Notes: generated from the sequence alone by a model not told the origin. Positions 1-37,506 are shown, counted from the first letter of the stretch. The stretch is 37,506 nucleotides of DNA from an uncultured Thermoplasmata archaeon (GCA_964015055.1 CAXHBG010000003.1:1-37506); one strand, 5' to 3'. Made by a program: numbers and translations.

Positions 1-3000
1 ACAACAGACAATGGTGCTAACAGTTTTGACGGAGTTAACATGCACAGAACTGGTAGTTACGACTGGGATGCTGATGGATGTGGATACTTTGACAATGATG
101 AAGAATCATGTACAGCTGCAGGAAACACAGTTAACAAAACAGTAAATTCAGTTTACCATGAAGGTAAATCTGCTTTAGCAATGTTTAACACAAACGGTTG
201 GTACAAAACTAACGCAAATCCAGCAATTTGTGATTGGGGTGATGATTCGATGAGCGATTCAAACTGTCCAAAATTCACAATGCAACCTAATCAGGACGAC
301 GTTTTCGTATCCCCTGCACTTGACTTGAGCGCTATGGAGGAAGTAGTAATCGGTATGCTATTCACAGGCTGTATGGAATCTGGAGATTACTTCAGAATGC
401 AAATATCTAAAGACGGCACTACTTGGACAAACTTAATCAGCTATTCTGGTTTCTGTCCTGGCGAAGGATCATGGTATCTATGGGGTGGTTCAAACCAAAA
501 ATATCAAGGATATGTTCTAAGTGATACTTATTATGGTAGTGATGACACAGATTCAGTTTATTTCAGAATTCAAGCTGATGCAGACAGTGATCAAAATACA
601 GAAGGCAGCAGACCATATGCAGGCTGGTTCATTGATGAGATAGTGTTCAGAGGAACAGAGAAAATTACTCGTGATGTGGCAGTCGGCGATATTACGGTAG
701 ATAAGGACTTTGAAGTAAAAGATGGTGGAGATTCGCTCTGGAGAGAGATTAATGCTACGATCATTAACGCTGGAGAGTCTTCATGGCCAAACTTACCAGT
801 CAAATTCACAGTTGAAAATTTACAAGGTGAAGATACATCCGATTTCTTGGATGTCACAGAGCCAGTCATTCAGCAATTAGCAGGTAACTCGATTTACGGA
901 GATATAACTCAGAACTCTGATCAGAAAGAACTTTTCTCTGAATTCCAGTGTCCTGGAGCTAATACTTACTACATAACCGTAGAAGTTCTTGTTCCGGCTG
1001 GTAAAGATTTTTTCCCATGGAACAACTCTAAAACAGTATCATTCCGTGTGTTTGATAATTTCTTCTCAGATGACTTTGACACTGGCGACAGAGATGAATA
1101 CAGTTACACTGAAGTCGAAAGATTGAATACAGGCGATAACATCAATAGATGGTTAATAGATTCGATAAATAATAATGCTTACAGTGGTCAATATGTATTG
1201 CAATATGCTGAGGAAGGAACGCACAATGCTGATCAGCCTAATACTGTAGGTGGTAGGGATGATAGTTACATCACGCAAGATCAATATGATAGAGATGGCG
1301 AAGGTAGCAAGTGGCAACCAGACGTCAACGTTGACTTAAGAGCAGCTTTCAAACCATTAATCATGTACGCAATTAAGTGGGACTTAGGCTCGGGTGACAG
1401 GCTTGAAGTCAGAGCCTCTACAGACTTTGATAGTGCACAAAAAATAGGCGGTAGTGAAACTTGGACCGTAATTAAGACTTATGAAAATGATTGCGGCTGT
1501 CCAATGTTCAGCGAAGATAAAACAACATGGCAAATTGAAGAACTAAGCCTTGAAGCCTTCGAAGGTTACCAGACTTGGATTGATTTCAGAGTTGTAACAG
1601 CTAACGGCGGTGGACAAGGTGTCTTGATTGATGACTTAGCAGTTATTGGTAACGAGTACAGAAACAATGTCGATATTGTTAATGTAGATACAGTTAGATA
1701 TTCAGCCTCAGGTGAAGAACATGAATTATCTGTAACTGTAAGAGGAATTGGTCTTGAAGATCAGAGCGGGGTTACTGTAGCAGCTAGAATCACAGATTCT
1801 AATGGTCTACGTGTTTGGCCAACAGATAGAACGTTTAATTTCTTTACAATTCCAGGCGCTCTATCTAAGGGTGAAGAATTCACAGTTAATCCAAGCACAG
1901 CAGGAGCAGACTGGAAGTGGGGTTCAGATCTTGGTCCAGGTATTTACAGAATGCACATTCAAGCACTAAGAGATGACGATGTACAAGTTCCAGACGAGAG
2001 TCGAGCAAAGAATTTCAGAACTATAACTTTAGTTTTGGGAGCTGCATTGTTAACTGGTGACCAATGGTCAATGGGCGACGGATGGAGCCCAGGTTCATAC
2101 ATTTGGGATGGTTCTGAAGACGGTTCTTTAACTTCAGAATTCTTTACAGTTTGGAACAGCAAGCCATTCTTGGTTGTTGAAGCTGAGTATGAGTTGATTG
2201 ATGCTAGTGTCAAGGCACAAGTTAGATCTGGTAACAGCGGACCTTGGTATGATATAAAATGGAGATCAACAGACCAGTTGTCTACATTATACTCTATACC
2301 TTCTGCAAATTACACTCAATTACCTATGTACTGGGAAGGAAGTAGTGCATTCGATAATTCAACTGCACAAACATTCTTTGCTGACTTAGGTGCAGTAGAG
2401 CAACTCGGCGATGGTTCAGGAAGTCTTCAAGATGCATACATCGGAAGTGAAATGCAAATTCGTTTAATTGGTTCCTCGTCAGGTCCAGGTTCCTCAGGAA
2501 TGTTCAAAGCTTATTATCCATCAGTTTTCGGTCTGGATGATTACTCAGTTGACTTGAAAGATGTATCTCCAAAGACACAGAATGGTGAACCTTCTTCACT
2601 CACAGGTGATACAGTAAGTAGAACCTACACTGTGAAGGTCAATAACTTTGGAGCTTCATCAGATTCAGGAGTAGTAGACTTTGTTCTTACAGCTCCAGAC
2701 AATTCATTCGTTGAATTGTTTGATGGAACTATGGCAATCATGGATTCTGTTCTTCAAACAGAAAGAGAAACGTACGTTGCAGTTAAGCCAATCAGTGGTT
2801 CATGGGGTAATGGCAGAGATGCTTTATCTGGTGGTGATCAAACAGCTTACATCAATTCAGATGGACAAATTGGATGGCCAAGTGGTACAGTTGAAGTCGG
2901 TCTACCGACTGGTTGGGATATCAACAATCCAACTAAGACTTCATGGAATGCCGTAGAAGGCAAGCCAAGTAAACCTAGTGCAGCTAATTTTGTAAGTCCA

Positions 3001-3759
3001 GGTCAAGTTATGACTGTGAACATTGATGTTACAATTGGATATGCACAATGGGCACCTCCAGGAACCTACAGTATCCAAGCTGATGCACGATCATGGTCTG
3101 ACTATGATAACACGTTTACTAGTGGAGATTCCGACGGGCAAGCTACAATGATTATTGCAAAACCAGACCTTTCAATAGGCAGCGATGTAAGATACATATC
3201 TCACGCAACGGGCTTCGGAGAATCTGGTGCAGGCTGGGTCAAAAAGACAGGTTGTGTTAACAATCCGGCAGGCAATAACCCTTGTGAAAAAGATGAATAC
3301 TTCAGATTCATGTTCCAAGTAGAAAATACAGGAACTGAAACGGTAGGTACCTTTAGAGTAGGCCTTCTTGATTTCGAAAGTAATCCTTTGGGAGTTCAAG
3401 TAGGTCTTTACTGGACCAGCTCAGGTTGGGCCATAGATGAAACAAAGACCACAGCTCATGGAGCTGAAATAGTTTCAGTAGGTAACAAGAAGTATATCGC
3501 ATTTGCAGCTAAAGCAAGCGAGCTAGGAATGTCAGCAGGCCCAGGAGATCAAAACACTGGATCATACGACTTCTATCTTGCAGTTGATACAGAAGATACA
3601 GTTTCCGAATCTAACGAAAACAACAATAGATATCCTGTAACAATAACAGCTGTCAAAGAAGTAAACACAGTTCCATCCTTCGGATTGTCCCTACTAAGTA
3701 TGTCCATTAGCGGTCTTTTAGCAGCTATTGGAATAGCTTTAAGGCAAAAAGAAGAATAA
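1..3759 (+). CDS. Large secreted cell-surface protein (jelly-roll adhesin-like and CARDB/Ig-like domains, C-terminal membrane anchor), 5'-truncated
   Basis: The frame is open from base 1 (ACA ACA GAC ... ATG at 40), so the true start lies outside the window. Acidic, Gly/Ser/Thr/Trp-rich. Two jelly-roll-like units (SPALDLS...GWFIDEI; FSDDFD...GVLIDDL), a CARDB-like end (VDTEDTVSESNENNN) and a C-terminal VPSF + hydrophobic helix + RQK tail. Confidence 0.8.
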   Translation, partial: TTDNGANSFDGVNMHRTGSYDWDADGCGYFDNDEESCTAAGNTVNKTVNSVYHEGKSALAMFNTNGWYKTNANPAICDWGDDSMSDSNCPKFTMQPNQDDVFVSPALDLSAMEEVVIGMLFTGCMESGDYFRMQISKDGTTWTNLISYSGFCPGEGSWYLWGGSNQKYQGYVLSDTYYGSDDTDSVYFRIQADADSDQNTEGSRPYAGWFIDEIVFRGTEKITRDVAVGDITVDKDFEVKDGGDSLWREINATIINAGESSWPNLPVKFTVENLQGEDTSDFLDVTEPVIQQLAGNSIYGDITQNSDQKELFSEFQCPGANTYYITVEVLVPAGKDFFPWNNSKTVSFRVFDNFFSDDFDTGDRDEYSYTEVERLNTGDNINRWLIDSINNNAYSGQYVLQYAEEGTHNADQPNTVGGRDDSYITQDQYDRDGEGSKWQPDVNVDLRAAFKPLIMYAIKWDLGSGDRLEVRASTDFDSAQKIGGSETWTVIKTYENDCGCPMFSEDKTTWQIEELSLEAFEGYQTWIDFRVVTANGGGQGVLIDDLAVIGNEYRNNVDIVNVDTVRYSASGEEHELSVTVRGIGLEDQSGVTVAARITDSNGLRVWPTDRTFNFFTIPGALSKGEEFTVNPSTAGADWKWGSDLGPGIYRMHIQALRDDDVQVPDESRAKNFRTITLVLGAALLTGDQWSMGDGWSPGSYIWDGSEDGSLTSEFFTVWNSKPFLVVEAEYELIDASVKAQVRSGNSGPWYDIKWRSTDQLSTLYSIPSANYTQLPMYWEGSSAFDNSTAQTFFADLGAVEQLGDGSGSLQDAYIGSEMQIRLIGSSSGPGSSGMFKAYYPSVFGLDDYSVDLKDVSPKTQNGEPSSLTGDTVSRTYTVKVNNFGASSDSGVVDFVLTAPDNSFVELFDGTMAIMDSVLQTERETYVAVKPISGSWGNGRDALSGGDQTAYINSDGQIGWPSGTVEVGLPTGWDINNPTKTSWNAVEGKPSKPSAANFVSPGQVMTVNIDVTIGYAQWAPPGTYSIQADARSWSDYDNTFTSGDSDGQATMIIAKPDLSIGSDVRYISHATGFGESGAGWVKKTGCVNNPAGNNPCEKDEYFRFMFQVENTGTETVGTFRVGLLDFESNPLGVQVGLYWTSSGWAIDETKTTAHGAEIVSVGNKKYIAFAAKASELGMSAGPGDQNTGSYDFYLAVDTEDTVSESNENNNRYPVTITAVKEVNTVPSFGLSLLSMSISGLLAAIGIALRQKEE

Positions 3760-3781
3760 GGAATTATAGGACAAAGTGTAG

Positions 3782-3806
3782 TAAGAGGAGCCTTACGCTC
3801 CTCTTA
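3782..3806 (+). terminator. Perfect 10-bp stem-loop between convergent genes (terminator or 3' stabiliser)
   Basis: TAAGAGGAGC-CTTAC-GCTCCTCTTA; no long U-tract follows. Confidence 0.55.
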
Positions 3807-3857
3807 TCTATAAATTAGAGTTATTAGCGTGAGCTTTACATTTTCATTAGCTTGCAA

Positions 3858-4781
3858 TTAGGCTGTAAATGTGGCGAATTCTCTGCAGAATACGCATGGT
3901 TCATGGCTACCTGAAGGTTCGCCACATGATGGGCATGGGATTAAGTCTTCTGGCTTTTGCATATTTTCCCGTATTTTTTCCATTCCATTAAGTAAAGAAT
4001 GCCTTGTCCCTGGTTGTTCTTTTTCTAATTTCATCAAAATTTCTCTAAATGTATTCCTTTGAGCTCCGCCAGAATGTGGACAATCCCCATCGTGAAATTC
4101 CATTTCTTTTAGTATGGAATATAGATATACTTCTTGTTCAGGAAGTCTTCTCAATGGTAGTAGTCGAGGGATAAAGCCCCTTTGAACAAATTTATGAGGT
4201 GCCATTCGCGATAATCTAGCAATATCGCCTCTTGCATGATTCATTAAAACAGTCTGTGCAAAGTCGTCAAGATTGTGGCCAAGAATTAAACAATCTACAT
4301 TTACTCGGTTTGCCATCTGGTTAAGTGATCTTCTTCTCAATATTCCACAAGGTGAGCATGGAGAGCCTTGAGGTGGTTTTTCAATTAGTAATTCACCCAA
4401 AGTAATTCCTATTAATTCTTTGTATGAGAATATTTCTAGTTGAATTTCTAGCTTATTACATTCCGAGGCTGCACATTCCAACGATTTAGAACGATAATTA
4501 GTAATTCCTTCGTCTACAGACAGCCCTACAATTTCAATATTTCTATTTCCAACATATGATTTCAAAATATGAAGTGCTACGGTAGAGTCCTTCCCGCCAG
4601 ATAGCCCAATACCAATTTTTCTAATATCTAAATCTGAATTTTTTACCAATAGGTTGATTTGTTTCCTTAATTCTTTTTGGGCATTTTTTTCAAAAGATTT
4701 AAAAAAACAAGATTTGCATAGGATTTCACCAGAATATCTTCTACTTATGACTGGATTTTCTTTGCAACGCTTGCAACCCAT
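3858..4781 (-). CDS. ttuA: tRNA 2-thiolation protein, TtuA/NcsA/Ncs6 family
   Basis: N-terminal CxxC...CxxC, PP-loop SGGKDS, CSPCG, GHNLDD, C-terminal CPSCG...CVFC. ATG at 4781 preferred over TTG at 4787. Confidence 0.9.
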   Translation of the reverse strand: MGCKRCKENPVISRRYSGEILCKSCFFKSFEKNAQKELRKQINLLVKNSDLDIRKIGIGLSGGKDSTVALHILKSYVGNRNIEIVGLSVDEGITNYRSKSLECAASECNKLEIQLEIFSYKELIGITLGELLIEKPPQGSPCSPCGILRRRSLNQMANRVNVDCLILGHNLDDFAQTVLMNHARGDIARLSRMAPHKFVQRGFIPRLLPLRRLPEQEVYLYSILKEMEFHDGDCPHSGGAQRNTFREILMKLEKEQPGTRHSLLNGMEKIRENMQKPEDLIPCPSCGEPSGSHEPCVFCREFATFTA

Positions 4782-4871
4782 AAACAATTATAAGCAATAC
4801 TTTATAATGGTTAAATAGTACCGAAAGTATGACGCAGTTATGTCACTTATTATTTTATTTTAGGGCTATAA

Positions 4872-4910
4872 TGACACAAATACTGTGTCAAAAAGCATTA
4901 AGTTTATATA
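4872..4910 (+). promoter_or_regulatory. Inverted-repeat operator plus TATA box of the RHH-ftsZ unit
   Basis: TGACACA-N5-TGTGTCA at 4872-4890. TTTATATA at 4903-4910 lies 25-32 nt upstream of ATG 4935 (leaderless geometry). Confidence 0.6.
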
Positions 4911-4934
4911 CTAGCTTGACTAATATGAGACAAC

Positions 4935-5330
4935 ATGGCCCCATTAGGACCTCTAACTACTAATCGTTTGACAGTACGTTTAGATCCAGAAAGGGCTGCA
5001 AGGATTGAGTATTGGGCTTCTGAAAATCCGTTAAGGATTAAATCTTATAACCAATTGGTTCAAGAAGCTCTTGATGAATATATAGATCGTAACACACCTT
5101 CTCCTAATGAAAAAATTCTCAATGTTAAGATACCTGAAAATACTAGTACAAGATTACAAGCATTACAAGACCATGGCTTTGGTTCAACAGATCACATAGT
5201 TACAGAGGCCATTTCAAGTTATGCAATTACTAAATTAAAAGAACAAAAAGACTTTGAATTTTTGGATAGTGAAGCTAAAATGATGACTAATCGTCGAAAG
5301 ATGGTTTTCTCAGATTATGGACGTGAATAA
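4935..5330 (+). CDS. Tandem ribbon-helix-helix transcription regulator, CdrS-like
   Basis: Two RHH-like units (RLTVRLDPE...SYNQLVQEALDEYI and KILNVKIPE...STDHIVTEAISSY). Ends 2 nt before ftsZ. Confidence 0.7.
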   Translation: MAPLGPLTTNRLTVRLDPERAARIEYWASENPLRIKSYNQLVQEALDEYIDRNTPSPNEKILNVKIPENTSTRLQALQDHGFGSTDHIVTEAISSYAITKLKEQKDFEFLDSEAKMMTNRRKMVFSDYGRE

Positions 5331-5332
5331 AA

Positions 5333-6379
5333 ATGATGGAAAGATTAGAAAGTTTTGATAGCAGTGACTTGATGGAGTTTATTACTGCACCTCAAGTGAA
5401 ATTGGTTGGAACCGGTGGAGCAGGTAATAATATCCTTGATAGACTATACAGTAGGAGAGTAAAAGGAGTTGAAACCATAGCTCTCAATACTGATGCAAAC
5501 CATTTGCATAAAAGTAAAGCTCACGTAAGGAAAGTAATTGGTGCTAAGATAACTCATGGTAGGGGGGCTGGTGGAGATCCATACACAGGCAAAAGATGTG
5601 CGGAAGACGACGAAGAGTCCATTAGATCTAAGTTGAAGGACGGAGATATAATATTTGTAATTGCTGGGATGGGTGGAGGTACAGGTACAGGGAGTGCTCC
5701 AGTTATTGCTAAGTATGCTAAAGAAACCGACGCAGTTGTAGTTGGTGTAGCTATACTTCCGTTTAAGGAAGAAGGATTGCCTAGGCGTAAGGTAGCTCTG
5801 GAAGGTTTGGCAGAATTAAAGAAAAATTGCGACTGTGTAATTGAGTTAGATAATGAAAAGTTAAATGAATTAACAGGTGGTGACTATCCAATTCAGAAAG
5901 CATTTAGTGTAATGTCAGATTTAGTTTCAGGTATTGTTCAATCCCTATCTGAGGTAGTAACAGAACCATCTATGATTAATGTAGATTTTGCAGACTTGAA
6001 AAAAATCATTGAGGCTGGAGGTACAGCTAAAGTGCTATACGGTGAATCCGACGGTTCCGATCCGGGTAGCGTTTTGGATTCAGTCTTAGGAAATCCTTTG
6101 TTAGGCAATAATTACAAGGGAGCAGAAGCAGTTCTTCTTCATATTGCTGCAGGCAGTGAATTTGCAATGAGTGATTGTCATGAAGTTCTATCTGCACTTA
6201 AGTATGATTTAGCTGAAGATGCCAACTTGATATGGGGACTTCGAACCGATGACTCAATGTCTACAAAGGTGAAAGTAGTAATGCTTGTTTCTGCAATACC
6301 TGAATCTGAGCACGATTTGAGTACTGAATCTGGAGATGAACTTAATTCATTAGGTTCTTCACTTCCAATGATTAACTAG
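5333..6379 (+). CDS. ftsZ: Cell division protein FtsZ (probably FtsZ2 clade by context)
   Basis: GTGGAGNN, NTD, GAGGDP, GMGGGTGTG tubulin signature, INVDFAD T7 loop. Confidence 0.95.
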   Translation: MMERLESFDSSDLMEFITAPQVKLVGTGGAGNNILDRLYSRRVKGVETIALNTDANHLHKSKAHVRKVIGAKITHGRGAGGDPYTGKRCAEDDEESIRSKLKDGDIIFVIAGMGGGTGTGSAPVIAKYAKETDAVVVGVAILPFKEEGLPRRKVALEGLAELKKNCDCVIELDNEKLNELTGGDYPIQKAFSVMSDLVSGIVQSLSEVVTEPSMINVDFADLKKIIEAGGTAKVLYGESDGSDPGSVLDSVLGNPLLGNNYKGAEAVLLHIAAGSEFAMSDCHEVLSALKYDLAEDANLIWGLRTDDSMSTKVKVVMLVSAIPESEHDLSTESGDELNSLGSSLPMIN

Positions 6380-6917
6380 TTTTTTCTATTTCATAAAGCC
6401 TAAAAGCGGAAAGCACCAAACTATGTCTTATAGTTCCTGCATCTATGTATCTTTGAATTGATTTTTCACTCGTAACTTCGACTTTTATATCTTCACCAGG
6501 ATCTAAATCTTGTTCATACAATTTCTCACAATTTTGAATAAGAACTGTGTGACATTTATTGGTCTGAAATGCAGGATTAGGGTCAACGTAGCCTAAATAC
6601 TTAGGATCACTTCCTATGTATCCAGTTTCCTCTCTCAACTCCCTTATACCAGCTTCGATAGGCTCCTCACTGTTTTCAATGATTCCTCCAGGTATTTCTA
6701 ATTCAAAATTGGAAGTTCCAAATCTGTATTGCTTGACCATTACAATTTTTTTATCCACAGTAACGGCAATAATATTAATCCAATCAAAACCATCTAAAAG
6801 AACAAATTTATGATTTTTACCAGTTCTAGGAGATTTAGCAACTAGTTCACGCATAGTAAATATTCTAAAGTCTCCTGCAGGCTCTTCAGAAATAGTCTCC
6901 CACTTATTATTTTTCAA
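6372..6917 (-). CDS. NUDIX hydrolase (ADP-ribose pyrophosphatase-like)
   Basis: Nudix box GGIIENSEEPIEAGIRELREETGY and KQYRF. The TTG start overlaps the upstream stop. Confidence 0.88.
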   Translation of the reverse strand: MKNNKWETISEEPAGDFRIFTMRELVAKSPRTGKNHKFVLLDGFDWINIIAVTVDKKIVMVKQYRFGTSNFELEIPGGIIENSEEPIEAGIRELREETGYIGSDPKYLGYVDPNPAFQTNKCHTVLIQNCEKLYEQDLDPGEDIKVEVTSEKSIQRYIDAGTIRHSLVLSAFRLYEIEKTS

Positions 6918-7819
6918 TTAATATTTACCATCTCAATTATGAAAATCAAATCTTCACCAGCTAAGTCACTACTACTTGATCCCGATTCACCGTATGCTTG
7001 ACTTGCAGGAATTCTAACAGCTAATGTTTGGCCTTCGTACATTCCAACCATTTTAGAATCAAATCCATCAATCATACCTTTACTTCCGTCACAATTTTCG
7101 GAGGGATTGCCAGCTTCAACACAGCCTATATGTCTTGCTTCCAAAGTATCAATGTGTTTGTTACCATCAGTGACCCCGGCTCTTCTGTACTGGTAATTAT
7201 CCCAGATGTACTCCATACTACTGTCGAATAATTTAGCGTTGCTAGCTAATATTCCGGCATAGTGAACATCTACAGTATCTCCAGTTTTAGTCAGATTACC
7301 AAAATCATAGTCAGTGTTAACATCCATTCGAACTTCAGCTTTTTTCGTAGAATCAGCCCCAGAAGTAACTTCAATGTATGCGTACAGTAATCCCTCAGCA
7401 GAAGATGGTGTCTTGACATTGATTAATAGAGGCTTAAGAGAATCTTTTGCAAGCATAATCGTCTCAAATCCATTTTCTACATCTATCGTAAAGCCTCCAT
7501 CGTTGGATTTAATCGATATTGTAAATGTATCTGTAACTGAACCCGTGTTTCTTACCAAAAGTACAAAATCAGTTTCTCCACCAGGTTCCGCGTTATGATC
7601 GTTCGTTACAAACTCAGCTTCAACACCATATGTTGGGCTGGCTATAGTTTCCTCTGTATCAACCATTGACGTCAGGTATAACCCACTACCAATCAAAATA
7701 ACAACTAGCAGAAGAGCAATAAGTGCAGGTTTTGAATCTGGCCTTGAATTATCAATTTTTCCATCGCGGTAATTTGCGGGAGGTTTGGCTTTTTTATTTC
7801 GTCTTGCCCTTTTTGCCAT
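6914..7819 (-). CDS. Membrane-anchored FKBP-type peptidyl-prolyl isomerase with an Ig-like domain
   Basis: Basic N-terminus, one TM helix, Ig-like segment (VRNTGSVTDTF), then FKBP motifs GDTVDVHYAG..FDSS, MIDGF, IPASQAYG, LAGEDLIF. Confidence 0.8.
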   Translation of the reverse strand: MAKRARRNKKAKPPANYRDGKIDNSRPDSKPALIALLLVVILIGSGLYLTSMVDTEETIASPTYGVEAEFVTNDHNAEPGGETDFVLLVRNTGSVTDTFTISIKSNDGGFTIDVENGFETIMLAKDSLKPLLINVKTPSSAEGLLYAYIEVTSGADSTKKAEVRMDVNTDYDFGNLTKTGDTVDVHYAGILASNAKLFDSSMEYIWDNYQYRRAGVTDGNKHIDTLEARHIGCVEAGNPSENCDGSKGMIDGFDSKMVGMYEGQTLAVRIPASQAYGESGSSSSDLAGEDLIFIIEMVNIN

Positions 7820-7855
7820 GATTTATCTACGAAAATGCCTTAAAAAAGCTGATGT

Positions 7856-8770
7856 TTATTTTCTGTGCTTAGATCTAAAGAAAAAAGCCTTCATTGTGTC
7901 TTTCCAAATATCAGGATTTTCTCTAATTCTTCGTATTGAATAGGGGTACCAATCTGGTCCATATGGTATGTAATATCTGACAGTGTATCCTTTTGAAACT
8001 AAATCATCTAAAGTTTTGTCAATTGGGACTCCAGACAGAGCTTGGAATTCGCAATTTTTCTTTGGAAAATTATTTTTCTCAATAAGTTTCTCGATACGTT
8101 CTATAATCCAGGTATCGTGTGTTGCAAAGCAAGAATATATATTATTCTTAATCATCTTTTCAGCACATACCACGTAATTTTCCCGTATTTTGTTATAATC
8201 TTGGATAGCAATATCCTTACTTTCTTTATACGCTCCTTTGCATAATCTAATGTTAGTACTAGGGCCTTTGAGTAAATCTATGTCATCGTTTGTACGATAC
8301 ATATATGCTTGTAAAACAGTTCCACAATTAGGGTAATAATTTACAGCCTTCTTACACATTTTTATAGTAGATTCTGTAACTTCGGAATCTTCCATGTCCA
8401 TTCTAACAAATGTGTTATACATTTTAGCTTTATCTAGTATTACGCTAAGATTGTCCCAGCAAAGGCTTTCGTCAACTTTGAGTCCAATCGCAGTTAATTT
8501 CAATGAAATATTACAATCAACTCCAGAGTTTGCAATACCATCTATTAAGTCACAATATGAATTAGTCGTTTTCGTTATTCCTCTTCTATTTTTTACTTCC
8601 TCTCCAAGTAAATCCAGAGTACCAACAAATCCTTTCTTGTTTAGTTTTCTAACTAAATCAATCCCATCTTCTAATTTATCACCTGCAACATATATTGAAG
8701 CAATTCGACCAATAATTATTTTGGGCATCCACGGAGCTGTGCTTTGAACAATTCGATTTAGAATACCCAT
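7856..8770 (-). CDS. Monofunctional proline dehydrogenase
   Basis: YVAG, LDLLGE, SLKLT, RMDMED, LQAY, RLCKGAY, ATHD, YIPYG, RRIRENP. ATG at 8770 preferred. Confidence 0.9.
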   Translation of the reverse strand: MGILNRIVQSTAPWMPKIIIGRIASIYVAGDKLEDGIDLVRKLNKKGFVGTLDLLGEEVKNRRGITKTTNSYCDLIDGIANSGVDCNISLKLTAIGLKVDESLCWDNLSVILDKAKMYNTFVRMDMEDSEVTESTIKMCKKAVNYYPNCGTVLQAYMYRTNDDIDLLKGPSTNIRLCKGAYKESKDIAIQDYNKIRENYVVCAEKMIKNNIYSCFATHDTWIIERIEKLIEKNNFPKKNCEFQALSGVPIDKTLDDLVSKGYTVRYYIPYGPDWYPYSIRRIRENPDIWKDTMKAFFFRSKHRK

Positions 8771-8844
8771 TACAGCCAATGTAAATGTGTGTTTATTATT
8801 ATAGTGTCCGAGACCGATTTATACAGCTCTGCTTAGCACAGATT

Positions 8845-10071
8845 ATGTCAAATTCGTCAGTTACATGCGTTAACGGAAAATTAGAAGTCCCAAATAACCC
8901 AATTATTCCAGTCATAATCGGGGATGGAATCGGTTTAGACGTCACTCCTGTAGCCACCAAAGTTTTGGATGCAGCAGTTTCAAAAGCCTACTCTGGTGAA
9001 AAGTCTATTTCTTGGGAAGAGGTACATGCTGGCGAAGCTGCTTTTGAGGAAACTGGTGAATGGCTTCCTAAATCTACCCTTGATTCTATTAGGAAGTATT
9101 TGGTTGCTCTTAAGGGACCATTAACCACTCCTGTAGGAGGCGGATTTAGGAGCCTTAATGTAACATTAAGACAAAAATTAGATCTTTTCGCGTGTGTTAG
9201 GCCAGTAGTTTGGTTTGAAGGAGTTCCTAGTCCCGTAAGGAATCCTGAGAAAGTTGACATGGTCATTTTCAGGGAAAACACAGAGGATATCTATGCTGGA
9301 ATTGAGTGGCAAGCAGGAACAAAAGAAGTTTCTAAGGTTATGAAATTTCTTGAAGAAGATATGGGAGTATCGCAAATTAGGTTTCCATCAACGAGCTCCT
9401 TGGGCGTTAAGCCTGTTTCTAGTGAAGGAACCAAGAGACTTGTTAGAGCTTCGTTAAACTATGCAATTGATAATGATAAATCATCAGTTACTCTAGTTCA
9501 TAAAGGAAATATTATGAAATATACTGAAGGTGGCTTCAGAGATTGGGGATATGAAATTTCACGAGAAGAATTTGGAGCTATTCCACTTGATGGAGGGCCT
9601 TGGCATGTCTTTAAAAATCCAAAGACAGGTAAAGATATAATCGTTAAGGACGTAATTGCAGATGCAATGCTCCAGCAAATCTTGACTCGGCCTTCTGAGT
9701 ATGATGTTATAACAACATTGAACCTAAACGGGGATTACATTTCGGATGCTTTAGCTGCTCAAGTAGGGGGGATTGGTATAGCTCCAGGTGCAAACATAAA
9801 TTATGATTCAGGCCATGCTTTGTTTGAGGCTACTCATGGCACAGCTCCAAAATATGCTGGGCAGGATAAAGTAAATCCAGGTTCAGTCATTCTATCTGGT
9901 GAAATGCTTTTAAGATATCTTGGTTGGAAAGAGGCTGCAGATTTAATTATCGAAGGTATGCAGAAGACTATCGGGGCTAAAACAGTTACATATGACTTTG
10001 AGAGGCTAATGGATGGTGCTAAATTGTTAAAATGTAGTGAATTTGGTAATGCCATTATTGAAAACTTGTGA
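8845..10071 (+). CDS. icd: NADP-dependent isocitrate dehydrogenase
   Basis: [59 protein letters not shown] at 8845 with TTTATA about 27 nt upstream. Confidence 0.95.
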
Positions 10072-11033
10072 ATCTCCAAGAAATCAAGAATATTGCGACT
10101 TCTGAAGAGCTAATTGATAGAGCATTACGTAGAGCATCAAAAGTCGAGGAAAAGGTTAGAAATCCAGATTACAGGGCAAGGCTTACTGCAGTTAGAAAAA
10201 TTCACTCAGTAGCAGATAATTTGGCTAATCCCATGTTTAGTTATGTTAAAGCATTTCCATCTTTTGACAGTATTCACCCTTTTGACAGAGAGATTATTGA
10301 TCTTACAGTAGGCGTTGATATGCTCAAAAAATCTTTGGGAGCAATTGACTGGGCCAGAAAAGAGGTATTGATGATTTCAACTAAGTATGTGCCTCGAGCC
10401 AGGGCGAGGAAGAGTGCAGAGAATACTATTAAAATTATGAGTGAGGCCTATACAAAGATGACTAACGTTGTAAGACAAATCTCTAAAAGTTTTGATTTTT
10501 TAATTTCGGCAAGATCAATTTTTCGTAATCTTCCCAATGTTGATACTGAGTCACCAATTGCAGTTTTTGCTGGAGCGCCTAACGTAGGTAAATCTAGTTT
10601 GATAGGTGCAGTTTCTTCAGGTAAGCCAGAAGTGAAAAGTTATCCTTTTACAACAAAGGCAGTATCTCTAGGCCACATTAAGAAAAAATATACAGTTTTG
10701 CAAGTTATGGACACCCCAGGCTTGTTAGATCGTCCAGATTTGGAAAGAAATGATATGGAAAAGCAAGGTATAGCTGCTTTTGATTATTTAGAGCCTGTAA
10801 TCGTTTTTTTGACAGACTTAACAGGGACTTCCGGATATTCAATTGAAATGCAAGCTAATTTGCGCGATGAATTAAAACTAAGATATCCTAATTGTCAATG
10901 GATTGATGTATTCAGTAAGAAAGATTTAGTTTATGAAAATGAAGCCAATTTCGGAGATGCAATTGAAGTATCAGCCTACATGGAAGAAGGTATTGATTTT
11001 TTCAAAGATAAGTTGCTAGAATCTATTCCTTGA
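10068..11033 (+). CDS. NOG1/Obg-family GTP-binding protein
   Basis: NOG1-type helical N-domain ([10 protein letters not shown]), [26 protein letters not shown] overlap with the icd stop. Confidence 0.9.
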
Positions 11034-12456
11034 CCTTCATGTCATGAGTGTCGCCCACTATGCTTTGAGTGTAAGGCGACATGAGTTCAATGGTTGCTTT
11101 CTCATGATACTCTTTTAAGTTCATACATCCTGTGTTGCTCAATGCAGCTTTAATTTTACGAATGTCTTGTTTTAGCTTTGGCTTTAATCTTCCCCAATTT
11201 TCTACAGTTCCTTCTTCACCTTCAGCGAAAAAGGTTTTTCGAGCTACGTGTCCATATCTATCTAAGTTCCTTGCACGGGCAGATCCTTCGCCCCAGGTTG
11301 CTACATATTTTATGTCAGGCTCGTGTGTAGTTTGTTGCATGTTCGCATCATATTTTTCACCTTCAGCCTCAAAAAAGTGATTAAAATATCCCCCCATCAT
11401 AACTGCATCGGCAATACTTAGCGCAATAATCATACTCCCTGCATCAGATACGCCTCCGTCAATTACAATTGAAACATATTTGCCAGATTCTTTTAGGTAA
11501 TCTGCTCTAGCCCTTTCAACTTCCATTAAAGCAGTCATAGGCGCTCGTCCAGTAGCTTTTTCTCTCTGCGTTGTACAGATTGAACCAGATGACATACCTA
11601 CTTTGATAACATCAGCTCCGCTTTCCATGAGAAATTTAGCACCTTCATACGTAATTACATTACCTGCACAAATGGGTTTGCCAAGTTTTAATTTTGCGTA
11701 GTCTTTTAGAACCTTTGATGTAAATTCATTGTAAGCATCTGAAGTATCAATAACAAATATATCTGCACCGGCTTCATCGCAAGCTTTTACGCGTTTCTTC
11801 CAGCCTTGGTGCGTTGATATTGCTGCACCTACTACTATATTTTCCACGTCCTTTTTGAAAGCAATTTTTACTAAACGACCTAAATCATCTAGTACAATCA
11901 AATAATTATTTTCTTCTAATTCCTTTTTTGCTTGTTTAACTGTTATTTCGGAGTTCTTTGTATGGGGTAACTCCTCTACACTTGTCATAATTGATAGAAC
12001 ATTTTCAGCAGGAGTCTCATTACTTTCTAAATATTTATCAAAATTAAATAACCCTAAAAATACATTATTTCTGTCAGTTACAGGTATTTTTGAGTGACCA
12101 TGCTTTTCAACTAATCTCACAGCTTCATCTATAGTGGCATTGTCTCTTACAGATACAGGATCTTCGACAAACCCCATTTCATATCCCTTAATCTTATTGA
12201 TAATATCAACTTGCTCTTTTACAGATAATCTAGCAGGTAAAACGCCTAACCCACCTTCTTTACCTAGTGCTAGAGCCATTTCAAATCCAGTTACAGATGT
12301 CATAGCGGCACTCAAAAAAGGAATGCCTAGGCTTAGTGGGCCTAAATTAGATTTCAAGTTAATACTGTTTAAATTACAATTTTTCGACGTGTAGTCTGTT
12401 AAAAGACTAAATTCACTAAAAGTTCGTCCGGCTTCTAATATTACTTTCTTAGCCAT
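11023..12456 (-). CDS. guaB: IMP dehydrogenase with CBS pair
   Basis: SAAM..V, CBS region, IDTS, AGNV, catalytic loop SGSICTT, DGG, WGEGS.RARN, flap RY, EG.EG. Confidence 0.85.
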   Translation of the reverse strand: MAKKVILEAGRTFSEFSLLTDYTSKNCNLNSINLKSNLGPLSLGIPFLSAAMTSVTGFEMALALGKEGGLGVLPARLSVKEQVDIINKIKGYEMGFVEDPVSVRDNATIDEAVRLVEKHGHSKIPVTDRNNVFLGLFNFDKYLESNETPAENVLSIMTSVEELPHTKNSEITVKQAKKELEENNYLIVLDDLGRLVKIAFKKDVENIVVGAAISTHQGWKKRVKACDEAGADIFVIDTSDAYNEFTSKVLKDYAKLKLGKPICAGNVITYEGAKFLMESGADVIKVGMSSGSICTTQREKATGRAPMTALMEVERARADYLKESGKYVSIVIDGGVSDAGSMIIALSIADAVMMGGYFNHFFEAEGEKYDANMQQTTHEPDIKYVATWGEGSARARNLDRYGHVARKTFFAEGEEGTVENWGRLKPKLKQDIRKIKAALSNTGCMNLKEYHEKATIELMSPYTQSIVGDTHDMKVKE

Positions 12457-12489
12457 ATTCTCCCTTAGTAAGGAGATTTATTAAACTAT

Positions 12490-13539
12490 CTAACTTACCT
12501 CATGTGAGGTATAAATTTCATTTGTAGTTATAGTAACTCTCACGAAAGTAGTGCACTTGGGCAGATCTTTGATTCTTCTAGCTCCAACATATGAACATGC
12601 AGATCTTACGCCACCAAGAATTGACTGAATTGTATTTTCAACTTTACCCTTGTATGGAACTTTTACTTCTTTGCCCTCAGGAGCCCTATGCTTTGCTACC
12701 CCACCAAAATAGGTAGTCATAGCTTTTTCAGAGCTCATTCCATAAAATATCTTACTTTTTGTTCCATCCTCATCTTCAATAAGTTCGCCACTAGACTCAG
12801 CATGTCCGGCTAACATACCTCCTAACATTACAAAATCAGCTCCAGCTGCAAAGGCTTTTGCAATGTCTCCAGGAGATGTACATCCTCCATCGGACATAAC
12901 ATGTCCGCTTAACCCATGTGCAGCGTCTGCACATTCAGATATTGCAGATAATTGAGGATATCCTACTCCAGCAACCTTTCGCGTTGTACAAACGGAACCT
13001 GGACCTATTCCTACTTTTACAATATCAGCTCCGGCTAAAATAAGAGCTTCAGTCATTTCTCTTGTTGCAACATTGCCAGCGATAATTATTTTATCATTAA
13101 ATTCTTTTCTTACCTTTCTAACAAACTGGAGGAAATCTTCTCTATATCCATTTGCAACATCAAGGCAAATGTATTGCAAATTTTTATGAATAGCCATTTT
13201 TCGCCTCAATAATTCCATACTTTCCTCAGTAGATCCTGAAGTTATAGCAATGTAATAAGGGTCCATTCCACCCTGAATCGCTTTTTTTATTTCTTTAACA
13301 GAATAGAACTTCTGCAAACAGGTAAGTAATTTATCTTTTTGCAGTTCATTAGCCATTTCGAAAGTTCCTGTTGTATCCATGTTAGCAGCTACAACAGGTA
13401 TTCCTTTCCATTCACGTTCAGTGTGCCTGAATTTGAACACTCTAGATAGTGAAACCTCTGAACGAGATTTTAGCGTACTGCGCTTTGGTCTAATCAGAAC
13501 ATCTCTGAAGGTTAGCTTTAGGTCGTCATCTATTCTCAT
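12490..13539 (-). CDS. guaC: GMP reductase (type 1, E. coli/eukaryote-like)
   Basis: [58 protein letters not shown]. Confidence 0.93.
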
Positions 13540-13583
13540 CTTTCCCCTAGTGTGTCTGATTCAGTCCTATAAATTGTTTGCTC

Positions 13584-14102
13584 TTAATTTATATCTTCAG
13601 GTTCCATGACCATTACATCTTTCAGCTGTCTATATTTTTCATCATAATCTAGACCATAGCCAACTACAAATTCAGGAGGGATTTCGAATCCTACATAATC
13701 AACTTCAAAATCTAGTTTAGCTACTTCTTTTTTAAATAATATAGTAGCAACAGATACTGATTTAGGTCCAGAATTTCTTAATCTATTAACCAAAAAGTTT
13801 ATTGTGAATCCAGAATCAATAATGTCTTCAACAATTATTACATCTTTCCCATCGATATCTGCAGAGATATCTTTTCTAAATTTGATAGTTCCAGTCGATG
13901 AATCACCTTCGTATGATCTTATTTTTACAAAATCAACTTCTATGTCTAAGGTTATTTCTCGAAGAAGATCAGCCATGAAAACATAGCAACCATTTAAAAT
14001 TCCAACGAAAATAGGTTTTTTTCCTTTATAATCTTCATTAATCTTGTTTGCTAGCGTTTTTACACGTTTTTTAATTTCAGATTCAGAGATTAATAATTTC
14101 AT
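13584..14102 (-). CDS. hpt: Hypoxanthine phosphoribosyltransferase
   Basis: PRPP motif IIVEDIIDSGFT, FMADL, FVVGYGLDY. Confidence 0.93.
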   Translation of the reverse strand: MKLLISESEIKKRVKTLANKINEDYKGKKPIFVGILNGCYVFMADLLREITLDIEVDFVKIRSYEGDSSTGTIKFRKDISADIDGKDVIIVEDIIDSGFTINFLVNRLRNSGPKSVSVATILFKKEVAKLDFEVDYVGFEIPPEFVVGYGLDYDEKYRQLKDVMVMEPEDIN

Positions 14103-14104
14103 GA

Positions 14105-14638
14105 CTAATATTTCACTATGGAATGAACATTATATTGGTTTAGTTTTTTTCTTCCTTCTAGAAATTCTAGTTCGATTAAAACAACAAATCCAGAGATATT
14201 GCCCTTTAGTTTAGAAACTAGCTTGCAGGTGGCTTCAGCAGTTCCTCCTGTGGCTAATAAATCATCTACTATCAGAACATTTTGTCCCTCATTAATAGAA
14301 TCCTTATGTATTTCTAGTGAATCTTTACCATACTCTAATTGGTAAGATATTTGTTCAGTTTCGTGGGGAAGTTTACCAGGTTTTCTTACTGGTACAAAGC
14401 TTGCGTTTAACTTATCTGCAATTGGTGTTCCAAATATGAAGCCTCTAGATTCGATGCCGACGACAACATCAATTTTATTTTCAGTAAATGGTTCAACCAT
14501 TAAATCAATTGATTTACGGAATAAGTTGATGTCCGATAGTACAGGTGTTATATCTTTGAATACAATACCTTTCTTTGGAAAGTCCGGGACATCCCTAATA
14601 CTGCTTGCGATTTTGTTAATATTTTTCTCATAAGACAT
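14105..14638 (-). CDS. apt: Adenine phosphoribosyltransferase
   Basis: DFPKKGIVFKDIT, ESRGF, RKPGKLP, LEYG, IVDDLLATGGT. Confidence 0.95.
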   Translation of the reverse strand: MSYEKNINKIASSIRDVPDFPKKGIVFKDITPVLSDINLFRKSIDLMVEPFTENKIDVVVGIESRGFIFGTPIADKLNASFVPVRKPGKLPHETEQISYQLEYGKDSLEIHKDSINEGQNVLIVDDLLATGGTAEATCKLVSKLKGNISGFVVLIELEFLEGRKKLNQYNVHSIVKY

Positions 14639-14657
14639 AGTCTACTAACTGCGTATT

Positions 14658-14683
14658 TCTCCTGAGCATTTAAGCCCAGGAGA
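14658..14683 (-). terminator. 10-bp stem-loop between the permease and apt
   Basis: The minus-strand transcript reads UCUCCUGGGC-UUAAAU-GCUCAGGAGA; one G.U pair forms only on this strand. Confidence 0.5.
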
Positions 14684-14705
14684 TTATTTGTTTTTATCTA
14701 ATGAC

Positions 14706-16211
14706 TTAGTTTAGTAAGTCAAAGATGTAATCAAAAGTTGTTTGATCACCAGGCCCTAGATAGAACATAGTCATTAGGACAGTTATGATCATCAAAATTT
14801 GATTCTTTATTATTTCTTCGTGTTTCCCAACAGCTAACTTGATAGCTACGTAAGAGATTACTCCCCATGCGATACCGTCTGCGATAGAGTATGCGAAAGG
14901 CATCAGGGCAATAGTTAGGAAAGCAGGAATTGCGATTTCGATATCATCCCACTTGATGTCACCTACTCCACGCATCATCATTGCTCCAATCACCATTAAT
15001 GCTGGGGCTGTTGCGTATGCTGGAATTGCTATAAAGACATCTGAGAAGAAAACTCCTAGTAAGAACAAGAAGCCTACAACAACTGCTGTCAATCCAGTCT
15101 TACCGCCTTCTTCAATTCCTGAAGCTGATTCAATGTACGTTGTTACAGTACTTGTACCCATGACAGCACCGATTGTTGTTCCGGCTGCGTCAGCCATAAA
15201 AGCTTCATCAGCGTTTTCTAGTTCGTCGTTGTCATTAACTTTTCCTGCCATTCTACCTACTCCATACAGAGTACCAGCAGTATCGAAAATATCGACAAAG
15301 AAGAATGCTATTACAACCATTAAGAATGATCCCCATCCACCATATGTTGATCCATCAATAGGATCTCCAGCACTTCCTAGTGCGCCAAAGACAGCACCTA
15401 CAGTGTCCGATGGGTTATCTGGTGTTGAGAATATTTCGGAAGGATAATCAGAACCTGGAACTATTGCCCATCCGATAAAACTAATGGCTAAAATACCAAT
15501 CATAATTGCGCCTTTTTGTTCTCTAGCCATCAATGCACCCATTGCTACGAGTCCAATTAAGGCCCAGAACTGGCCAGTTTCATGTGTCCAAGAGCCTGCG
15601 TCTGTAAAGTCTATTAGGGTTGCAGGATTGTCAACAATCCATCCTGCATTTTGCATGCCTATTATGGTAAGGAAAAGACCTATACCTGCCATAGTTGCAA
15701 TTTTGAGATCTTTAGGAATAGCATTAATCATTGCTGTACGGGCTCCAGCATAAGAAAGTCCAACGAAAAGTAGACCTTCTACAAAAACTGCAGCTAAAGC
15801 AATATCCCATGGTACACCCATTCCAAAACATACAGTGTACAAAAAGTATGCATTAAGCCCCATTCCTGGAGCAAGTGCAAAGGGCAAGTTTGCCCAAAGT
15901 CCCATTATAATACATGCAATAAATGAAGCTACAGCTGTAGCAACTAATGCATCATTGAATGGGATTCCCGTCTGAAAATCCGTAAATGTTATGTCAGCAC
16001 CTGACAGCATTAAAGGATTCACGATGAGGATGTAAGCCATCGTCAGGAATGTTGTCACACCTGCGCGAATTTCACCCTCTACGGAACTACCGGCTTTACT
16101 AATACCAAAGTAATCATCAAGTTGACCCATAATTCCGCCTTGAGGGGAGGAACTAGGAGCCTCTGTCACATTACTTTCAGTACTACTATTTTCTGTGTCG
16201 TCGTCACTCAT
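14706..16211 (-). CDS. NCS2/AzgA-family purine base permease
   Basis: EIRAGVTTFLTMAYI, LAPGMGLNAYF, GIGLFL, DIFDTAGT, TTYIESASG, GGKTGLTA and many TM helices. ATG at 16211 is preceded by SD-like AGGTG. Confidence 0.92.
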   Translation of the reverse strand: MSDDDTENSSTESNVTEAPSSSPQGGIMGQLDDYFGISKAGSSVEGEIRAGVTTFLTMAYILIVNPLMLSGADITFTDFQTGIPFNDALVATAVASFIACIIMGLWANLPFALAPGMGLNAYFLYTVCFGMGVPWDIALAAVFVEGLLFVGLSYAGARTAMINAIPKDLKIATMAGIGLFLTIIGMQNAGWIVDNPATLIDFTDAGSWTHETGQFWALIGLVAMGALMAREQKGAIMIGILAISFIGWAIVPGSDYPSEIFSTPDNPSDTVGAVFGALGSAGDPIDGSTYGGWGSFLMVVIAFFFVDIFDTAGTLYGVGRMAGKVNDNDELENADEAFMADAAGTTIGAVMGTSTVTTYIESASGIEEGGKTGLTAVVVGFLFLLGVFFSDVFIAIPAYATAPALMVIGAMMMRGVGDIKWDDIEIAIPAFLTIALMPFAYSIADGIAWGVISYVAIKLAVGKHEEIIKNQILMIITVLMTMFYLGPGDQTTFDYIFDLLN

Positions 16212-16294
16212 AGGTATACACCTAAACAACATTAAGTGAAGATTTCTTTTTAAATGTACCGGGTGTTTCTGAACCTAAAAATCAGTGATGTTAA

Positions 16295-17143
16295 TTATTG
16301 GCTAAGTGTTTCATAATCAGATTGTTTGAATACTGGAACATTGTTATTTTCAGCCCAAAGCTTCCATTTCCTATATTCTCTTTTTTTCATACCTTTCTTA
16401 TGGAAGTAAATTCCTTTAGAGTTTCCAGCTTTAATAGCATTCATCAGCATCTTACCAGTTAAATGAGGTATTCCATAGTTTGCTATTATGTGACCAAAAG
16501 ACACCTTATGAGACAGCGCAGCTTCAGTAAATCTTGGTGTGTAGTGCCCACCACCAAAACCTAGAACGCTTGTACCTTTTCTAAATTTAACTTCCAATAG
16601 CGATTTGATTAGGGCTTTCGCAGGTATTTTATCTTCCCATTGATTTTCTGTAGAACCAATCTCCATGAATATCGTTGGAGTCTTTAATAGAGGTCCGTGA
16701 TGTGTAGCTTCGAAACAGACATCATATCCCGTAATTTGATTTTTCTTTATTTCTCTTAATAGAGAAGTCATTATGTCAGCAGAGGGAGGCGTTACTTCTC
16801 CCTTAATACCACCATAATCGGCTTCGCCCCAGTTACCAATAGGATGTACAGTTAAACTTGGTTTGCCACTTGCAGCTTTGTGCCTGGATAGAAAAATTAT
16901 GTTGTCTATTTTAATTTCTAGTTCTTTCTCTACGATTTCGTCTATTTTTTCTGCATGAATGTGAATTTCATTGATAGTTATTAGGCGTGTCCCTTTACTA
17001 CAATAGTCACCTACAGACTCACAGATTTCCCAAACTCTATTTCCTTTAAATTTTCCGCATTCTTTCCACTTAGACATTTCCAGTAGCCTATCTCTCAAAT
17101 TTATTGACGCTGAATCTGCCTTAGAGGATATAATTAAATTCAT
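16295..17143 (-). CDS. dtdA: Archaeal D-aminoacyl-tRNA deacylase (DTD2 family)
   Basis: [31 protein letters not shown]. Confidence 0.92.
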
Positions 17144-18786
17144 AGGCCTTCAACAAGACCTACTCTTACGTTTCTCTCTTTAGCTACTTGCTTAGCACGT
17201 GAGTATCCTGCGTCTACGTGCCTCATAACTCCAGTTCCAGGATCTGTAGTCAAAACCCTTGCCAATCTCTCGTCAGCTTCTTTAGTTCCATCCGCAACGA
17301 CAACCATTCCCGAGTGTAGGGAGTATCCCATTCCAACACCACCCCCATGATGAAAGCTAACCCACGACGCACCAGATGCTGTATTCAATAATGCATTTAG
17401 AATTGGCCAGTCAGCTACAGCGTCACTGCCATCTTTCATTCCCTCAGTTTCTCTGTTTGGAGAAGCTACAGATCCAGAATCTAGATGATCTCTTCCAATC
17501 ACAAGAGGTGCCTTTACTTTTCCAGACTTTACTAACTCATTAAACGCAAGTCCGGCTTTTTTTCTTTCTCCATAGCCAAGCCAGCAAATTCTGGCAGGTA
17601 ATCCTTGAAAGCTAATTCTTTTTTGGGCCATTTTTACCCATTTTGCGAGGGCTTTATCTTCAGGGAATAATTCTAGCATAACTTTGTCAGTTTCCAAAAT
17701 GTCGCTTGGATCTCCAGATAAAGCAGCCCAGCGGAATGGTCCTTTTCCTTCACAAAATAGAGGCCTGATGTAAGCAGGAACGAATCCAGGAAAGTCAAAA
17801 GCATTCTTTACTCCAGCTTCTTTAGCCCTTTCTCGCAAATTGTTTCCATAGTCAAAAGTATGAGCTCCTCTATCTTTTAATTTTAACATGTGCTTAACAT
17901 GTGTTCCCATACTTTCATAACTTAATTTAATGTATTTATCAGGGTCCTGCTCTCTCAACTTATCAGCTTCTGTATTGGTCAATCTATGCGGTATGTAGCC
18001 TACTAGAGGATCATGTGCGGAGGTTTGATCGGTAAGTAAATCAGGGGTTACATTTCTCTCTATTAGCCTATCTAATAAGTCAATGATGTTTGCTTTAACT
18101 GCCATCGATTTTGCTATGTTATTTTCTTTCCACTCAATAGCAGTGTCAATTGCATAATCAATGTCATCAGTCATTTCGTCACAATATTTAGTATCTATTC
18201 GTTTTTGAATTCTTTCTTCATCCATCTCAGCAGCCAGAAATGTTCCTCCATTCATCGTAGCTGCAAGTGGTTGCGCACCACCCATTCCACCTAGACCTCC
18301 TGTAACGACTAGCTTACCTTCCAAACTACCTTCAAAATGCTGCCTTGCAGCTTCCGCAAATGTTTCAAAAGTTCCTTGAAGAATTCCTTGAGAACCGATG
18401 TAAATCCAAGAGCCTGCAGTCATTTGCCCATACATCATAAGTCCTTCTTTCTCAAGTTTATCAAAATGCTCCCAATTAGCCCAATTTCCAACTAAATTTG
18501 AATTTGCGATTAAAACTCTTGGTGCGTTTGTATGTGTTTTAAAAATTCCAACAGGTTTCCCGCTCTGCACAAGCAGAGTTTCATCATTTTCCAAACCTTG
18601 AAGTGAACTAACAATTGCATTATAGCACTCAATGTTTCGTGCAGCTTTTCCCCTGCCTCCGTAAACTATCAAATCTTCAGGTCTTTCGGCAACCTCAGGA
18701 TCTAAATTATTCATTAACATTCTGAGGGCAGCCTCTTGCAGCCAGCCTTTGCAACTCATATCAGTCCCATGTGGAGCTTTAACCAT
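17140..18786 (-). CDS. hutU: Urocanate hydratase
   Basis: [60 protein letters not shown]. Confidence 0.97.
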
Positions 18787-18857
18787 ATGGTATATTGTAA
18801 CACCCTCTAAATTAAATATATTTCTACGAATATTTTAAAAAAACCCGCTTATTTAAC

Positions 18858-18920
18858 GGTAGCTGCTCCCGGCGGGCCCCCTCCCACCTCCCAACCTGTC
18901 GGTTGAGCGGCAACATTTTT
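18858..18920 (+). ncRNA. Candidate small non-coding RNA: single GC-rich hairpin with a C-rich loop
   Basis: About 17 bp of stem with three G.U pairs on the + strand, an 18-nt loop CCCCCUCCCACCUCCCAA, upstream TTTTAAAA (18833-18840) and a downstream T5. Function is inferred. Confidence 0.55.
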
Positions 18921-18943
18921 AAATTCAATTTTAATTGTAAAGT

Positions 18944-19087
18944 ATGATTAATCACAGGACATATACAAATTACATACGTTGTTCATGTGGGTTTGTAGGT
19001 GAATCAATAGAGGCGAGACAACACAGAGAATGTCCCCAGTGCCATTCTGTAGTTGAGGCCTGCTGTGAAGGAAATAATTGTAATTAA
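18944..19087 (+). CDS. 47-aa Cys-rich zinc-ribbon-like microprotein (not in the ORF track)
   Basis: Manual translation: MINHRTYTNYIRCSCGFVGESIEARQHRECPQCHSVVEACCEGNNCN*. TTTTAAA lies about 21-27 nt upstream. The stop overlaps the sdhB stop by 4 nt (TTAA). Confidence 0.7.
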   Translation: MINHRTYTNYIRCSCGFVGESIEARQHRECPQCHSVVEACCEGNNCN

Positions 19088-19818
19088 TTGGTTTTCCCAG
19101 TTAATTTTCTCCAAATCCACTTTAGAGGGTCGTAGTACTCGTCTGCAACTCTCTCCTTTAGAGGAATGACTGCATTGTCTGTTATAGCAATACTTTCAGG
19201 GCACACTTCAGTACAACACTTTGTAATGTTACATAGACCAATTCCATTCTCATTTTTGATTGTTTCTAATCTGTCTCCCTGGTCCAATGGGTGCATTTCA
19301 AGCATAGCATTTCTAACCAAAAATCGAGGACCTGCGTACTCAGCCTTCATGTCACTATCACGAAGAACATGACACGTGTCTTGACACAGAAAACATTCGA
19401 TACATTTCCTAAATTCTTGAACTCGGTCAACATCTTCTTGCAACATTCTTGGATCGTTTGTCTCCGGATGTTGGTAAGGTAGAATTTTCTTATTTACCTC
19501 ATAGTTCCAGGAAACATCAGTTACCAAGTCTTTGACAACAGGAAAGGCTTTCATTGGTTTAATTACCAATGGCTCAGTAGGGTCATAGTCTGACATTCGA
19601 GTCATACACATAAGGCTTGGAATTCCGTTAACTTCAGCGGAGCATGAACCACATTTTCCAGCCTTGCAGTTCCATCTTACAGCTAAATCGGGTGCGTCAT
19701 TTGCTTGAATCTCGTGGATTGCATCGAGAACTACCATTCCAGGCCCACTCTCCATTTCAAACTCGTGCATGAAGTAGTCTTCTTCTTCACCTCTTTGAAT
19801 GATTATTTTTCTCTTCAT
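19084..19818 (-). CDS. sdhB: Succinate dehydrogenase/fumarate reductase Fe-S subunit (Sdh1-like)
   Basis: CKAGKCGSC, CIECFLCQDTC, CNITKCCTEVCP. Confidence 0.9.
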   Translation of the reverse strand: MKRKIIIQRGEEEDYFMHEFEMESGPGMVVLDAIHEIQANDAPDLAVRWNCKAGKCGSCSAEVNGIPSLMCMTRMSDYDPTEPLVIKPMKAFPVVKDLVTDVSWNYEVNKKILPYQHPETNDPRMLQEDVDRVQEFRKCIECFLCQDTCHVLRDSDMKAEYAGPRFLVRNAMLEMHPLDQGDRLETIKNENGIGLCNITKCCTEVCPESIAITDNAVIPLKERVADEYYDPLKWIWRKLTGKTN

Positions 19819-21614
19819 ACAGCCTCCTTCATGACGAAGTCTTGCAATTCATCAGGCATAATTTTCTTATCTGATTTAACAATATTTAAGCCATCTGGAC
19901 CCTTTCGAATTATTATATTCAATGCGCCTAATTCGCTATCGTATTCTGGATAATCTAGCCTGGTATGCCCTCCGCGACTTTCACGTCTTTCTTTGGCAGC
20001 TTCAGCTATTGCTAGAGAAGTTATTATCATATTTTTCATGTCAAGACATAGATGCCAACTTGGGTTGTAAGATCTATCTCCGGTTGCCTTTACGTTTTCT
20101 ACTCTTTGATTTAAAACCTTTAATTTTTCAATACCTTCGTTAAGTGATTCTTCTTCTCTCACAATACCGGCGTGCAGCTCCATAATATCTTGCAATTCTC
20201 GGTGTAAATGGTAAGGGTTCTCAGTTTTAGTGTCTGAAAAGCAGTCAAGAATCTCATTTGCAGCTTTTTTAATTTTACTTTTACTGAACGAAACTTCTTC
20301 GGTATTGAGTGCAAAATTTGCTGCAGCTCTACCTGATATGTTCCCAAAAACAAGTAAATCAGACAGTGAATTACCACCCAGCCGATTTGCACCATGAAGT
20401 CCCGCAGCGGCTTCTCCTGCAGCATACATTCCTTTAAGGCTAGAAGCACCAGTTTCAGCATCTACAGTTATTCCTCCCATCATGTAATGTGTGGTTGGTC
20501 CAACTTCCATTGGTTCTTCTGTAATGTCTAAATCACCTAGTTCTTTGAACTGATGGTACATTGAGGGCAATTTTCTCTTTATATAATCAGCATCCTGACG
20601 ATTGGCGATGTCTAAAAATGCTCCTCCGTGTGGACTTCCTCTTCCTTCTTTAACTTCCCTCATAATGGCTTTGGCCACGACATCTCTTGTTAGGAGTTCG
20701 GGCGGCCTCATTGCTCCTTCTTTCCCTTTTAACCAGTTATTAGCCTCATCTTCATCCTTGGCAGTTTCAGCAGCAAATGCTTTAGGAATATAATTAAACA
20801 TAAATCGTTCGCCTTTATTATTTAACAGGACTCCGCCTTCTCCTCTCACACCTTCGGTTACCAGTGTACCTTTGACACTTGGTGGCCATACCATACCAGT
20901 AGGGTGAAATTGTATAAATTCCATGTCTTGTAAATCAGCGCCCGCTAGATAGGCTAAAGAATGTCCATCTCCAGTATATTCCCATGAGTTTGAGGTAACT
21001 CGGTAAGCCTTTCCAATGCCTCCAGTTGCAACAACTATTGCTTTGGCGTGAATTGCGACTATTTCACCATTATTACGGTAGTATGCGAGAGCTCCTACGG
21101 CTTGATTATCTTCGGTAATTATTGTTGCAACAGTACATTCCATAAAAATATCGATATTATCTTGATGAATTACTTTATCTTGTACTGTTCTTATAATTTC
21201 TAATCCCGTTCGATCACCAACGTGAGCCAATCTAGGATACCTATGGCCTCCAAAATTTCTTTGGTTAATCTTTCCATCTCTTGTGCGGTCAAAAACAGCT
21301 CCCCATCTCTCTAATTCCAAGATTCTTTCTGGAGCTTGTTCGGCGTGAATTTTCGCCATTTGCCAATTATTTAGATGCTTTCCACCTTTAATTGTATCTC
21401 TAAAATGAACTTTCCAATTGTCCCGTTCGTCTGCATTTCCTAAAGCCGCAGCAGCTCCACCTTCAGCCATAACTGTGTGGGCCTTGCCTAGCAAAGACTT
21501 TGATACAAGGCAAACACTTGCACCTTCATCAGATGCTGCAATTGCAGCCCTCATTCCTGCGGCACCCGCGCCTATGACTAGGACATCATATTTCTTCTCT
21601 TGAATATCCTCCAT
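19815..21614 (-). CDS. sdhA: Succinate dehydrogenase/fumarate reductase flavoprotein
   Basis: GAGAAG, AHTVMAEGG (FAD-linked His), QFHPT, TEGVRGEGG, HYMMGG, HGANRLGGNSL, RRESRGGH. ATG at 21614 overlaps the upstream stop (TAATG). Confidence 0.93.
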   Translation of the reverse strand: MEDIQEKKYDVLVIGAGAAGMRAAIAASDEGASVCLVSKSLLGKAHTVMAEGGAAAALGNADERDNWKVHFRDTIKGGKHLNNWQMAKIHAEQAPERILELERWGAVFDRTRDGKINQRNFGGHRYPRLAHVGDRTGLEIIRTVQDKVIHQDNIDIFMECTVATIITEDNQAVGALAYYRNNGEIVAIHAKAIVVATGGIGKAYRVTSNSWEYTGDGHSLAYLAGADLQDMEFIQFHPTGMVWPPSVKGTLVTEGVRGEGGVLLNNKGERFMFNYIPKAFAAETAKDEDEANNWLKGKEGAMRPPELLTRDVVAKAIMREVKEGRGSPHGGAFLDIANRQDADYIKRKLPSMYHQFKELGDLDITEEPMEVGPTTHYMMGGITVDAETGASSLKGMYAAGEAAAGLHGANRLGGNSLSDLLVFGNISGRAAANFALNTEEVSFSKSKIKKAANEILDCFSDTKTENPYHLHRELQDIMELHAGIVREEESLNEGIEKLKVLNQRVENVKATGDRSYNPSWHLCLDMKNMIITSLAIAEAAKERRESRGGHTRLDYPEYDSELGALNIIIRKGPDGLNIVKSDKKIMPDELQDFVMKEAV

Positions 21615-22444
21615 TATAGCACCCACTGAAATAATTCGTCTTTTCCTAAAAGTCCTAAGTAAATTCTGATGTAGAAATCAGCAATCATTATTGTAACCAA
21701 TGATATCCAGAAGTATAATCCATGATGACGGTTTAGAGAATTTATCCATGAATTACCTTTCTTTTTAATATAACTGGTGCATGAAATACAATCAACATTA
21801 CCTCCAACCAAATTCCTTAATGAATGGCAAGAAGAAACATACAATGTCAAGAACAAAGCATCAATAGTTAGTATGAGACTTCCAAAGCCGACTCCTACGC
21901 TGCTACCAAAAATATAAGATTCAAATGCATGATACCAATGAAGAATGGCAAGTATTATTGCAAGATAAAGAAAATACCTGTGTGAGTTCATAATTATGAA
22001 CGGTAGTGTATTTTCACCATTGTACGATTTCATTGGTTTATCGACTGCGCAGCCTGCAGGATTTGCTAATAGCGATCTGTAGAAAACTCTTCTACCGTAA
22101 TAACATGTTCCACGGAATCCTAGAGGCGCCCAAATGAATAAAAGTGTAGCAGGAAGCGGCCAAAAGCTGAGTATATCTGAAGGAACTGCGTTAGGGCCCG
22201 GGGAAGAAATTGGGCTTACGTAGTGAGCGCCGTTCTCATTGTAATAAATAAAGTCGTTTTCATAATCTCCTACAGCTCCGTGCTCCATCAAAAGAACAGA
22301 TATAGTGTAGACTCCAAACAAGATTAATATGGTACCCATTACCAACGGTTGAATCCACCATTTGTCTGTGCGGAAAGTTGCGAAAAACCCTTTTTTTTCC
22401 ACGGGAACAAAACAGGGCGGTATGTCCAGTGCGTCAGTACTCAA
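21614..22444 (-). CDS. Membrane anchor subunit of the Sdh1-type succinate dehydrogenase (Rv0249c-like)
   Basis: About five TM helices; YVSP, GFRGTCYY.RR, N.HRYF, SCHSLR, NRHH. First gene of the sdh unit; TTG start. Confidence 0.8.
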   Translation of the reverse strand: MSTDALDIPPCFVPVEKKGFFATFRTDKWWIQPLVMGTILILFGVYTISVLLMEHGAVGDYENDFIYYNENGAHYVSPISSPGPNAVPSDILSFWPLPATLLFIWAPLGFRGTCYYGRRVFYRSLLANPAGCAVDKPMKSYNGENTLPFIIMNSHRYFLYLAIILAILHWYHAFESYIFGSSVGVGFGSLILTIDALFLTLYVSSCHSLRNLVGGNVDCISCTSYIKKKGNSWINSLNRHHGLYFWISLVTIMIADFYIRIYLGLLGKDELFQWVL

Positions 22445-22461
22445 TAACTATACAGTTGCAA

Positions 22462-22510
22462 ATGGGTATTTTTAATATTCTCACCAAGTGACAATAACTA
22501 TTTTACCCAT
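22462..22510. promoter_or_regulatory. Dyad-symmetric divergent promoter region
   Basis: TATTcTCAC-caa-GTGAcAATA (22476-22496) and outer ATGGGTA/TACCCAT arms share one axis at 22486. Confidence 0.4.
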
Positions 22511-22528
22511 ATGATGTAGTACGTAATT

Positions 22529-24109
22529 ATGAAATTACCTTTCATTATATCAATTATGTTTGTGACTTTGTCATTTATGGGTTGCCTTGGGCCTGAAGAC
22601 AAAAGAACGGTTATTCAAGAAGAAGATATAGAGGTGACTAGGCTGATTGTTTCAGAGGAGCAACTAAGTCAATTTCCCTTTTCAGATAATCCTATTCGTA
22701 ATTTCACAGTTATTACGCCAAGTGGTTCGACTGAGAGACTATGGGCTGTTTATGGCACTGAGTTAGCCGAAGACCATAATTATGGAGGGAATTGTTGTGA
22801 ACACTACATTACGACAGATCAAGACGGAGTAATCTACAATTTGGGTGGAGAGTGGCCTTGGTGGAGTACAGATAGAGGATTGACTTGGGATGAATACGTA
22901 CCTCCTGCATTCAATACAGATTTGGGTTGTGAGGAAGGTCAGCTAGACCCAACATTTGATCCAGGGCTTGGTGAAGGTTCAATAATTCAGGCTCCTAATG
23001 GAGACATACTTGCAATGACTTGGTTTCCATATCCTAGTTTTGATGGGGCAGACCAATTTTATGCAATTCTTGGAAAAAAGACTGCACCTGACCAAATAGA
23101 CTGGCAATGGTGTTGGAATACTTTCGACAAAGAACCATTTTATGATAGATCTTGGCAGGTTCCAGTTGTTGGACCTATAAATCCACCTCCTGAACATTCA
23201 ACGAATTTATGCTCGTCAAACTGCCCTTGGGCCAGCATGGTGGTTTCAAATTTTTGGAGTTATAATGAGCAAGGCTATCAGATAAGTGTCGATGGTCTGA
23301 ACTATCGTCCTTTAGATATTCCGGATAGTGCTTCAAATGAATGTAACGCAGAATATGCTAGGTGTGGTCAAGATCTCGAATTTGATTTGCTGTTCGAGGA
23401 TTTGGGGCCAGAATGGGATTTTATGCAACCTCATAGAGAAATGAGAGCTTCACCCATTCCATCTGGTGGGCTATTATTTCCAAGATGGTTTAGCGATGGA
23501 AGTAATTTGTTCTTAGATACTGAACTAACATGGCATAAGCATAATTTACCAAATGGATCACTTTTACCCTCGAGAAATCTAGTAATAGATAGTTCCGGAG
23601 CATTACATAGCGTATCATGTAACATGATTGACACTGGGGCTAAAGGCTGTGATGGGACTTTCAATTTGACACACAGTGTAAGCTTTGATGGAGGTTATAG
23701 TTGGAACGAGTATACTCACGGTTGGTCTGGGTCTGCAGCAGTATCTGATAATACTTTTGAGTGGGATTTCCAAGCAGATGGCAACTTAGACTTGGCAGTG
23801 ATATCAATGAGAGTTCAAAGCTCTAATTTTACAGGAGATGGCAGTCCTAGTGATGTAGACTTAGTTTTCCATATTCGAGATTACAGCCAAAGTATGGAAG
23901 CAGATTCTGTAACTATTATTGGTTTGGGCGATTTAGACTCAACCTCAGGAGCTGGTAACGATATTAGGTTTGATTTTGCTTCAATGGCAATCTTACCTGA
24001 TGGAGGCACCGTTGTTGCCTATCATGACAGTACAGATCCTAATCAAGACCCTATGTTTGCAATAGAATTAGAATTACCTGAGGAATACTTTTATTCTATA
24101 GCAATTTAA
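22529..24109 (+). CDS. Lipoprotein with BNR/Asp-box repeats (sialidase-like beta-propeller)
   Basis: Signal peptide with a lipobox-like SFMGC (Cys19). Asp-boxes STDRGLTW, SVDGLNY, SFDGGYSW. Acidic and Cys-rich. Confidence 0.65.
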   Translation: MKLPFIISIMFVTLSFMGCLGPEDKRTVIQEEDIEVTRLIVSEEQLSQFPFSDNPIRNFTVITPSGSTERLWAVYGTELAEDHNYGGNCCEHYITTDQDGVIYNLGGEWPWWSTDRGLTWDEYVPPAFNTDLGCEEGQLDPTFDPGLGEGSIIQAPNGDILAMTWFPYPSFDGADQFYAILGKKTAPDQIDWQWCWNTFDKEPFYDRSWQVPVVGPINPPPEHSTNLCSSNCPWASMVVSNFWSYNEQGYQISVDGLNYRPLDIPDSASNECNAEYARCGQDLEFDLLFEDLGPEWDFMQPHREMRASPIPSGGLLFPRWFSDGSNLFLDTELTWHKHNLPNGSLLPSRNLVIDSSGALHSVSCNMIDTGAKGCDGTFNLTHSVSFDGGYSWNEYTHGWSGSAAVSDNTFEWDFQADGNLDLAVISMRVQSSNFTGDGSPSDVDLVFHIRDYSQSMEADSVTIIGLGDLDSTSGAGNDIRFDFASMAILPDGGTVVAYHDSTDPNQDPMFAIELELPEEYFYSIAI

Positions 24110-24881
24110 TTAGTGAATTTATTTCCTTTGCTCGATTCCGTAGCGTTACTTCAGAAGTACCAAGAGTTTTAGCAATCTCGAGTTGACTTCTTTTTACTTT
24201 AGTTTTTTTGCATGCAAGATATATTGAGGCGCCAAGGAGAGCAATAGGTGAAATACCTTGTCTATATTCACTATTTTCTACAAGTCTAATTACTTCTTTT
24301 GCTTCAGTTTCTACATTTTTTGGTAATGCTAATTTTTTTGTAAATTTAGGTAGAAATGTCATACTACTTGAAATATTAATTTTAAGCTTTAACTTTCTCT
24401 TTATTAAGCGGTAGAGCTTACTTAACTCGTTTCTGTTCAAACTGCATAGATTTGCAATTTCATCTAAAGTTATTGGTAGATTATTTATTCTGCATGCTGT
24501 AAAAACTGAAGCTGCAGCTACCTTTTGAGTACTTCTTCCTCTCACAATGCCTTTTTTCGAAGAACTTGAAAAGATTTCTAGTCCAGATTCTACAATTTTA
24601 TTGCCAAGTCTGAGTAATTCAGAAATTCGGTTAATCTCTTCTGAAGCTAAAAGAATATTTTTACCTGGTGAAACACTTGTTCTTACTTCATTTTGCCATT
24701 TTAGTACAGTTCCAGAATTAATAGCTACATTGGTCTCTTTAACTTTAGTCTTAGTTGACTTTCCAGGTTTATATTTCATCCATTGAGGGCCAGAGTCAAA
24801 AATAAGATTGCAAGAGTTACAAGACATGATGCCATCACCCTCAGAAATTATTTTCTCATTTTCACATTCAGGACATTTCAT
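24096..24881 (-). CDS. tfb: Transcription initiation factor B, divergent short form
   Basis: Zn ribbon CPEC..CNSC, RGRS, ACR..P.TLDEIA, C-terminal HTH RSQLEIA...SEVTLRNR. Confidence 0.88.
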   Translation of the reverse strand: MKCPECENEKIISEGDGIMSCNSCNLIFDSGPQWMKYKPGKSTKTKVKETNVAINSGTVLKWQNEVRTSVSPGKNILLASEEINRISELLRLGNKIVESGLEIFSSSSKKGIVRGRSTQKVAAASVFTACRINNLPITLDEIANLCSLNRNELSKLYRLIKRKLKLKINISSSMTFLPKFTKKLALPKNVETEAKEVIRLVENSEYRQGISPIALLGASIYLACKKTKVKRSQLEIAKTLGTSEVTLRNRAKEINSLIKLL

Positions 24882-25102
24882 TTTTTGTAAACCTCTCTGC
24901 CAATAATTTTAGTTATTCGCATACCTTTGTTCGGTGCTATAGCTAGATACGGTTCATTTACTGGCCCAAAAATATTAACAACTCTTCCGATAATTCTTTT
25001 TTCAGAATCATAAATTTTAGTGTTCTTTGGAACCTTTTTATGTGTATTTACAATCGCTAGATTTCTCGAGTTCAAATGTGACACCCGTCCAACACACTTC
25101 AT
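24878..25102 (-). CDS. gar1: H/ACA RNP protein Gar1
   Basis: IGRVVNIFGPVNEPY signature; 74 aa; ATGA overlap with tfb. Confidence 0.88.
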   Translation of the reverse strand: MKCVGRVSHLNSRNLAIVNTHKKVPKNTKIYDSEKRIIGRVVNIFGPVNEPYLAIAPNKGMRITKIIGREVYKK

Positions 25103-25147
25103 TGTAATGCGCTTTCGAACTAGTATTTAAAGTTTATGTTTTTGGCA

Positions 25148-25921
25148 TTATAAGAATTCTTTCCAGAAGAAGTTATCATTTTTAGATAATTCATATTTTA
25201 TCCTCATATTTCTTTCGTTTCTGACTCTCTCAATTTCGATATTATCGTATTTTATGTTACTTAAAGTTAGAAACTCAGCCTTTGCCATAGTAAAATCTAT
25301 TTTGTGGCCGTTGAGTCCTCTTTCGATGTCGATCAGATTTTTTCTTCCGCTTGTTACATCTGTAGCAGCTCCAATCATTTTTCTAACTTGATGCCATAGA
25401 AATGAAAGTCCCCTAATCTCACACATGATTACTTTTCCTCTAGAGGTAATATCTATTCGTTTTATTGTTCTTCTTGTATCTATATTATCCGTATCTAAAA
25501 TTCGCGCAAAATTTCTGAAATCATGTTTTCCTACAAAGAGTTGCATTGCTTCATTAAAGAGTACCTTGTTTTTTTCATTAAATAGGTAGTATCTGTATTC
25601 TCTTTCTTTAGCAATTCTAGGATTAAATTCTATTCCAACGTCAGAAAATCCAGTTATCCATATAGGATATTCTTCAAGCCTTTCAATAAAGTCTCCAACA
25701 TATTCTTTACATCTTTTATTTGAAGTTGTAGTTATTATATTACACGTAGCATTCACTCCTTTATCAGTTCTGCTAGCGAATAAAGGGCCCGAAGCTCCTA
25801 GGCTTTTTAGAATGCCCTTTACAACACCTTCCACAGTTACTACTTCAGGCTGGACTTGTGATCCGTGAAAGCCCCCTCCGTGATATGCTATTCGAAATAA
25901 ATTAGCAAATTTTTTCATCAA
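25148..25921 (-). CDS. truA: tRNA pseudouridine synthase A
   Basis: AY.G..FHGSQ.QP, SRTDKGV.A, REYRY, G.HDFRNF, SFLWHQVRKM. Confidence 0.92.
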   Translation of the reverse strand: MMKKFANLFRIAYHGGGFHGSQVQPEVVTVEGVVKGILKSLGASGPLFASRTDKGVNATCNIITTTSNKRCKEYVGDFIERLEEYPIWITGFSDVGIEFNPRIAKEREYRYYLFNEKNKVLFNEAMQLFVGKHDFRNFARILDTDNIDTRRTIKRIDITSRGKVIMCEIRGLSFLWHQVRKMIGAATDVTSGRKNLIDIERGLNGHKIDFTMAKAEFLTLSNIKYDNIEIERVRNERNMRIKYELSKNDNFFWKEFL

Positions 25922-26785
25922 CTATATAATTTCTTCTAGGGTATCTCCAAGTTTAGCAGGATTATCAGTAACATGTATGCCTGCTCTCTCCATTGCTCTC
26001 ATTTTTTCTCTTGCAGTACCCTTACCTCCAGAAATTATAGCTCCAGCATGTCCCATTCTTTTTCCTGGTGGTGCGGTTCTGCCAGCTATAAAGCCGACAA
26101 TTGGCTTTGTAACATACTCCTTAACATATTCAGACGCTAGTTCCTCTGCAGTTCCGCCTATTTCTCCAATCATTATCATGGATTTTGTCTGCGAATCATT
26201 TTCAAAAGCCTCTAAACAATCAATAAAGTCGGTTCCATTAACAGGGTCGCCACCTATGCCAACACAAGTCGACTGACCCAATCCTTTCTCTGTTACTTGA
26301 TTTACAGCTTCATATGTTAAAGTACCAGATCTGGATATAATGCCAACATCACCTTTCCGATGAATGTGACCAGGCATTATTCCTACCTTACTTTCACCAG
26401 GAGTTATAAGGCCAGGACAGTTCGGACCAATCAATCGAGTTTCAATAGGTTCTAAATATTTTTTTACTTTAACCATGTCTAATGCAGGAATTCCCTCTGT
26501 TATTGCCACAATTAGTTCAACTCCTGCGTCTGCAGATTCCATAATTGCATCAGCCGCAAATGGTGGTGGTACAAAAATGCACGACACATTTGCTCCATTA
26601 TCTACAGCCTCGTTTACGGTATTCCATATAGGGACTCCAAGGGTTTCTTGACCGCCTTTACCGGGGGTTACTCCTCCTATTACTTTAGTTCCGTAGTCTA
26701 GCATTTGTTCGGTATGGAATTGTCCATTTTTCCCCGTAATACCCTGAACTATGACTTTACTTTTTGTATTTAACCAGATACTCAT
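25922..26785 (-). CDS. sucD: Succinyl-CoA synthetase alpha subunit
   Basis: [40 protein letters not shown]. Confidence 0.97.
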
Positions 26786-27951
26786 TATTTGCCTCCTATA
26801 GCGTTTACAGATTTTCTTGCCCCACTATCCATATCATCTGCAGTAATTAAGTCCAGGCCTGAGTCAGACAATAACTTCTTCCCTAAATCAACATTGGTTC
26901 CGGCTAGTCTAACTATCAAAGGGACACCTAATTCAATTTCTTTTGCGGCAGTTATAATACCCTCAGCAATAAAATCACATCTCATAATTCCTCCAAAAAT
27001 ATTTACGAAAATCGCTTTTACTTCAGGGTCAGATAGTATAATTCTGAATCCTTCAGAAACTTGGTCTGCTGTGGCTCCGCCTCCTACATCTAAGAAATTT
27101 GCAGGCTCACCCCCGTGTAATTTAATAATATCCATAGTAGACATAGCTAAACCAGCTCCGTTCACCATACAGCCGATATCTCCATCCAATTTAATGTAGT
27201 TCAATCCTGCTCGCGTTGCTTGAGATTCTAATGGTTCTTCTTCATCCAAGTCTCTTAATTTCTCAATATCGGCATGTCTAAACAAAGCTGAACTGTCGAA
27301 ATTTATCTTAGCATCAAGCGCAATTATATCATCATCGGAAGTTACTACTAAGGGATTTATTTCAACAATTGAGCAATCAAGTTTTATAAATAATTCATAC
27401 AAACTAATAATAAATTTGCAACAGGAGTTAACCTGTTTACCTTTAAGACCTAATCCGAACGCAATCTTTCTTGCTTGCCAGTTTCCTATGCCGGTTATTG
27501 GGTCTGCGTATACTTTCAGAATTTTCTCAGGTTCTTTGATTGCAATTTCTTCGATCTCTACTCCACCTTCAACAGATGCCATCACAACAGGAAGATCCCG
27601 TTCTCTATCAAGTACGATTCCAAGGTAAAGTTCTTTAGCAATGTCACATCCTTCTTCAACGTAAACTTTCCTAACGATTACCCCATCGGAGGTAGTTTGC
27701 GGAGTCACTAAGTTTGAACCTATCAATTTATCAGCGGCTTCATAAACTTCATCAGTAGTTTTGCAAAGAATTATTCCTCCACCTTTACCTCTACCTCCTG
27801 CATGCACTTGTGCTTTTACAACCCAAATATTTCCTCCAAGAGTTTTACACGCATTAGCAGCTTCACTGGCATTTGCTGCGACGACACCTTCCAAAGTTTT
27901 TACATTGTAATTTTTAAAAAGCTGTTTTGCTTGGTACTCATGAATGTTCAT
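26785..27951 (-). CDS. sucC: Succinyl-CoA synthetase beta subunit
   Basis: MNIHEYQAK (start 27951), [42 protein letters not shown]. Confidence 0.97.
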
Positions 27952-28050
27952 AATTATTACACACAGATTGGGGTTTAATACTCTAAGCCACAATATTTGC
28001 TATGTAAACATTTAAATAGAACTCAATCTGGCGCAAAGAGTAGGTTAATT

Positions 28051-28554
28051 ATGGCAAAGAAAAATCCAGCACATATGTTTCGCGGGAAGAAGAGAGCTTA
28101 CACGCGAAAAGAATACATTGGTGGAGTTCCAGCTAGTCGTATTACTCAATTTGACGTTGGGGATAAAATAGCAGATTTTTCAGTCGAAGTTACGCTTTCA
28201 GCTAAAGAGGAGTGTCTCGTAAGGCATAATGCGCTGGAGTCTGCAAGAGTTACTGCTAACCGTTATATTCAAACACATGCTGGCAGGGACGGATATCACT
28301 TAAAGGTGAGGACTTATCCTCATCACGTATTGAGACATAATAAAATTGCTCAGGGTGCAGGTGCAGATCGTGTTTCCATGGGTATGCGCAAATCATTTGG
28401 AAGAACAGTTGGTACTGCAGCTCGAGTTAAATCTGGCCAAAAACTGATTACACTTAGAACTTCAGACGCGTTTGTGTCAGAAGCTAAAGAAGCATTACGT
28501 AAATCTTCTCATAAGCTTCCAACACCATGTAATATCGTGGTAAATCAAAAATAA
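28051..28554 (+). CDS. rpl10e: 50S ribosomal protein L10e (uL16)
   Basis: YTRKEYI.G.P, ALESAR, YPHHVLR.NK, GAGADR...GMRKSFG, KLP. ATG at 28051. Confidence 0.96.
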   Translation: MAKKNPAHMFRGKKRAYTRKEYIGGVPASRITQFDVGDKIADFSVEVTLSAKEECLVRHNALESARVTANRYIQTHAGRDGYHLKVRTYPHHVLRHNKIAQGAGADRVSMGMRKSFGRTVGTAARVKSGQKLITLRTSDAFVSEAKEALRKSSHKLPTPCNIVVNQK

Positions 28555-28805
28555 TGGCAGAACTAGTCAAGAAACTAAAATTACCTAAGCCGGATGGCTT
28601 TCTTTATTTTGTTGAGGATGACTGTTCAGTTTGGAAGCATAAGGGAGGACATAAGGAATTGATTTCTGAGGGTTCAAATGAGAGAGAGAAAGGTTATCTT
28701 TATTTTATTGATGTTAACGGGGATTTAGCAAGAAGGATTAATCCTCAAGAAAGAGACGTTGAAACCAAAAAATTATTTAAACCAGGAACACAAATTGTAA
28801 AATAA
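28554..28805 (+). CDS. Small hypothetical protein with an internal G[F/Y]LYF duplication
   Basis: TAATG coupling to rpl10e; repeats KPDGFLYFVEDDCSV and REKGYLYFIDVNGDL. Confidence 0.75.
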   Translation: MAELVKKLKLPKPDGFLYFVEDDCSVWKHKGGHKELISEGSNEREKGYLYFIDVNGDLARRINPQERDVETKKLFKPGTQIVK

Positions 28806-28806
28806 G

Positions 28807-29505
28807 TTACCAGAATTTCCACCATGATTTTTTATTTCTCACAGTTTCATTTTTCATCTTTTTAGCAAGTTCAGGATTCCCTTCAGACATTGCTTTCATT
28901 ATTGCCATGTCTAAACTACGATATGCTATTTTCCCTGCAGGACTAATATTCATAATTTTTTCAAGAATTTGAGTAGGAATTTCACTAACTAACTTAAGTC
29001 TGTCTTGGTCAAACTCAATACTTGCTGAGGCCTCGACGTTTTCTCCTATTGCGCTTGATAAAAGGCTAGAAAGATCAGTTCCATTATCTTTTTCTTTTTC
29101 TCTAAACCACATAGCAAAGCCCGATAGAAAAACGTATTCGCTAATAATCCATTCTGATAGGTTTTTAATTTCAAAATCACGCTTTATCCTTCCGTTTTCT
29201 TCCCAATATTTAGCTACATGGTTGAGAAATTTATTATCTATAGTTTCTTTTAAAATTTGAGATTCGAAGTCGCTTATTTTTATCTCGTTGGCTATTTCCT
29301 CGCCTATCCAATCAATTTTACAAGTAATATAAAGTTCTTTATCAGTTTCTTTTTCAAAATATTTCTTAAATTTAGGTATGGAAATAATGGTAGAAATTTT
29401 GTCTGCAGTCAAACCACTTTTCTTAATACACTCTTCAATGGTTGATTTAGAATCTAATATTGATAGAAATAGAATTCCTACATTTTTTTCATCATCATTA
29501 ATCAT
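28807..29505 (-). CDS. Hypothetical protein with C-terminal KKSWWKFW
   Basis: 232-aa ORF overlapping the ipk stop; no family recognised. Confidence 0.7.
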   Translation of the reverse strand: MINDDEKNVGILFLSILDSKSTIEECIKKSGLTADKISTIISIPKFKKYFEKETDKELYITCKIDWIGEEIANEIKISDFESQILKETIDNKFLNHVAKYWEENGRIKRDFEIKNLSEWIISEYVFLSGFAMWFREKEKDNGTDLSSLLSSAIGENVEASASIEFDQDRLKLVSEIPTQILEKIMNISPAGKIAYRSLDMAIMKAMSEGNPELAKKMKNETVRNKKSWWKFW

Positions 29506-30280
29506 TAATCACTCTTGTTCCTTTAGGTATGCCGTTAACACAATCATCGAGATTATCTAGACCACTAATCCAACACTCGCTATAATTTGAAATTTGAAGG
29601 GCACATTTAATTTTGTTAAGTAAACCTCCTGTTACGTCAGGCCTGTCTCCTTCATTGTGTATAGACACTTCATTTACAAACTTTGAGTTGATTTTGTTAT
29701 GTATTTCAATTTCACCTGCATCCAAACTTCCCTTAACTACGCCTGGATAGTCCATTACAAAAAATGTCCTCTTAGGTTTGTATAGTTCAGCTAATTTTAG
29801 TAATAAAGTATCTCCACTCAGTATTCCAACGTTATTTTCTTTTGTATTAACAACATCGCCAAATGTTGTAGCTATCTTTCCCATAGAAATTATTTCATCG
29901 AATTTTCGTTTGGGAAAATGTATAACTTCATTTTCACGATTTATCATCATAGATTTTGAAGGTATAATACTTTCACAATCAAGCCCGACTTCAGCTATGG
30001 ATTTGCACAATAGTTGATTTAATTCTCTCATTTGTTTTTTAGCTTTTGCAATGGCCTCTAATTGTTCATCAGTTCCATCTAAACCGTTACCAATTTTATA
30101 TTTTTTAGCAAGGGGATGTGCATAGGATCCAGCACCATGTACGATAATAATTTTTTTGTTAGATTTTGAAATTGTTTCAGCTATTCTAGTAATATTTTTT
30201 TTACGGCATTTAGGAGTCTGACTTTTCTTATTAGTAATAACTGAACCTCCCAATTTCATCAATATGAGATCATCTGCCAT
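29498..30280 (-). CDS. ipk: Isopentenyl phosphate kinase
   Basis: KLGGSVITNK, VHGAGSYAH (IPK-signature His), ILSGD, DVTGG. Confidence 0.88.
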   Translation of the reverse strand: MADDLILMKLGGSVITNKKSQTPKCRKKNITRIAETISKSNKKIIIVHGAGSYAHPLAKKYKIGNGLDGTDEQLEAIAKAKKQMRELNQLLCKSIAEVGLDCESIIPSKSMMINRENEVIHFPKRKFDEIISMGKIATTFGDVVNTKENNVGILSGDTLLLKLAELYKPKRTFFVMDYPGVVKGSLDAGEIEIHNKINSKFVNEVSIHNEGDRPDVTGGLLNKIKCALQISNYSECWISGLDNLDDCVNGIPKGTRVIND

Positions 30281-30337
30281 GGCATTCTATAGCTTGGCAC
30301 ACAAAAAGGTACACTGCGTAATTATATAGGGAATTTT

Positions 30338-31483
30338 GTGGCAGCTGTGGATAACAAAATCAAACTTGCTCTTTTGGGTGCATTTTGCTATAATTTGACT
30401 CAAGGCCTTTCTTTTACTTTAATTCGTCTTCAGGCAAATTTTTTAGGTGATTTCCGTACATTGGGATTAGTTGTAGGTTTACCCAATTTTGCATTGGTTG
30501 CAGGTTCAACTTTCTGGGGATATGTTGCAGATAAATGGAGAAGCAGAAAAAATGTAGTTGTTCTTTGTTCTATTGTCACAGCTTTGTTATATCTTCCTTT
30601 GCCTTGGTTAGGACCATTAGAATTAGTATTAGTACGTACAATTCAGTCATTTTTTCTTGGTGGTATGGTTCAAATTGCTACAATGTTTTCAGAACTAGAT
30701 TCATCCGCTAGAGGTTCGTTTATGGGGCGGTTAGAAGCAGTACTTGGATTGGGATGGGGTGTAGGTGCTTTTGCAGGTGCATATATTGTAAGTGAAGACG
30801 ACTATGGGCTAGGCAGTGGTCCTGTAGTATTTTCCTTTTTCTTAACCGCTTTTTTAGGATTAATCTCGGTAATTGGGTACATGTCTTCCACCGAAAAGAA
30901 AAGAGAAATTTTAAAGGATAAAGATGATTTCTTTTTTTATTTTAAAAGATTATCTCGATTATTTATTATTACGTTTATTTTATTTATGGGATATATATTT
31001 TTCCTAACCATATCCCCAGTTTATTTGACAGATATTGCAGGGTCCAGCAACAGAATGGGTTGGATTGTTTTGTGTAGTGGCCTCATACATGCAATAACTG
31101 CCCCTTACGCAGGAAATTTAATTGATAAATATCCAAGGGAGGCAGCTATTCGCATTGCATCAGTATTTGTAATTTTTTCAATGTTAGCTTATTCTTTCAC
31201 AGTAAATCTCTATGCTATAACCTTAGTATTCACAATTCCGATTTACATGACTTTCTTCCTAGGGGCTAGGACAATCGTTGCCGATACGGTACCTTATGAT
31301 TTAAGGGCAAGAATGATGGGTTTGCTTAGCTCTTTTAGTCTGCTTGGCAGCGGGCTTGGAAGTTTAATCGTAGGGGAACTATTGCTTTACTATGATGAGC
31401 AGCAAGTATTTCTTTTTGGAGCTTTAATTGCCTCAATTGCTTTTATTTTATCATTAAAGGATTTTTCTCATTTGAAAAATTAA
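30338..31483 (+). CDS. MFS transporter
   Basis: About 12 hydrophobic helices; motif-A-like WGYVADKWRSRK and GNLIDKYPR. Exact start uncertain. Confidence 0.88.
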   Translation: MAAVDNKIKLALLGAFCYNLTQGLSFTLIRLQANFLGDFRTLGLVVGLPNFALVAGSTFWGYVADKWRSRKNVVVLCSIVTALLYLPLPWLGPLELVLVRTIQSFFLGGMVQIATMFSELDSSARGSFMGRLEAVLGLGWGVGAFAGAYIVSEDDYGLGSGPVVFSFFLTAFLGLISVIGYMSSTEKKREILKDKDDFFFYFKRLSRLFIITFILFMGYIFFLTISPVYLTDIAGSSNRMGWIVLCSGLIHAITAPYAGNLIDKYPREAAIRIASVFVIFSMLAYSFTVNLYAITLVFTIPIYMTFFLGARTIVADTVPYDLRARMMGLLSSFSLLGSGLGSLIVGELLLYYDEQQVFLFGALIASIAFILSLKDFSHLKN

Positions 31484-32573
31484 TACTTATTTTCTTTTCT
31501 TTAAGATAATTAATAATGTAATCAAAGTAATTTTGATTTGACCCTAATTGTTCAGGAGGAATAACTCCTATATTTTTTAGTTCTTTTTCTAAGACAAGAT
31601 TTACGATAGCACAAGCAGTTAGTCCAGTTGTTCTTGACATGCTACTCCATCCATCTTTCCATTCATCATAAACAACGTAAGAAATCTCTCTAGAGTCCAT
31701 TGTCTTAGCTGTAATTATTAAAAGTGTGAATTCTTCGTCTGTTTCGGTTAATTTCCATTCCTTGAATAATTTATTAGTGGTAAGTTCCTTTTGATTAACT
31801 ATTTTTCCGTTGCGAGATATTGTAGTGTTATCTAGTTTTCCGCTATCAATCAACTCCGAAATCATACTAGAATGTCCCGGATATCTAATTGTATACTCTA
31901 GCAGAGTTGGTATGTCTCTTGTTAATTTGGAGTCTAGTAAGGTTCTAAGGCCATCGGTTAAAAATGCTTCTAGTTTTCCTATTTCTTCCATTTCAAAGTC
32001 AAGTTTCCCTGTCAGAGCATTTACAGTTTTAATTTGACCATCTTCTTTGATTCTTGCAGGCCTTGTATATTCCTCAATTACATCAATTGGCGAGAAAGGA
32101 GCTTTGTAATTCCAAGGTGGATTCTTTTCTTTTGGCAATCCACCTACCATTATTTTTATTTCATTGATATCGTAATTGGTTATTAAATTTCCTACAATTA
32201 TGTTACTTAATCCAGGGGCAACTCCAGCGTCTGGATATAGTGCAGTTTTGGCCTTATTAGCGTAATCCTCTAAATCATAACAGTCTTCAGGCATAAACGA
32301 AATGTCTACGCATGTTTTTTCTTTAAGTATTTTTTTGGAAGTATTAAACCCCATGAATCCTGGTACACAATTAACAATTAAATCGGCATTTAAACCTGCC
32401 AGAAAATCTTGTTTAACGATGTCCATTTTGTTAGTGATAATTTTAGGATTGTAACTATTTAATAAATTCAAATTTTCTAAATTATTATCAATGGCAAAAA
32501 CTTGATAATCTCTAGATAGTTCAACTGCAATCAATCTTCCAACCATCCCAGTTCCTATTACAGCAATGTTCAT
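31443..32573 (-). CDS. Saccharopine dehydrogenase family protein (lysine 6-dehydrogenase-like)
   Basis: GTGMVG, VDISF, DAGVAPGLSN, VGGLP, FSP.DVIEEYTRPAR, TDGLRTL, TIRYPGH, MSRTTG. Confidence 0.85.
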   Translation of the reverse strand: MNIAVIGTGMVGRLIAVELSRDYQVFAIDNNLENLNLLNSYNPKIITNKMDIVKQDFLAGLNADLIVNCVPGFMGFNTSKKILKEKTCVDISFMPEDCYDLEDYANKAKTALYPDAGVAPGLSNIIVGNLITNYDINEIKIMVGGLPKEKNPPWNYKAPFSPIDVIEEYTRPARIKEDGQIKTVNALTGKLDFEMEEIGKLEAFLTDGLRTLLDSKLTRDIPTLLEYTIRYPGHSSMISELIDSGKLDNTTISRNGKIVNQKELTTNKLFKEWKLTETDEEFTLLIITAKTMDSREISYVVYDEWKDGWSSMSRTTGLTACAIVNLVLEKELKNIGVIPPEQLGSNQNYFDYIINYLKEKKISINFSNEKNPLMIK

Positions 32574-32935
32574 TAAACTTTTAATTTTTCTCTAGAGACT
32601 CTTACACCATTAGGTGTTGCTAGTATCCATTTTTGACTAACACCAACTAAATCTCCATCAATATCAGCAATAGCCCTCTCTAGTTCAGCTAAAACCTTGT
32701 GCAAAGTCTCTTGATCCGAGGTTAATGGCGTAAAATCAATTAGAACTATGTTACCGTCATGTAGTTCTGAGGTAATTCGATTAACTTGATCTCTTTTACT
32801 AAGCAAAATCGTATGAACTATCATTGATGCTTTTTCTCCATAATCTTCGGCTTTATCAGCACTCCAACTTCTTAAATCAAAAAACTGTTCGTCAGGAATC
32901 CGTCTCATTTGCGGTGGCGCTGCACTCATAATCAT
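32573..32935 (-). CDS. sepF: Cell division protein SepF
   Basis: L.DGNIVLIDF, IDGDLVGV, ILATPNGVRVSR. Start may be 32929. Confidence 0.85.
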   Translation of the reverse strand: MIMSAAPPQMRRIPDEQFFDLRSWSADKAEDYGEKASMIVHTILLSKRDQVNRITSELHDGNIVLIDFTPLTSDQETLHKVLAELERAIADIDGDLVGVSQKWILATPNGVRVSREKLKV

Positions 32936-32949
32936 TCATCCAATGTATG

Positions 32950-35900
32950 TTAATTAGGTTTGCTACGTTTGAATGAAACAACAATACACATGGTAATAAT
33001 ACAGGATAACAATGATAAGCTTGGTAGTAATCCACTTTTTCTTTCGGATTCGAAAATTTGCTCTTTAGTATACTCATTGTTTTCCTTATTAATTTCACCG
33101 TCATTAACGTAAGCTTTCACATTAAATTCATGGTAATTGCCAGTAGATGTCCACTCGAATTTGAAACTCTCGCTATTCTCCGGCTCTATACTGAATGAGG
33201 AGGTGTGTACTAGTTCAGAGTCTATGAAAAGTTCATAATAACCTGTAGCAGTATATCCGTTGTAGTTTGTACTATTGTACGTCTCGTTGTAATTAGTTAA
33301 TATGGTTTCAATTTGATGTTTTGCTCCCTTCTCTTTTGAGCCACTTATCTTGATGTCGCTTACGAATATATCAGCCCAGCCTATGACATTAACAGAGCTA
33401 CTACTTTCATTTTTATTCCCACTTTCATCTATTAACGAGTATTCTAATATGATTACTCCAGCATATTCAACTTCAAAAATCAAATTGAAATTAGCACCTT
33501 GGTTAATATATTCAAACTCGGCTCTTTCATTTTCTTTATTGTCAATTATTTTAATTTTAAGATATTCGATGTTAGCATCAGTTTCGACGTCAAATGCATT
33601 TAAATAGATTTCAAAATCTTCTCCTACACGAGGAGTTGTTGGACTGGTTTGCAAAACTCCCGTTGGCTTTGAGTTAAGATAGATTTCAGACTCGTAATAT
33701 GCAATGCCCACTGGCTCCTGTTCAACTGTTAGGTTCATAACATGATACCCTCCAGAGTCGATAAATGTCGAAATTATAGCATTATCGCTATCTAAAATAT
33801 TTCCATCTAGTTTCCATACGTAATTCAAGTTTAATCCAGTAGATTTACTGCCATTGAAGCCAATCCACGTATCTTCGTTAATGTCACTATCAAACTCAAA
33901 GTAGGCAGTTGGTTTGTCATACACAATTATATCTAGTTCCACATCATTTGTCCACAAATTGCTTTCTGAATCTCTGGCACTAGCAATTAGCTTGTAATCT
34001 CCGCGCACGTCAAATTTGATATTTTTAGATAAGTTCACATTTATTTCGTCAGAAAGTAAGATTAAATTAGACGAACTGACTTGATATATCTTCCATTCAT
34101 AAAGATTAACATCCCCGAAAGTAGATGTGATTATTTCAGCATCTTGGTTAACAACAAGATTGATTTCATTATAATTTAAGTCAAGGATAGGTAAATTGGT
34201 TCCAGTCAAAATAAACGTTTCAGTTGTGTTTGCTCCTCTTGGGTCACTTACAGTTAATTCTATGTTGTGTTCGCCCTCGACAAACAAAAGATCTAAATGT
34301 TGTCCATAGTAAGTTGTTGAGTCGTATTCCCACTTATATGTAAGTATTGTATTGTCGTTATCTAAAGATACACCAGCATCAATACGTACCTCTCTACTGG
34401 TAGGAATTATCCATTGATTTTCTCCTCCCATAATTCCTTCTTCTATAGCTATATCAGGATTCGGAGGTGAATTATTAACAAAAATTATTATAGTTGATGA
34501 GTTTACTCCATTTTGATCATCAGTCAAGGTCAGTGTTACATTGTAGTATCCAGGATATGAATAATAGTGGCTAGGGCTGACTTCATTTGATATATTTCCA
34601 TCGCCAAATTGCCAAAGCCATTCTTCAATTTCTCCATCAGTGTCAGTAGATGAATCAATGAATTCAAACAATGTTAGTGTATTACCATCGTTTGGGCTTA
34701 CACTAAAGGATATTTCGGGCAATGAATTAATAACTTCAATTGTGTAATAGGTAGTGCTAATATCATTCAGATTATCTATTAATTTCAAAGATACATTGAA
34801 TATACCTGAATCACCATAAGTATGTTCTTTTATGATTTGGTTGGAGGTTCTTCCGTCGTCAAAATTCCAATAATAAAAATCAATTTCACCATCTAAATCA
34901 TATGAGTTAGATGCATCAAATGTTATACTTTCACCAAGCATGATTACAGTTTTTGAAATACTGATATTAGCAACAGGTGGCTTATTAACGAAAATATTGA
35001 GTATGTAAGTGTCCTCAAGTCCATTATTGTCTCTTACAGTTAGTGTTACATTGTAATTACCGTTTTCTGTAAATATGTGAACGGGATTGTCAATATAGTT
35101 GTATTTACCGTCTCCAAAATCCCAAGTATAATTCACTATCTGACCGTCTTCATCCCATGACTCGTTTCCGTAGAATTGTAAGGCCTCCCCTTCAGCTACT
35201 ACTGCCTCATCTGCGTCTGCAATGGCATGTGGTTTTGATAGAAAGCTGATATCCACAATAATATTGTTACCATCTACTTCAATATTATCAATTTTCCAGC
35301 CAGATTCAGATCCATTGTATGCTAAAGAATTAGGATATGTATCTTTAGCAAATGATCCCGACCTGAAAGGGTCACCGCTGTCTCCTCTATTTGCTCCCGA
35401 GTCCAAATCATCATTACCATCAGCTTCCTCTAAATCCATTCCCTTATGATCTTCATCATTGTTGACAGTATTTGAGCTCCATTTGGAAAACATTATTTCT
35501 TCATCAATGTGCCAAATCAAAAGTCCCTCTCCAGGTAAATATGTATCATATTTTGTCTGCTGCCTATTTTCTAGTAAGAAATATTGTTCTGAGTCTGTCC
35601 AGTTACCTGGTATTGGCAGTTTGTAAATTTTACCGCCTTCTGAAACCGGTTCGATGACAAGATTAGCGATATCGCCTTGAACAATTACAGGTTCATCCCA
35701 ACCCAGCCAATATCGCGAATATGCACTAAAGTATACAGGTGTCTCACCATTGTTTCCCCAAGATCCAGCTGCCATCACAGCCCAATTACCTGCACCCTCT
35801 GAACTTCCGTCAGTGTCATAGTAATCTGGCAGTCCTAGCTCATGGCCAAATTCATGGCACCAAACTCCTAGGGGATTTTTTTCTCCATTTGATAACTGAT

Positions 35901-36417
35901 ATTCTGGAACTTGACTTATTCCGTCTACAAAGTGTTCATTACCGTTTTCATCTTCGTCTTCAGTACTAATTGTTAAAGTTGGCCAATGCGCTGACCAAAT
36001 GTCATTACTGTTCCCAGATGATTCTCCTCCTGGGCCAGAGTGTATTGCTACTACTGCATCATAATCAGGATAATATATATCATCATCAGCAATCTCCACA
36101 CTATCTCTAACAAAGCTAGAACCGCTAGAATAATCAGCAGCGTCTCCGTCCAAAGTATATGGGCCATAAACATTACCTTCAATATTTAGAGCACCTTTAG
36201 AAACTTCATCAAAATAGTCCCACATTGAGTTAGTGTTTGCAAATGCAGTGTCTTCAAAATAATCCTGATCATATTCCTCCTGAAAATCTTGGTCTTCAAA
36301 TCCGACCATTATGAAAGCTACACTTATGTTTCCGCTTTTAGGGGCTGCACTTGCTGAGTTAGCTGCCATTATGGCTAAAAATAATAATCCGATTACCAAT
36401 AAATATCTTGCACTCAC
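32950..36417 (-). CDS. Secreted M6-family (immune inhibitor A-like) metalloprotease with PKD repeats and a C-terminal anchor
   Basis: Signal peptide, HSGPGGE, HEFGHELGLPDYYD zinc motif, Met-turn VMAAGSW, FLLENRQ, GLLIWH, PKD motifs WDFGDG/WNFDDG/WQFGDG, C-terminal LPS + TM helix + KRSK. Confidence 0.9.
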   Translation of the reverse strand: MSARYLLVIGLLFLAIMAANSASAAPKSGNISVAFIMVGFEDQDFQEEYDQDYFEDTAFANTNSMWDYFDEVSKGALNIEGNVYGPYTLDGDAADYSSGSSFVRDSVEIADDDIYYPDYDAVVAIHSGPGGESSGNSNDIWSAHWPTLTISTEDEDENGNEHFVDGISQVPEYQLSNGEKNPLGVWCHEFGHELGLPDYYDTDGSSEGAGNWAVMAAGSWGNNGETPVYFSAYSRYWLGWDEPVIVQGDIANLVIEPVSEGGKIYKLPIPGNWTDSEQYFLLENRQQTKYDTYLPGEGLLIWHIDEEIMFSKWSSNTVNNDEDHKGMDLEEADGNDDLDSGANRGDSGDPFRSGSFAKDTYPNSLAYNGSESGWKIDNIEVDGNNIIVDISFLSKPHAIADADEAVVAEGEALQFYGNESWDEDGQIVNYTWDFGDGKYNYIDNPVHIFTENGNYNVTLTVRDNNGLEDTYILNIFVNKPPVANISISKTVIMLGESITFDASNSYDLDGEIDFYYWNFDDGRTSNQIIKEHTYGDSGIFNVSLKLIDNLNDISTTYYTIEVINSLPEISFSVSPNDGNTLTLFEFIDSSTDTDGEIEEWLWQFGDGNISNEVSPSHYYSYPGYYNVTLTLTDDQNGVNSSTIIIFVNNSPPNPDIAIEEGIMGGENQWIIPTSREVRIDAGVSLDNDNTILTYKWEYDSTTYYGQHLDLLFVEGEHNIELTVSDPRGANTTETFILTGTNLPILDLNYNEINLVVNQDAEIITSTFGDVNLYEWKIYQVSSSNLILLSDEINVNLSKNIKFDVRGDYKLIASARDSESNLWTNDVELDIIVYDKPTAYFEFDSDINEDTWIGFNGSKSTGLNLNYVWKLDGNILDSDNAIISTFIDSGGYHVMNLTVEQEPVGIAYYESEIYLNSKPTGVLQTSPTTPRVGEDFEIYLNAFDVETDANIEYLKIKIIDNKENERAEFEYINQGANFNLIFEVEYAGVIILEYSLIDESGNKNESSSSVNVIGWADIFVSDIKISGSKEKGAKHQIETILTNYNETYNSTNYNGYTATGYYELFIDSELVHTSSFSIEPENSESFKFEWTSTGNYHEFNVKAYVNDGEINKENNEYTKEQIFESERKSGLLPSLSLLSCIITMCIVVSFKRSKPN

Positions 36418-36449
36418 ACTTAGTTAATTAATAGGTTAGATATTAAACT

Positions 36450-37460
36450 TCAGCTTGAAACAAAGCCTAGAGGATCTGAGATAATGTTATCTCTTGACTC
36501 ATGGGAAATTTTAACTGGTTTGTCTCCAAAAAATACTTCACTATTATTTCTCATCGTATCAAGAGTAGCTACTCCCATTGCAAAGTTAACTGCAGCTCCG
36601 GCACGGAAACCGGCATATTCATCGGGTATTGAGTTCAGATATGCCTTGACAGGCTCAATATGTTTACATGCATTATCTAGCATGTAATCTAGAATTTGCA
36701 TTGATTTTTCTTTGTTGTCTTCATCAAGCAATTTCTCAGGCATGACTTGGTATTTTTCAAATAGGAAACCTGGCCAGAATATTTTTTCATTGTCCAGAAT
36801 ATCCTCCCTGAAATCTCTAATAATGTTGACTTTTTGAAGGAATAGTCCAAAATCTCTTTCATTTTCTTTAAGTATTGATGAATTTTCTTCGGACAAATCT
36901 TTTGATCTTTTCCTTATGAGTTCAGTTAAAAATCCTGATGGAGTACCTGCAACATAGTAACAATATTCATCTAAATCATCGAAGGAATAAACTTCTTGTT
37001 TCAGAAATTTTTGCATTCCAAAATTCATTTCTTTAAGCCATCTAACCATACATTCTTTTGTGGCTTCATCAAAACTACTGTGGACAGCTAAGACACTTTT
37101 CATATTTTTGACCAAATCTCTATATTTTGGATTTTGGACCATTTCATCAGCAGAACCGGTTAAAATGTCAATCTTTTCTTTTGTGCTTTCAGAGTTAGGA
37201 TTTTCTAAAATTTCCATTAACATATTCATAGCTTCGATTCTTTCTTCTAATGTAATTTCTCTTCTTCCGATATCATCTTCAAAGGTGTCCAAAATTCTAG
37301 CTTCTAGGTAGCCTACCATTATTGGACCAAGAATGTTTTCTTCAACTAACGGGATAGTTAAAGCAAATGATCTAGATACAGATTGTAATGCCCCTTTACA
37401 ATATTCCATACTATCCTGTAAGAGCTCTCCAGTTTTGCTTTTGACTGCTCCGTATAGTGA
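36450..37460 (-). CDS. Squalene/phytoene synthase family (squalene synthase-like), 5' end probably truncated
   Basis: VSRSFALTI, RILDTFEDD, DEYCYYVAG, LQKVNIIRDFRED. The ORF-track N-terminus MYKRQ comes from adapter sequence. Confidence 0.85.
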   Translation of the reverse strand, partial: SLYGAVKSKTGELLQDSMEYCKGALQSVSRSFALTIPLVEENILGPIMVGYLEARILDTFEDDIGRREITLEERIEAMNMLMEILENPNSESTKEKIDILTGSADEMVQNPKYRDLVKNMKSVLAVHSSFDEATKECMVRWLKEMNFGMQKFLKQEVYSFDDLDEYCYYVAGTPSGFLTELIRKRSKDLSEENSSILKENERDFGLFLQKVNIIRDFREDILDNEKIFWPGFLFEKYQVMPEKLLDEDNKEKSMQILDYMLDNACKHIEPVKAYLNSIPDEYAGFRAGAAVNFAMGVATLDTMRNNSEVFFGDKPVKISHESRDNIISDPLGFVSS

Positions 37461-37506
37461 CTGTCTCTTATACACATCTGACGCTGCCGACGACTTCGAC
37501 TGTGTA
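37461..37506 (+). other. Untrimmed Illumina Nextera adapter (Tn5 mosaic end + i5 side)
   Basis: CTGTCTCTTATACACATCT + GACGCTGCCGACGA + 8-nt index CTTCGACT + GTGTA. Confidence 0.98.

Follow-up and report, generated by a model that had tools for sequence, protein, structure and literature searches.

The locus considered here lies in a 37,506-nt stretch of DNA from an uncultured Thermoplasmata archaeon, which was analysed at its full length and which we call the window. The gene for urocanase (17140-18786, minus strand) and a divergent open reading frame (ORF) for a Cys-rich protein of 47 aa (18944-19087, plus strand) are separated by a gap of 157 nt, and this gap contains a short GC-rich island (GC fractions of 0.62 and 0.57 in two 60-nt segments over it vs 0.22-0.30 in the flanking segments). 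The sequence features of the island and its immediate surroundings are the following.

18834-18841, plus strand: TATA-like box TTTTAAAA, with 20 nt left before G18862; it predicts a transcription start at about 18862
18862-18920, plus strand: proposed small RNA, consisting of hairpin, AACA tail and U-run, of about 55-59 nt, with predicted ends
18862-18868, plus strand: outer stem, 5' arm GCTGCTC, paired with 18905-18911; 7 of 7 pairs invariant in 28 of 28 sequences
18869-18876, plus strand: inner stem, 5' arm CCGGCGGG, paired with 18895-18902, including two G.U pairs
18872-18885, plus strand: proposed pairing segment GCGGGCCCCCTCCC, made up of the final five bases of the 5' arm and the nine loop bases that follow
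18877-18894, plus strand: C-rich loop CCCCCTCCCACCTCCCAA of 18 nt, with two CCTCCCA heptads; contains CACCTCC
18895-18902, plus strand: inner stem, 3' arm CCTGTCGG, from sequence, fold and alignment
18903-18904, plus strand: bulged TT; a bulge in 28 of 28 sequences, occasionally TC, TA or CT
18905-18911, plus strand: outer stem, 3' arm GAGCGGC, invariant among relatives
18912-18920, plus strand: single-stranded AAC(A) tail and T5 (18916-18920), a likely oligo-T terminator

The hairpin (18862-18911, plus strand) comprises an outer stem of 7 bp and an inner stem of 8 bp, separated by the UU bulge and closed by the 18-nt loop. An earlier reading of this DNA, made from the sequence alone (hereafter, the sequence-only reading), had described both stems, GCTGCTC/GAGCGGC and CCGGCGGG/CCTGTCGG, as well as the bulge and the loop, and every coordinate was verified; its description of a GC-rich island in an AT-rich gap, preceded by a TATA-like box and followed by a T5, is equally accurate. 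The argument that G.U pairs point to an RNA of the plus strand holds as well: three such pairs are possible on the plus strand only, and the minimum free energy structure predicted by RNAfold for this strand is exactly this hairpin (-26.1 kcal/mol over 93 nt, z = -2.38; 1 of 200 shuffles equally good). The minus strand folds into a different, less exceptional structure (z = -1.83; 10 of 200 shuffles as good). The element is present in a single copy in its own genome, a 0.92-Mb assembly that is 77% complete.

The element does not belong to any of the known RNA classes against which it was compared. At the gathering score, Rfam 15 gives no matches in the whole window, and a relaxed search (E-values up to 10) of the region 18700-19100 yields Acido-1 only, on the opposite strand and with 15.4 bits against a cut-off of 50. 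ARAGORN finds no tRNA genes in the window and there is no Rfam tRNA match, so a tRNA or tRNA-like origin was rejected, and the earlier statement that no named family is recognizable is borne out. The hallmarks of H/ACA guide RNAs are an internal pseudouridylation pocket, a K-turn or K-loop and, on the 3' side of the lower stem, an ACA box. Here, the stem is continuous save for the 2-nt bulge, the G-A that follows the bulge is Watson-Crick paired, and inspection shows no pocket, no K-turn and no conserved ACA box. The C/D box sRNAs are defined by the C motif RUGAUGA and the D motif CUGA, and neither occurs within 18862-18920. A coding sequence was rejected, too: the plus-strand frames run into a stop or have no start codon, and the relatives show 7-nt indels in the loop, with the element lengths differing by non-multiples of three.

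Relatives of the adjacent urocanase are assigned to Marine Group III CG-Epi1 or Candidatus Poseidoniia, and it is among Marine Group III relatives that homologs of the element, anticipated by the sequence-only reading, are found. Strong DNA matches occur in 29 of the 43 genomes of the family, in two of its three genera: 20 of 32 genomes in g1 (with the window's own genome, G000, counted), all 9 in g3 and neither of the 2 in g2. A covariance model (R1) built from 28 family sequences matches the window at 18859-18922 with 90 bits; across the order, it detects one locus each in 28 of 45 genomes and none in the order's second family (0 of 2 genomes). A pattern scan of metagenomes adds 44 contigs with the same layout, representing 13 sequence variants; over 53 nt, 19 of these contigs match the window without a difference. 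Among the viral contigs scanned for the element, there was no match.

In both genera, the element always adjoins urocanase on its upstream side, in the divergent orientation. The other flank varies by genome: it holds the 47-aa ORF in the window and, in g3, a gene for an FG-GAP protein. Between the AT-rich g1 and the GC-rich g3, the flanks of the element cannot be aligned; that the element itself stays near-invariant while its flanks diverge completely argues for selection. Five g1 genomes lack the RNA in an assembled region upstream of urocanase. Three assemblies (G027, G030 and G024) are broken at or inside the element, probably a result of variation in the number of the heptad copies.

The stem shows an exceptionally low level of variation. 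In the 28-sequence alignment, 10 of the 16 pairs never vary across the two genera, 4 are changed on one side only (from G.U to G-C, or from C-G to U.G), and double changes are limited to two single sequences. The inner-stem changes between the genera are exclusively of these same two kinds, and every change in the family preserves pairing on the plus strand. Compensatory changes, which the sequence-only reading had expected, are thus nearly absent, and covariation within the family does not exceed the shuffling controls; judging from the alignment, the stem appears to be simply near-invariant rather than covarying in the strict sense. Such invariance is unusual for the scaffold of an sRNA, goes beyond what is needed to hold a seed, and hints at a protein partner, for which it provides the principal argument. 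In the loop, CTCCCACCTC is kept in both genera, and the heptad CCTCCCA is present in two or three copies, with three in L017, L018 and L020 among the aligned relatives and in 4 of the 44 metagenome contigs. The stem is followed by AAC in 27 of the 28 sequences (AACA in the window, AACC or AACT in relatives).

The surroundings of the hairpin suggest that it is transcribed on its own. A T/A-rich box is located about 20 nt before the first base of the stem in both genera: a TATA-like box is conserved at the same distance in g1, and a T-rich box takes that place in the high-GC genomes of g3. A T-run immediately follows the AAC tail in both genera, in g3 as TTTT amid GC-rich flanks; archaeal transcription terminates at oligo-T. 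In the window's own genome, TATA-like hexamers are concentrated at start positions 30-26 nt upstream of ATGs (in 96 of 737 upstream regions vs 40 in the control interval), and upstream of the element, TTTTAA begins 28 nt before G18862. The spacing of the box from the putative start is therefore the spacing between TATA and ATG in this genome, which supports an independent gene. The position of the box and the T-run together predict an RNA that extends from about 18862 to the U-run, that is, of about 55-59 nt. The hexamer peak is itself consistent with many leaderless mRNAs, as the sequence-only reading had surmised, alongside a minority of Shine-Dalgarno (SD)-led genes.

Direct evidence at the RNA level is weak: the discrete plus-strand transcript of about 60 nt that had been predicted was not recovered in four marine RNA libraries, which are represented by contigs. 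In library X3, a single 164-nt contig from a close relative covers the element at a depth of 4.3; it overruns both predicted ends, reaching from about 59 nt ahead of the predicted start to beyond the T-run, and may represent DNA carry-over or a longer transcript. In X1, X2 and X4, no contig covers the element, in data in which neither strand nor ends are visible; X1 and X2 contain urocanase contigs that end short of it, and X4 contains a contig that begins exactly at 18944. We consider it likely, with good confidence, that the element is a functional RNA gene.

The loop resembles the 3' end of 16S rRNA. This end is GGATCACCTCCT in a genome of the same family, G034, and likewise in a genome of the sister order (g7). 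The loop motif CACCTCC, which is kept among the relatives, is identical to seven bases of the G034 tail, so that the earlier claim of a match to the 16S tail stands on a family relative; the window's own 16S gene is incomplete at a contig end, and for this genome the match is presumed. An SD-led subset of genes does exist in the own genome: a 5-mer SD core is found at -20..-3 in 11.7% of 693 upstream regions vs 4.6% in the control interval, and a 4-mer core in 30.7% vs 13.6%. The start sites are not enriched in strong predicted duplexes with the loop: duplexes of -12 kcal/mol or lower are formed by 64 of 746 start regions (a crude set, the first ATG of long ORFs), 53 of 756 coding interiors, and 58 start regions when the loop is reversed. 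A search of the 43 family genomes for a complement of the full loop, with up to 2 mismatches, returned nothing except the gene itself. Shorter G-rich complements of 8-9 nt number a handful in the own genome and are mostly inside genes, with one probably belonging to a tRNA arm. Overall, a global role in the occlusion of ribosome-binding sites (RBSs) is neither supported nor excluded by these comparisons.

A specific candidate partner was encountered as a weak secondary DNA match that recurs in many g1 genomes, and consists of a G-rich box located behind a gene for an Hsp20-family protein (C5 198-761, plus strand).

Contig C5 of the own genome, 770-783, plus strand: box GGGAGGGGGCCCGC of 14 nt, the exact complement of window positions 18872-18885

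The box, which is the RNA's only exact 14-mer complement elsewhere in the own genome, begins 8 nt after the hsp20 stop codon, within the 21-nt gap between hsp20 and the convergent cytidylyltransferase-like gene, which is followed by serS, and it abuts the stop codon of the cytidylyltransferase-like gene. The box is not a start site, given that the ATG that follows it opens a frame of only 38 codons that is dictated by the last codons of the convergent gene. Neither is the 14-nt match significant by itself, because a match of at least 14 nt somewhere in the genome is also obtained with 84 of 1000 dinucleotide-shuffled versions of the RNA.

The comparison of related genomes is far more informative. 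In 17 of 18 aligned g1 genomes, the sequence of the box is the same, in contrast to the preceding spacer, which differs in both length and sequence, and to the neighboring third codon positions, which vary freely. Complementarity between RNA and box is kept in all 18 genomes that have both loci, with 14 of 14 Watson-Crick pairs in 15 of them. In G003, a G to A change in the RNA is matched by a C to T change in the box, a double compensatory change that keeps all 14 pairs; G030 has the same type of box, with the 5' part of its RNA off the contig. In G014 and G029, a C to T change in the box leaves 13 Watson-Crick pairs and one G.U, and in G023, there are 11 Watson-Crick pairs, two G.U pairs and one mismatch. 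Of the uncompensated differences, 4 of 5 are transitions in the direction that maintains a wobble pair. In all, this co-variation comes down to roughly a single event of double change plus a small number of wobble changes, and the genomes concerned are related.

In g1, absence of the RNA is accompanied by absence of the box, which is missing in all four of the RNA-less genomes in which the 3' region of hsp20 was found. In the urocanase tree, these four form a clade that is sister to the clade of the window (support 95/91) and is nested among lineages with both RNA and box, which implies that the two were probably lost together, in a single event on this single-gene tree. The fifth RNA-less genome, G012, branches elsewhere, and hsp20 was not found in it. 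Four genomes (G004, G019, G021 and G022) have the box and no match to the RNA; all four are without an assembled 5' region of urocanase and are not counter-examples because the RNA locus itself is unassembled. Cofolding of the RNA with the box gives a heterodimer gain of -15 kcal/mol, compared with a mean of -1.5 and a best value of -8.6 for 200 shuffled targets. Given these observations, we are somewhat inclined to accept that the RNA pairs with the hsp20 box.

The situation in g3 limits the generality of this partnership. No box is present behind hsp20 in any of 5 g3 genomes, and a search of this genus for another extended complement, by DNA similarity or by a pattern with at most 3 mismatches, found none, with the pattern performing no better than its control; a duplex scan of the g3 hsp20 locus is uninformative in GC-rich DNA. 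Because g3 keeps the RNA without the box, the hsp20 box is not the ancestral or sole function of the RNA. The box appears to be a lineage-specific partner and not the whole story.

Outside the family, a class-wide search with the family model produces weak matches, most of which are coding sequences or unconvincing (one, in g13, is a metallo-beta-lactamase-like frame); a consistent locus is detected only in genus g7, of Marine Group II. With the family-only model, the g7 matches have per-genome E-values from 0.0027 to about 1, not significant over some 100 genomes. A joint model (R2) recovers the hairpin in 26 of 28 genomes of g7; among 123 genomes from 11 other genera of the same family, a single one has it. 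The g7 hairpin has in common with the window element the 3'-side UU bulge, TCCCATC(C/T)C (in g7) within the loop and the end GGCAAC, and its inner stem shows clear compensatory changes. The reading frame of about 85 codons that contains the g7 hairpin is conserved and apparently leaderless; it is open in the same register at 25 of 26 loci, its indels preserve the frame, and its stop codon overlaps the beginning of a gene for DUF3860, which is followed by UbiA. The 85-aa protein has no match in the window's genome. In the joint alignment, 8 of 16 pairs covary (0 of 500 shuffles); we discount this covariation because the alignment is fitted to the model and the homology of the g7 hairpin is unproven. 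We regard homology of the g7 hairpin with the family element as possible without being probable.

The interpretation that we favor, albeit with a modest degree of confidence, is that the element encodes an sRNA that regulates in trans through base pairing and for which the 3' region of hsp20 is the best-supported target. Under this scenario, the RNA gene would have a TATA box of its own and a transcript that runs from about G18862 and ends, probably, in the U-run at about 18916-18920, and the 15-bp hairpin of the RNA would present the C-rich loop. The RNA would act in trans by pairing with G-rich RNA and, in g1, its best-supported partner would be the box GGGAGGGGGCCCGC. Pairing may nucleate between the loop sequence CCCCCTCCC and the G-run and then spread into the upper stem, which would be easily displaced, with its two G.U pairs giving way to G-C pairs with the target. 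At the site of the box, two convergent transcription units would have to overlap at their 3' ends, and the box contains GGAGG. Its position in this overlap, along with GGAGG, suggests three potential effects of binding, any of which may apply: protection or exposure of the 3' end of the hsp20 mRNA, affecting its stability; competition with the antisense 3' end of the cytidylyltransferase-like/serS operon; and competition with the ribosome's 16S tail for an SD-like box. Only tentatively do we entertain a more elaborate version, in which the riboregulator mimics the 16S tail and competes at the SD-like hsp20 box with ribosomes or with the antisense end; the upper stem, weakened by G.U pairs, would serve as a temperature gate, with the pairing segment becoming exposed under heat stress, and the RNA and the box would be gained and lost together.

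Several other explanations should be weighed against the trans-acting sRNA. A general anti-SD mimic would copy the 16S tail in its loop and either occlude many SD-led RBSs or sponge SD-like sequences, tuning translation globally. The identity of CACCTCC to the tail of G034, the presence of the loop motif in 2-3 tandem copies in both genera, the existence of an SD-led gene subset and the GGAGG in the hsp20 box itself are all compatible with such a role, for which there are also precedents among the bacterial cuckoo RNAs (PMC4615179) and in the Methanosarcina sRNA154 and sRNA41 (PMC5867862). The start regions, admittedly a crude set, are nevertheless not enriched in strong predicted duplexes with the loop, complements of 8-9 nt are few and the majority of them are within genes, and the sole co-evolving partner is not at a start codon, so we consider this explanation unlikely. 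It is compatible with the hsp20 box being one partner among many. The original proposal of a trans-acting regulator or SD mimic is supported only in part: the loop does have the anti-SD sequence, predicted duplexes show no excess at start sites, and the one partner for which there is comparative support, an SD-like box, is behind the hsp20 stop codon. We consider it even less likely that the element is primarily a protein-binding RNA or the core of a small RNP, in which the stem, the UU bulge and the C-rich heptads would make up a platform or decoy for a poly(C)-type or Sm-like binder and pairing would be secondary. In favor of such an RNA, the stem is near-invariant in 28 sequences from two genera between which urocanase is only about 72% identical, ordinary sRNA scaffolds drift by compensatory change, the heptad copy number varies as it does in multi-site protein sponges, and a U-rich 3' tail would suit an Sm-like protein. 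The neighborhood, however, indicates no protein partner, with a variable downstream flank and a metabolic enzyme upstream, and the complementary, co-varying box behind hsp20 would be left unexplained.

Two further explanations appear highly improbable. That the element is invariably next to urocanase, on its upstream side and in the divergent orientation, could suggest, for both genera, a cis element of the urocanase (hut) locus or of the downstream gene, either a structure in the divergent promoter region or a leader. However, the element is on the strand opposite to urocanase and beyond the urocanase promoter, a T-run of its own follows it, the gene downstream is a different one in g3, and the five g1 genomes without the element have urocanase with a normal upstream region. 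Similarly, the element could be a relic or a non-functional GC-rich hairpin, namely, a remnant of the hairpin in the g7 85-aa gene, a DNA repeat or an attachment site; the presence of a similar hairpin (with the bulge, the TCCCA loop and the GGCAAC end) within a conserved leaderless ORF and the assembly breaks in G027, G030 and G024 could be taken to point that way. Against this possibility are the near-invariance across two genera with wholly diverged flanks, indicative of selection, the single copy per genome, the absence from viral contigs and the G.U pairs, which indicate that one particular strand forms the RNA; heptad-number variation accounts for the contig breaks.

Uncultured archaea of Marine Groups II and III abound in the ocean. 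In the literature searched, no regulatory RNA with a target was found for either group, and there was no description of the RNA analysed here. The present findings offer a conserved sRNA candidate together with a concrete partner, tied to a stress gene, that emerges from the co-variation of two unlinked loci. If the pairing is real, the interaction of a C-rich loop with a G-rich box also works in this lineage, and at the 3' end of an mRNA, in a genome with many seemingly leaderless mRNAs; if the temperature-gated mimicry of 16S is real, Marine Group III would gain its first inferred pair of an sRNA and its target. New Marine Group III genomes or metatranscriptomes lend themselves to checks of the covariance model and of the linkage of RNA variants with box variants.

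Several known RNAs bear comparison with the element, a lineage-specific archaeal sRNA candidate with a C-rich seed. RNAIII and the Rsa RNAs of Staphylococcus aureus are multi-hairpin RNAs with UCCC loop motifs that target SD regions. They share with the element a C-rich loop seed directed at G-rich mRNA, a resemblance only; these RNAs are bacterial and consist of multiple hairpins. The cuckoo RNAs (RSs0680/CcsR, SmelC397 and others), the nearest bacterial analogs, are alphaproteobacterial, trans-encoded, stress-linked and Hfq-associated, with 2-4 adjacent hairpins that each carry CCUCCUCCC in the loop and with stems that vary by compensatory change (PMC4615179). On this description, the likeness is in a C-rich, partly anti-SD loop motif in repeated copies and a stem that serves as a scaffold; the element differs in consisting of one hairpin, with 2-3 CCTCCCA copies in a single loop and an invariant stem, and in its archaeal host. 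Membership in the cuckoo family, as so described, was rejected given the single hairpin, a loop without CCUCCUCCC, 10 of 16 pairs fixed and no Rfam match.

Among archaea, a review describes sRNA154 and sRNA41 of Methanosarcina mazei as intergenic RNAs with anti-RBS loops that mask RBSs at the starts or inside polycistronic mRNAs, and reports that sRNAs of Sulfolobus solfataricus bind the 3' UTRs of mRNAs (PMC5867862); the mechanism proposed here has archaeal precedents on both counts. The element shares with the Methanosarcina RNAs, by description only, the intergenic archaeal origin and an anti-RBS loop, that is, the SD-complementary loop that characterizes this mechanism class, and differs in that its putative partner is a box behind a stop codon. 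The feature of the 3' UTR-targeting class, an extended and conserved complement behind a stop codon, is also present, at a site that is predicted to be a 3' UTR. Like the Sulfolobus case as described there, this would be a trans-acting sRNA directed at a 3' untranslated region in an organism with many leaderless mRNAs; the Sulfolobus RNAs come from a different phylum, with no known likeness in sequence or structure, and the element is known by computation alone. The only class-specific non-coding RNA (ncRNA) found in the literature searched is Tan1, an abundant ncRNA of 229 nt with a complex fold, reported from Thalassoarchaea of Marine Group II (PMC5069720). By this description, Tan1 is set apart from the element in both size (229 nt vs about 56 nt) and host (Marine Group II vs III).

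Several assemblies from the same family as the window are interrupted within or right at the gene for the proposed hairpin RNA, namely, G027 (end of contig C65 and start of C16), G030 (start of C173) and G024 (start of C126). The RNA loop carries 2 or 3 copies of the CCTCCCA heptad, depending on the genome, and strain-level length variation is the probable cause of the breaks. The neighbors of the RNA gene in the window are:

Window 17140-18786, minus strand: urocanase gene, divergent from the RNA gene
Window 18944-19087, plus strand: 47-aa Cys-rich ORF starting 24 nt past the T-run of the RNA gene

The 47-aa ORF has no match in Pfam but displays the cysteine pattern CxC...CPxC...CC..C, and the first base of a contig from the marine RNA library X4 coincides exactly with its ATG (18944). 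The product may be a small zinc-binding protein translated from a leaderless mRNA. A homolog of this ORF adjoins the urocanase gene also in the related genome G006, which lacks the RNA gene.

The urocanase itself is 80-97% identical to those of Poseidoniia relatives. Because its best matches beyond Poseidoniia come from Bacteroidota and Planctomycetota (~65-73% identity), there is a hint that this hut gene is of bacterial origin and was acquired by the archaeon. The match in G006 contains one in-frame TAA, a stop that may be recoded, mark a pseudogene or stem from a sequencing error:

G006 contig C47 27286-28929 (locus L161): urocanase match with one in-frame TAA

Two further features lie elsewhere in the genome to which the window belongs:

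Contig C5 762-785: region with a gap of only 21 nt between hsp20 and the convergent cytidylyltransferase-like/serS operon
Contig C36 8485-9523: sole 16S rRNA gene of the assembly, ending with the contig at approximately model position 1046

Given such a short gap, the hsp20 and cytidylyltransferase-like/serS transcripts must overlap at their 3' ends; over the box, the G-rich complement of the sRNA behind hsp20, the sense of the sRNA is that of the 3' end of the cytidylyltransferase-like/serS operon. The anti-SD tail of this genome is unreadable because its single 16S gene stops at the contig end.

In g7, the Marine Group II genus with a similar hairpin, the hairpin would be an RNA structure within a conserved small ORF:

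L083 (genome G087) 4461-4778, plus strand, and 25 other g7 loci (L087-L112): gene of ~85 aa

A hairpin of 17-20 bp, whose stem shows compensatory changes among the g7 loci, lies within the coding sequence of this apparently leaderless gene; the protein contains the motif AHPSGxLPSxFAAVGWQP and has no match in Pfam. The start of a DUF3860 gene, itself followed by UbiA, overlaps with the stop codon of the small ORF. In this region (L083 ~4320-4560 and the aligned g7 loci), the ORF is preceded by a conserved inverted repeat, TTCACTTT...AAAGTGAA, probably an operator, and, downstream of the repeat and 22 nt before the ATG, by the conserved box CTTGATATAC, probably a TATA box. In many g7 assemblies, the sequence upstream of the hairpin extends for only ~170-500 nt and stops at a divergent tRNA gene or beyond it, which suggests a variable island beside this tRNA gene.
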